Positions 1 to 64,000 of a stretch of DNA of 64,000 bases are shown here, one piece after another. The notes under the pieces were generated by a model. It saw only the letters and a program-made list of their open reading frames with translations, was not told the origin of the DNA and made no database searches. A program made the translations under genes and the position numbers. This DNA comes from Ostrea edulis (lineage: Eukaryota), in the NCBI RefSeq assembly GCF_947568905.1, contig NC_079169.1, positions 11,098,001-11,162,000 of the forward strand, written 5' to 3'. How positions within the stretch are numbered: position 1 is the first letter of the stretch; every line of letters starts with the position of its first letter.

Positions 1-161
1 TTTATTTGAAGAGAGCAACAATCCGATTACAGCGATCATCAATTATTGCGCGCACTAATTCAGAATTGAAGATATTATGAATTATTCAAAGAGACCTTTA
101 ATTGAAATGTTGAGCACATCAAATTAATTAAATAGTTGAGTATATGTTAATTTGGCATTCC
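1..161. mobile_element. Right end of an AT-rich foldback/TIR element, same family as 19270-25518
   Basis: Ends in ttgagtatatgttaatttggcattccata, a degenerate match to the terminal repeat ttgagtttatgttaatttggcgctccata at 25492-25520. Preceded by the same gaagagagc/gcgcgc/aattgaagatat internal motifs. Confidence 0.6.
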
Positions 162-380
162 ATACAAACCACGGGTTATATTGTTTCCATTCTGTATCTG
201 AGCATAAGTCAACATTTGTATACAGTAACTGCACTATCTGTTATAATATTACCAATGAAGAAAATCAATGTATTTAAAAAAAAAAAATTAACATGAAGTT
301 TTGTTTGTAAACTCACTTACTTGTGAAAATTAAACTCATATTTGAAAATATTCATTAAAACCAATGTATAAACATTTCAG

Positions 381-535
381 AAACGGGGATGAATTGTTCG
401 CAGTCTTCAATGAAGGTTCCCGCCACGTCCCCACAACTACTCGGGTCTTTGACAACGGCTCACGTATCCTCCTCCCGAGTACCACTGAATGTTACGACAG
501 AGATGCCAAGAATCGAAACAAATTCTACTGTTAAG
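381..535 (+). CDS. Candidate upstream (stem-region) exon of the MGAT4-family gene
   Basis: tttcag acceptor at 380 (alternative at 403), open S/T/P-rich frame TGMNCSQSSMKVPATSPQLLGSLTTAHVSSSRVPLNVTTEMPRIETNSTVK, then AAG|gtacat donor in phase 0, matching the phase-0 start of exon 8936. The linkage is inferred, and intervening exons cannot be excluded. Confidence 0.5.
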
Positions 536-644
536 GTACATTTATACCAATGACCTAAGAGCCAGTCTGATCAAACAAGATAGCCACGCGTTGCATGTCC
601 CGTAAAAGCGTAAAAGTCCCATAACCCCTGTAAAATTTCTAGAA

Positions 645-830
645 TGATTGATTGATTGATGTTTTCCGCCACAATCAACAATTTTTCAGTGATATGGTGG
701 CGCACAGTTTTTGTTGGTGGAAGAGAGAACCCAGATACCATGTACCTTGGAAGAGACCACCGACCTTCCGAAAGTAAACTGGGAATTTCTAGAATGAAAT
801 CGCTGTGTGATATGATCAACTACATAATAT
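645..830 (-). mobile_element. Probable SINE 3' fragment with (CAAT)n tail
   Basis: (ATTG)n at 645-660 followed by a GC-richer body. It resembles the tail architecture of the SINE at 16556-16889. No head is visible. Confidence 0.35.
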
Positions 831-1400
831 GGTGACTAACATTTCAGCAAAATTTGAACAAAGTCCGTACAGCAGTGTCCGAGAAGTTACGTCCACAAAG
901 TCCAGTGTGACGGACGTGTCCTCTTCTGCGGCGGAGGGCAATAAAGACATTCATTGCTGGGTTATCAAACATTAACTATTTTACACACGTGTATACATTC
1001 TGCAAATAAGGCCTCTGCGACGATATGTTTTTTAAAAATTATTATTTAACAACTTGCGGATCCAGGGTCGAGCGCACGCCCACCAACAAATATGGGCCAT
1101 TTTTTAAATAAAAATATTCATAAAACCGTGAAATATATAGGTATTTCGTTAGAACCGATTAAATTCAGGGAGCTTTGTTCCCTTTGCCACCATCATGACT
1201 TCGTCCTGGACCCGCTGGGGGCTTACAGACAGTCCACAGACTCCAAACCTATCCACTCCGGTTCAGAAATTTCTTAATCCGTCACTGTTAATCACCTTAT
1301 ACTGTATCCACAGGAATCTGTTAAACATATCTTGGTGTAGCTGTAGTTTGTGTAGCAACTGAAAGATTGACTCTAGAACTTCATCATTGTGGTCTATTTA

Positions 1401-3231
1401 CCTTTAACTACACACACATGTATCATGCAGACCTTTAACTACCTACACATGTATCATGCAGACCTTTAACTACACACACATGTATCATACAGACCTTTAA
1501 CTACACACACATGTATCATGCAGACCTTTAACTACACACACATGTATCATGCAGACCTTTAACTACCTACACATGTATCATACAGACCTTTAACTACATA
1601 CACATGTATCATGCAGACCTTTAACTACCTACACATGTATCATGCAGACCTTTAACTACACACACATGTATCATGCAGACCTTTAACTACCTACACATGT
1701 ATCATGCAGACCTTTAACTACCTACACATGTATCATGCAGACCTTTAACTACATAAACATTTATCATACAGACCTTTAACTACACACACATGTATCATGC
1801 AGACCTTTAACTACATACACAGTTATCATGCAGACCTTTAACTACACACACAGTTATCATGCAGACCTTTAACTACACACACATGTATCATGCAGACCTT
1901 TAACTACATACACAGTTATCATGCAGACCTTTAACTACACACACATGTATCATACAGACCTTTAACTACATACACAGTTATCATACAGACCTTTAACTAC
2001 ATACACAGTTATCATACAGACCTTTAACTACCTACACATGTATCATGCAGACCTTTAACTACATACACAGTTATCATACAGACCTTTAACTACCTACACA
2101 TGTATCATGCAGACCTTTAACTACCTACACATGTATCATGCAGACCTTTAACTACATAAACAGTTATCATACAGACCTTTAACTACACACACATGTATCA
2201 TGCAGACCTTTAACTACATACACAGTTATCATGCAGACCTTTAACTACACACACAGTTATCATACAGACCTTTAACTACACACACATGTATCATGCAGAC
2301 CTTTAACTACATACACAGTTATCATGCAGACCTTTAACTACACACACATGTATCATACAGACCTTTAACTACATACACAGTTATCACACAGACCTTTAAC
2401 TACATACACAGTTATCATACAGACCTTTAACTACACACACATGTATCATGCAGACCTTTAACTACATACACAGTTATCATACAGACCTTTAACTACACAC
2501 ACATGTATCATGCAGACCTTTAACTACACACACATGTATCATGCAGACCTTTAACTACATATACATGTATCATGCAGACCTTTAACTACATACACAGTTA
2601 TCATACAGACCTTTAACTACACACACATGTATCATGCAGACCTTTAACTACACACACATGTATCATGCAGACCTTTAACTACCTACACATGTATCATTCA
2701 GACCTTTAACTACACACACACATGTATCATGCAGACCTTTAACTACCTACACATGTATCATGCAGACCTTTAACTACATACACAGTTATCATGCAGACCT
2801 TTAACTACACACACATGTATCATGCAGACCTTTAACTACATACACAGTTATCATGCAGACCTTTAACTACACACACATGTATCATGCAGACCTTTAACTA
2901 CACACACATGTATCATACAGACCTTTAACTACATACACAGTTATCATGCAGACCTTTAACTACACACACACATGTATCATGCAGACCTTTAACTACACAC
3001 ACAGTTATCATGCAGACCTTTAACTACACACACATGTATCATGCAGACCTTTAACTACATACACAGTTATCATACAGACCTTTAACTACACACACATGTA
3101 TCATGCAGACCTTTAACTACACACACATGTATCATACAGACCTTTAACTACATACACAGTTATCATGCAGACCTTTAACTACACACACATGTATCATGCA
3201 GACCTTTAACTACCTACACATGTATCATGCA
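1401..3231. repeat. Minisatellite, 31-bp unit cctttaactacacacacatgtatcatgcaga (~59 copies)
   Basis: Period read directly (ccttt at 1401, 1432, 1463, 1494). Variants include cctacac, catacacagtt and catac. Confidence 0.97.
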
Positions 3232-6200
3232 AATCATTTAGTGATATCCTAACCACAGCCCTGAATCACTAAATATTACTTCTAATGAAAACAGTATGGC
3301 TGACAGACAATAAAAAATAACGCCTGTTGATCATTCGTCTGATAGTTATATTGCCCTCAGCTGTATATTTGACGTGATAAAAGAACAATATTTTATACAA
3401 TTTCATCATAATGGAATGTTGCCTGACACCCAAAGTCAATAAAAGCGTGCAATTGAGGGTTTCAAAATAATAGTTTATCGACCATTCAAAATATATATGG
3501 TAACATGCCTTTATTAATGGTAAATATCTGTTGAACACTCACCTCAAATTGTTTCAAGTTAAGTATGACAGATTTTTTTTTACAGTAGGTCAAAGTATGG
3601 TATATTTTTCGAGATTTTTCTCACATGTAACCTTCGTTACTGAGTCCTTGACATGATAATATTTAAGATAAACATTAATTTTCCATGTATTATTCCATAA
3701 TTTGTATTAGAATTGACTGAGCATATATTTTTCTAATTTGTGAAAGACAATAAATACAGGTTTTCAAAGAAAATATTTAATCAACACAACAAGAAATTAT
3801 CTGCTGTAAAAGTCAGCAATAAGATTTTAAGAGCGCAAAATAAACGAATAGATATCACTTTCAATATCATTGAAATGGCAAAAAATAAAATTGATTAACA
3901 AATATTCTCGAACAGTTCAATATTTATGAAACATGAAAACAAAAGACTAGCAATAGATATAGAACGATAGCTTTTTTGTATGTAAATGAAGTAGCGCTAT
4001 AATTATGTAACGTATGTTTCAACACTTACACAACAGTACATCCATGAAAATATTGTGCCAAAACGATGCCACCATCAGTTATTCTTTACGATTGATGTTG
4101 CAAAATCATAACGACATCACTTAATTCAATGGAAATACCAATTTTAATAGAAATATAACGTAGACAAGCAAAAATTTTTACCAAATGTGTCTTTTCTTCT
4201 GAATTTGTTAATTTGCAATAAATGTGCGATTAAAACAAAAGTGATAGATTGATGTTTCGCTATTTAAATGCTCATGATTCTTATAGAAATAACAGACACA
4301 TGTTTTGAAACCTGGATTGCTCTTTGTTATAATAAACAATGAAAGCAACGTATGTTTCTTATTTTTCCTTTCATTACTATAAACACATCATTTCTATTCA
4401 AAAAATGGAAAGAATCATATGTACCCATTTCTAACAATCTGTTTACAATAATAATATAAAGAAAATGTTTAATTTCCCAACATTTTAATTAAATGTATAC
4501 CGAATCTTATGTTTTTATTGCTTATTTTGGAATACCTTTCCATAGAAACTGTCAGTATAATCCACCACGCGGTGTTCTGAATGAATATTTAACGATGTCC
4601 CCTATTAATTTTGAGGTCAAAAGGACAACGGTTAAACTACTCTGGACATACGCTATTGTCCGTTGAGAAATCTTTCCTTGATAGACATCAAACTTGAAAC
4701 ACTGGTGCCCCTTATGAATAGATGACCCCCATTGGATTCCAAGTCACAAGGTCAAAGGTCATACAAAATTACTCAAATGACCAGTTGCTTATAAGTATTT
4801 TGAGAGACAAAACTTACATGTATCATTATGGTAGCCTTTGACCGGTAGTTAAACCTTTATTTTCACTGTCTATACAGACATTCTACCTTTTCAGTATTGC
4901 CACAAGGGGAGCATATAATATTATTTCTAAAACATTTTTTCGTGGTTGTTCTTATGTTTTAATACATTTTTTTTCATGGTAGTTATTCTGTACTTTTACT
5001 CTCACAAGCGCCATTTCTGAAAAAAATAAATAAAAAATTAAAAACAAGTAGAATAATATTACGTAACGGAATTTGTGGTAACATATGTTAAACTCAGATA
5101 AAATATTTTTGATTGATTTCTCTATAAGATTGCATAGAACAATCATCAGAGATTAGTCCCTTCATTTCTAAGATATATTATGAAAAGATGCTGAATTCTA
5201 GCAAATTGATAAATGTAGAGTTGCATAGTTACATGTATCATAAATAGGACAGTAGCAGAGAAAAACATGGCCTGTATTTCTTGCAGAGGATATCTGTATA
5301 TGCTAGTGAATACGGGAACAATAACACATTTGTTTCTTCATAACATAGTTGATATTCAACAAACATATCATTAATGATGATATTTTGTCAATATGTAGTT
5401 CAATATTTGATGTCGAATCAAGCATTTCATTAAGTAGCGTACGTTACTTTGAGTAACGTATGTTACCAGCATTCTACTCAATGTAATTCTTACACCAGAA
5501 GAATTTCGAGATATTTGGAATACGATATACATTCTTTGATATCAGAAGAACAAATTCAGACCAAAACATTTCATCTGCTTAATCAATATTGTATATCAAA
5601 CATTGCAGTTGTTGTAACAGTACTTACCGTAAGAGAAAATTAATCCTAATTCTCAAAGTTTAACACGTATTGACTTTCAAACTCAAATGTTCATAGTAGA
5701 CGTTCATGTCGTATACCACATCATGCAGAGAGAGAGAGCAAAAATACGCTGGAAATTGTTCTATCATTCCCTTTAATTAATTTCTCGGTAACGAATGTTA
5801 CATCACGAATGTTACATCTTGACACGTTTGTCAAATTTCAGACCAACCAATGACTTCTGCAAAAGAAATGTTTATATTTTCATTCTCTGTACACTACGAG
5901 ATTTTCATAAAAGGGGTAACATTTGCTCTGCAAATACGTTTTCATAAAAAAATTTAGTGTATCGTATGTTACATTTCTAAAATCAGAATTCGAAATTTTG
6001 AGAATATGATGACTTCTTCTCAATGCCACATCCAAATATCGCTTGATGAATATTTTCACACAGTTTTTGAATATTTTAGCGCCAAAATAGATCAAAAACA
6101 TAAAGATAATACGAAATCTTTGTCCATACATTGGGTGTTTAATTGACCCTATGATCACATAATATAATCTGGCGACATGGAGTAATATATACACCACTGC

Positions 6201-6749
6201 TTAAAATCATACGCAAAAGTTGTTAAACTTTTATTGAATGAAAATTTAGGAAATACAAATGATATTAACGCAAAGAAAATTTAAAAACACGCTCTCAGAT
6301 TTTTATATTTGCTTGTTCAATTTTAAAAATTGAGTCGGCGACAGTCACGTACGTTACAAAATTGGGGTATCTACGCTTCCTACCAAGTTTATAAGTAAAG
6401 GGGAAATAAAAAGTATACCATGCCTAGGGAGGCTATGGGTCCATGAATGTATAGCACACAAAATATATGATTTGGTATAGCTTATTTTCTAATAAAGTGC
6501 CGGCGACATCGATTGCACGCTTTTATTGACTTTGAGTGCTGATATGCCAGGGTCCAATCTACAATGATCTTTTTATCAAAAGTGAAGGTTATAAAGCTTT
6601 AATAAAGTTATTCTCATACTCAAATGGAGTACATGCTCAAGATTTTTCGAGTATGCGTGGAGCTTGCTCGGAGTTATACTCAAAACGAAAAAGGCTGAGT
6701 TTGAGTATGAGTACCGTAAAAGTTTTAAAACCTCCAGACCAAAATATTT

Positions 6750-8670
6750 CCGGCATCATGTTCTGTTGGTGTTAATATTACCGGTATCATGTTCTGTGAG
6801 TGTTAACATTACCGGTATCATGTTTTGTGAGTGTTGAGATCCCTGTGTAATGTTCTGTGAGTGTTAATATTACCGGTATCATGTTCTGTGAGTGTTAATA
6901 TTACCGGTATCATGGTCTGTGAGTGTTAATATTACCGGTATCATGTTATGTGAGTATTAATATTACCGGTATCATGTTCTGTGAGTATTAATATTACCGG
7001 TATCATGATCTGTGAGTGTTAACATTACCGGTATCATGTTCTGTGAGTGTTAATATTACCGATATCATGTTCTGTGAGTATTAATATTACCGGTATCATG
7101 ATCTGTGAGTGTTAACATTACCGATATCATGTTCTGTGAGTGTTAATATTACCGGTATCATGTTCTGTGAGTGTTAACATTACCGGTATCATGTTCTGTG
7201 AGTGTTAACATTACCGGTATCATGTTTTGTGAGTGTTGAGATCCCTGTGTAATGTTCTGTGAGTGTTAATATTACCGGTATCATGTTCTGTGAGTGTTAA
7301 TATTACCGGTATCATGGTCTGTGAGTGTTAATATTACCGGTATCATGTTCTGTGAGTGTTAACATTACCGGTATCATGGTCTGTGAGTGTTAACATTACC
7401 GGTATCATGGTCTGTGAGTGTTAATATTACCGGTATCATGTTCTGTGAGTGTTGAGATCCCTGTGTCATGGTCTGTGAGTGTTAATATTACCGGTATCAT
7501 GTTCTGTGAGTGTTAACATTACCGGTATCATGTTATGTGAGTATTAATATTACCGGTATCATGATCTGTGAGTGTTAATATTACCGGTATCATGTTCTGT
7601 GAGTGTTAATATTACCGGTATCATGTTCTGTGAGTGTTAATATTACCGGTATCATGTTCTGTGAGTGTTAATATTACCGGTATCATGTTCTGTGAGTATT
7701 AACATTACCGGTATCATGTTCTGTGAGTGTTAATATTACCGGTATCATGTTCTGTGAGTGTTAATATTACCGGTATCATGTTCTGTGAGTGTTAATATTA
7801 CCGATATCATGTTCTGTGAGTATTAATATTACCGGTATCATGATCTGTGAGTGTTAACATTACCGATATCATGTTCTGTGAGTGTTAATATTACCGGTAT
7901 CATGTTCTGTGAGTGTTAACATTACCGGTATCATGGTCTGTGAGTGTTAACATTACCGGTATCATGGTCTGTGAGTGTTAATATTACCGGTATCATGTTC
8001 TGTGAGTGTTGAGATCCCTGTGTCATGGTCTGTGAGTGTTAATATTACCGGTATCATGTTCTGTGAGTGTTAACATTACCGGTATCATGTTATGTGAGTA
8101 TTAATATTACCGGTATCATGTTCTGTGAGTGTTAATATTACCGGTATCATGTTTTGTGAGTGTTAATATTACCGGTATCATGTTCTGTGAGTGTTAATAT
8201 TACCGGTATCATGTTCTGTGAGTGTTAATATTACCGGTATCATGTTATGTGAGTATTAACATTACCGGTATCATGTTCTGTGAGTGTTAATATTACCGGT
8301 ATCATGTTCTGTGAGTGTTAATATTACCGGTATCATGTTCTGTGAGTGTTAATATTACCGGTATCATGTTCTGTGAGTGTTAATATTACCGGTATCATGT
8401 TATGTGAGTATTAACATTACCGGTATCATGTTCTGTGAGTGTTAATATTACCGGTATCATGTTCTGTGAGTGTTAATATTACCGGTATCATGATCTGTGA
8501 GTGTTGACATTATCGGTATCATGTTCTGTGAGTATTAACATTACCGGTATCATGTTCTGTGAGTGTTAACATTACCGGTATCATGTTCTGTGAGTGTTAA
8601 TATTACCGGTATCATGTTATGTGAGTATTAACATTACCGGTATCATGTTCTGTGAGTGTTAAGATCCCTG
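6750..8670. repeat. Minisatellite, 31-bp unit accggtatcatgttctgtgagtgttaatatt (~60 copies)
   Basis: Period 31 (ccggt at 6781, 6812). A recurrent interrupting variant gagatccctgtg occurs at ~6836, 7238, 7454, 8012 and at the array end. Confidence 0.97.
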
Positions 8671-8935
8671 TAGGCTTCCTACTATTCTGTACTACATATT
8701 AAAGCATGCACGAGACCATATGAATCAAATTCTTCGTCATAGACGTAATTTAAACAGTGCGTGAAAATGCAACAAAGTGTTGTTTCGATCACCATTTCCG
8801 TAAATGTTTTGAATCAGAAATTTGTGGTCGTGAGTGACTTTGTAAACACACTCTGTCGCACGTTGCGTCCATTGCGTTTCTGCTATTACACTGAAGCTTG
8901 TCCATCCATGTAATCACACCTACTATCAATTTCAG

Positions 8936-9050
8936 GAGGAAACAGGTTTACCACCGATGTTGCTAGAGGGTCCAGAAAAATTCACCCCCATGAACAAACC
9001 AGAATGGTCAGAAAATACTCTGCTCTTTGGACACACAAAGGATTCAATTG
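8936..9050 (+). CDS. Internal exon of the MGAT4-family gene
   Basis: tttcag| acceptor, 115 nt encoding EETGLPPMLLEGPEKFTPMNKPEWSENTLLFGHTKDSI, and G|gtatat donor in phase 1. It joins GT-TAT-TTA (G-Y-L-T-I-G-I-P) at 10953 in frame. Confidence 0.8.
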
Positions 9051-9134
9051 GTATATTGACAAACTATATGTGCAGCATCACGAAACTATATACACAGGTG
9101 TAGACGCGTGTTCGCAATGTATCTTTTGGTACCT

Positions 9135-9838
9135 AAATGTATGTATGCATGTGTGTATCTTTGTGTATGTATGTTTGTGTATGTATGTTTTCGTATGTAT
9201 GCGTGTGTATATATATTTGTGTGTGCACGTGTATGTTTGTTTTTGTATGCACGTGTATGTGTGTTTGTGTATGCACGTGTATGTATGTTTACATATGCAC
9301 GTGTATGTGTGTTTGTGTATGAATGTGTATGCATGTTTACATATGCACGTGTATGTATGTTTGTGTATGCACGTGTATGTATGCTTGTGTATGCACGTGT
9401 ATGTATGCTTGTGTGTGTATGTTTGTGTATGTATGTTTGTGTATGCACATATATGTATGTTTCTGTATGTATGTTTGTGCATGTATGTGTATGCACGTGT
9501 ATGTATGTATGTGTTTGCACGTGTATGTGTGTTTAAGTATGTACGTGTATGTGTGTTTAAGTATGCACGTGTATATATGTTTATGTATGTATGTTTGTGT
9601 ATGCATGTTTGTGTGTGTATGTTTGTGTGTGCACGTGTATGTGTGTTTGTGTATGCATGTTTGTGTATACACGTGTATGTATGTTTATGTATGCACGTGT
9701 ATGTATGTATGTTTGTGTATGACGTGTATATATGCTTGTGTATGCCCGTGTATCACAGTATATAATTTGTGTATACACGTGTATGTATGTTTGTGTATAC
9801 ACATGTTTGTATATTTGTGTATGCACGTGTATGTGTGA
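9135..9838. repeat. Compound (TG/TA)n microsatellite
   Basis: Alternating purine-pyrimidine tract (gtatgt, gtgtat, gcacgt). It explains all the V/C/Y/M and H/T/Y/I ORFs in the track here. Confidence 0.95.
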
Positions 9839-9844
9839 AAGTAA

Positions 9845-10120
9845 GGCTTTTGGTATGTTGTTTTACGTCCCATTCGAAAATTGTTCTCTCCTATAGAGAC
9901 GCCATCAGCTTTGTGTGAAGTGCCACAAATTTAGACCTATGCTTGGCACTGTTCTTTATCGTACCAACGCCTTGCCGTAACACGGCTATTTAAGAAAGTT
10001 CCGTTATTTTCGTTTCTAATGCTGGGTAAAGGAATACTCACTAATTGAAATATTAAATGAGAATCGAACCCAGGACCCCATGGTTACAATAAGGGAGTCC
10101 TAACCGCTAGGCTACCGCGA
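9845..10120 (-). mobile_element. Degenerate tRNA-derived SINE, same family as 16556-16889
   Basis: The reverse strand has tcgcggtagcctagcgg (A box) and gggttcgattc (B box). Body tgccacaaatttagacctatgc is the reverse complement of gcataggtctaaatt...gtggta in the 16556 copy. Confidence 0.7.
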
Positions 10121-10494
10121 ACACTGTGTTTTTCATGTCTGTCTGTAAGCCATTCTATAGGCAAATGATTTTAACCAAAGGGCTTTTAACTTTGACGGTT
10201 TAGTTACCTTTGACTTTCAGTTTTTTGGATCAAAACTTCTCCTGCATATGTCTAGGGAACTACTCGACCACTATCAACAAAACCTGACAAAAGGCATCAT
10301 ATTTTGGGACACAGCTCCTTAGGGGGAGATAATTCAAAAAACTAGTTGCGTATTTTAAAATACACAAAGTCAATTGCAATCCAGAATCGACCTGCATCTT
10401 TTTCCTTTCGACAAACCGTCTTATTCGATTTTACGTGTACATGATTTATATAAATTGTATGTACAATATATAGCCATTTTAAGCTTCGTTATAT

Positions 10495-10917
10495 TTTAAC
10501 TCGCTGGGAGGAATTGTCATGACAGTGACGTCACACTTTAGGGAAAAACTTAAATCTTGGCTATATCTTTTGAGCTAAGGGCCATAAGCTTTGATATTTC
10601 ACATATAGATTCCGCAGAACCAGGCCTTTTTGATACCAAGAATATTGACCAAGTGACCTTGAACATTGACCTACTTTTCTAAAACTTGAACATTTGCTAT
10701 ATCTATTGAACCAAAAAGACAGGGCTTTAATATTTCAAATATAGATGAATCATGACCAGTCCATTTATCTGGTACCAATACTTTTGACATAGTGACCTTG
10801 GACTTTGACATAATTTTCCAAAACTTTAACCTTTGCTCTATCTTTTGAACCAAGGAGGATAGGGTACTTAGAGACACGCTTCCCGGCGAGATATGTTGTC
10901 TTCTGACAACCCTTGTT
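10495..10917 (+). mobile_element. Helentron-type non-autonomous element (HINE)
   Basis: Subterminal inverted repeats ctcgctgggag / ttcccggcgag, 3' hairpin gttgtc-ttct-gacaac, cttgtt end, and internal tgaccttg-type repeats. It ends 35 nt before the MGAT4 acceptor. Confidence 0.7.
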
Positions 10918-10952
10918 TAAAATAGCTGTGAAACCACGTCTCTGTATTTCAG

Positions 10953-12109
10953 GTTATTTAACTATTGGCATACCAGTGGTAAAAAGAAAACTAGAAGGCA
11001 AACTATATGTCTACACAACAATAGAGTCCATCATTAAGGCGACAACAGACAGAGATAAAGAAAATATCACGCTCGTTGTTTTTTTATCGGATTTTAATAA
11101 AACATGGAACCTGGATTCAAGTCGGCAACTTAAAGAGAAGTTTTCGAGGTATATAGATATGGGTTTTCTACAAGTGATTCATAGTCCATTGAATATTTAT
11201 CCAGAACTGGGCGAAAGTGTGAATTTCGACGAGGATTCCAAAACCAGGAGAATTTGGCGATCAAAACAGAACATAGATTTTGCGTATTTACAGTGGTACA
11301 GCAAAGGACTCTCGCAATATTATCTACAGCTTGAAGACGACGTGATCGCAGCCCAGAATTTCTACACAGACATCAAAGCTTTCATAAATAAACATTTTCA
11401 AATTCGCTGGGTAACTTTGGAGTTTTCTCGACTGGGATCCATTGGAAAATTATTCCGCGCCGAGACTTTGCCACGTTTTGCTACATACCTATTGACCATG
11501 TTCAACGTGTTACCTGGTGATCTACTGCTGTCAACTTTCAGAGGTCTTCACCAACAAGTATCGTCTATACAAAACCCCAAAGGTCTCTTTCAACATATTG
11601 GGAAAATCTCATCTATGAAAGGGAAACTTACGCCCTTGACGGATTTTACATTTCAAGATTCGTTTAACTTCACCTTGTTTGATGTCCATGGGGAGAACCC
11701 TCCCGCAAAAATTTTCACCAATATGGCAGCTGCGCCGGGGTCTTTGCCAGAACACGCATACCACGAAATAGAAAAGAATTCATTTTTTGTTGTTGAAAAT
11801 ATGAGAGCTCAGACTTACTACAAATTAGTGTATTCTGCGCCTATTAACATTAGCAGGATTATAGTTTCAACTGGAAATCCCGTTCTAAGAACAGGCATCA
11901 TGAAATGGGGCATTGTTAGGGTAGGGCTAGGTACCGGAGGGGAGGAATGTGAGCCCACTCATTTCGTGGGCAGGCTGTTCGAAGGCGAGTTCGATTCAGA
12001 AATTCAGGAATACACAATTCCCTCAAATGTGATATGCATTTCTCTCGGGTCATCACGGAGCGAACCAAAACCAGTGATTATACGTAAAATACGAGTGACA
12101 CTTTCATAG
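10953..12109 (+). CDS. MGAT4C: Catalytic plus C-terminal exon of alpha-1,3-mannosyl-glycoprotein 4-beta-N-acetylglucosaminyltransferase (MGAT4 family, C-like)
   Basis: Motifs YLTIGIP, VVFLSD, WRSKQNIDFAYL, YYLQLEDDV, LEFSRLGSIGKLF and LFQHIG..SS are typical of GT54/MGAT4. Acceptor tatttcag at 10952, stop TAG at 12107-12109. The paralogue assignment (C) is tentative. Confidence 0.9.
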
Positions 12110-12249
12110 AGCGCGTAGTTTGATTTCGCACATACTCTTGCGCATGTGGTGAATGTAAAGTAGAAGAATGCAGTTTCGTTCTCCTCTGCTGAACAAACTG
12201 AAGTACTAACAAATGAACATCTACTAAACTTACAAGCCTACACACCGTA

Positions 12250-12384
12250 TTGCTTATAGGAGTTATGGGATTGATCACTGTTCGTTACCTTCACCTTTAT
12301 AGGAGTTATGGGATTGATCACTGTTCGTTACCTTCACCTTTATAGGAGTTATGGGATTGATCACTGTTCGTTACCTTCACCTTT
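12250..12384 (+). mobile_element. Retroposon 3'-tail fragment with its terminal 43 nt triplicated
   Basis: Three copies of ttataggagttatgggattgatcactgttcgttaccttcacct flanked by direct repeat cacaccgta (12241-12249 / 12385-12393). The same sequence occurs reversed at 25143-25200. Confidence 0.65.
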
Positions 12385-12725
12385 CACACCGTACTTTCTG
12401 TGATTTCATATGTATAACGATTTAAACACAATTCATCCCACCACATATTTATTCTATTTATTTATTTTGAAAAACTAATTTCTTAAAGAGCTCCATGATC
12501 CACTTGTGTCGGTCATTTTCATATCGGAAGAACCTGTGCTTCAATACATTTCTTTTTTATCTGACGCTTGTATATGTAGTAGACTTTTATCCGGGCCCAG
12601 GTCTATCGTCCTTAAGTCGAACTGTGGCTGATGATATGGAACTCGTTCCTTATCACACAGATTACAACCACGCACTCTCATTCGAACACAGACTTATTCT
12701 CAAGGTACGCTGTGACTCATACATG

Positions 12726-13095
12726 TGTAACAGGACGGGAGAAAATGTAACGAACCAGACCGGGATTCGAACCCGGGGCCCTGAACTTCAGTCAGGTGCT
12801 CTACCAACTGAGCTACCGGTATGTGGCCACCGGCGATCGAACCCGGCTGACCGCTACATTCCTCCATCCTTAAATTGTCGTCGTCCTTGAAGACAAACAA
12901 CCCAGATTCTTTTGCCCTTGGCAGGACTTTCACCTGCAAGTCCAAGGGTGTTTAGCGGCACCAAGTGTATCGGGAAGGGAGAAAATGCAATGGATCAGAC
13001 GCCGAATTCGAACCCGGGTCCCCTGAATCTCTAGTCGGGTGCTCCACTAACTGAGCTAACTGGCCACCGGCGATCGAATACGGCTGACCGCTACA
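12726..13095 (-). mobile_element. Miniature LTR retroelement (TRIM) with tRNA-like LTRs (Helenus-type)
   Basis: LTRs 12966-13095 and 12726-12858 with TG..CA ends, each containing A box (TAGCTCAG) and B box (GGTTCGAA). PBS TGGTGCCG lies just after the 5' LTR and PPT AAGGATGGAGGAA just before the 3' LTR. Perfect 4-bp TSD CATG (12722-12725 / 13096-13099). Confidence 0.85.
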
Positions 13096-14795
13096 CATGC
13101 ATGTTTTTAAAGTGTGTGTATATACTGTACATGTGCATATAGAAAAAACTTCATGTAGAAGAATCTTTCAGTTGTATGTGTATTTTTTATTTATTAAATA
13201 TATTATTTTTACAATTTATCATTTCGTTAATCACTAGGTTTGGTTGTCTGACACAGCCATGAAGACAGGTATCCAACAAAAGATGCTCTGATCACTGTTG
13301 TACCGTAATGTTCTATTATTCTTTCAAAAATCAATGTACAAATTCACAGCTGTCATGGTCTATTCTTTTTATTTCAAAACTGTTTTATAACCAAAGTCAA
13401 TACAATTGCTAGTATTTTGTGAATTGTATACGTTATTTCTAAAACAAGACAACCACAAACCTCGAATATATATGCTTCATGTATGTGTGGGTCTGATGTC
13501 TTATAAGGAAGTCATTACGATACATCTTTTCGTCCCAGTTTTTATTGGGGGTTGGGGTGTTCCTCCCTTTACTAGTAACTGCCCACTATGTTACCGTCAC
13601 TTTAGTGTAGCCTTTCCTTCGTTTATTTCACTCTCTATCAATTCCTCCACATGTCGCATGATTTTTTCGTGAAATCTCTCTTCACGCAAGAAGAGAAATA
13701 ATTTTGAGGGTTTGAAATGTTTCTCTAAGAAGCGTTTCTTATCCTTTGTGTTCATAATGTACGCGGCTTTTGTCTAGCATCATCGTCACTTATTCCCTTT
13801 TCCGAGTGCATTGTTTACAGCTTCAACCATTTCTTGCTTATCTCCATTTGGGATTCAAAGACCTCGCGCTGTCGAATGGCTTCCGTCATCACTAGTACTG
13901 TCATAATTCATGGACTCCTCGAATTAAGGTATCCGTCCTTTGGTCTGAAGTTTATGTTCATCGTCCTCTTTCTTTCTTTTATCATCATCTGGATACAAAT
14001 GTCCCATTGCTTGTGTGCCACAGTTAATTGTACACCTTCTGTAAGACATTTCTTCTGGTTTCCGTTTTTGTGGCAACATATTTTTGAGGCTAAGTACCCA
14101 TGTTCTCGCGTAATAGGTATAATTCATAAGACAAGTCTAGAAACTCTCGTGTAAAGTGGAAAAAGACTAGTAAAAATCAGAAAGGTGGAGACATGGCCGG
14201 CTAAAAATGTCTAATCTAGCGATTTTTGGCTGTCGGAAAACAATTGAGAAACCAAAGTACTGCTGCCAGTCAATAACATTTTAAAACAGTAATAAGTGCA
14301 TGTAGCTAGTTTCATTTTAGTGGAATCCTTATTGTTATATACATGTATAGAACTCGGTGGAACGCGATCCCGGAAACGTTCTTGTGGTGACTGACCATGA
14401 ACAGTTCGATGACCAATACGAGAATTGGAGGCGGTAGCCATGACGGGGTTGTGTGAAGTATATTACATTGCGCAGCTAAGGCATGAGCGGGGTTCGAACT
14501 TGCAACCTCCCGGTCACGAACCACTGCTACCGGTGAAGGGAATCGCCAGTCGGTGAGAGGTAGAATGGTTAAAACTGGAGGACCAATGTGCGCGATTCTT
14601 AGAAAATCATTAATAGGGAAGTATGCTTACATTTACTGCTTGCTGAAATGTTTAAAGAAATGTCTTTTAAGGTTTATGATTAATGCTCTCTTGGGAACAC
14701 TACAAAAATGACACCGAGGAAAGTCGGTAAATCAACTGATACCTCCATTGGCATAATACTTGGTATAAAAAACTAGCCATGCACAATATCAACAA

Positions 14796-16468
14796 CTGTC
14801 TGAAGTAGTTAATTCATTCGACTGTCAAACTTTACTCACTGGCTGAAGTAGTTAATTCATTCGACTGTCAAACTTTATTCACTGTCTGAAGTAGTTAATT
14901 CATACGACTGTCAAACTTTATTCACTGTCTGAAGTAGTTAATTCATTCGACTGTCAAACTTTACTCACTGCCTGAAGTAGTTAATTCATTCGACTGTCAA
15001 ACTTTACTCACTGCCTGAAGTAGTTAATTCATTCGACTGTCAAACTTTATTCACTGTCTGAAGTAGTTAATTCATTCGACTGTCAAACTTTACTCACTGC
15101 CTGAAGTAGTTAATTCATTCGACTGTCAAACTTTACTCACTGCCTGAAGTAGTTAATTCATTCGACTGTCAAACTTTACTCACTGTCTGAAGTAGTTAAT
15201 TCATTCGACTGTCAAACTTTATTCACTGTCTGAAGTAGTTAATTCATTCGACTGTCAAACTTTACTCACTGTCTGAAGTAGTTAATTCATTCGACTGTCA
15301 AACTTTATTCACTGTCTGAAGTAGTTAATTCATTCGACTGTCAAACTTTATTCACTGTCTGAAGTAGTTAATTCATACGACTGTCAAACTTTATTCACTG
15401 TCTGAAGTAGTTAATTCATACGACTGTCAAACTTTATTCACTGTCTGAAGTAGTTAATTCATTCGACTGTCAAACTTTACTCACTGCCTGAAGTAGTTAA
15501 TTCATTCGACTGTCAAACTTTACTCACTGCCTGAAGTAGTTAATTCATTCGACTGTCAAACTTTATTCACTGTCTGAAGTAGTTAATTCATTCGACTGTC
15601 AAACTTTACTCACTGCCTGAAGTAGTTAATTCATTCGACTGTCAAACTTTACTCACTGCCTGAAGTAGTTAATTCATTCGACTGTCAAACTTTATTCACT
15701 GTCTGAAGTAGTTAATTCATACGACTGTCAAACTTTATTCACTGTCTGAAGTAGTTAATTCATTCGACTGTCAAACTTTACTCACTGCCTGAAGTAGTTA
15801 ATTCATTCGACTGTCAAACTTTATTCACTGTCTGAAGTAGTTAATTCATTCGACTGTCAAACTTTACTCACTGTCTGAAGTAGTTAATTCATTCGACTGT
15901 CAAACTTTATTCACTGTCTGAAGTAGTTAATTCATTCGACTGTCAAACTTTACTCACTGTCTGAAGTAGTTAATTCATTCGACTGTCAAACTTTATTCAC
16001 TGTCTGAAGTAGTTAATTCATTCGACTGTCAAACTTTATTCACTGTCTGAAGTAGTTAATTCATACGACTGTCAAACTTTATTCACTGTCTGAAGTAGTT
16101 AATTCATTCGACTGTCAAACTTTATTCACTGTCTGAAGTAGTTAATTCATTCGACTGTCAAACTTTATTCACTGTCTGAAGTAGTTAATTCATTCGACTG
16201 TCAAACTTTATTCACTGTCTGAAGTAGTTAATTCATTTGACTGTCAAACTTTATTCATTGTCTGAAGTAGTTAATTCATTCGACTGTCAAACTTTACTCA
16301 CTGCCTGAAGTAGTTAATTCATTCGACTGTCAAACTTTACTCACTGTCTGAAGTAGTTAATTCATACGACTGTCAAACTTTACTCACTGTCTGAAGTAGT
16401 TAATTCATACGACTGTCAAACTTTACTCACTGCCTGAAGTAGTTAATTCATACGACTGTCAAACTCTA
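14796..16468. repeat. Minisatellite, 43-bp unit actgtctgaagtagttaattcattcgactgtcaaactttattc (~39 copies)
   Basis: Period read directly. Very homogeneous, with three main polymorphic positions. Confidence 0.97.
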
Positions 16469-16555
16469 TTCTCGGGCGATTGTCTTATATATGAGAAAAT
16501 AAAATCAGTCATAGTATTACTCATTACTTACTGTTCTACAACATCATCAACCTCA

Positions 16556-16889
16556 ATAAACCGGTCGCGATAGCTCAGTGGAAGAGTGTTCGCTTCGTAA
16601 CCGAGCGGTCGTGAGTTCAAACCCCGCTCGTGCCATGGCCGCGTCAAACCTAAGACGTTATTAACATAGGTGGTACTTAATTAATCCTTCGCCAAATGCT
16701 CAGCATTTAGATGTGAAAAACGGAGGTCATGTGTCGTGGTAGGCGTTGACACGTTATTTATAGGACCCTCGCTGCTATGACCTTGTGCATAGGTCTAAAT
16801 TAATTTTGTGGTACTGCATATACCTGGCACAGCTGGTGTCGTTTCAATATGAGTGAACAATTCTCGACGAGGCGTAAAACAATCAATCG
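16556..16889 (+). mobile_element. Full-length tRNA-derived SINE
   Basis: Head gcgatagctcagtgg...gagttcaaacccc (A/B boxes), unique body, (CAAT)n tail, flanked by direct repeat atcaacctca (16546-16555 / 16890-16899). Confidence 0.8.
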
Positions 16890-16929
16890 ATCAACCTCAT
16901 GACTCCGTGTGCATATTCTACAATATTAC

Positions 16930-17167
16930 TAATCCGAGATTCCTCTGACTCTTATCCCCGCTTTTATATTAATGTGACATCTGCGGGAACTAATCTGAGA
17001 TTCCTCTGACTCTTACCACCGCTTTTATATTAATGTGACATCTGCGGGGACAAAGCCGAGATTCCTCTGACTCTTATCCCCGATTTTATATTGTGATATG
17101 TGCGATGTCTGCCCTACAGATGTCGCACTATAAAAGCGGAGGTAACAGTCAGAGGAATCTCGGATTA
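16930..17167. mobile_element. MITE with 9-bp TSD (Mutator-like) and triplicated left arm
   Basis: TIR taatccgagattcctctgact / agtcagaggaatctcggatta. TSD caatattac at 16921-16929 and 17168-17176. The left ~60-bp unit is present three times. Confidence 0.8.
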
Positions 17168-17309
17168 CAATATTACAGGTACGTTTCATCATAACTTCCT
17201 ATACATGTTTTACAACATTACTTGCTTCATGGCTATCTAAGCACCATCTGATGCATTAGGACACGCACTTTCACTGCCAACAACACCAGACAGATCAGGA
17301 TTACAAATA

Positions 17310-18811
17310 CACCAGCGGAAAAAAGAAACGCAAGTTCGGTTTTGTAATAACTTATAGACACGTGGACGAAATTTAAATTTGACACTGATCGAGCTACCTC
17401 CGTGCACTGTAAAAATGTTCAGTTATAAAGTCAGCCGACCGTGACCCACTACACGCTGGATGCTTTCAGCAGATTTGTCAAGAAAGCGTGCATGCATACG
17501 CAGTACGTACTCCTGCACCATACGTGCTGGTAAATCATTACAAATCGACCATAATACGCAACATTTCTTTTCGAAACGATTGTAGAGCCAAATGCCGCGA
17601 TTGAATTTAAAAGTCGATTGGGGCAGGGTCATTGCTCTTATAATGCAGAGGAATTCACAACGTCTTGTAGCCCAGCAATATGGTGTACATGAGACAACAA
17701 AATCCCATTTGGTTGGGCGTCTCAGAACCTAAGGGAGATTGGATGACTGTTCCAGCTGAGCGGACCCCAGGGCATTACGTTGCGACGTCAAGATAGAGGC
17801 ATATACGTCTCCTGCACCTCTGCTACCGACTGAGACGACATGCCAAGTTGTTGGCACTCATGGTCGGCCAGTGTGTCCAAGAACGGTTAGGAATCAATTG
17901 CGGGAGTTTCATTTAAGGTCGGGACGTCCTTCTGTTGATCCGTCACTTACACAGAGGCGATGCTAATGTCGAAAGCAGTGGCTGCTTGCACATGCATCTA
18001 ATTGGTTTCGTATGCCCCATTGGAGACTCGTGTTGTTGACTGGCGAGTCTCGCTTCACGTTTTACAGGTCAGACGGACGACAACGCGTCTATCGACGCCG
18101 TGGTGAGCGATATTCTGACGCTTGCGTGACGGAAAGCGACAGGTTCGGGGGGAGGGTCTGTTATGGTTTGGGCAGGGATATCTCAAGGCATGAAAACACC
18201 TCCCGTGGTTATCCATGACAGTCTTACAGCAGTAACATATCAGGATCAGGTCTTGAGACTACACGTCCTTCATATTATCCATCAGCGTAACCTTGCGTTG
18301 CAGCAGATAACGGAAGGCCCCATGTTGCTAGGGTTTGTCGTGGTTCTCTGGCTCAAAACAACGCACCAGTTCTTGATTGGACACCATACAGTCCAGGTTA
18401 AGATTTGTCCCAAAGCGAGCATTGGGACGAGCTGGACAGGGGATCGAAGTAGGAAGAGCGTCGACGTCCCATACAACGTCGCTCAACTCACACAGGCCCT
18501 TATATTCAGGAGTGGAATAATATCACTTAAAGGCCAATAAACGCATTAAGCCGGGGTCAATGTTAGGGAGAGTAAGAGCAGCGACTGACGCCAGGAGTAG
18601 ACACACACGCTACTGATTGGGATCGGGAGCGGCGTAGGGTACCCTTGTTTTAACGCCATCCACACAAACGCCGTCTGTGAATAGGACAACAAAATCTTCA
18701 AAATGTATTCATTGATGATGAAATAATCGAGAAATCCAAGTAATGAACTAATCATCAATGAATCATAAAAAATCATCGAAAACAAACTTGCATTTCTTTT
18801 TTCCGTTCGTA
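17310..18811 (+). mobile_element. Decayed Tc1/mariner transposon
   Basis: Imperfect TIRs (cggaaaaaagaaacgcaagtt / aacttgcatttcttttttccg) with TA flanks. Frameshifted transposase pieces WRLVLLTGESRF..SDGRQRVYRRRGERY..C and VMVWAGIS are characteristic of Tc1 DD34E enzymes. Confidence 0.88.
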
Positions 18812-19464
18812 TATTTTTGTTTACTGGCAACCACCAGGGTGTTGTACTCCATCTACGTCATCCCGTGGAGGTTTGGCCTTGATCCATGTCGATTTCTCCT
18901 TTGTATTCTAGCCCACTTTCCAGTCACCCTCTAGATTTGCGTGTATCATGTGACACCTGAAAATGTCTGCCTTATTTTGTGAAGAATCAGCTCGACTCTA
19001 ATTTTGTATCTATTGATTAATGGCAATTAAATCGAGGTAACGGAAATGGAACTTTCTCTAGTTGCCTTAAAGGGGCTTGAACACGATTTGAGATGAAAAT
19101 TTATTTTATTTTCCTATATTTAATGTTTACAATTCTTAACCATATAAAGTATTTCTAATCGTCAGCAAAAAATTGAATGTCAGTTGTTGAGTTACAAGGG
19201 AGAAACAGTACTGACTCGCAATTCTTTGTTATATGACAAACACTAGAAACTGTTTGTGTCCAGAATTTATGGAGCGCCAAATTAACATAAACTCAAATAA
19301 TTGAAGATATCTTCAATTATTTGAAGATATCATCAATTCAATTATTGCTCTCTTTAATTGAATTAATGCGCGCATTAAATCAATTATTGCTCTCATCAAA
19401 TGAATTAATGCGCGCTTCAATTCAATTATTGCTCTCATCAATTGAATTAATGCGTGCATCAATA

Positions 19465-19957
19465 CGTCAGTTTCGAGATACGAACTCTTCTGTATAGGAG
19501 GTGCATTTAGTGGAACTTTTAATGCCTAAGTGGGACAGAGTGGATATACAGCCAACGAGGAAGACGATGAAATGTATTAAAAGCGGCTTCTCTTTAAATA
19601 TATAAATGTGGGAAATACTAAATACTATCGAAAGAAATGTTTTACCGAAGTGGAAACATACAAACAATGTCATATTTGCAAGAAATATCTTGGATATGGT
19701 ACTTATTACCAGCGAAATAACGTGATAGGATAAGAATTCTATGTATTTAATTATTCCCTAAATACTTATCACTTACTTTGTTTGTGTATCAATCGAATTC
19801 GGGTTATCAAACAGCGTGTGAAAAACTTACTGAGTACATTCACTTACGCTGTGATGAATATCTGTCCCACCCCCGCGTGTAAACAAATTCTTTCGCGCCT
19901 TACTATGTACGAGAGTTCTCCAAAGGGAAATAACTCGGACGTATCTCGAAACCGACG
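19465..19957. mobile_element. MITE nested in the foldback left arm
   Basis: TIR cgtcagtttcgagatacg / cgtatctcgaaaccgacg with TA on both sides. Confidence 0.75.
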
Positions 19958-20331
19958 TATTGAATTAATGAGAGCAAAAATAGATTTGAATTAATTCAAT
20001 TATTGCTCTCTTCAATTCAATTGATGAGAGTATTAATTTCGTAGAAATATTGCTCGCACTAATTAATTTCGAGCTCGGTATAAATGATTTGATGATCTCT
20101 TTAATTCAGTTGAAGATATCTTTAATTATTTACAATGCTTTTGTATAAGGAATTAATGCGCGCATCAATTCTTTTAAAGAGAGCAACAATTCAATTAAAG
20201 AGATCATTAATTCAATTGTGGATATGTTGAATTGAAGATATCTTTAATTATATAGTTGCTCTCTTCAAATGAATTAAAGATATCATTAATTCAATTGAAG
20301 AGAGCAATAATTGAATATATAATTTGCGAAA

Positions 20332-21342
20332 ATGTTGCGACGTACGAAACGCCCTTCCAAATCACCTTATGCCAGACCGGCACAACACCCTGCACTTCGT
20401 TCATTGCCCACACGGACTTCGACCCCTGCAATTATTGCCCAGACTCAACCCCGTTCGACAACCCAACCCCAAGTGGAGAACCAGATAGAGGACACGCCTC
20501 TCGCTCAACCACTAAGGCAGCCTCCCAGCCTCATCACGGAAGCAACTGTATCCACACAGCCACCAGCAGCACCTGAGACACCCTACATAACAGGTGAAAA
20601 TCCTCTTATAAGCATCACTGATGAGCTTGGGGTTCACGTCCCTCAAGCCATCAAAGATAAAATTTGGGCAAAACAATATGTTGATTTGTCAAAACTTCTC
20701 GATTCAGAATCAGAAAACGGCCATGATGCGCACAAATTTTCAATCATAGAGGGTCAATTAGTTGCAGAACCCAAGGTCAAACATATTAAAATTGCCACGA
20801 TCGATAACTGGATCGATGCGTTTTTAATATTCGCAAGTATATATCTCGCTAGGCACCCTTCCGACATCCAGGCCATCTTGAAATATATCCATACCATTCG
20901 CATGGCACATGGCCGCCAAACAAATTGTAACTGGCTCGAGTACGATAGGCAGTTCAGGCTAAAAATCTCAAAAAATCCCACTATCTCCTTTGGTTCCATT
21001 GATGCTGAGTTATGGCTCATGTATATGCAATCACAGGTCTCCTACTCATCAAATCACTCAAAAACTGCATTCAAGTGTTTCGATTATAATTTTAAAGGTT
21101 CATGCCTTAAACCACACTGCACATTCCAACATGTTTGTATGCACTGCAACAAGTCTCATCCCCGCATACACTGTTGGTCATTCAACTCTCCTCAATCCAA
21201 GTCTACTACCCCAACTCCCCCTCGTCCAAACACGGCTCAAAACTATCCCCCACAAAGTAACGATTTTCGAAATTACAAACCAAAACATTCTTTTCAACCA
21301 CAGCGGACGAGATTTAATCAACCTAGGTTCAACTCCAATTAA
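20332..21342 (+). CDS. Ngaro ORF1 (gag-like)
   Basis: 336 aa with IKDKIWAKQYVDLSKLL, IDNWIDAFLIFASIY, WLEYDRQFR and a C-terminal Cys/His knuckle CFDYN..C....C.F.H.C..C...H....C. Confidence 0.88.
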   Translation: MLRRTKRPSKSPYARPAQHPALRSLPTRTSTPAIIAQTQPRSTTQPQVENQIEDTPLAQPLRQPPSLITEATVSTQPPAAPETPYITGENPLISITDELGVHVPQAIKDKIWAKQYVDLSKLLDSESENGHDAHKFSIIEGQLVAEPKVKHIKIATIDNWIDAFLIFASIYLARHPSDIQAILKYIHTIRMAHGRQTNCNWLEYDRQFRLKISKNPTISFGSIDAELWLMYMQSQVSYSSNHSKTAFKCFDYNFKGSCLKPHCTFQHVCMHCNKSHPRIHCWSFNSPQSKSTTPTPPRPNTAQNYPPQSNDFRNYKPKHSFQPQRTRFNQPRFNSN

Positions 21343-22914
21343 GCGCCCAGTACTTGCGAAATATTTAGCACTATATCCAAATACCGAAGATGCCCAATTT
21401 TTGCTTAACGGTTTCTCTTTCGGATTTTATTTGAACTACTCGGGTCCTAGAGTTTACCTACATCCGAAAAACATCAAATCAGCAAGCGAGCATGCAAATC
21501 AGTTATTGACTATTATTGAAAAAGAAATCGCATTAGGACGTATAGCTGGACCTTTTTCCAACCCCCCTTTCCCCAATTTCCGTTGTAACGCTATAGGCGT
21601 TTTGCCTAAGAAAGACGGGGGTTGGAGGTTAATTTCAAATCTATCGGCACCTGTAGGTATTAGCGTTAATGAGCATATTGACCCCATTTTGTGTTCAGTT
21701 CACTATGCTTCATTCGACCAGGCAATTTCCTTAATACAAACCTCGGGTAAAGGGGCGTTACTTTGCAAGATGGACTTGTCTAGTGCATTCAGACTTTTGC
21801 CAATTCATCCATCAGATTTTGCTTTATTAGGCATGTGTATTCGAGACCAATATTACTTTGATATGTGTATGCCGTTTGGGTGTGCCATCGCTTGTTCAAC
21901 ATTCGAAAAATTTTCATCATTCCTCCATTGGCTAGTAGGCCGAAAGGCACTCAATCAAAATCTCACCCATTACCTTGACGATTTCTTGTTCGTTGGTAAA
22001 CAAAATACTTCACAATGTTTAGATATTGCCAATAATTTTCAGGCAACTTGTGAGGAATTAGGCGTTCCAATAAACCATAAAAAACACAAGGCCCGACCAC
22101 ACGATTGTGTTTTTTAGGTCTGGGAATCGATACGGTAGCACAGACCATTTTTATACCACACAATAAGATTAAAGAACTTCAGTCCAAACTTCATGCGTTA
22201 GTCGCTTTAAAAAAGGTTACCCTTAAAGAAATGCAATCATTATGCGGCTCCCTCAATTTCTTTGCTAAAGCCATTCCAGGCAGCAGGGCATTTAACCGCA
22301 GATTCTATAACTCCACCATTGGCATACGGAAACTTTACTTTCTAATCAAAGTTACACAAGCAATCAGAGACGACGCAAATGTTTGGCTCAATTTTCTCGA
22401 GCATTACAATGGGTATTCCCCCTTTCCAGAATTACATTGGTCTACTAACCAGGCCCTTAACCTCTTTACCGATAGTTGCGGATCCTACGGCGGAGGTGCA
22501 ATTTTTCAGAATCATTGGGCAGTAATTTCCTGGCCATCTTCATGGGGTAACGAGGTACGACGGGATATTACTTTTTTAGAGCTAGTTCCCATCTTATTAG
22601 CTATTTGGGTCTGGGCTGATCATTTTAAAGCAAAGAAATTGCTTATAAACACCGACAACATAGCTTTGGTACACATACTAAATTCTCAGTCTAGTAAGTC
22701 TCAGCGCGTCATGTCTCTCTTAAGGCCACTAATATTGTTATGCCTGAAGTACAACATCCAGATTAAATCCACTCATATATCGGGCTATAAAAATTCCATT
22801 GCAGACTCTATTTCTCGATTTCAGTGGGAAAAATTCAGGACCCTCGCTCCACATGCAGACAAGAATCCAGCCCTCATACCTCCGGCATTATTGACTCTTT
22901 TAGACCTCAAGTAG
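20990..22914 (+). CDS. Ngaro reverse transcriptase (to 22117) plus RNase H (22105-22914), split by a 1-nt frame break
   Basis: RT motifs KMDLSSAFRLLP, MPFG and YLDDF. RNase H motifs FTDS, LELVP, TDN and N..AD..SR. Frame break at the A6 run near 22079-22084. Confidence 0.9.
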
Positions 22915-23780
22915 ATTGTTTGCTTGACGCCGCCATAGCAAAAAACACAGCATCAACTTATCAAAAAGCCCTAAACTCTTTTCTGAACTTTCGTATCAAA
23001 TATAAATTGCAGTTATGTTGGCCCCCACCAGTTGACCAGTTTATTAACTATATTGCTTTCTTGAGTGCCAACAAAGTATCGTTTTCAACCGCTAGGTGTT
23101 ACCTAAGTGGCAATAGTTACAAAATTCAGTTAGAGGGCGGTATTGACAATACTAGGGCATTCATAGTAAGGAAAATGCTAGAGGGATTCCATAGGCTGAA
23201 CCCAGCAAAGGATACCCGTTCCCCTATCACTCTTCCTATACTGAACCAGTTAATACCTATCCTGCCTGTAGTTTGTTCAAGCTCATACGAAGCCACTATG
23301 TTTTCCACCGCTTTTCAGTTGGCATTTTTTGCATTGTTGCGGGTTGGCGAAATTACCTTCACTAGTCATGCCACTCCTACACTGTTGTACAATGACGTAT
23401 CAATAGGCGATGAACATATTTCGTTGTTTATAACTGGTTCAAAAACGGATCAATACAATAAGGGTTCTACTTTGCACATTCCACTGAACTCCCAAACAGA
23501 TTCATTGTTCAAGCACTTGCACAACTTTTTGTCCATTAGACCCCAATCACGTGGCCCATTTTTCTGCCACCTTAACGCCAAACCGCTCACTAGATATCAA
23601 TTTACATCATTATTGCACAGGTCTATTGAATTTATCGGTTTAGATACCTCTATTTTTAAGTCTCATTCATTCAGAATAGGTGGAACTACCCATTTGTTTT
23701 TACAAGGAATCCCCGAAGATGAAATTAAGGCTAGAGGCAGATGGAAATCTGACGCATTTAATTCCTATATCAGAGCCTAA
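22824..23780 (+). CDS. Ngaro tyrosine recombinase
   Basis: Catalytic residues all present: LRVGE (R), SKTDQ (K), HSFRIG (HxxR), GRWKS..F..YIR (W, Y). Confidence 0.92.
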   Translation: MGKIQDPRSTCRQESSPHTSGIIDSFRPQVDCLLDAAIAKNTASTYQKALNSFLNFRIKYKLQLCWPPPVDQFINYIAFLSANKVSFSTARCYLSGNSYKIQLEGGIDNTRAFIVRKMLEGFHRLNPAKDTRSPITLPILNQLIPILPVVCSSSYEATMFSTAFQLAFFALLRVGEITFTSHATPTLLYNDVSIGDEHISLFITGSKTDQYNKGSTLHIPLNSQTDSLFKHLHNFLSIRPQSRGPFFCHLNAKPLTRYQFTSLLHRSIEFIGLDTSIFKSHSFRIGGTTHLFLQGIPEDEIKARGRWKSDAFNSYIRA

Positions 23781-23842
23781 AGTTTAAATTTTTTAGTATA
23801 CCTGCAACATTTCGTGTTCTAATTGAATACCCAAGTTTGTAG

Positions 23843-24432
23843 GTTCCCGTACTACTGTCTGGATCATTGGCTCTTCCATTATTAATCATGCTGCCCGCCA
23901 CGCAGAAAAGCATTTCGGAAACCAGCATATGGATCTACTACAGCACAATATCTCAATTTTTTGGTCCGGTAAGAGCGGTATGGTGTGGGAGGAGGTGGAG
24001 CCAATAGTTAAAAGTATTGTTCAAAAAAGGGGCAAACCTGACGTTATATTAATTCATGGCGGGGGTAACAGTATTGGTACAATGCCCTTGGCTAGATTGC
24101 AAAAGTTCATGAAATTAACTTTTGCAAATTTACAAACTTTTCTTCCACAAACTCGATTCATATGGTCCCAAATTCTCCCCAGGCGTTACTATAGACATAT
24201 GTTCTCAAATATTGCAGCCGATAAAGCACGTAAGCGTATCAACAAATCTTTAGCGCCATTTGTAATAGCACGCAATGGCGCATACATAAAATACCCAGGA
24301 CTTCAACAATGTTCTTCCACGTTTTATAGAGACGGTACGCATTTGTCGGATATTGCTCAGGTTACGTTTTTAAACACCATCCGGGATGGATTGCTTAGCA
24401 TCATCCAAAGAAACGCTCGAATATTTCCTTAA
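23843..24432 (+). CDS. Ngaro SGNH/GDSL hydrolase ORF
   Basis: Block I WIIGSSI (upstream of the first ATG at 23929), block II GKSG, block III HGGGNS, block V DGTHL. Confidence 0.85.
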
Positions 24433-25142
24433 CCACACGGCTATTTGATAAGCAGTCTCCCTGTCATGGCTCGAGCAAAATTTTGCCCGCTCGTGGCGGA
24501 TGTCTTCATGTACGTAAATATTTCTCATACATACATGAAGACATTTGGCCGAATTTTGCTAAGCCTGCCACAGATTTTGTTTCATTCCAGGTCCGTGGCT
24601 AATAATTAGGCTTATTGACATTGCATGATTGATATTGATTGATTGACAAATTGAAATGATTGATTGATTGAAATGATTGATTGATATATTGATTGATTGA
24701 CACATTGGTGGAATGAAATATTGATTGATTGATTGAAAATATTGATTGATTGACACATTGGTGAATTGAAATATTGATTGATTGATTGACACATTGGTGG
24801 ATTGAAATATTGATTGATTGAAAATATTGAGTGAATTATTGATTGATTGACCGAAACATGGATGGACTATTGATGCTACAACATAACTATCCAAAAGTCG
24901 TTGTAGATCATGGATTTATACATACTGATGTTTTGTATTAATATGAACATTGTCGTTGAATTGAAAATACGTTTTTATTAAGTAAAGCCATGACAAAGAC
25001 TGCCAATACGTGTTATCGTTCTGTTCTATTGAAATAATGCGCGAATTAAATCAATTGTTGCTCTCATCAAATGAATTAATGCACGCATCAATTCAATTAT
25101 TGCTCTCTTCAATTGAATTGTAACGCGCATCAATTCAATTGT

Positions 25143-25280
25143 TGATGCAAGGTGAAGATAACGAACAGTGATCAATCTCATAACTCCTATAAGCAATACA
25201 AAATAGATAGTTAGACAAACACGGACCCCAGGACACACCAGAGGTGGGATCAGGTGCCTAGGAGGAGTAAGCATCCCCTG
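25143..25280 (-). mobile_element. Retroposon 3'-end fragment, same family as 12250-12384
   Basis: aaggtgaagataacgaacagtgatcaatctcataactcctataagcaatac is the near-exact reverse complement of the unit at 12247-12297. Confidence 0.65.
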
Positions 25281-25621
25281 ATATCATTAATTCATTTGAA
25301 GAAATCATTAAGTCAATTAAAGCGCGCATCAATTCAGCTGAAGAATTAATGATATCATCAATTCAATTAATGCGAGCAATAATTCAGAATTGAAGATATC
25401 ATTAATTATTTGAAGAGATCTTTAATTAAATTGTCGCGCGCATCAAATGAATTGATGATATCTTGAAATAATTTAAGACATCTTCAATTATTTGAGTTTA
25501 TGTTAATTTGGCGCTCCATAATAATTAACTTTAAAATCGCTTTAAACGAAACTACAAGCCTTGTTTATATAACAAAGATTTTTTTAACAATGACTCTGGT
25601 ATTTGTTATTTTATACTTTAA

Positions 25622-26220
25622 AGCTGTATGGTCCGAATTACAATATTTTTTTCCATCTCGTAAAAACGCTATTAAATCATCGCACGTATGTAGTTATGAG
25701 ACTGTACGACCTATCATAAATTATTTCACCTGTTTTAACCCAAATAATTTGATTTTAAATCGATGTTTACAAATAACCGCGTCACTCTGCCATTTCAAGT
25801 GACAGTCACGTGACCAGTTCAAACTTTCAGATCATCGGTGGTCTTTTCTGTGTAAAGCTGTGTATTTTGTTATAACAGTACCGTACCATAAGTTTAATAG
25901 AAATAAAAATATCAAATACCTCTTAGTAATTCGTTGTTTTAAGCTCTTTCAGCCTTTAAACTAGACAGTTGCGTATGAGTTAATACATCATGTTGGGATT
26001 CCCCTGACGCGCGTGGGTCTATTTATAGACGTCTATTCTGGGATGTTTTATATATGTAGCCACCATATTTACTTTCTAAATAATATTCGCACTGTTTTCT
26101 TTTACATGCAGATGTTTTCAAGCATGTAATTAAGGGAAAGTTAATAACTTTATAAAGTAATGAATCTGCTTTAAAGTAATTATGTACAAAAATAATACAT
26201 GAACATCGGGTCATACAGCT
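25622..26220. mobile_element. Kolobok-type MITE
   Basis: TIR agctgtatggtccga / tcgggtcatacagct with a TTAA duplication on both sides. Confidence 0.75.
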
Positions 26221-26689
26221 TTAAATAAAAAGATATTCGGTGACACTGCCCCTTCCCACTACAGTGGCGGATCTAGATCTTACTGCGGGGGGGGGGGGGG
26301 GGGTCCGAAGGGGGGGAGCATGGGAGGGGGTGTTCCGGGTGTCCTCCCCCGGGAAAATTTCAAAAAGATTGATTCAGAATGGTGCATATTAATGCATTTT
26401 CGACTGAAATTCTTGTTCCTTCTTCCTTTCATTTACAGTCACCACATCCTTTGTAGAATTTAAACAAAAAGAATAAACTTGATTTATTGATTCAAAATAA
26501 TTCATTTTGATGCATTTCAGACTGAAATTCTGGTTCCTTCCTGCTTTGATGCATAGTTATCACTAAAAAAAAAAAAGCCGGGGCGGGGGTGGGGGTCCTA
26601 CCCCCTAAACCATCTAAAGTAACATTCGTTGTGAATGAGAAGAATGCGAATTTGAAACTCGTAAATAGAAACTACATGTATTTAGCAAA

Positions 26690-29650
26690 CTTACTTACTT
26701 AGTCCTCTTCGTGCTGGTCAGCACATAAGGCCGTCACCAGAGACTTCCATGTTGGTCTGTCTTTTGCCCATTTCTGGACCTGTCCCCAACTCCAGTTGTT
26801 ATCTTTCATTTCTTTCCCCACCGATCTTCTCCAGGTCTCTCTTGGTCTTCCCAGTTGGTGACCATTTCAAAGCAACCCTTGGGATGGAATTTGGGTACAT
26901 TCTGCATACATGTCCTATCCACAGCCATTTTCTCTTTCTGATCGTCTGGGATAGAGGAGTGGTGTTTGTCCTTTTGTACAGTTCGTCATTTGAGATGGTG
27001 TTAGGCCAGAAGATGCGCAATATTCTGCGGAGACATCGGGTCTGAAATACATCCAGTTTGTTGGAAATAGACTTGGTTACTTTCCAAGATTCAGCACCAT
27101 ATAGTAGGACCCCAAGCACGTTGCTCTTGAAGATCTTAATTTTGGTGTTGGTTCTAAACTTTGTTGACCTCCAAATGTTCCGCAGAGCAGCACACACTCC
27201 TGTGGCTTTAGAAATGCGAGCTTGTACATCTGCCTCTGAATCCCCATCAGTGGTGATCTTACTTCCTAGGTATGGGAAGTTGGTGACATCTTCTATGTTT
27301 GTGCCATTTAAGGAGATAGGTTCCTCTGATATGGTATTGACCTTCATGATCTTAGTTTTGGAGGTGTTTATATGAAGGCCAATTGTTTCAGCTGTTTTTG
27401 CGAGCTGGGTGGTTTTTTTCTTGCATGTCTCGATGAACGGTGAGATAACAGTGCAATATCGTCCGCAAAATCAAGTCTTCAAGTATTTCTGTCATACCCC
27501 AAGTAATTCCTGTTCGTTTGCTTCAAGTTGTTTTTCGCATAATCCAGTCGATGCAGAAGGTAAAGAGTAAGAGAGAGCAGACATCCCTGTTTCACTCCTG
27601 TCGTCAATTTAAACTCCTCTGATAGGGTAGATTCACAGATAACTCTGGCATTAAGTTCAGTGTATTGCATCTTGATGATGGAGATGATTTTATCTGGGAT
27701 TCCATAATGACGAAGGATTCTTTCTAGGGCTAGGCGATTAACACTATCAAAAGCTTTGGTGAAGTCGATGAAATTGATATATAATGGGGAGTTCCATTCA
27801 TTGCTTTGTTCTAGAATTTGTCTGAGAGCGAATATCTGATCAGCGCACGACTTCCCTTTCCTAAAGCCTGTTTGCTCTTGACGCAGTAAGGGATCTGTTA
27901 CTTCTGCAATTCTGTCCAGCATCACTCTGCTTAGAACCTTCATGGTAACGGAAAGCAACATTATTCGTCTATAGTTGTTACAGTTTGAGAGGTCTCCTTT
28001 CTTTGGTAATTTAACTATAAGGCCGGTTTTCCAGAAGAATGGTGTTTCTTCTGATTCCCAGATCTTCTGTAAAATATTTGTCAAAATTGTAGGTGTCCAG
28101 AATTCTTCGGCCTTGAGAAGCTCTGCATGTATCTGATCAATGCCTGCAGCTTTTCCATTTTTAAGTTCAGCGATTGCCTTTTTTACCTCTTCTATACTTG
28201 GTGGATCAGTACCAATATCTAATGGTATTATTATTGCCTCGTTCTCTGGGTCTTTCATATTAAACACTTCTTCAAAATGTTCCTACCAGCGTTTCAGTAT
28301 GTCTTCTTCTTTTGATAGTACATTTCCCTGTTTGTCTTTAATTGGTAGCTCTGATGACTGAAATTTGCCTGCTAATGTTTTTGTAATTCGATAGAGGGTC
28401 TGCATGTCTTGTTTAGAAGCTGCTTGTTCTGCCTCATAAGCTAGCTTTTCAGTGTATGCCTTTCTGTCAGCTCTTGCATTCCTCTTTACTTCCCTGTCAA
28501 TAGCCCGATAGTCTGCCTGGAGTTGGTCCTTTTGCCTCTTGGATTTTGTGGACAAGATTTTACTTTTCTTCTCTTTTCGTTCTTCTACTAGTTTCCATGT
28601 TTTATCTGAAATCCATTCTTCTTTTTTCTTTCTCTTTGGTATTTATTGACTATTTTCTATTAATAGAGGGCGAAGCCCTCTCACGGCCCGAAGGGCCGTG
28701 AGAGCGGAGCTCTCCCTATAGGTAACACGTATATACATGTAGATGTTTAAAAGGAAAATATAGGAAAACAATGAAAAATTAAACCATACCTATGGAACTT
28801 GAAAATTTTGGTACTAATGGCGTCGATTCGAATACTATCGCGTGGACATGTATTTCTCCATTTTGAATCTCGTCTACCCTAGTTCACGTCGTTCTGAGAT
28901 GTTACAAAAATTCCTAAAAGCATGTAAATCTTATTTTCTTTATCATATATAATCACTCCACCATTAACGCCATGTTTGTTGTGGTTCAGACGCTAAGTTT
29001 GTAAATTTGCTAAAATACGATGCTGAATATGACGTCACAATGTACTGTTTAAATCAGTTGCGTTATATTTCCCGCGTTCAATATATAGGCGGATCAAATC
29101 CTGCTAACTTCGGGTTGTTTTTGGTCTGTTTTGGATATAGATACTAATACCAAAACTTGTTTGTTTCGCCCTCAAACACGGTCACGCCGTAAAACATATT
29201 ACTTTATTAAAAGTTTCCATATCGATTTCATCAGGATGTTCCATAAGTGTTGAAAACTTGTTCTGGATTTTTAATTGAAAAGATCTCAGGGTTTTTGTAT
29301 CTTTGAGTTTTTGGATGTTGATTGGAGGTGGTCTTTGATATTTTTTCTTTGATTTCCTCAGTTTTAACTTGATTTTTGCCAGTACTGAAGAGTGGTCACT
29401 TCCCACATCAGCCCCTTGTTTTGCAACCACATCGAGAAGACTACTTCTCCATATCTTGTTGATGATGATATGGTCAATTTGGTTCTTTGTATGACCATCT
29501 GGTGAGTTCCATGTTGTCTTATGGATGTCTTTGTGCATGAATATAGTTCCACCAATTACTAGGTCGTTTTCTTGGCAGAAAGTGCATAGTCTCTCTCCGT
29601 TGTTGTTACATTCTCCTATTCCTTGCTGGACCATGATGGTTTCTTTACCT
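26690..29650 (-). mobile_element. Decayed, 5'-truncated RTE-clade LINE
   Basis: Endonuclease piece (NNNGERL..FC..N.L.IGGT.F.HK..HK.TW.SPDG...NQIDHI), RT pieces (KAAGIDQI.AELLK, LPKKGDLSNCNNYR.I.LLS, DFTKAFDSV, GVKQGCLLS), C-terminal YLGS...IFKSNVLGVLLYGAESW, and a (TAAG)n tail at 26690. Multiple frameshifts. Confidence 0.92.
28641..29200 (+). mobile_element. Helentron-type non-autonomous element inserted in the RTE
   Basis: Interrupts the RTE ORF. Subterminal inverted repeat gagggcgaa / ttcgccctc, 5' hairpin ctctcacggccc-gaa-gggccgtgagag, 3' hairpin acgg-tcacg-ccgt. Confidence 0.7.
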
Positions 29651-31033
29651 TGGTATTTAGCAAAGTATGAGCATTGAAGACTTTACCATCCTAACCCACC
29701 CAACCCCACAATGTTTGGTAGGAAAAAAGATCTTGTCCAGATTTTTTTGAGAATTCAACTTCCAAATTTTTCTTCTGCTTTCTGCTGCCCCCCCCCCCCC
29801 CCCCCCCCGGCCGAAAAACAAAGATATATGCCTGGGTTTACTTCATATCTCTGTAACAGGTGCGCAGAATAATCCGGAACTCCGGATCGAAATATTTTAA
29901 TTTTAGTCTTCAACGACCATTTCTAGTTTTGAGTTGGGCCATTTGTGCCATAAATTTTAGACCAAGGAAGCATCTAGCAGTTATACGTTACTGATTAGAT
30001 TCCAGTTTTTAATTCAGATGAAGATTGATTGAACTCCAGGTATTTGATATTTTATTTAAACCACACCATATGCTTGTATATCATGCATTATAACACTGCT
30101 CAGCGGTTAAAAGTATCTTCTTCCAGTTTAGACTTTAGTGCGAACCATTTTAAATATTTTCGCTCTCGGTCGGGCGTCCAGCGATCGGAAAGTGTTTGGC
30201 CTGCTCCGAAGGGAAGGGGGATACACCGGTTCACAGATGTACGTCATTTCATCATTTTGTCCATCACGTTTCTCGGATTTGCAAATTTATCTGCAAGCCT
30301 ATTATTTATTAAGCCTCCAAAGAACCAGTAGTCACTTTCGCTGACATAGTGAAGAGTGGCTCCATGTAAATTCTTTTTTTTTTTTTTCTTTTTTTTTTTT
30401 TGGCTACTTGACGCTCGCGCGGTGTAACAACGTCGAGAGAGATATCACCGTAACCTATCAAGATCAAGATCTGCAAGCTCAATTCAATGTTGCTCTCAAC
30501 TTATTCTCTTTAGTTTAGAGAAGTCGAGAGGCGTAGCGCCTTCATCGACTTCTCTTTGCAGGGATCAAAATTAACTTTTTTCACTACTAGCAAATTTTAG
30601 CTAGTGGACTATTTTCCAACTAGCAAAATTGAGCTTTTAGTAGCATTTTTCAATCGATTGCTGTTTTACTTGAATTTAAGAAAACAAGCATGTCTCTTTA
30701 TCAAAATAGAGGGAAAATCTTTTAAAATCTCCTTTAAAATGTAATAATAAAAATAAGATTGCGAATTCTTTCATTTAAAATTTAAAGGGAACGTATGGTA
30801 TAAAAAAAAAATTTTACATCTTAAATACTTTATAGTTGGTAATTAATCCCACTGGTTATTTTTATCTGATTGTAATCAGTTGTGTAGAAATCAGCTCATA
30901 AATAGAGCTAAACATCAGCTGCTGGAGGCTGCCATTTTGCAAGATAAAGTTATCGCTCTTTAAGATATTTCCCACAATCCCATCTGCTTATGACGTATAC
31001 CGGGCAATTGCCTCCGAGTGAAAGCAGCTGGTC

Positions 31034-31220
31034 ATGTCTGACTGCAAAGGATATCAATATGAGCCCGAGTTTAATGAAGAGGAATTATTGGCAGCTTCAA
31101 ATGAAAACACTAGTGATTTGGAATGGATTGATGAAAATGACAGAAGAAATGATAAAAATTGGTGCTCTTGTGGACATTGTGACATTCTTTCAAGTCGCAG
31201 AGAATGTACATGTTGTAAGG
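31034..31220 (+). pseudogene. Truncated KolX-like accessory gene (P2X7 C-terminal-like Cys cluster)
   Basis: GYQYEPE...NWCSCGHC.....RECTCCKE. The YQFEP-like start and WC.C..C...E..CC.E motif are typical of this family. The frame runs into the opposite-strand gene at the deletion junction. Confidence 0.7.
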
Positions 31221-31511
31221 AATCTGTGACAGGCTTTTTCATAGGTGTAGATGTGAGAGTTGGAGTTTTGAAATAAGCATGATCTGACATGAGATCGTTG
31301 GATCAATCCTTAGCACACATGCTGAACAATGATTGGGCAATTCGATCTCTATGTTGCAGGAAGTTGATTTATCTTCAGTATGGATAAAAACTGGGATATC
31401 CATGTCTTCATTGAGCTGAAAATATATATGATAACATCAAAATTACTTCATAAATTAAAGAAATGAATTTTCATTATTAAAGGTACATGTATTTCACACA
31501 ACAATTTTTAC

Positions 31512-32558
31512 CTTTATTTTTTTGGAGGATTTTATTTTTCCTGGTAGTTTTCTCTTTCTTTGATTTATTGGTACATCTGTTTACAAAAGAAGGATTGTAT
31601 ACAGAACAAATCAGTTGATTATCACTACCCCTCTGCATTAATTGCCGCGTAAATGTCAAGACTTGAAAGATTAACGGCACAAGGGGAATTGAAATGACCC
31701 TGGTTGTAAAACTCTGTTAATCAGTTAATAGAGCAATGCATCAAATTACCCGTTTCCTTAGATGTTGATGGTCCAGGTTGGTCACAAGGTTCTGTACATG
31801 TGTTTTCCAGAAGACGATTGATTAGCTTAAAAAAATGAAAAATACTTTAAATGACCTTTAATTATATATACATGTATTGTACTTCATATCTTTACTTGTA
31901 CATTGCCATTAAAGAAATGGTTTAATACAAATTGTGAAAGTGAAGTGCTGTAAATGATTTATGAAAGTATTACCTCCTGCTTTTCCTTTTTCTCATATCT
32001 TTTTGAACTACTTTCCCTTATTTTCTTGGGCTTGCTGTCATCAAATATTGTAGGCAGTGCATCTTCTTTTAATAGTTTTCTCTTTGGTGTGTATCCCATT
32101 ATTTTAGCCTAAATAAAAATCAATTTAACTTAAAGAATAAGTAGAATACAGTGTTTATCCTTCATCTCTAGCCAGTACAAAAATGTTCACTGGATAAGGA
32201 TATCAAAATGAATTGAATTAAATCAAATTAGAAAATGATCATAAGTTAAAGTTTTTAAGGTTGTAAATAAACACTGATTATTTATACATTTAGAATCATT
32301 AATATTTACTGAGAAAAAAAGCAAAATATATTTGGTACTTACCCTTATATCCTCTTTAAAACAATCTTTCTCAAAATGCCGTTCACATACAATTTTATCT
32401 CTTGAAAAAACAAATGTTTTTGGATTTAATTTTGCATTTCCTAGGTTATGGATCCATCTTGCACAAAGTTCATAATTTTTTGGGGGATTGGGGATGCTAA
32501 AGGTAGATATTCCTTTTCCTCTAACCACAGTGCAAAATTTCGCTTGACACTCAGGCAT
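31512..32558 (-). pseudogene. THAP-domain N-terminus of the Kolobok transposase (spliced, DDE region deleted)
   Basis: Exons 32558-32343, 32108-31974, 31825-31750 and 31576-31512 with GT-AG ends and compatible phases. THAP signature C..KFC...F..P...W...VCERHF....F...LLKEDALPTIF. Confidence 0.8.
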
Positions 32559-33001
32559 TATTATAGATATTGGAAAGTGTGTTACTCTGCAACCATTAAT
32601 GCTATCCCTATAGGCACAGCAACGGTAATGAATTGCCGCATGTACGTCATCAGCCGCCATGATAAGAGATTCTCCCATACAGCTGAATTTTCAGTGTAAA
32701 TGACAGATTATATCTTGTTATCAGCAGCAATTATTTTTTCTATGCTAGGTTTTGTTGTCTAAAAGGTACCAGTTTTCACATATCAAAATTAAATTTTTGA
32801 CCATACGTTCCCTTTAATGAATTATCAGACAACATACATGGTGCATGGTGAGGGTACACTTGTGTGGCGTACTCGCTGTACAGAGATCTACCACCAATTT
32901 ACAACATCATGTAGATTGAAATCTTGAAGACCGTTTGCGCCAATTCAAACTGTATTTTCTAAACTTTTGGAAATTTCATCTAAAAAATTCTAGTTGAAAA
33001 G

Positions 33002-33080
33002 CATCTTCGCTAGCCAAGGGTTTTCGGTCCACTCCGCTCTGGGAGCGGAGTGGACCAAAAACCCTTGGCTAGCGAAGATG
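33002..33080. mobile_element. 79-bp hairpin mini-MITE with 9-bp TSD
   Basis: 38-bp arms with one mismatch around a 3-nt loop. TSD gttgaaaag at 32993-33001 and 33081-33089. Confidence 0.85.
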
Positions 33081-34813
33081 GTTGAAAAGAAAACCCCGCG
33101 AACTCGAAGTATTTGACTATAGAGTACAGAAGGACACCGCGTGAAACGGTGACACTAACACTGTCATTTGTTGTTTCATGTAGACACGGACGAAATCAAC
33201 ATGCTTGCTATCTAAATCAGATGTCACTGAGATGCCCGAAGTGTGCTTGAAGTAAGCCATCTTCAACATCACTGACTGAGATGACCTTGGTCTTAGTTAT
33301 TTATTCGATCCAAGTTTACTTTTTCAATACTTGAAAATTCATTCTGTAAAGTGTTTCTCGGCACAAGACAAAATTATAGTAAACTTCTAAGTACAGCCAA
33401 TAAACCAAGGAAATCTGGGGAAAAGATCGGGTTTTTCTCACTCACAAAAAGTTGCGATCACTTGTGATTTTTTACTCGCAATTTCAATTTTTAACTCGCA
33501 TTTAGCGAGTATTTCCCCTTAATTTCATTGCCTGCTTTGCAAGCATTCCTGTTTTGATTCTGGAAAATGTGTAAATGCCAGAGTCCATGATGGTTTATGC
33601 TTTGACCGACCTTTCGACTCAGATGTGCCTGGATTTACACAATAGACAAGTTGTTTTTAAACATTTAACAGTAATGCACAAGACTTTCAAACATTTAACA
33701 GTAATGCACAAAACTGTCACAAGGAAATCAATGTTTACTTGCTTTTAATCAATTTTCAACATGTCCCCTTTCCCAGGTATACGTTAACTGGTCTTGCGAG
33801 AAGCGATGTCACAATAGGGGACCAGTTAATTGGCTGATGTAATCGGAGTTGTGATTTAAACCAGGGACAGGTTGTGTTGGTTGTTTTTTTTTAACTGTGT
33901 TATGTACTGTTCCACACACATTGGTACCGTGTTGGGCAAAAATTTTACTGTGTCACACAGTAAAAACGCTTATGAAGAACCCTGCCACATTGTATAGAAC
34001 AATACAATAATTACAGATGTTTTCATCTCATCTTTATTTCAACCAATGCATTAGTTGTCACAATATAAGTGTCACAAAAGTAATGTTGAGTCATTTCAAT
34101 CAATGTATTTAGCATTTCTTGTTGATATCACCTGTTGCCGCCATAACAGCCTGTCAGGGTTTTTTTTTTTTTTCAAAACTCAACGCACCCCATTTTATGT
34201 AAGTTATTTGCACAGATTTGTTTATTCCGGTTTGTTGGCAACACATATGCCCTGTACCGATGTATTTGAGGATTTTTTCTGTGAAATACGAGAATTGTTC
34301 ACAATTATATAGGACATTACCAGCCGTAGACAAAAAGATGTCATTTAGCATTGAATGACAATGATGGCTCGCGTTCTTCTTAAACAAAACATCTTTGTGA
34401 CCTATAGATTTCTGACCAGTGCAACTGTTTTGTCTGAGATCCATCGAACATGTTCTAAAATCATAGCACACATTGCTTTTGATAACCCAGTTTCTGATTA
34501 GCCAATGGAATTGAAAATTGCCCAATCAACATATGAGTAAACTTTGCTGTATCAAAATGGAAGCAGTCGAGTTGAAAGATGCACCCCAATGTATAAATCC
34601 TGGGTATGGCAACATTTTGGCTTTAGGACAAGTGATAAGAGTGTTGCTTTATGTTAAACGTTTTTACATTATGTAGAATTTATTTGCAGAGAGCAATAAA
34701 TACAATGAAACATAAAAAATCTTAGCATTATGAAGAATTTGGTACATGCTATTGTATCGAATGGAAAATCATCGAATCGAGATTAAAGTATCGAAAATCC
34801 AATCAAATTGAGA

Positions 34814-35594
34814 CAGGGTTGGGCGGTTAAATACTCCCCAAGTGGTCAATACTGGTCAGTTGTTATTTAAATTGTCCATTTTCCTACTTTTGTACATTTC
34901 TTGCAAAGATAAATTAGGTCTTTTCATTATAGGGATCAATTGTTGATTAATATTTTTCATTAGATAATCAAATGTAATTTCATAAGTTTAATATATTTGG
35001 TTTGCTGAAACTGACCGAAGTATCTTCGGTACCTACCAGAGGGTCACAGTTCTATAGCATAGCTTGAGGATTAGAGACATACCTCTTAATACATGTACCT
35101 GGACAGATTAAGAATAAAAGGTAGCTGGACATTACCTGAGCACAGGAAGCAGAGTTGACAGGTGTTAAGAAGCATAGGCTGGGACCAGAGATGACCAATG
35201 TGCCTGTTATTGTTATGAAAACATCACCAACCCACCCTCTCAAATGTTTATTCAACAGTTAAAATGAAGATTGATGAAACAATACTTATAGGTAGTTCTT
35301 GTTAAACTAAGGAATTTGAACAGAAACTTTTACATCTTCCCCAATTCAACAGTCATTTGCACATTATTTATTTAATATTATGACTTATAAGTATATTATA
35401 AACTGATAGACGTGCAATGTTATGAATTACAGTATTTACCAAAGTGGTCACTTAAACATTTAAAATAAATAACACAGACTATATTGACCAAATAATTTTC
35501 AATTGACCAGTATTAACCAGTATTGACCGGTTTTAACCAGTATTGACCACCAGCCTGGTCAATACTCATATTGACCACTTTTTTGCCAACCCTG
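34814..35594. mobile_element. hAT-type MITE
   Basis: Ends cagggttgg / ccaaccctg with perfect 8-bp TSD aattgaga (34806-34813 / 35595-35602) and subterminal gtcaatact/tattgacc repeats. Confidence 0.85.
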
Positions 35595-35796
35595 AATTGA
35601 GAAGGTACTGAATCGTTTCTAATTATTACATCAGAAATAGGACATTTTACCACCATTATAAATTGGTATTTTGACATAAAATGGCCATTTTTCAGATTTT
35701 ACAAGTTTTTTCTTGGAAACATAAGTACATATATGTACAAGTTCGAGATAACAGGGTTTCACTTTTGACAGTTGAGGTCCAATCAAGAAATGCTGG

Positions 35797-35996
35797 ATGA
35801 GGTGGAGTATGATCTTTAAGTTTGGCTTGACAGTCATTGTCCTGGTCTCTGTGTGCATGTTCTACCTGATCCACCACCAGTCTGATGATTCAGTACACGA
35901 GCCGCCCTCAGAAGATGACACAAGTGTCGGAAACCAGTCAGAAGAAATCCAAGAGATTAGTGCAGAGGAAAAGCTGCGTCGCGCTGAACTAGAAAA
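35797..35996 (+). CDS. GXYLT1: GXYLT coding exon 1 (type II signal anchor plus stem)
   Basis: MRWSMIFKFGLTVIVLVSVCMFYLI hydrophobic anchor. AA|gtacct phase-2 donor joins exon 36659 in frame. Confidence 0.8.
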
Positions 35997-36334
35997 GTAC
36001 CTTATTATTTCAAAAATGTCTATATTGTGATGGAATGTCAATCTTTTTAAAAAAAAATTTGTCAACTTTTCTTTTTTCAAAAATTCAGTTGCAGAGAAAG
36101 AAACAGTAATGTAAAACAAAAATATTTAGTATATATTTGTTTGCCAGTTTGAAAACAATGCACATATTATTAATCTCTATTACATATACATGTTTTTACA
36201 GTATCTTCAGGTTGTATTGCTTAAAAGAAACACCTCTCTCACTGAAATGTATGATCTTTTCAGTCTATACAGTTCAAAATTCAGAAGCACAGTATCTTCA
36301 AAAAAAGATTGAATAACTGTTCACTTTACTTGTT

Positions 36335-36650
36335 CATGATGTTCACGTGAGATGATAGTGAAGCTAAATGTATAAATGTTCACACTACTTTATGATGTTC
36401 ACGTGAGATGATAGTGAAGCTAAATGTATAAATGTTCACACTACTTTATGATGTTCACGTGAGATGATAGTGAAGCTAAATGTATAAATGTTCACACTAC
36501 TTTATGATGTTCACGTGAGATGATAGTGAAGCTAAATGTATAAATGTTCACACTACTTTATGATGTTCTCGTGAGATGATAGTGAAGCTAAATGTATAAA
36601 TGTTCACACTACTTTATGGTGTTCACGTGAGATAACAGTGAAGCTAACTT
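36335..36650. repeat. 56-bp tandem repeat (~5.5 copies) abutting the GXYLT exon-2 acceptor
   Basis: aagctaaatg recurs at 36361, 36417, 36473, 36529 and 36585. Confidence 0.93.
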
Positions 36651-36658
36651 TATTGAAG

Positions 36659-36824
36659 GAAAGAGAGAAGATGGAGAGAGAGTATCCATCTTGCTGTTGT
36701 TGTATGTGGTGACCGTGGCAACGAGTCCATCATCCTTATCAAGTCTGCCATCCTCTTCACCAAATCTTTCATCATCATCCACATCTTTTCTGAGCAGGAG
36801 TTGCATTCCTCGCTTCAACAACAG
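36659..36824 (+). CDS. GXYLT1: GXYLT coding exon 2
   Basis: KKERRWRESIHLAVVVCGDRGNESIILIKSAILF..IHIFSEQELH matches the GXYLT HLAVVACG..R..E...KSA..F..FHIF block. Donor CAG|gtgatg. Confidence 0.88.
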
Positions 36825-36891
36825 GTGATGGTTTTTAAATTAGTTACTCAAATTACATAAAATTAGAAAATGGGACCTATTAAACTATGTA

Positions 36892-37839
36892 CAGGTGATT
36901 CTCGATGGCTCATATTTCAATCTCTCGAAGTGAAATCATGGTCTTTATTTTTATCTCTATATAACAAAGCAAATTTACTATCGATCTCTCGAACTATTGA
37001 TTTCTCAAAAATCTTGATCTCTGAGGGTGAAGTTGGGTCCCGTAAAACACATTTCATTCTAGATCTCGAGAAGTGGGGTAGCATATACCCACCATTACCC
37101 AAGCATGTAATAATTTCTGCTTGGACCTTACCTGGATTTTGTTGAATGCTGGAGGATAGTGTGGCTGTGGTAATTAGGTGTTTACATATTAGGTGAAACT
37201 TCACCTGTGCTTCTTTGTGGAGGTGACACACTTGAGTATATAATTGGCTAATTGGTCAGTTTACACCTTACACAGGGATCTTGTGATGATTAAAATTTAT
37301 ATAATCCAACTATAATAAAAGAAATGTTTTTTTATATAATCCCACTATGAATAAAATCTATAATTTCTTTTGACTTGACAACAAGAGAGTAAGTTTTAGA
37401 CTTTAATTTAGAAATCTACAAACTGTTAAATTTCTTGAGTTTGTTCTTTGTGTAAAGTTACTCTAAAACATAATTTTACTCATTCGTTAGAATTTTTGTT
37501 TTGTGTAAAGCAACATAACATTGTGCTCTGTTTAGTTAGTGATAGTAAAGCTTCATGGGAACTTTTGTATGCCTGTCTTAGCATGATTAAAGAACAAATA
37601 AATACATAAACTTTGAAATGTTTTTATTAATGCAAAATAAGGTTTTTTATTTTGATATCAAAGTACCTGACAAATATGAAGGAAAACATGTCAAAACGAT
37701 ATGATCTTGTTGATAAAGATTTCCAGTTACTGTAAAATCTGAACCATATGGTTGGACCTTCAATTTCCGAATTTCGAACTCTAGATTTCTCTAAGTTTTA
37801 TCAAGGTCCCTCAAACTTTGAGTTATCGAGAGTTGCCTG
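36892..37839. mobile_element. Probable Tc1/pogo-type MITE
   Basis: Imperfect ends caggtgattctcgat / atcgagagttgcctg with TA on both sides. Confidence 0.5.
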
Positions 37840-38077
37840 TATTTGTATTTCACTACACAAGCATCTAATGACATCGTTGTAATTTGACAGGGCTGTGGGA
37901 TTATTATCATTATTTAGTTTGTTATCCAGCAATATTAAAGTCTCATTATTCTACACCAACACCTCACATATGAGCAATCATAGCAAGATTATGTTGAAAA
38001 GAATTCCAGCTTAAATATTCATGTTATGATGGGTCCCATTTTCATTAATCATTCAAAAGCTATCGCAGGCAAATTAA

Positions 38078-41000
38078 TGTCAGTAACCAATAACAGACTG
38101 TCACAGTGTCAGTCATCAGTAACAGACTGTCACAGTGTCAGTAACAGTAACAGACTGTCACAGTGTCAGTAACAGTAACAGACTGTCACAGTGTCAGTCA
38201 TCAGTAACAGAGTGTCACAGTGTCAGTCATCAGTAATAGACCATCACAGTGTCAGTAACAGTAACAGACTGTCACAGTGTCAGTAACAGTAACAGAGTGT
38301 CACAGTGTCAGTAATCAGTAACAGACTGTCACAGTGTCAGTAATTACTAACAGACTGTCACAGTGTCAGTCATCAGTAACAGAGTGTCACAGTGTCAGTC
38401 ATTAGTAACAGACTGTCACAGTGTCAGTCATCAGTAACAGACCATCACAGTGTCAGTCATCAGTAATAGACTGTCACAGTGTCAGTAATTACTAACAGAC
38501 TGTCACAGTGTCAGTAACAGTAACAGACTGTCACAGTGTCAGTCATCAGTAACAGACTGTCACAGTGTCAGTCATCAGTAACAGACCATCACAGTATCAG
38601 TCATCAGTAACAGACTGTCACAGTGTCAGTCATCAGTAACAGACCATCACAGTGTCAGTCATCAGTAACAGACTGTCACAGTGTCAGTAATCAGTAACAG
38701 ACCATCACAATGTCAGTCATCAGTAACAGACCATCAAAGTGTCAGTCATCAGTAACAGACTGTCACAGTGTCAGTCATCAGTAACAGACCATCACAATGT
38801 CAGTCATCAGTAACAGACCATCACAGTGTCAGTCATCAGTAACAGACCATCACAATGTCAGTCATCAGTAACAGAGTGTCACAGTGTCAGTAATCAGTAA
38901 CAGACTGTCACAGTGTCAGTCATCAGTAACAGACCATCACAGTGTCAGTCATCAGTAACAGACTGTCACAGTGTCAGTCATCAGTAACAGACTGTCACAG
39001 TGTCAGTAACCAGTAACAGACTGTCACAGTGTCAGTCATCAGTAACAGACTGTCACAGTGTCAGTCATCAGTAACAGACCATCACAATGTCAGTCATCAG
39101 TAACAGACCATCAAAGTGTCAGTAATCAGTAACAGACCATCACAATGTCAGTCATCAGTAACAGACCATCACAGTGTCAGTCATCAGTAACAGACCATCA
39201 CAATGTCAGTCATCAGTAACAGAGTGTCACAGTGTCAGTAATCAGTAACAGGCTGTCACAGTGTCAGTAACAGTAACAGACTGTCACAGTGTCAGTCATC
39301 AGTAACAGAGTGTCACAGTGTCAGTCACCAGTAACAGAGTGTCACAGTGTCAGTCATCAGTAACAGACTATCATAGTGTCAGTAACAGTAACAGGCTGTC
39401 ACAGTGTCAGTAACAGTAACAGACTGTCACAGTGTCAGTCATCAGTAACAGACTATCATAGTGTCAGTAATTACTAACAGACTGTCACAGTGTCAGTAAC
39501 AGTAACAGACTGTCACAGTGTCAGTCATCAGTAACAGACTGTCACAGTGTCAGTCATCAGTAACAGACTATCACAGTGTCAGTAACAGTAACAGACTGTC
39601 ACAGTGTCAGTAATCAGTAACAGACCATCACAATGTCAGTCATCAGTAACAGACCATCAAAGTGTCAGTCATCAGTAACAGACCATCACAATGTCAGTCA
39701 TCAGTAACAGACTGTCACAGTGTCAGTCATCAGTAACAGACTGTCACAGTATCAGTAATCAGTAACAGACCATCACAGTGTCAGTCATCAGTAACAGACC
39801 ATCAAAGTGTCAGTAATCAGTAACAGACCATCACAGTGTCAGTCATCAGTAACAGACCATCACAATGTCAGTCATCAGTAACAGACCATCACAGTGTCAG
39901 TCATCAGTAACAGACTGTCACAGTGTCAGTCATCAGTAACAGACTGTCACAGTGTCAGTCATCAGTAACAGACTGTCACAGTGTCAGTCATCAGTAACAG
40001 ACCATCAAAGTGTCAGTCATCAGTAACAGACTGTCACAGTGTCAGTAATTACTAACAGACTGTCACAGTGTCAGTAACAGTAACAGACTGTCACAGTGTC
40101 AGTCATCAGTAACAGACCATCAAAGTGTCAGTAATCAGTAACAGACCATCACAGTGTCAGTCATCAGTAACAGACCATCACAATGTCAGTCATCAGTAAC
40201 AGACCATCACAGTGTCAGTCATCAGTAACAGACTGTCACAGTGTCAGTCATCAGTAACAGACTGTCACAGTGTCAGTCATCAGTAACAGACTGTCACAGT
40301 GTCAGTCATCAGTAACAGACCATCAAAGTGTCAGTCATCAGTAACAGACTGTCACAGTGTCAGTAATTACTAACAGACTGTCACAGTGTCAGTAACAGTA
40401 ACAGACTGTCACAGTGTCAGTCATCAGTAACAGAGTGTCACAGTGTCAGTCATCAGTAACAGACTGTCACAGTGTCAGTCATCAGTAACAGACTGTCACA
40501 GTGTCAGTCATCAGTAACAGACTGTCACAGTGTCAGTCATCAGTAACAGACTATCATAGTGTCAGTAATTACTAACAGACTGTCACAGTGTCAGTAACAG
40601 TAACAGACTGTCACAGTGTCAGTCATCAGTAACAGACTGTCACAGTGTCAGTCATCAGTAACAGACTATCACAGTGTCAGTAACAGTAACAGACTGTCAC
40701 AGTGTCAGTAATCAGTAACAGACCATCACAATGTCAGTCATCAGTAACAGACCATCAAAGTGTCAGTCATCAGTAACAGACTGTCACAGTGTCAGTCATC
40801 AGTAACAGACCATCACAATGTCAGTCATCAGTAACAGACCATCAAAGTGTCAGTCATCAGTAACAGACCATCACAATGTCAGTCATCAGTAACAGACTGT
40901 CACAGTGTCAGTCATCAGTAACAGACTGTCACAGTATCAGTAATCAGTAACAGACCATCACAGTGTCAGTCATCAGTAACAGACCATCAAAGTGTCAGTA

Positions 41001-42612
41001 ATCAGTAACAGACCATCACAGTGTCAGTAATCAGTAACAGACCATCACAATGTCAGTCATCAGTAACAGACTGTCACAGTGTCAGTAATCAGTAACAGAC
41101 CATCACAATGTCAGTCATCAGTAACAGACTGTCACAGTGTCAGTAATCAGTAACAGACCATCACAATGTCAGTAATCAGTAACAGACTGTCACAGTGTCA
41201 GTCATCAGTAACAGACTGTCACAGTATCAGTCATCAGTAACAGACCATCACAATGTCAGTCATCAGTAACAGACCATCACAGTGTCAGTCATCAGTAACA
41301 GACCATCACAGTGTCAGTCATCAGTAACAGACTGTCACAGTGTCAGTCATCAGTAACAGACTGTCACAGTGTCAGTCATCAGTAACAGACTGTCACAGTG
41401 TCAGTCATCAGTAACAGACCATCAAAGTGTCAGTCATCAGTAACAGACTGTCACAGTGTCAGTAATTACTAACAGACTGTCACAGTGTCAGTAACAGTAA
41501 CATACTGTCACAGTGTCAGTCATCAGTAACAGAGTGTCACAGTGTCAGTAATTAATAACAGACTGTCACAGTGTCAGTAATCAGTAACAGACTGTCACAG
41601 TGTCAGTCATCAGTAACAGAGTGTCACAGTGTCAGTCATCAGTAACAGACCATCAAAGTGTCAGTAATCAGTAACAGACCATCACAGTGTCAGTCATCAG
41701 TAACAGACTGTCACAGTGTCAGTAATCAGTAACAGAGTGTCACAGTGTCAGTCACCAGTAACAGAGTGTCACAGTGTCAGTAATCAGTAACAGACCATCA
41801 CAGTGTCAGTCATCAGTAACAGACTGTCACAGTGTCAGTAATCAGTAACAGACTGTCACAGTGTCAGTCACCAGTAACAGACCATCACAATGTCAGTCAT
41901 CAGTAACAGAGTGTCACAGTGTCAGTCACCAGTAACAGAGTGTCACAGTGTCAGTCATCAGTAACAGACTATCACAGTGTCAGTCACCAGTAACAGACCA
42001 TCACAATGTCAGTCATCAGTAACAGACCATCACAGTGTCAGTAACAGTAACAGGCTGTCACAGTGTCAGTAACAGTAACAGACTGTCACAGTGTCAGTCA
42101 TCAGTAACAGACTATCATAGTGTCAGTAATTACTAACAGACTGTCACAGTGTCAGTAACAGTAACAGACTGTCACAGTGTCAGTCATCAGTAACAGACTG
42201 TCACAGTGTCAGTAACAGTAACAGACTGTCACAGTATCAGTCATCAGTAACATACTGTCACAGTGTCAGTCATCAGTAACAGAGTGTCACAGTGTCAGTC
42301 ATCAGTAACAGAGTGTCACAGTGTCAGTAATCAGTAACAGACTGTCACAGTGTCAGTCATCAGTAACAGACTGTCACAGTGTCAGTAACAGTAACAGACT
42401 GTCACAGTGTCAGTAACAGTAACAGACTGTCACAGTGTCAGTCATCAGTAACAGAGTGTCACAGTGTCAGTCATCAGTAACAGACTGTCACAGTGTCAGT
42501 CATCAGTAACAGACTGTCACAGTGTCAGTCATCAGTAACAGACTGTCACAGTGTCAGTAACAGTAACAGACTGTCACAGTGTCAGTCATCAGTAACAAAC
42601 TGTCAAAGTGTC
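38078..42612. repeat. Minisatellite, 28-29-bp unit agtaacagactgtcacagtgtcagtcatc (~155 copies, 4.5 kb) in GXYLT intron 2
   Basis: Period 29 (tcacagtgtc at 38101, 38130). Variants accatc, gagtg, caaag, and 28-bp agtaac units. Confidence 0.97.
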
Positions 42613-42821
42613 AATATTCAACAAAATACATTAGACAAATATGAAGATAACAATAACAGTAGTACAACAGTAGTACAGAGGGAACAAAACCGATCCAGTC
42701 AGTTTGAATATAATATATTTCATCGAGTGAGATGCTTACTAAAGGAACAAGCCATTTCGTCTTCAATATAAATGTGATGTTAATTTGCCGATTGATCAGC
42801 AGGTTTTCTTGATATTTACAG

Positions 42822-42950
42822 ATAGCATCCTGGCCAAGAGTCATCAGTGAGAAATTTGAATATCACTTGTATGATATCAGTTACCCCGACTCAAACAATG
42901 AATGGAAAATGTTGTTTAAACCATGTGCCTCCCAGCGATTATTTATTCCT
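42822..42950 (+). CDS. GXYLT1: GXYLT coding exon 3
   Basis: IASWPRVISEKFEYHLYDISYPDSNNEWKMLFKPCASQRLFIP contains the conserved EWK.LFKPCASQRLF. tttacag / gtaagt ends. Confidence 0.93.
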
Positions 42951-43165
42951 GTAAGTACTCTGGGTGTTTTGAGCAGATGTTCCAAGAGTTGCTAGGTTAC
43001 ATAAACTATTAAAAGATTTCTCTGTCTTCTGTATGTGTGGCATACTTTCTTTCTCCAAAATAATTTCATGTCATGTCACCAAACTCAACATGATTATGTG
43101 AATAATGTCCTGACATCAAATTCAATATGATTGTTTGTATTCTGCCATGCTATGATTGTGTGTAG

Positions 43166-43286
43166 CACAGGTGCTTGGGTCATAATATATGAATACACAT
43201 CTAACCTTATACATAATATGTAGTTGATTATTTACATAAGTATAAGGTTAGATGTGTATTCATATATTATGACCCAAGCACCTGTG
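43166..43286. mobile_element. 121-bp hairpin MITE, 8-bp TSD (hAT-like)
   Basis: ~47-bp perfect arms beginning cacaggtgcttggg. TSD gtgtgtag at 43158-43165 and 43287-43294. Confidence 0.85.
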
Positions 43287-43555
43287 GTGTGTAGAGCCAT
43301 ATTGTGTCCAGAAGAAGTGTTATTTTCTGAGAGAGGAGAACTCTGGCCCGTATTTCTTGAAAGAATTTATATTTAAAACTTGGACTTAGATTTTACGCAA
43401 ATTTTGACCGTTCAAATGTTTTTTAAAAAGTTTGAAATTTTTTCGAGAAATCCAAGGCAGGTGTCACCATGGCTCCTGGTGGACCAAAAACAATTTGGAA
43501 TTTTAAGATATCATTACATAAGGTTACTTAAATTGCTTGCTTTATGATGTCTTAA

Positions 43556-44770
43556 AGGGAAAGGCAACCCAAAAGATTTTTACATTATAAATGATAGGAT
43601 TAATCATATGATAAAGATTTGTCATACAATTCTGTTGATACATGTATATGGCCTAGATATGCTTCAGTACTAATTTGAAAACGTCAAAAATTGAAATTCC
43701 CGCATTCTATAGAGGCTGCCAGATGTGTAACTCTTTTGTATTCAAGACCACAAAAATCAATAATTTTGACGTCACACCGTCTGTTCCGGTTTTGATGAGA
43801 TTCTAAGATCCTCCACAGGTGTTTGGGTTCAGCCTCACCACCCCCCCCCCACCCCCACCCCCCCCCCCCCCCCCCCCCCCTCCGAATAAGCTACATGAGT
43901 TGATTTAATTATTTTTTTCTTGAAAATATTTCTAATGCATGTCAACGTCTTGCATACCCATAAAGTCCAAAATAATTCAAAATAAGCCTTTTAAAAAAAA
44001 ATACCACTGTTTATTATATAAGTTCTGTTATAATAACCAGTGGGGGTATTTTTTTTAAAAGGACTTAATTTTGACTTTATGGGTATGCAAGACGTTGTTG
44101 ACATGCATTAGAAATATTTTCAACAAAAAATTAATTAAATCAACTCATGTAGCTTATTCGGAGGGGGGGAGGGGGGGGGGTGTGTGAACCCCAAGCACCT
44201 GCGAGATCATCAATTGAAAGATGTGCATGTGATAGATCTTCCAAATAAATAGGTTGATGCCTTCCTTGCAAGCAGTTAATTACACTTATGCGAAGGGGAG
44301 ATGTGAAAAAAGGTTATTTTTCAAAATTCCTGACTCAACCAAGTTATTTGAAAAGAAAAGACTACGTAAACTGTGGATCCATCAATTGCGTAATGATAAG
44401 TTGAGGTTGGAGACATTTGTATGAAGAATGTGTACCGTCTGCCTGGTCTGCAACTCGACTTAACGCCTTCTTTTCTCAATTTCTTCTTGCGAAAGAACGG
44501 GCTCAAATCCATACAGCTCCAAACTTAACTGTTCGTGACTTGTCATGTTTACAGTGCTGCTGATGAAATAAACCGGAATAGACGGTGTGACGTCATAAAT
44601 TAAACTCCAATGGCCACTCTCTTAGTGGCGGGTAATTTAAAATACATGATAGATTAAAATTGATTTAATTGTTAAGCAAAGATTTTTGTAGTTAAAGACT
44701 GTCAATTACGATATCAGTAAGTGATACTTTATTCATCAAAGCAAATATGTGGTTAGGGTTGCCTTTCCCT
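43556..44770. mobile_element. Kolobok-type MITE
   Basis: TIR agggaaaggcaaccc / gggttgcctttccct with TTAA duplication. Internal inverted gacgtcacaccgtct..ccggttt blocks. Confidence 0.82.
43814..44203. mobile_element. 390-bp foldback MITE nested in the Kolobok MITE
   Basis: Near-whole-length palindrome with ends cacaggtgtttggg / cccaagcacctgcg. TSD agatcctc / agatcatc (1 mismatch). Same terminus as 43166-43286. Confidence 0.8.
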
Positions 44771-44848
44771 TTAATAGAATCTCTTGTCATGATTTTGATA
44801 ATCTCTGTACAATACACACGTCTGAATCGAGTTTTATATTTTGAAAAA

Positions 44849-45112
44849 GGGGCAAACTGGTAACTCAGATTCTCAGACAATCTCTGTTAATGGGCAAACT
44901 GGTAACTCGGATTCTCAGACAATCTCTGTTATTGGGCAAACTGGTAACTCGGATTCTCAGACAATCTCTGTTAATGGGCAAACTGGTAACTCAGATTCTC
45001 AGACAATCTCTGTTATTGGGCAAACTGGTAACTCGGATTCTCAGACAATCTCTGTTAATGGGCAAACTGGTAACTCAGATTGTAACTCAGATTCTCAAAC
45101 AATCTCTGTTAA
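44849..45112. repeat. 42-bp tandem repeat gggcaaactggtaactcagattctcagacaatctctgttaat (~6 copies)
   Basis: Seen directly. It explains the repetitive ORFs at 44841 and 44890. Confidence 0.93.
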
Positions 45113-45193
45113 TAATTATGTGTCACTACCCAGTCAAACAGAATCAATAGATGTTCATAGCTTAATACTGCATTTGAATTCATTCTTTTACAG

Positions 45194-45386
45194 TCACTCT
45201 TAACCAATGTGGATTCTGTGCTGTATGTTGACACAGACATTTTATTTCTGTCTCCGCTGGAGGAAATCTGGTTCCATTTTACCCGGTTCAATAACACCCA
45301 GCTGATTGCTCTGGCTCCAGAGAGTGAGGACAGACAAACTGGCTGGTACAATAGATTTGCCAGACACCCATATTATGGGGAGCTAG
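45194..45386 (+). CDS. GXYLT1: GXYLT coding exon 4
   Basis: SLLTNVDSVLYVDTDILFLSPLEEIW...WYNRFARHPYYG contains the GT8 DxD motif and the GXYLT-specific WYNRFARHPYYG. Confidence 0.95.
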
Positions 45387-45553
45387 GTAAAAATAATGAT
45401 TTGGACATTTTATAACTATTTACCTGTCTTAACATCAGTGATCTGTGGAAATTTCCCCACTAACTGAGGATAGGACAGAAAGTGCACATGTATTCCATGG
45501 TTGAATGTACATGTCATCATCAATATTTCAAAACTTTTCTCATGAATTTCTAG

Positions 45554-45703
45554 GGGTCAATTCTGGCGTGATGCTGATGAATTTAACAAGACTTAGAAAT
45601 TCCACGTGGCTTCCATCAGTAATGAAATACTACAGAGAGTACAAATTGAAAATAACCTGGGGCGATCAGGACCTAATCAACATTTACTTTCACTTTCACC
45701 CTG
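45554..45703 (+). CDS. GXYLT1: GXYLT coding exon 5
   Basis: [15 protein letters not shown]...[14 protein letters not shown], with phase 1/1 GT-AG ends. Confidence 0.95.
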
Positions 45704-45992
45704 GTAAGAAGAATATATAATGAAATACAATGCTGATGTGATGGTACTTAATTGTTTGTTTGTTTTTTTTGTTGTTTTTTTGTTTTCTTTTTTGTTTATT
45801 TTATTTATTTCTTAATTTTTTTTCCTTTTGATTTAAAGAATATATCTACATTCATTTATTTTCAATTCCAAAATTATGTTTTTAAATTCAAATCATGCAG
45901 CTTTTTCTAGTGTCTTCATGTATTTATGTACAATGTAGAGAGGTCAATAGGATTTTTTTCTTAATCACAGATGAGCTTTACTTTTACACAAG

Positions 45993-46368
45993 TGTAGTAA
46001 TTAGGGTCATACGGACCTTGGATATTGGACTGGGTAGCTCAGTGGTTAAAGCACCTGACTAGAATACAGGGGTCCTGGGTTCGAATCTCGGTCCAGCCAC
46101 AAATTTTCTCCTCTCTTATACTACATTTGGTGCCGTTGACCACCCCTGCACTGCAGGTTGTCCTGCCAGGGACAAAAAAGAATCTGAGTTTTTTGTGTCT
46201 TCAAGGACGAAGACAAATTAAGGAGGGAGGAATGTAGTAATCAAGGCCATACGGACCTTGGATATTGGACTGGGTAGCTCAGTGGTTAGAGCACCTGACT
46301 AGTAATGCAGGGGTCCCGGGTTCGAATCCCGGTCCAGCCACAAATTTTCTCCTCTCTCTTATACTACA
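45993..46368 (+). mobile_element. Second TRIM with tRNA-like LTRs (Helenus-type)
   Basis: LTRs 45993-46125 and 46233-46368 (TGTAG..CTACA) with A/B boxes. PBS TGGTGCCGT at 46128 and PPT AAGGAGGGAGGAA at 46220-46232. Flanks caag/cata, while uninterrupted paralogous units read catg. Confidence 0.85.
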
Positions 46369-46579
46369 CATATATTCACATACATTAAAACGTAGAGAGG
46401 TCAATAGAATTTTGTTCTTAATCACAGATGAGCTTTATTTTTACTCATGTATTCACATACATTAAAACGTACTGAGGTCATAGAATTTTGTTCTTTATCA
46501 CAGATGAGCTTTATTTTTACTCATGTATTCACATACATTAAAATGTACAGAGGTCATAGAATTTTGTTCTTTATCACAG

Positions 46580-46752
46580 ATGAGCTTTACATTTACCCAT
46601 GTGAATGGAATTACAGACCTGATCATTGTATGTATACGAGTGTATGTAAAGGAGCAGATCGAAGTGGTGCTTATATACTTCATGGCAATCGACGCGCCAT
46701 GCAGAATGATAAACAGCCAGCATTTAAGGCTGTTTATACAGCATTTAAAGAA
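46580..46752 (+). CDS. GXYLT1: GXYLT coding exon 6
   Basis: DELYIYPCEWNYRPDHCMY.S.C..A...G..ILHGNR....DKQPAFKAVY, with GAA|gtaagt donor. Confidence 0.95.
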
Positions 46753-47621
46753 GTAAGTACTGGATTGAATATGATATATGCCCAGCCAACAAAGTCAATA
46801 GATTTACTTTTGAAGATTAAGCCATCGTGCACAGTTGTTCTAGAATATATGATAAAAGCTTTGTATGTCATATATAGGTAGCAAATAATGGAGGAAAATC
46901 TCCATTTCTTCAAGGTCACACATCTACCTTAAATTAAAACAAGGTCATAGGTGTTTGTCACTTCTTAGCATTGTGAAGAGAATAATGCTGAATGTTCTGA
47001 GTAAGCAATATATTACTCTCTGGTAGCTTTACGCTTCTGTAAGTCTTCTACTCTCAAAAACTATAAAGTTAAAGGCATAGGCTCTATCTTTTATCTCAAA
47101 AATGACATCACAATATTCTGCAAGAAGACCTCCAAAAAGCAAATTTGTAATATAGTTGCAGCGCTTTGAAATTGAAGTCATTTTGACGTGTTAGCCCTCT
47201 ATGAAATGTTTGTCTGGAGGACAATATATTAAACTGGTACCCCACTGATTTGTGGCTACACACAAACATAAGAGATGCAAAGTCAACAGGGTACCAGTTT
47301 AGGCAAATGAGAACAGGGAATTATTTTGTAATTACTATCGTATCCAATGTGTTTATAAACATTCTGAAGAACCTTTTGTGATTTTCTAGTTATGATCTTT
47401 AATTTCACCACCTTTTTGGAACATGCAAAATTTTACCAATATCTTAGACCCTATGCCTTTAAAACATAAAACTGAAAAAATCTTGAAATCTCAAGAATTC
47501 AAAAAGATCAAAGAAGGGAAATAAATCTTGGTTACCTCATCAATGCAACTTCAGCAAGGACAAGCGAAATTAATTAGATCGAGGTGTTTTGTGCATTGTA
47601 AGATTATTTTTATCATTGCAG

Positions 47622-47765
47622 TATGAATTCCTTCAGAAAATGAAAACGTCTTTACTTCCAACGCTTTTGAAGTATCTGGAGACGGCATCAAAGACTCCAT
47701 GTGGAACTGTCAAACATATATTTTCAAAAAGAGTTACCCAGTTTATAAACCATGCCGATCAATAG
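47622..47765 (+). CDS. GXYLT1: GXYLT terminal coding exon 7
   Basis: ttgcag| YEFLQKMKTSLLPTLLKYLETASKTPCGTVKHIFSKRVTQFINHADQ*. The T.CG...IF motif matches the GXYLT C-terminus. Total CDS is 1155 nt (384 aa). The GXYLT1 versus GXYLT2 label is nominal for an invertebrate. Confidence 0.85.
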   Translation, partial: YEFLQKMKTSLLPTLLKYLETASKTPCGTVKHIFSKRVTQFINHADQ

Positions 47766-48531
47766 ACAGTTATTGCTAGTAAACAAATTATGATTTCTGT
47801 CCTCCCTCTAAACAATGTATTACTGTGATAGACTGGAAAGAAGATTGTGTTTTATAAAAAGTTTTATGCATTTGATAAACTCTTGCATGTTTTTTTTTTT
47901 TATTAAGAACGGTGATCATGTTCCTATTAGTGTATTCTATTAAAAAAAAACATATTTTACTTGTAAATCATGAAATGATATATTAAAGAAAACACAGAAA
48001 TAATACAAAATATACACGTAATTTTTTTTTTATTTTTATGGTTCATCATCAGTGTATTCTATGAACAAACATTTATTACTTGTAAATCATGAAATGGTTT
48101 ATTAAAAGATAAGATAAAAACATACATATGAATGTTCATTTCTGTATTTGTTTTCAGTGCCCCTTTAACACGGGGGAGGGGTGTGTGTGTGTTATGACTG
48201 TCTTTCTGAACTGAATGTGACGACGGTCTTCCTCCCTTGTCGTTTGGAGATATCTATACTTCTGCATGCAGAATTACTGCTCAGTCTAAATAAATCAAAT
48301 CTCTATCACACTGAATTAAAGCCTTATATAATTGAAATATTGCTCTCTTCAAATGAATTAGTATGTGCTCTGATTATATTATTGCGGGCGTTAATTCATT
48401 TAAAGAGCTTTAAATGTACAAGTATTTTAGGTACATACTATAAGATATATATTGGATTATAGTTCTCAAAAAATTAAATGTGCAAATTAATAGAATCAGA
48501 GAGTGCTCAATCTTATTTGTGGAGAGCAACA

Positions 48532-48537
48532 TTTTTA

Positions 48538-48580
<43 letters not shown>

Positions 48581-48596
48581 CATTTTGTCCGGCGTC

Positions 48597-48635
<39 letters not shown>

Positions 48636-48688
48636 ATGAACCACCAGGCCAATTTCAACCAAACTCACCAAAACGCATCCTTAGGTGT

Positions 48689-48720
<32 letters not shown>

Positions 48721-49775
48721 TGTCCCTTTCAAAGGGGAGATGATCACAAAAATACAAAAATAGAGTGGGGTCATTTAAAAATCTTCTTCTCAAGAACCAC
48801 TGGGCCAGAAGAGCTGAAATTTACCTGAAAGCTTCCTGACATATTGCAGATTCAAGTTTGTTCAAATCATGGCCCCCGGTGGTAGGATGGGGCCACAAGG
48901 GGGATCAAAGTTTTACATACAAATATATAGGGAAACACTTTAAAAATCTTCTTCTGAAGAACCACTAAGCCAGAAAAGCTGAGATTTACATGAAAGCTTC
49001 CTGATATAATGCAGATTCAAGTTTGTTCAAATCATGGGCCCCTGGGGTTGGATGGGGCCGCAATAGGGTATCAAAGTTTTACATACAAATATATAGGAAA
49101 AATCTTTAAAAATCTTCTTCTCAAGAACCATTGAGCCAGAAAAGCTGATTTTTACATGAAAACTTTCTGATATAGTGCAGATTCAAGTTTGTTCAAATCA
49201 TGGCCCCCGGGGATAAGATGGGGCCCCAAGGGGGGATCAAAATTTTACACACAAATGTATAGGGAAAAACTTTAAAAATCTTCTTCTCAAGAACCACTAA
49301 GCCAGAAAAGCTGAGATTTACATGAGAGCTTCCTGACATAATGCAGATTCAAGTTTGTTCAAATCATGGGTTCCGGGGGTTGGATGCCCGGGGCCACAAG
49401 GGGGATCAAAATTTTACATACAAATATATAGTTAAAATCTTTTTCTCAATAACCATTGAGTCAGAAAAGCTGATATTTACAAGAAAACTTTCTGACATAG
49501 TGCAGATTCAAGTTTGTTCAAATCATGCCCTCCGGGAGGTAGGATGGGGCCACAAGTGGGGGGGGGGGGATCAAAGTTTTACATACAAATATAGGAAAAA
49601 GCTTTAAAAATCTTCTTCTCAAGAACCATTGGGCCAAAGAAGTTGACATTTACATGAAAGCTTTCTGACATAGTGTAGATTCAAGTTTGCAAAGGGTAGT
49701 TTGGGCCATAATAGGGACTAAGGTTTTACATGCAAATATATATGGAAAGTCTTCAGATATGGGCCAAGGTGACTC

Positions 49776-49807
<32 letters not shown>
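48532..49807 (+). mobile_element. Helentron-type element (HINE) with ~166-bp central repeats (Cg170-satellite-like)
   Basis: 5' ttagctcacctgagccgaaggctcaagtgagc, (GTCC/GTCT) microsatellite, 5-6 units of 159-173 bp (atcttcttct at 48781, 48946, 49112, 49278, 49610), and 3' ctcaggtgagc plus ggcccatgggc hairpin plus cttgtt. Confidence 0.88.
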
Positions 49808-49808
<1 letters not shown>

Positions 49809-52800
49809 GAAAGAGCTGTAATTCATTTGGAGAGAGCTGTAATTCATTAAGAGATAGCTGTAATTCATTTAGAGAGATGTAATTCATTTAGAGAGAGCTG
49901 TAATTCATTTAGAGAGAGCTGTAATTCATTTAGAGAGAGCTGTAGTTCATTAAGAGAGAGAGAGAGCTGTAATTCATTTAGAGAGAGCTGTAGTTCATTA
50001 AGAGAGAGAGAGCTGTAATTCATTTAGAGAGAGCTGTAATTCATTAAGAGAGAGTGTAATTCATTTAGAGAGAGCTGTAATTCATTTAGAGAGAGCTGTA
50101 ATTCATATAGAGTTGTAATTCATTAGGAGAGTTGTAATTCATTTAGAGAGAGCTGTAATTCATTTAGAGAGAGCTGTAATTCATTATAGAGAGAGCTGTA
50201 ATTCATTTAGAGAGAGTGTAATTCATTTAGAGAGAGCTGTAATTCATTTAGAGAGAGCTGTAATTCATTTAGAGAGAGTTGTAATTCATTAGGAGAGTTG
50301 TAATTCATTTACAGAGAGCTGTAATTCATTTAGAGAGAGCTGTAATTCATTATAGAGAGAGCTGTAATTCATTTAGAGAGATCTGTAATTCATTAAGAGA
50401 GAGCTGTAATTCATTTAGAGAAAGCTGTAATTCATTTAGAGAGAGCTATAATTCATTTAGAGAGATGTAATTCATTTAGAGAGAGCTGTAATTCATTATA
50501 GAGAGAGCTGTAATTCATTAAGAGAGAGCTGTAATTCATTTAGAGAAAGCTGTAATTCATTTGGAGAGAGCTGCAATTCATTTGGAGAGAGCTGTAATTC
50601 ATATAGAGTTGTAATTCATTTAGAGAAAGCTGTAATTCATTTAGAGAGAGCTGTAATTCATTTAGAGAGATGTAATTCATTTAGGGAGAGTTGTAATTCA
50701 TTTCGAGAGAGCTGTAATTCATTTAGAGAGAGCTGTAATTCATTTCGAGAGAGCTGCAATTCATTAAGAGAGAGCTGTAATTCATTTAGAGAGAGCTGTA
50801 ATTCATTTAGAGAGAGCTGTAGTTCATTAAGAGAGAGAGAGCTGTAATTCATTTAGAGAGAGCTGTAGTTCATTTAGGAGAGTTGTAATTCATTTCGAGA
50901 GAGCTGTAATTCATTTAGAGAGAGTTGTAATTCATTTAGAGAGAGCTGTAATTCATTTAGAGAAAGCTGTAGTTCATTAAGAGAGAGAGATCTGTAATTC
51001 ATTTAGAGAGAGCTGTAATTCATTAAGAGAGAGTGTAATTCATTTAGAGAGAGCTGTAATTCATTTAGAGAGAGCTGTAATTCATTAGGAGAGTTGTAAT
51101 TCATTTAGAGAGAGCTGTAATTCATTTAGAGAGAGCTGTAATTCATTTCGAGAGAGCTGTAATTCATTAAGAGAGAGCTGTAATTCATTTAGAGAGAGCT
51201 GTAATTCATTAAGAGAGAGAGCTGTAATTCATTTAGAGAGAGCTGTAATTCATGTAGAGAGAGCTGTAATTCATTTAGAGAGAGTTGTAATTCATTAAGA
51301 GAGAGCTGTAATTCATTAAGAGAGTTGTAATTCATTTAAATAGAGCTGTAATTCATTTAGAGAGATCTGTAATTCATCAAGAGAGAGCTGTAATTCATTT
51401 AGAGAAAGCTGTAATTCATTTAGAGAGAGCTGTAATTCATTTAGAGAGATGTAATTCATTTAGAGAGAGCTGTAATTCATTATAGAGAGAGCTGTAATTC
51501 ATTTAAAGAGAGCTGTAATTCATTTAGAGAGATGTAATTCATTTAGAGAGAGCTGTAATTCATTAAGAGAGAGCTGTAATTCATTTAGAGAAAGCTGTAA
51601 TTCATTTCGAGAGAGCTGTAATTCATTTCGAGAGAGCTGTAATTCATTAAGAGAGAGCTGTAATTCATTTAGAGAGAGCTGTAATTCATTTAGAGAGAGC
51701 TGTAGTTCATTAAGAGAGAGAGAGAGCTGTAATTCATTTAGAGAGAGCTGTAGTTCATTAAGAGAGAGAGAGCTGTAATTCATTTAGAGAGAGCTGTAAT
51801 TCATTAAGAGAGAGTGTAATTCATTTAGAGAGAGCTGTAATTCATTTAGAGAGAGCTGTAATTCATTTAGAGAGAGTTGTAATTCATTAGGAGAGTTGTA
51901 ATTCATTTAGAGAGAGCTGTAATTCATTTAGAGAGAGCTGTAATTCATTATAGAGAGAGCTGTAATTCATTTAGAGAGAGTGTAATTCATTTAGAGAGAG
52001 CTGTAATTCATTTAGAGAGAGCTGTAATTCATTTAGAGAGAGTTGTAATTCATTAGGAGAGTTGTAATTCATTTAGAGAGAGCTGTAATTCATTTAGAGA
52101 GAGCTGTAATTCATTATAGAGAGAGCTGTAATTCATTTAGAGAGATCTGTAATTCATTAAGAGAGAGCTGTAATTCATTTAGAGAGAGCTATAATTCATT
52201 TAGAGAGATGTAATTCATTTAGAGAGAGCTGTAATTCATTATAGAGAGAGCTGTAATTCATTTAGAGAAAGCTGTAATTCATTTAGAGAGAGCTGTAATT
52301 CATTTAGAGAGATGTAATTCATTTAGGGAGAGCTGTAATTCATTAAGAGAGAGCTGTAATTCATTTAGAGAAAGCTGTAATTCATTTGGAGAGAGCTGTA
52401 ATTCATTTGGAGAGAGCTGTAATTCATATAGAGTTGTAATTGATTTAGAGAGAGCTGTAATTATACCCCCCGCAACAAGTTGTGGGGGGGTATACTGGAA
52501 TCGGGTTGTCCGTCTGTCTGTCCGTCCGTCCGTCCGTCTGTAGACGCAATGGTTTCCGGACTCTAAAGCATTATCCTTTCCACCTACCGTCACCATATCA
52601 TACATATGGACTACCCATGGGATGAAGATGTTCCTTATCAATTTTGGGGTCAAAAGGTCAAAGGTCAAGCGCACTGGACATCGAAGTAGCAATATGGTTT
52701 CCGGGTTCTAAAGCGTTATCCTTTCCACCTACAGTCACCATATCATACATATGGACTACCCATGGGATGAAGATGTTCCCTATTGATTTTGGGGTCAAAA

Positions 52801-54170
52801 GGTCAAAGGTCAAGCGCACTGGACATCGAAGTAGCAATGTGGTTTCCGGGCTCTAAAGCGTTATCCTTTCCACCTACAGTCACCATATCACACATATGGA
52901 CTACCCATGGGATGAAGATGTTCCCTATTGATTTTGGGGTCAAAAGGTCAAAGGTCAAGCGCACTGGACATCGAAGTAGCAATATGGTTTCCGGGCTCTA
53001 AAGCGTTATCCTTTCCACCTACAGTCACCATATCATACATATGGACTACCCATGGGATGAAGATGTTCCCTATTGATTTTGGGGTCAAAAGGTCAAAGGT
53101 CAAGCGCACTGGACATCGAAGTAGCAATGTGGTTTCCGGGCTCTAAAGCGTTATCCTTTCCACCTACAGTCACCATATCACACATATGGACTACCCATGG
53201 GATGAAGATGTTCCCTATCGATTTTGGGGTCAAAAGGTCAAAGGTCACGCGCACTGGACATCGAAGTAGCAATATGGTTCGGTTTGTCATGCCATTTGTT
53301 TTTTACACTCAGAAAAGAGGTAGTTTATACCTATTACCAACACCCTTTGGGAGATTGGGGTAAGCGGGGGGTATTCTTAGTGAGCATTGCTCACAGTACC
53401 TCTTGTTCATTTAGAGAGAGCTGTAATTCATTTAGAGCTGTAATTCATTTAGAGAGAGCTGTAATTCATTTAGAGCTGTAATTCATTTAGAGCTGTAATT
53501 CATTTAGAGAAAGCTGTAATTCATTACAGAGAGGTCTGTAATTCATTTAGAGAGAGAGCTGTAATTCATTTAGAGAGAGCTGTAATTCATTTGGAGAGAG
53601 CTGTACTTCATCTAGAGAGAGTTGTAATTCATTTAGAGAGAGCTGTAATTCATTTAGAGAGAGCTGTAATTCATTAAGAGAGAGCTGTAATTCATTTAGA
53701 GAGAGCTGTAATTCATTAAGAGAGAGTTGTAATTCATTTAGAGAGAGCTGTAATTCATTTAGAGAGAGCTGTAATTCATTTAGAGCTGTAATTCATTTAG
53801 AGCTGTAATTCATTGAGAGAGAGCTGTAATTCATTTAGAGAGAGCTGTAATTCATTAAGAGAGAGCTGTAATTCATTTAGAGAGAGCTGTAATTCATTAA
53901 GAGAGAGTTGTAATTCATTTAGAGAGAGCTGTAATTCATTTAGAGAGAGCTGTAATTCATTTAGAGCTGTAATTCATTTAGAGCTGTAATTCATTGAGAG
54001 AGAGCTGTAATTCATTGAAAGAGAGCTGTAATTCATTTAAATAGAGCTGTAATTCATTTAGAGTGAGCTGTAATTCATTAAGAGAGCTGTAATTCATTTA
54101 GAGAGGGCTGTAATTCATTATAGAGAGAGCTGTAATTCATTTAGAGAGAGCTGTAATTCATTTAGAGAGC
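49808..54170. repeat. 21-bp minisatellite agagagctgtaattcatttag, interrupted by a HINE
   Basis: Seen directly. It explains the NELQLSL pseudo-ORFs on the minus strand. Confidence 0.97.
52461..53407 (+). mobile_element. Helentron-type element (HINE) with 145-bp central repeats
   Basis: Subterminal inverted repeat ataccccccgc / gcggggggtat, (GTCC)n, ggggtcaaaaggtc units spaced 145 bp, 3' hairpin gtgagc-att-gctcac, inserted at TT within the 21-bp array. Confidence 0.88.
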
Positions 54171-54390
54171 TTTAATACATCAATCTCTTTAACTTGTTTA
54201 ATGTGATTAAAGAGATCTCCAAATGATTTTGATTGGTGCCTTTTTTTCAGTCGAATTAGAGCTGTGTAATTCCAGACACTTACATTTGTGTTGTATTAAA
54301 GAGAACAGTAAATGGTTGCTCTCATTTTATTCCAAAAATCACCCCCACATCATGCAATATTTCGTTTTTCGACAACATCACTGCTTATAT

Positions 54391-55626
54391 TCATTGCAAC
54401 GACAGAAAAAAGTACAAATTGCCAACGATCTGAAAAAACAGAAACAGCCAAAAAAGCACGAAGTCAAAAGCTCCGCAAACGGACTTCCACGTGACCGGGC
54501 GGTCAATTTCTGGGGTGCTTCCGTTAGGATTCGAACCCCCGTCCTCACCCTGAAGTGGTCGGTTACATCTTCTCTTACAGATCAGAATTCGTACGATTTT
54601 CACCATTTCAATGAAATGTTTGGGTATTTCTTTGCTCTCGTTACTGTGAACTGTTCGGAGTAAAATCGCCGTACAGAGTATGGCCAGAACACCAAATCCA
54701 TATTGATAAATGATGTAGTAACTCAACAGAGACATATTCTCCGAGTTCGCTGGCACGTTGTCCACAAGAATTCCCAAGTACACATTGAAAGAAAGGAGAA
54801 TGCTTACGGAATATTGCAGCTTCTCTCCTGCATTTGCCGGGACAATGAAAACAAACACGTTCAGGAATCCGATCAGAACGGTTGGTATAATGAGGTTCAT
54901 TATAAGAAAGGTGGGTTTCCTTTTGGCTTTAATCGAACACGTTATGGATGAATTTGAATAATGTGAATTGACCTCCAGGACTGACCATAGTGTATTGGAG
55001 TTAACCATGTCACAGACACCAGTAGAAAAGACGACTTCCCCGGGTTTACTGGTAATTTCAAACGAGCACTCTTGAGTGTCATAAGGGAAGTACGTCATAT
55101 CAATGTCACAGTGAGATTTAAACAGTTGTTTTCCAAACATAAATACCATTCCATAATTTTCAAAGAATTGTCCCAGCACGTGTGATAAACTCCCTATGTA
55201 TGATTTGTGTCCTATTGAATTCTTCAGCATGAGTGTTGGTGTCCAAACAGAAAATTCCTGCTTCTTGATGTAGAAATACGGGACTGGGTATTGGAGGTAG
55301 TCCCAACTAGCGGTGTCGTCTATCCAGGATACATAGAACAAAGTGTTTATCTCCAGCTTGTTTTCAATATCGAGAATTTCAAAGTTTTGAATAAGTAAAT
55401 AAACATGTGTTTGAATCAGGGTGGACTGATTATAAGCGGGTCTTAGGTCAGCTCGGTCTGCATTTACTTTCAATTTTTCTTGAAAAAGCCTTCGAACATC
55501 AAAAAACGTCCCAGTCCTAGTTGAACAGCTCTGCAGTAAAAATATCAAAATACAACTCCAAACATTCAACATCGTTGCGTCTTTTATTGGTGGCCTGAGT
55601 GAATGTTCGTTACTAACACCGGTCAT
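54391..55626 (-). CDS. Intronless Cys-loop ligand-gated ion channel subunit (divergent nAChR-like, non-alpha)
   Basis: Signal peptide (likely start MLNVWS at 55572), DLRP, WIDD..W, VWTP, Cys loop CDIDMTYFPYDTQEC, RKP-M1, GEK-M2 (cation-type), M3, short loop, M4 DFVLFWLF. No vicinal Cys-Cys. Confidence 0.93.
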   Translation of the reverse strand: MTGVSNEHSLRPPIKDATMLNVWSCILIFLLQSCSTRTGTFFDVRRLFQEKLKVNADRADLRPAYNQSTLIQTHVYLLIQNFEILDIENKLEINTLFYVSWIDDTASWDYLQYPVPYFYIKKQEFSVWTPTLMLKNSIGHKSYIGSLSHVLGQFFENYGMVFMFGKQLFKSHCDIDMTYFPYDTQECSFEITSKPGEVVFSTGVCDMVNSNTLWSVLEVNSHYSNSSITCSIKAKRKPTFLIMNLIIPTVLIGFLNVFVFIVPANAGEKLQYSVSILLSFNVYLGILVDNVPANSENMSLLSYYIIYQYGFGVLAILCTAILLRTVHSNESKEIPKHFIEMVKIVRILICKRRCNRPLQGEDGGSNPNGSTPEIDRPVTWKSVCGAFDFVLFWLFLFFQIVGNLYFFLSLQ

Positions 55627-55808
55627 TCCTAGCTATGAATTATGGAATACGATGTGCTTGGAAATCAATAAATCATGAAATATAGAAATGAATAGCTCAT
55701 AAATTTACACGGAATGTCCATACCTTGCTCATGGATTAAATCTTTACCTAGGGCTGTAACTAATTGTAAGCTAGCTTAATCTAAGTGTTCTACGCTCATC
55801 TGTCAACT

Positions 55809-55877
55809 CATCGTCGGATACCTACAGCTGATTTCGTCTTCTACTCAGACGAGTTCAGTCGTGGGTATCCAACGATG
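55809..55877. mobile_element. Degenerate 69-bp hairpin mini-element (CATC..GATG ends)
   Basis: Arms catcgtcggatacctacagctga / tcagtcgtgggtatccaacgatg. Flanks ctgtcaact / ctgtccaat match at 7 of 9 positions. Confidence 0.5.
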
Positions 55878-56409
55878 CTGTCCAATGGAGGGAGTGTCCT
55901 CATTCACTACATGGGTTCAGCAATTCATTAGTTCAAACTCACATTCTTACCATTCAATACTACTACAAAAAACAGACAGTCATCCAATATATTTTACTTC
56001 GCATGTATAAACACAGGTATCTCTGAATGTTAATCAGTAAATAGATACAAGTAGAAAACACTCTTATCTATCTATATAATATATATAGATAAAGGTTTTT
56101 TTAAATTTTTTTCTATTTATATTTATTGATTAAAATTCAGATACATGGTATAAATTACGGAATAGAACGTTAAAAAAGAAGAGCCCCCACCCCCCTCCCC
56201 CCGATTAGAACTACGTACTTGACAATATCGTTAATGATTGGCGAGCTGCTACTCCGTGCATGTTCTCACTATGGAGCCAACGTACTTAATTAAACTCACC
56301 TCCATCTACTGTAGCGAATCAGCTGTGTTTGTTATTGAGACTGCTTCGTGTTTTTTGAAGAAAAAACAGTATTTTTCATTCAACTCTCTCTTTCTCTACA
56401 CACACACAC

Positions 56410-56498
56410 GAAGACGGTTACAGTTTTATATTGAAGACGGTTACAGTTTTATATTGAAGACGGTTACGGTTTTATATTGAAGACGGTTACGGTTTTAC
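56410..56498. repeat. 23-bp tandem repeat gaagacggttacagttttatatt (~4 copies)
   Basis: Seen directly (gaag at 56410, 56433, 56456). Confidence 0.9.
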
Positions 56499-56874
56499 AA
56501 ATGTTGTCTTGTACACATCAACTATTCGATTTAATAAAAGTCTAATACCGGTATTACCCCTATTGATATCAGATTCTCTAAATAGATTGGTAATATTGCG
56601 TAGGCCTAAGACTGAATTATAAGTTGTGATATCATGTTTGGTAAAATGTGTGATCGCGCCGTATTTTTAAGGCAGAGTTTCACGATGCCCATTATGTTGA
56701 TTTCTATTTAATTCTGAACATGACAAACAAGACGTCATACTGTATTCTTTTATTAAAAATACAAATATACCAGAGAAACATGTGCAGTCACGTGCTTTCT
56801 GATACAGCAGCTGTATACCTATATTCTGTCCTGTCTTCCGCAGATCATGTCTCCGGTTTTCTCCGAACACGGTG

Positions 56875-57186
56875 GTGCTTGGTTCTGTTGGGGTTTTCGG
56901 TGCTTGGTTCTGTTGGGGTTTTCGGTGCTTGGTTCTGTTGAGGTTTTCGGTGCTTGGTTCTGTTGAGGTTTTCGGTGCTTGGTTCTGTTGAGGTTTTCGG
57001 TGCTTGGTTCTGTTGGGGTTCTTGGTTCTGTCGAGGTTTTCGGTGCTTGGTTCTGTTGGGGTTTTCGGTGCTTGGTTCTGTTGGGGTTTTCGGTGCTTGG
57101 ACACGGTTCTGTTGGGGTTTTCGGTGCTTGGTTCTGTTGAGGTTTTCGGTGCTTGGACACGGTTCTGTTGGGGTTTTCGGTGCTTG
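56875..57186. repeat. 25-bp tandem repeat ggttctgttggggttttcggtgctt downstream of the AAC4-like stop
   Basis: Period 25 (56881, 56906). It explains the TEPSTE and KHRKPQQ ORFs. Confidence 0.93.
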
Positions 57187-57378
57187 ATTCTGAGCTGAAT
57201 GAAGTCCTTTCTAGGATACCAGCTTCATTTTGCACTGTGGGTGTAAAACTTCTGAGAGACAATCATGCGTTTCTAATTCTGGATCGCTTTTCGAAGTGCG
57301 TGAGTACACCCCTGAGCACCTATAATGAGATATATCGGTATATCCTGGGCTTGGGTTGAGCCCTGAGAAGCCTTTCTG

Positions 57379-57569
57379 TCAGGGGTTGTAGAAGATGAAG
57401 TCTGACCGGCGGGTCCGGGAGATGACCACCACTGTGTTGGACACGAGGTCGGTAGGAAGGTCGTGGAACGCTTTGGTGATTAGATTAGCCGTTTCCTTGT
57501 TTTGAACCCAGACGTGCAATATCTGTTTGCTCCATTTCTCTAATGTATTTCTGTTTGCCTGGTTTACCC
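57379..57569 (-). CDS. AAC4-like gene, terminal exon
   Basis: cacacag| GVNQANRNTLEKWSKQILHVWVQ...LPTDLVSNTVVVISRTRRSDFIFYNP*. Phase matches the upstream exon. Confidence 0.82.
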
Positions 57570-57842
57570 CTGTGTGATATATAGGAAATCATTTTAATGT
57601 GTATATTAAGTCTTTAACACAAGAATTGGTAACCCAAATTACTACCATAAGCTACATTCTCTTACGGGGCAAAGCAATTTTTTCACGATTTGTGTTTTGA
57701 TAAGAACACATTTATCGTTCTCAGAGATGAACACGCAAATCAAAGTTATATATTTCCCTAAGAATTATTAATGATATGATACAATCAAAAAGTTTTTATT
57801 GTTTTGTTGTTTTATATGGACTTGGTAGGAATATAGGCCTAC

Positions 57843-58005
57843 CTTTGAGTTTCTTCATCAAAAGATTCATAGCGTCCTCCTGTGTAAAGTCACCACGGTA
57901 CTTCATCGCACGTGTGACAGACACACCCACTTTTGTGTCGAAAATTTCACACACATAATCTGTTATTGATCCTCCCTCCGGAAAGTAAGACACCTCCATT
58001 TCAGT
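57843..58005 (-). CDS. AAC4-like gene, middle exon
   Basis: ttccag| TEMEVSYFPEGGSITDYVCEIFDTKVGVSVTRAMKYRGDFTQEDAMNLLMKKLK G|gtaggc. I recognise the motifs as the Dictyostelium AAC-rich mRNA clone AAC4-like family. Confidence 0.85.
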
Positions 58006-58193
58006 CTGGAAAAGAAATGTCTCGTAATGAAAACAGGGTTTCATGAAATTTTAAACATGCCATGCCAGACTTTTTAAAATATTCTTTAAAATCAGAGTAC
58101 AGCGTGCCATTTTTATCCGTAAAATCTAGTACATTTAATATAATTTATTCAAATGTTACATGGTACAATAAATTCATGAAAGTATATCCTCAC

Positions 58194-58671
58194 CTTGAGA
58201 AGCTTGGCGTGGAAACTCTTGTGAAACGTTTCAAAGGACAGGACTTCCGAAATAACAGAATTTCCCCCAGCGTTCGGAACACTCCAGATTTTTTCCGCTG
58301 CCTCTGACAGCTTCATACATTTGAAGTGCACCGCTGGGTCGAAATCTAGGTGAAATAAACCTCCATCCCTGTTGCTCTGTATCGACTTCTGCAGTGCGAA
58401 GTAGTCGTAAATTCGAATGCAGAAATGATTCCCAATGTACAGATTACAGGGGGGAGATTTCACTTGTGACTGGGGTGTAACTTTCTCGTAACCCCCATGC
58501 TTCGATAATAAGTTCAAAGTCACCCTCCTCTTGTTTGACACAGGAGTATTTAGAGACCCGTTGGTGTGGCGGACCTGAGAAAAAACGGTGGGGCGGAAGA
58601 GGCCCGTGAAGGGAGGCCTGCGCCTGCCTGTGATGTCGAGCAGAATGGTGATGATTTTGTTCGTGAGCCAT
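58194..58671 (-). CDS. AAC4-like gene, first coding exon, with a +1 frame discontinuity
   Basis: Conserved-looking SVPNAGGNSVISEVLSFE..LLK ends at AAG|gtgagg (58194). The ATG at 58671 (or 58692) is in a different frame; the exon is 478 nt = 3n+1. Confidence 0.7.
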
Positions 58672-59149
58672 TGTGAAGAATTTGTGTATCATATCAGTCC
58701 GACTGCAAAATGTTAAATTCCTGCTGACGATTAATATTAACTCTCTTGCGTTTCAGTGCATGATGAAATATCGCGAAACGCAGTGTTTATATACTGTAGT
58801 CATGCGGTCATGTTTATTTTTATCTCACTAAATATAGCAGCCTATTAGAATAGCCTATATAATTAATTAGAATAGCCTATATAATTAATAATATTGAACC
58901 ACATCCATATGCATACATCCAAGAGACGGGTGTGGGCGAAATAAACCGAGGGAAAATACCCGTTTTTATTGTATGAGAGAGAGAGAGAGCTAGCTGATAA
59001 AACTTGTAAAGTGAGAACTATTTTTAACCATTTGACGGATGTCATGAGGACAAAAGTGGAATTCTGTCCTTACAATACTAACTAACTATATTTATTTTCC
59101 AATCAAGGGCCCTCAAGGGGCAGCATGAAAATACATACAAATAATGTAC

Positions 59150-59430
59150 ATATACATATACAAGTAAAGAAAGAAGTGATTACATAACACATAGTTATAT
59201 ACAAATACAGTGTACATATATATTGTTCAAAATAAATTTTCCAGTTATATTTAGAATGGATGGCTCTTCAGAGCATAGTATGTAAATGAATTTTTGTTCA
59301 TCATTGAGTTTGGTAAAATTTTTAACTGTTTTTTTCTATAGAACCACAAAAAGATTTTCTTTCATCAGCAAACTTTTCAAATTTAATCAAAAAATATTAG
59401 GAATGTGGGCATGCTCTCATTTTTTTCTTC
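59150..59430 (-). mobile_element. Possible decayed LINE 3'-end fragment
   Basis: The minus strand gives NFTKLNDEQKFIYILCSEEPSILNITGKFI, resembling the C-terminus of CR1/L2-type ORF2. Short and frameshifted. Confidence 0.35.
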
Positions 59431-59579
59431 TTCAAAAATCGAAAGAGCTTAAGGTGTCCCTATAGCTACCATATACCTAACATAGTACTTTTTGCCTTTT
59501 ACAAAAAACAACAAACAAACAAAAAACAAAAACAACAACGTATGAGTGTATTCTCTCCTAAAGATATTGTGAGGACGTC

Positions 59580-59618
<39 letters not shown>

Positions 59619-62453
59619 AAAACGTGTATATTTTTAACCATTTGACAGAAGTTGTGAGGACAGAAAGTACATTAGGAGGACAAAAGTCGTTCCCATAAAC
59701 GTGAAATGTGGATACCCTGTATAAATCTTATGTACATACCCCCTCCCTTCTACAATGAGATTTTTATACAGAACCAATAATTTATCCAAAATATGTTACT
59801 TCCCCACCGATCACCCTTATAAGTCATTCTGAATAGTCAGTTTCTACCTTCTGTAAGCTTCTGAGATGACCACATGCGAGATACTAATATCTGTAATTGT
59901 TCAATTTCCAAAGGTTATGAGATTTCTAAGTTATGTATGGATTGATCCATAACCATCGATTAGGAATTTCAGGTACTCTGCAGTACATAGCCTTGACTTT
60001 TAACTTTTAAAATTCAATATTTTGGAGTTGCGTATTGATATATTTGTATTTAGAAATGATTTGATCTTTTAAAGGTCTGTATACTTTGTCTTTGCCAGTT
60101 TCTCCTTATTAAGTTACTCTGTACATGTAATATTAATCCTGTAAAGCTTCGAAACTGAATGACTTAGAATTTGATTGTAGTGCTAATTGGTATTGGGAAC
60201 TGAAAAAATGGGTGGGGGTGATCAGAGAGAGTATGGGTCCAAACGTCAGGTGCCTGTGGGGTCAGACCCAGAGTTATAATGTAGCTCGAGTATTGATCCA
60301 TTTCTAATAAGTATTGATCCGTCTCTACTAACAGTGGAGGCTTTTAAGAAAGACCGAGTCTCATCTGATCTCTTTATTTCCTTGTCCATACAGTTTTACA
60401 TAACTTGTTTTTTTTATGAAGACTAATATGTACAGACTAGTCATTTGGAGTACACATCGGCATCGACAGTGAGCAATTTCTCAAATTTACTTAAATTCGG
60501 TTTTCAACTTTTTTTGTTGTTGTACATTTTGCTTTAAGAGAGTGTATCTAGCAAAGCTTTTAAATGTCCTGATGAATCTTTGGCATAAATATAAAGTATA
60601 TCCAAGCTTCTGGAAAAAACACTGCAGTTGCAGAGAAATGCCACCTTTATGATAATTCACAAAAAGTCACATGTCCTAATTGCTGGTTCCACTTTTTCCA
60701 TCATGTTGGATTCTGCACAACACACCTCAACGATTCAACAGATGCTTCGGACTGCGTGTAGAAAAGTGTACAGAGGAGTAAACCACTGCACTTGATTTCA
60801 GTTTAGGAATATACAATGATCCCTGATATCTCAAGTGTGTCCTCTTATACACTTAATGCAATATTACAAATTCTCACAAAGAAGATCTGATAGCTGTGTA
60901 CAGTCTTTTTTTATGCTTTAATCACTGTGTGTTCCGGATTACAGAGAGATGGTCATACATTTACTTCTTCAAAAGTCTGACTTACAACAAAAAGCAACAA
61001 GGTATTAAAATATCCATACAGTTACACAAATCCATACAGTTACACAAAGGCCATAGTGACAAGTGGGAGGACTATGTTTACACAGTCGCATATCACCGAC
61101 ACATGGACAAACAAGTTGGCTGCGTCAAAGTATGCAAATAAAATTTACACAACACTAGTTTGGGTGTCAACCAACTGACACAAATCAACAAATACAGTTT
61201 TAAAACTTCACATCAAAATGTTCAAAGTGGTAATAATTTTTAATACAAAGTTTTCAGCTAAAGCCAAGAAAATAAACTAAAACTTAATGTCAAAGACACA
61301 CAACAAATTTAGATTAATACAATTTTCCATGTTTGTTTAGAAGACTAGTCAGATGCTTAACTAAAACTGCGAAATGTGACCCGTACAAAAAAAAAAAATA
61401 CTGGTAAAGTACCAGATAAAACTGATATTCTAAGTATAGGTATTTACTATTTACATTTTCCATTAGTCAAGAAACAGAGTGTTAACTACCATACTATTTG
61501 TGCTCTCCACATATTTTTCCATGAAGTTAAAAATGGTGTATTTCATTATCAGTTTCTCTGCATGCCATAAGCTTTTCTTTTTTTTTTGAAATCTAAGATC
61601 CTAACTCAAGTATCACTCATCTATATCACAGTCCCAATGGTTGCGCAATATCTGTCACGCCCACCTTATATACAGAACAACATACAATGATATACACAGA
61701 TATGTGTACAGTAAAATATCATTTAATTGATTTCCCAAGTAAAAACATCTATTAATGAATAATAATGAATGAATGGACTAATGGAATCAATAAATTGTTA
61801 CTGCATTCCAGACATGAAACATTGCTGAAGTAGATCAACCTGTGTCTCTGTGGCAATGAACACTTTTAAAATTTCTGTTTGCAATACCATCTGCTTTACT
61901 GATAGCACAATATAAATCCTATTTTTTTTCTGACATACATGTAACAAAAACATTTTGCCTACCGTAGCTACTAAACAATATCTTGCAAGCTTAATAGCGT
62001 AAATTTGGGTATACTTCCTGATCTACATGTATGATAACAAATGGCAGTTATCTAACAATTAAACACCAAGTACAAGTGAACTCTTAAAACATATCTCACT
62101 AGTGTCATAAAACACCACAAAGTATGTTAAAAAACCCAGAGATGATTCCTTGATATAAAATGACTTGATACATGTTTACTGCCAACAACAAATTTTTTAA
62201 TGTAGTTGGCTCTCTACTGTTATATCATAAGTAATGCATGGACAAGAATAAGCCACAACTTAATTGCAAACAACGAAAATGTAGTTATTTTTCAACAGTT
62301 ACTTCTGTCGTAATGCACGGACGAATACATGCTATAACTTAATTGCCTGTAAACATTTAGTCTTTGTGTCATGCTTACAGCAATATATATATACACACAT
62401 GTAATACATCGATAACAATAGAAGAATTCAATAACAAAACAATATCATTGATT

Positions 62454-62652
62454 TCATAAGAGGGGCTGTTGTTGGGGAGGGGGGTGGTAAAACTGTCTGC
62501 CGTCCACCTGTGACATAGTATACTGAAAGTTCTGCTGGGGAACCCCACTCGGCGTGGAGGACACTTGCTGTGGCATTGATGGATTGTGGGATGGCGGTAT
62601 TGCATTCTGGGATTGATCTGGTGGATAAGTGTTCATGTTTGAATCCGACACA
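62454..62652 (-). CDS. Terminal coding exon of an upstream gene, probably STAM (signal-transducing adaptor molecule)
   Basis: ttttcaacag| acceptor and P/Q-rich frame ending HPPPQQQPLL*. I recall vertebrate STAM2 ending in QQPLL. The rest of the gene would lie beyond the window, so identity is unconfirmed. Confidence 0.55.
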
Positions 62653-62938
62653 CTGTTGAAAAGAAATATGCACAATTCAATAACGAAACATAAAATTCAC
62701 CAGTGATATTCAAGTCTCTAGTTTTCATAATTCTTGAAAGCATATACATTTAGTTACATCGTTCATTGATTTGTTATTTGGGGGGGGGGGGGGGGGATTC
62801 TTTTGTTACATGTACAATAAAACATGCTTATAACAAACATGCATATATCGGATTTTCACTTATTGCACAGAGAAATTTATCCCTCTAGGGAGGAAAATCG
62901 CAAATATTGTATTGTATATATATAACAAAGTTTGGTTA

Positions 62939-63918
62939 GGGCTATTCCAGAAATAAATATATGGGGGGGTTGGGAGGCACCTTTTGTATATACCAAGCAC
63001 CCATAAAAAAAAAATAAAAAATTACCCCATGACCCATCAAATTAATAAACTCATTTTACAATGACCCATCTAAAAAAAAAAAAAAAACTAACCAGACCCA
63101 CCACAAAAATATTTTTAAAAATGAAAACGGTACAAATCTCGCGAGGTTTTCGGGACAAACATTCTAGTCAATGATGCGGTAATGCCTGTGCGACATTGTA
63201 TCACAGTAGTTCTGAAGAAACGATGTCACAGCAACAATGAAAGGCATCTATGGCGGGAATGTTGGAAAGATTGGGAGTTCAAACGATGCTATTATCATGA
63301 AATGGGTATGGATATGTTTTTCTACGAATCGTTCGTCTTCTAATGGAGCCCGCGCCCGGAGGCCTCTATATCACCATCACACCGACTGATAAATATAACG
63401 CATCGGTACCCTCGTATAAATCAACTAAGGTTTGCCTATTTTTATTAGAAAACGGAATACCTGTTGGTTTCAAAATATTCCCAAAATCGATGCACTGTAA
63501 ACTGTAATAATCTACAGAACAGAGTTCGCCGCCATCACGTCCAAAGGGACCCTACTAAACGCGCCTCTAATTTGAAGAGTGCCGTTATGGAAAGTTATGC
63601 GCTGCAAAGAGCGACAACTCGAATAGTTCTATGTTACTTCCGATTTCCGATTTCGAAAGCAGCATTTCGAAAGCTCGTTTTCAATTTTCCCTCCGACGTT
63701 TTGTAACCAACACGACAAGAGCGACAATAAAAATATTCTGAAAACTCAACACCCACATGGCACAAATTAAAACAATAGAAACTACCCACCACCCATAATA
63801 AATATTTTTTTAACAGTCCAACCACGGACCAATTAAAATATGGAAAAATACGACCACCCATGCAAAAAAATATTGTTTGCCGCCCGACCCCCCCATTTGA
63901 TCATTTCTGGAACAGCCC
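62939..63918. mobile_element. PIF/Harbinger-type MITE
   Basis: TIR gggctattccagaaat / atttctggaacagccc with TTA duplication (62936-62938 / 63919-63921). Confidence 0.8.
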
Positions 63919-64000
63919 TTACATTGAACTGGTTTTTTTGTTTTTTGTTTGTTGGCCCTGGAAGTTTGCTATACCCATGTTTTACTGTAAAACTATAATG

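What the first reader, a model, noticed from the sequence alone, without database searches (positions are those of the whole stretch)
58149..58692. AAC4-like gene needs a +1 frame change: candidate programmed ribosomal frameshift
Seen: the only upstream ATGs (58692, 58671) open frame A (MAHEQNHHHSARHHRQAQASLHGPLPPHRFF...), which stops at 58444-58446. The family motifs (PNAGGNS..SE) are in frame B, shifted +1. Frame B is open from ~58690 to the donor at 58194 but has no ATG until just before those motifs. Both frames are stop-free over ~245 nt. Two slippery runs could join them: CGU UUU UUC (plus-strand A6 at 58580-58585, giving ...GPLPPHRFSQVRHTNG...SNKRRVTLNLL) and UCC CCC CUG UAA (G6 at 58449-58454). 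All downstream splice sites and exons are intact, which argues against a dead gene. Inference: programmed +1 frameshifting, a homopolymer assembly error, a null allele, or splicing from an upstream exon into the ttttttctcag acceptor at 58575 that makes frame A a uORF.
Basis: partly seen in the sequence, partly recalled or inferred. Interest (0 to 1): 0.72.

Follow-up and report, generated by a model that had tools for sequence, protein, structure and literature searches.

The report
Conserved frame split in AAC4-like gene
The oyster gene really does start in one reading frame and carry its conserved domain in the +1 frame, and the same split is kept in molluscs, a brachiopod, an annelid and a hemichordate, which points to an old, undescribed case of programmed ribosomal frameshifting.

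Summary
The window is Ostrea edulis. The gene is a three-exon, minus-strand "AAC-rich mRNA clone AAC4 protein-like" gene.

An RNA-like contig covers 58194-58756 without a gap or mismatch and is spliced only at the two downstream introns. An independent DNA contig shows the same homopolymers. Assembly error and splicing into 58574 are therefore refuted, and conservation in other species refutes a dead allele.

The first good AUG (58671; also 58692) opens frame A. The conserved domain lies in frame B (+1), whose first AUG is at 58316, inside the domain.

The same split occurs in 19 loci:
- three oysters, Pinctada, Mytilus, Pecten, Solemya, Sinanodonta, Dreissena and Haliotis;
- Lingula, Owenia and Ptychodera;
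- six metagenomic contigs.

Cnidarian-type homologues have one continuous ORF. Frame A encodes a peptide conserved across phyla, and databases barely contain it.

Best explanation: programmed ribosomal frameshifting (+1 or -2) from A into B. This is inferred, not shown. The site is unresolved. The U-run CGU_UUU_UUC_UCA (58587-58576) is the best candidate in O. edulis but is not universal. The RefSeq 158-aa model is probably truncated.

The scan had no note of this on other DNA.

The parts
58785..58793 (-). TATA-like box (TATATAAAC), about 30 nt upstream of the mRNA contig's 5' end
   Evidence: Sequence. Conserved with Saccostrea, together with the following GATATTTCATCA...CTGAAA stretch (alignment A1).
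57127..58756 (-). Transcribed region as seen in an RNA-like contig (exon 1 to 58194, exon 2, exon 3 plus 3' UTR)
   Evidence: X27 record 16 (1169 nt, depth 124) lies on 57127-57568, 57842-58005 and 58194-58756. There are 0 other letters and 0 gaps in exon 1. The only joints are the two introns.
58444..58692 (-). Frame A ORF (82 codons from ATG 58692, 75 from ATG 58671; stop TAA 58446-58444). It encodes a conserved R/H-rich peptide with an RFFS motif, an acidic QEE motif and a W.
   Evidence: Homologous ATG-initiated ORFs lie in the same relative frame in 18 other loci. Oyster substitutions are mostly synonymous in A up to about 58497.
58669..58671 (-). Most likely start codon (acaATGg; A at -3, G at +4)
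   Evidence: This ATG is conserved in all three oysters. A is at -3 in 9 of the 12 other species' frame-A ATGs.
58576..58587 (-). Candidate shift site 1: CGU_UUU_UUC_UCA in frame A (GUU_UUU_UCU in frame B). It allows a +1 P-site slip (UUU to UUU) or a -2 tandem slip (UUC to UUU, UCA to UCU).
   Evidence: CGU/GGU_UUU_UUC is identical at synonymous sites in oysters, Pinctada, Mytilus, Pecten and Solemya; Lingula has CGG_UUU_UUU. Frame-B stops occur only upstream of it. It is unchanged in the related species of run X19.
58552..58560 (-). Candidate shift site 2: CGG_GUC_UCU in frame A, an exact match to the arterivirus/ASXL2-type -2 motif RG_GUC_UCU
   Evidence: Sequence. Motif class from PMC5644247. 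Invariant in three oysters; G_GUC_UCC in Mytilus L006 and Sinanodonta.
58444..58455 (-).
   Evidence: The C-run is absent in Saccostrea. The stop is lost in oyster L003, where frame A runs into the domain.
58194..58688 (-). Frame B open stretch of exon 1. It holds the start of the conserved domain (from about 58474; CNLYIGNHF at 58448-58422) and has no ATG before 58316.
   Evidence: Frame-B third-position variation 28/48 against 12/48 and 10/48 downstream of 58443. Four B-synonymous changes in QSQVKSPPCN between Ostrea and L003.
58314..58316 (-). First frame-B ATG, the start of RefSeq protein P0007 (158 aa). A Met at this position is invariant in the family.
   Evidence: Invariant column M27 in alignment A5.
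57843..58005 (-). Exon 2 (TEMEV...KKLK, phase 1 end)
   Evidence: Joint 58005/58194 and joint 57568-57569/57842-57843 in X27 and X19.
57379..57569 (-). Coding part of exon 3 (to TGA 57381-57379)
   Evidence: Identical to the C-terminus of P0007.

Best explanation
Shown:
- The mRNA starts near 58756 and is unspliced through exon 1.
- Its first well-placed AUG (58671, with 58692 in the same frame) opens frame A.
- Frame A encodes a 75-82-residue peptide that is conserved across bilaterian phyla.
- The conserved domain has a PD-(D/E)xK nuclease-like fold. It lies in frame B (+1) and has no AUG of its own upstream of its conserved start.

Inferred:
- A fraction of ribosomes translating frame A shift into frame B by programmed frameshifting.
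- The shift is +1 or, equivalently, -2.
- In O. edulis the most likely site is CGU_UUU_UUC_UCA (58587-58576).
- Two products would result:
  - an unshifted frame-A protein of 75-82 aa;
  - a transframe protein of about 276-277 aa that joins the frame-A N-terminus to the frame-B linker and domain. This is about 283-284 aa if counted from AUG 58692 (extrapolated, not computed).
- The stretch between the site and the frame-A stop would then be dual-coding.
For: 1. The sequence and transcript are real. The RNA-like contig is contiguous over 58194-58756 with 0 differences, and an independent DNA contig has 0 gaps.

2. The same A/B (+1) split occurs in:
- Saccostrea and oyster L003;
- Pinctada and Mytilus;
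- Pecten, Haliotis and Sinanodonta;
- Lingula, Ptychodera, Owenia and Solemya;
- Dreissena;
- six metagenomic contigs.
Cnidarian-type homologues are continuous.

3. All indels among the oysters are multiples of 3.

4. Frame A is the best-conserved frame across 11 distant species. Mean best local score is 40.5 against 25.7 for shuffled sequences. Frame B scores 30.0 and frame C 25.3. The consensus is M..HR..HR..RFFS..SP..P.QEE.D..W.

5. In oysters, changes synonymous in A outnumber those synonymous in B from the ATG to about 58497. The pattern reverses downstream.

6. Frame-B stops:
- Between the A start and the RFF kernel, 5 were observed against 6.7 expected.
- From the kernel to the A stop, 0 were observed against 10.0 expected (7.5 after scaling by the upstream ratio). 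Poisson P(0) is 5.6e-4 with the scaled expectation.

7. CGU_UUU_UUC is kept at synonymous sites in five lineages. The 80 nt 3' of it are the least variable part of exon 1, with 21 of 80 columns variable.

8. Five AUGs, none of them in frame B, precede the first frame-B AUG.

9. The predicted product length of 276-277 aa fits the longest annotated family models, 264-294 aa, although several of those N-termini are themselves probably frame-B mis-annotations.
Against: - No protein, ribosome-profiling or reporter data exist. Contigs cannot show minor RNA forms.
- No shift motif is shared by all split loci. The U-run is U4 in Sinanodonta and Dreissena, U3 in Haliotis, and absent in Owenia, L015-L018 and L067.
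- No conserved RNA structure lies 3' of the site (z = -0.98; no consensus pairs).
- Frame A stays under purifying selection, and stays open, well beyond the U-run.
- The frame-A acidic motif resembles the PLLED motif that directly precedes the domain in continuous cnidarian proteins. This would favour a later shift.
- For a +1 slip, the A-site codon UUC is not a slow codon.
- Given the frame-A peptide, the openness of frame B over the whole ORF is only marginally unusual (Fisher p = 0.07).
Confidence: 0.6

Rival explanations
1. Frameshifting occurs, but late. Ribosomes read frame A almost to its end and shift between about 58497 and 58447, for example at UCC_CCC_CUG_UAA. The N-terminal 60-80 residues of the mature protein would then all be frame A, as in the continuous cnidarian proteins.
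For: - Oyster substitutions are A-synonymous up to about 58497 and B-synonymous from about 58474.
- Ostrea versus its congener has A-synonymous changes at 58489 and 58471.
- Frame-A motifs RRFFS and P.QEE.D resemble cnidarian RRFYT and PLLED, which lie just before YIGENF.
- CCC_C allows a +1 re-pairing, and a stop follows.
Against: - The C-run is missing in Saccostrea.
- The frame-A stop lies 2 to 31 codons before the domain, or 3 to 16 codons inside it, depending on species. A stop-dependent site therefore cannot be general.
- It leaves unexplained why frame B has no stop from the RFF kernel onward.
- The Mytilus species pair shows B-synonymous, A-nonsynonymous changes right after the kernel.
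Confidence: 0.2
2. There is no frameshift. Frame A is a separate conserved small ORF, either a regulatory conserved-peptide uORF or an independent micro-protein. Frame B is started on its own at a non-AUG codon, by leaky scanning or by reinitiation.
For: - Frame A is under selection over its full length and has its own stop.
- No universal slippery motif was found.
- The residue before the domain's Y is AUG in Mytilus and CUG in Ostrea and Saccostrea.
- Non-AUG N-terminal extensions are known in animals (PMC3105428, listed; its abstract only was read).
Against: - The frame-A AUG has a strong context, with A at -3 in most species. One to three A-frame AUGs precede any B codon.
- No near-cognate codon is conserved in position. 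In Mytilus and Solemya only 7 and 5 frame-B codons are open upstream of the kernel.
- In L003, Pinctada, L015, L017 and L018 frame A ends inside the domain, so reinitiation would have to go backwards.
- Reinitiation after a 75-100-codon ORF is inefficient (general knowledge).
Confidence: 0.15
3. The RefSeq model is right. Only the 158-aa protein from AUG 58316 is made, and everything upstream is leader with uORFs.
For: - NCBI models in many species start at this Met (158-163 aa).
- The Met is invariant in the family.
Against: - The 42 frame-B codons upstream of it (CNLYIGNHF...HFKC) are highly conserved at protein level from cnidarians to oysters, with third-position variation. They form the first strand and helices of the predicted fold.
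- Five upstream AUGs would have to be bypassed.
Confidence: 0.04
4. Artefact or dead gene: a homopolymer miscall, a null allele, or an upstream exon spliced into 58574.
For: Two homopolymers lie in the overlap, and a good-looking acceptor ends at 58575.
Against: - Independent DNA runs hold the stretch. X14's contig has 0 gaps and X27's RNA-like contig 0 differences, and only the two known joints are seen.
- The +1 relation is the same in 19 loci.
- The AG is not conserved.
- A TATA box and a conserved start region lie directly upstream.
Confidence: 0.01

Closest known systems
Antizyme (OAZ) +1 frameshifting
   Same: A short AUG-initiated ORF1 overlaps a longer +1 ORF2. ORF2 encodes most of the protein and has no start of its own. 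The arrangement is obligatory and conserved over very wide animal phylogeny (PMC1874602 abstract).
   Different: Antizyme shifts at the codon next to the ORF1 stop (UCC_UGA_U). Here the frame-A stop is not positionally conserved and often lies inside or far before the domain. The overlap is long (40-70 codons). ORF1 is itself a conserved peptide. No pseudoknot was found.
Arterivirus nsp2TF and ASXL2-type -2 frameshifting (RG_GUU_UUU / RG_GUC_UCU)
   Same: Frame A of O. edulis holds an exact CGG_GUC_UCU. It also holds a U-run where both P- and A-site tRNAs can re-pair after a -2 slip. Dreissena has CAG_GUU_UUC. The target frame is the same one (+1 = -2). C-rich sequence follows the U-run in Pteriomorphia.
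   Different: No match to the CCCANCUCC element at 10 nt was established. The trans-activator is viral in arteriviruses. The motif is not present in all split loci.
PLEKHM2 / ASXL1 / influenza PA-X +1 frameshifting (UCC_UUU_CGN)
   Same: A cellular gene with a conserved overlapping +1 ORF, a P-site Phe codon that can re-pair in +1, and raised conservation in the overlap.
   Different: - The slow A-site CGN codon is absent; the site reads UUU_UUC.
- The shift here lies near the 5' end and gives access to the main domain, not to an alternative C-terminus.
- Conservation here is invertebrate-wide; those cases are conserved within vertebrates (the influenza site is viral).
AAC-rich mRNA clone AAC4 protein-like family; PD-(D/E)xK nuclease fold
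   Same: The exons encode P0007, NCBI's AAC4-like protein of O. edulis. The family is found across invertebrate animals and has no Pfam model. The model of the Saccostrea orthologue P0006 aligns with CdiA-CT (Z 9.1), HamA (8.8) and XisH-like 2okf (8.5).
   Different: Function is unknown. The usual D...(D/E)xK signature is not evident; the invariant residues include E50, E69, E71, D83 and SVTR 96-99. Z values of 8-9 are only just above the tool's stated background.

Membership tests
Cellular programmed ribosomal frameshifting gene | Two overlapping ORFs, the downstream one lacking its own usable start | tested here: met
   Frame B has no ATG between 58688 and 58316, while its conserved domain starts at about 58474.
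Cellular programmed ribosomal frameshifting gene | The frame relation is conserved in orthologues | tested here: met
   B = A+1 in 19 loci from molluscs, a brachiopod, an annelid, a hemichordate and unknown taxa. Indels are multiples of 3.
Cellular programmed ribosomal frameshifting gene | A conserved shift site that allows tRNA re-pairing | tested here: inconclusive
   CGU_UUU_UUC is conserved in six lineages, but is shortened or absent in others. The best phase-aware motif, U_UUC_UC, is found in 10-11 of 19 loci.
Cellular programmed ribosomal frameshifting gene | A 3' stimulatory RNA structure | tested here: not met
   Folding z = -0.98. RNAalifold predicts no consensus pair in nine species. 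Not all known sites need one.
Cellular programmed ribosomal frameshifting gene | A transframe protein, or footprints changing frame | not testable with these tools
   Only contigs of runs were available. No proteomic or ribosome-profiling data.
Antizyme-type stop-dependent +1 shift | Shift at the codon 5' of the ORF1 stop, with a conserved stop position and context | tested here: not met
   The frame-A stop lies from 31 codons before to 16 codons after the domain's Y. The last sense codons differ between species.
Arterivirus/ASXL2-type -2 shift | [quoted passage not shown] | tested here: met
   CGG_GUC_UCU at 58560-58552 in frame A, and U_UUU_UUC_UCA at 58587-58576. Met for O. edulis only, not for all loci.
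Arterivirus/ASXL2-type -2 shift | A C-rich protein-binding element about 10 nt 3' of the site | tested here: inconclusive
   C-rich runs (CCGCCACACC and the like) follow the U-run in Pteriomorphia. No match to CCCANCUCC at the set spacing was shown.
Influenza/PLEKHM2-type +1 shift | YCC_UUU_CGN | tested here: not met
   The site reads CGU_UUU_UUC. There is no CGN in the A site.
AAC4-like protein family | Sequence membership | tested here: met
   The spliced model from 58316 equals P0007, named AAC4-like [Ostrea edulis]. A search with the Saccostrea orthologue P0006 found 402 relatives with E <= 0.001.
PD-(D/E)xK nuclease superfamily | Core fold | tested here: met
   Model pLDDT 87. VIA Z 9.1, 8.8 and 8.5 to CdiA-CT, HamA and 2okf. 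Nearly all top rows are nucleases of this fold.
PD-(D/E)xK nuclease superfamily | Catalytic D...(D/E)xK residues | tested here: inconclusive
   Invariant acidic residues exist (E50, E69, E71, D83), but the (D/E)xK position reads SVTR. No residue-level superposition was made.
Conserved-peptide uORF | A conserved upstream ORF ahead of a main ORF that has its own AUG | tested here: not met
   The peptide is conserved, but the main ORF has no AUG before its conserved start.

The most novel reading that the evidence does not exclude
An obligatory recoding event, +1 or the first cellular -2 frameshift with a dual-coding overlap, has been kept since before the protostome-deuterostome split in a nuclease-fold gene. 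That would make it the second animal-wide nuclear frameshift after antizyme. It would also mean that almost every public gene model of this family has a wrong or missing N-terminus, and that a conserved 75-100-residue frame-A protein has gone unnoticed.
Probability: 0.5. Interest if true: 0.92.

Novelty: new member of a known kind. Interest (0 to 1): 0.82.

Why it matters
Very few phylogenetically conserved frameshifts are known in nuclear genes of animals: antizyme, the PEG10-type retroelement genes (from my own knowledge), PLEKHM2 and perhaps ASXL. A further case kept in molluscs, brachiopods, annelids and hemichordates would have several uses:
- It would be a new natural system for studying how eukaryotic ribosomes change frame without a stop codon or an obvious RNA structure.
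- It would reveal an unannotated conserved small protein.
- It would correct a whole family of gene models.
- It is directly testable in oysters and mussels, which have tissue, RNA and proteomics resources.

Tried and rejected
- **Pfam.** Scans of the exon products found nothing.
- **Paralogues.** None in the window.
- **RNA structure 3' of the U-run.** Not better than shuffles, and no consensus across nine species.
- **My first reading.** I first took the frame-B motifs VFS, SPL and NKKR as family motifs proving that B is coding from the U-run. I rejected this as proof because:
  - the long "continuous" proteins they came from (Pecten, Owenia, Dreissena) also have an upstream frame-A ORF, and their annotated starts are chance frame-B ATGs;
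  - Dreissena's KHRK motif, which I took for an in-frame fusion, is frame B of the same split.
- **Stop-codon-dependent shifting.** Rejected as a general mechanism.
- **Short hop from CUG over UAAU to the next CUG.** This fits Ostrea only, judged by eye from the sequences.
- **Universal phase-aware slippery k-mer.** No motif is shared by all loci.
- **Frame-A peptide profile search.** Against 5.8 billion proteins it found a single Dreissena-like ORF.
- **Literature.** Searches found no report on this family beyond its name.
- **Not used.** The large HMMER search and a second structure job, because no claim rested on them.

Full report
**What is in the window**

On the minus strand there is a three-exon gene:
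- exon 1 ends at 58194, followed by a GT donor;
- exon 2 is 58005-57843;
- exon 3 is 57569-57379.

Spliced from the ATG at 58316, it gives exactly P0007, NCBI's 158-aa "AAC-rich mRNA clone AAC4 protein-like [Ostrea edulis]". The window is therefore O. edulis.

- Frame A has ATGs at 58692 and 58671 and stops at 58446-58444.
- Frame B is +1, is open from 58688, and has its first ATG at 58316.

**Is it real?**

Twenty public runs from nine studies hold the stretch or part of it; 18 of them hold at least half of its sampled words. Laid on 57000-62000:
- Run X14 is an independent DNA run. Its contig covers 57158-59106 with no gap.
- Run X27 gives a 1169-nt contig of depth 124 that lies on 57127-57568, 57842-58005 and 58194-58756. 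In exon 1 it shows no difference from the window. It is spliced exactly at my exon borders and nowhere else.
- Its 5' end lies about 30 nt behind a TATATAAAC box. That box and the following stretch are conserved in Saccostrea.
- Run X19 comes from a related species. It shows the same splicing, a 6-nt deletion at 58616 and eight substitutions within the gene, with both frames kept.

Assembly error and splicing into 58574 are thus refuted, as far as contigs can show. Conservation of the split in other species (next section) refutes a dead allele.

**The split is old**

tblastn and direct translation show an ATG-initiated frame-A ORF overlapping a frame-B domain, always with B = A+1, in these loci:
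- Saccostrea cucullata and a third oyster-like contig, L003;
- Pinctada and two Mytilus loci;
- Pecten, Haliotis and Sinanodonta;
- Lingula, Ptychodera, Owenia and Solemya;
- Dreissena;
- six metagenomic contigs: L015-L018, L067 and L073.

Cnidarian-type homologues (Nematostella; L019-L023) have one continuous ORF starting MG..., and their -1 frame is full of stops.

Where databases give long "continuous" proteins (Pecten, Owenia, Dreissena), these start at chance frame-B ATGs, and the frame-A ORF is there as well. Many other models are cut to 158-200 aa.

**Frame A is coding**

- Its peptide is the best-conserved reading of this DNA across 11 distant species. Mean best local score is 40.5 against 25.7 ± 5.2 for shuffled sequences. 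Frame B scores 30.0 and frame C 25.3.
- Recurrent motifs are HRK.HRR(S), RRFFS, P.QEE(W)D and a W.
- The frame-A ATG mostly has A at -3.
- Among oysters, the ratio of changes synonymous in A to changes synonymous in B varies by region:

| Region | A-synonymous : B-synonymous (one pair each) |
|---|---|
| ATG to U-run | 10:5, 13:5, 11:4 |
| 58552-58497 | 6:1, 4:1, 4:2 |
| 58496-58447 | 3:4, 3:7, 3:4 |
| Downstream of the A stop | 4:11 (one pair computed) |

- The frame-A peptide is practically absent from a 5.8-billion-protein collection.

**Frame B must be translated upstream of its first AUG**

- The stretch CNLYIGNHF...HFKC (58448-58317) is conserved from cnidarians to oysters, with third-position variation.
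- It forms part of a confidently predicted fold (pLDDT 87). That fold resembles PD-(D/E)xK nucleases: CdiA-CT Z 9.1, HamA 8.8, 2okf 8.5.
- Five AUGs, none of them in frame B, precede 58316.
- Ribosomes that start at the frame-A AUG therefore have to reach frame B somehow.

**Where?**

Evidence for the U-run CGU_UUU_UUC_UCA (58587-58576):
- It is identical at synonymous sites in oysters, Pinctada, Mytilus, Pecten (GGU) and Solemya, and nearly so in Lingula.
- It allows a +1 P-site slip or a perfect -2 tandem slip.
- The next 80 nt are the least variable part of exon 1.
- Frame-B stops are as frequent as expected upstream of it (5 observed, 6.7 expected).
- Frame-B stops are absent downstream of it (0 observed, 10.0 expected; P = 5.6e-4 after scaling).
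- The Mytilus species pair shows B-synonymous, A-nonsynonymous changes just after it.

Evidence against:
- The run is U4, U3 or absent in other split loci.
- No RNA structure follows it.
- Frame A stays selected, and open, beyond it. The openness has p of about 0.01 against the empirical -1-frame stop rate.
- The frame-A acidic motif resembles the cnidarian PLLED motif that sits just before the domain.

A second candidate is CGG_GUC_UCU (58560-58552). It is an exact arterivirus/ASXL2-type -2 motif.

The C-run/UAA site fits Ostrea but not Saccostrea. The frame-A stop wanders from 31 codons before to 16 codons after the domain's Y, so a stop-dependent shift is not general.

An early shift with a dual-coding overlap explains most of the data. 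A late shift remains possible.

**Comparison with what is known**

- The layout is closest to antizyme, with a short ORF1 and the main ORF2 in +1, but it lacks antizyme's stop-adjacent site.
- The motifs in O. edulis are closest to the -2 class described for arteriviruses and proposed for ASXL2.
- The influenza/PLEKHM2 +1 motif is not present.
- I found no paper on frameshifting in this family.

**Verdict**

- The need for a frame change is real and ancient.
- Programmed frameshifting is the best explanation (about 0.6 for the early-shift reading reported here, about 0.8 for a frameshift at any site), but it is not demonstrated, and the site is open.

Noticed in passing
window 56874-57192: A 25-nt tandem array of 12.6 copies (84% matches) lies just 3' of the gene. 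Its first part lies inside the RNA-like contig, so it is 3' UTR.
   Followed up: partly
window 59004-60005: Very high-copy repeats directly upstream of the promoter. Summed contig depth reaches about 70,000 in DNA run X14, against about 50 for the gene, with many loose ends and internal joints.
   Followed up: no
window 60541-62000: Another stretch covered by long RNA-like contigs of X27 and X19 (depth 99-130). It is probably the neighbouring transcribed gene. The related species differs there by many substitutions and small indels.
   Followed up: no
L001 6977-7171 and 9974-10168 (Saccostrea cucullata): The last coding exon of the orthologue is present twice, about 3 kb apart, with identical protein sequence. 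NCBI lists two gene ranges for the same 184-aa product.
   Followed up: no
window 58314-58316; alignment A5 column M27: The Met that RefSeq uses as the start is invariant in all 15 aligned family members, including the continuous cnidarian ones. It may matter structurally or as a second start.
   Followed up: no
P0041 (Amphiura filiformis model): This 321-aa model joins an A-type N-terminus (RRQKKRNTRSNF..HHPQRPP, as in frame A of L016 and Ptychodera) to the domain in one ORF. It is either a natural in-frame version or a model that hides the shift.
   Followed up: partly
L019-L023, P0066-P0112: Cnidarian-type members all begin with MG and have a conserved IEDPLLEDAQ just before the domain. The MG start could be a myristoylation signal.
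   Followed up: no
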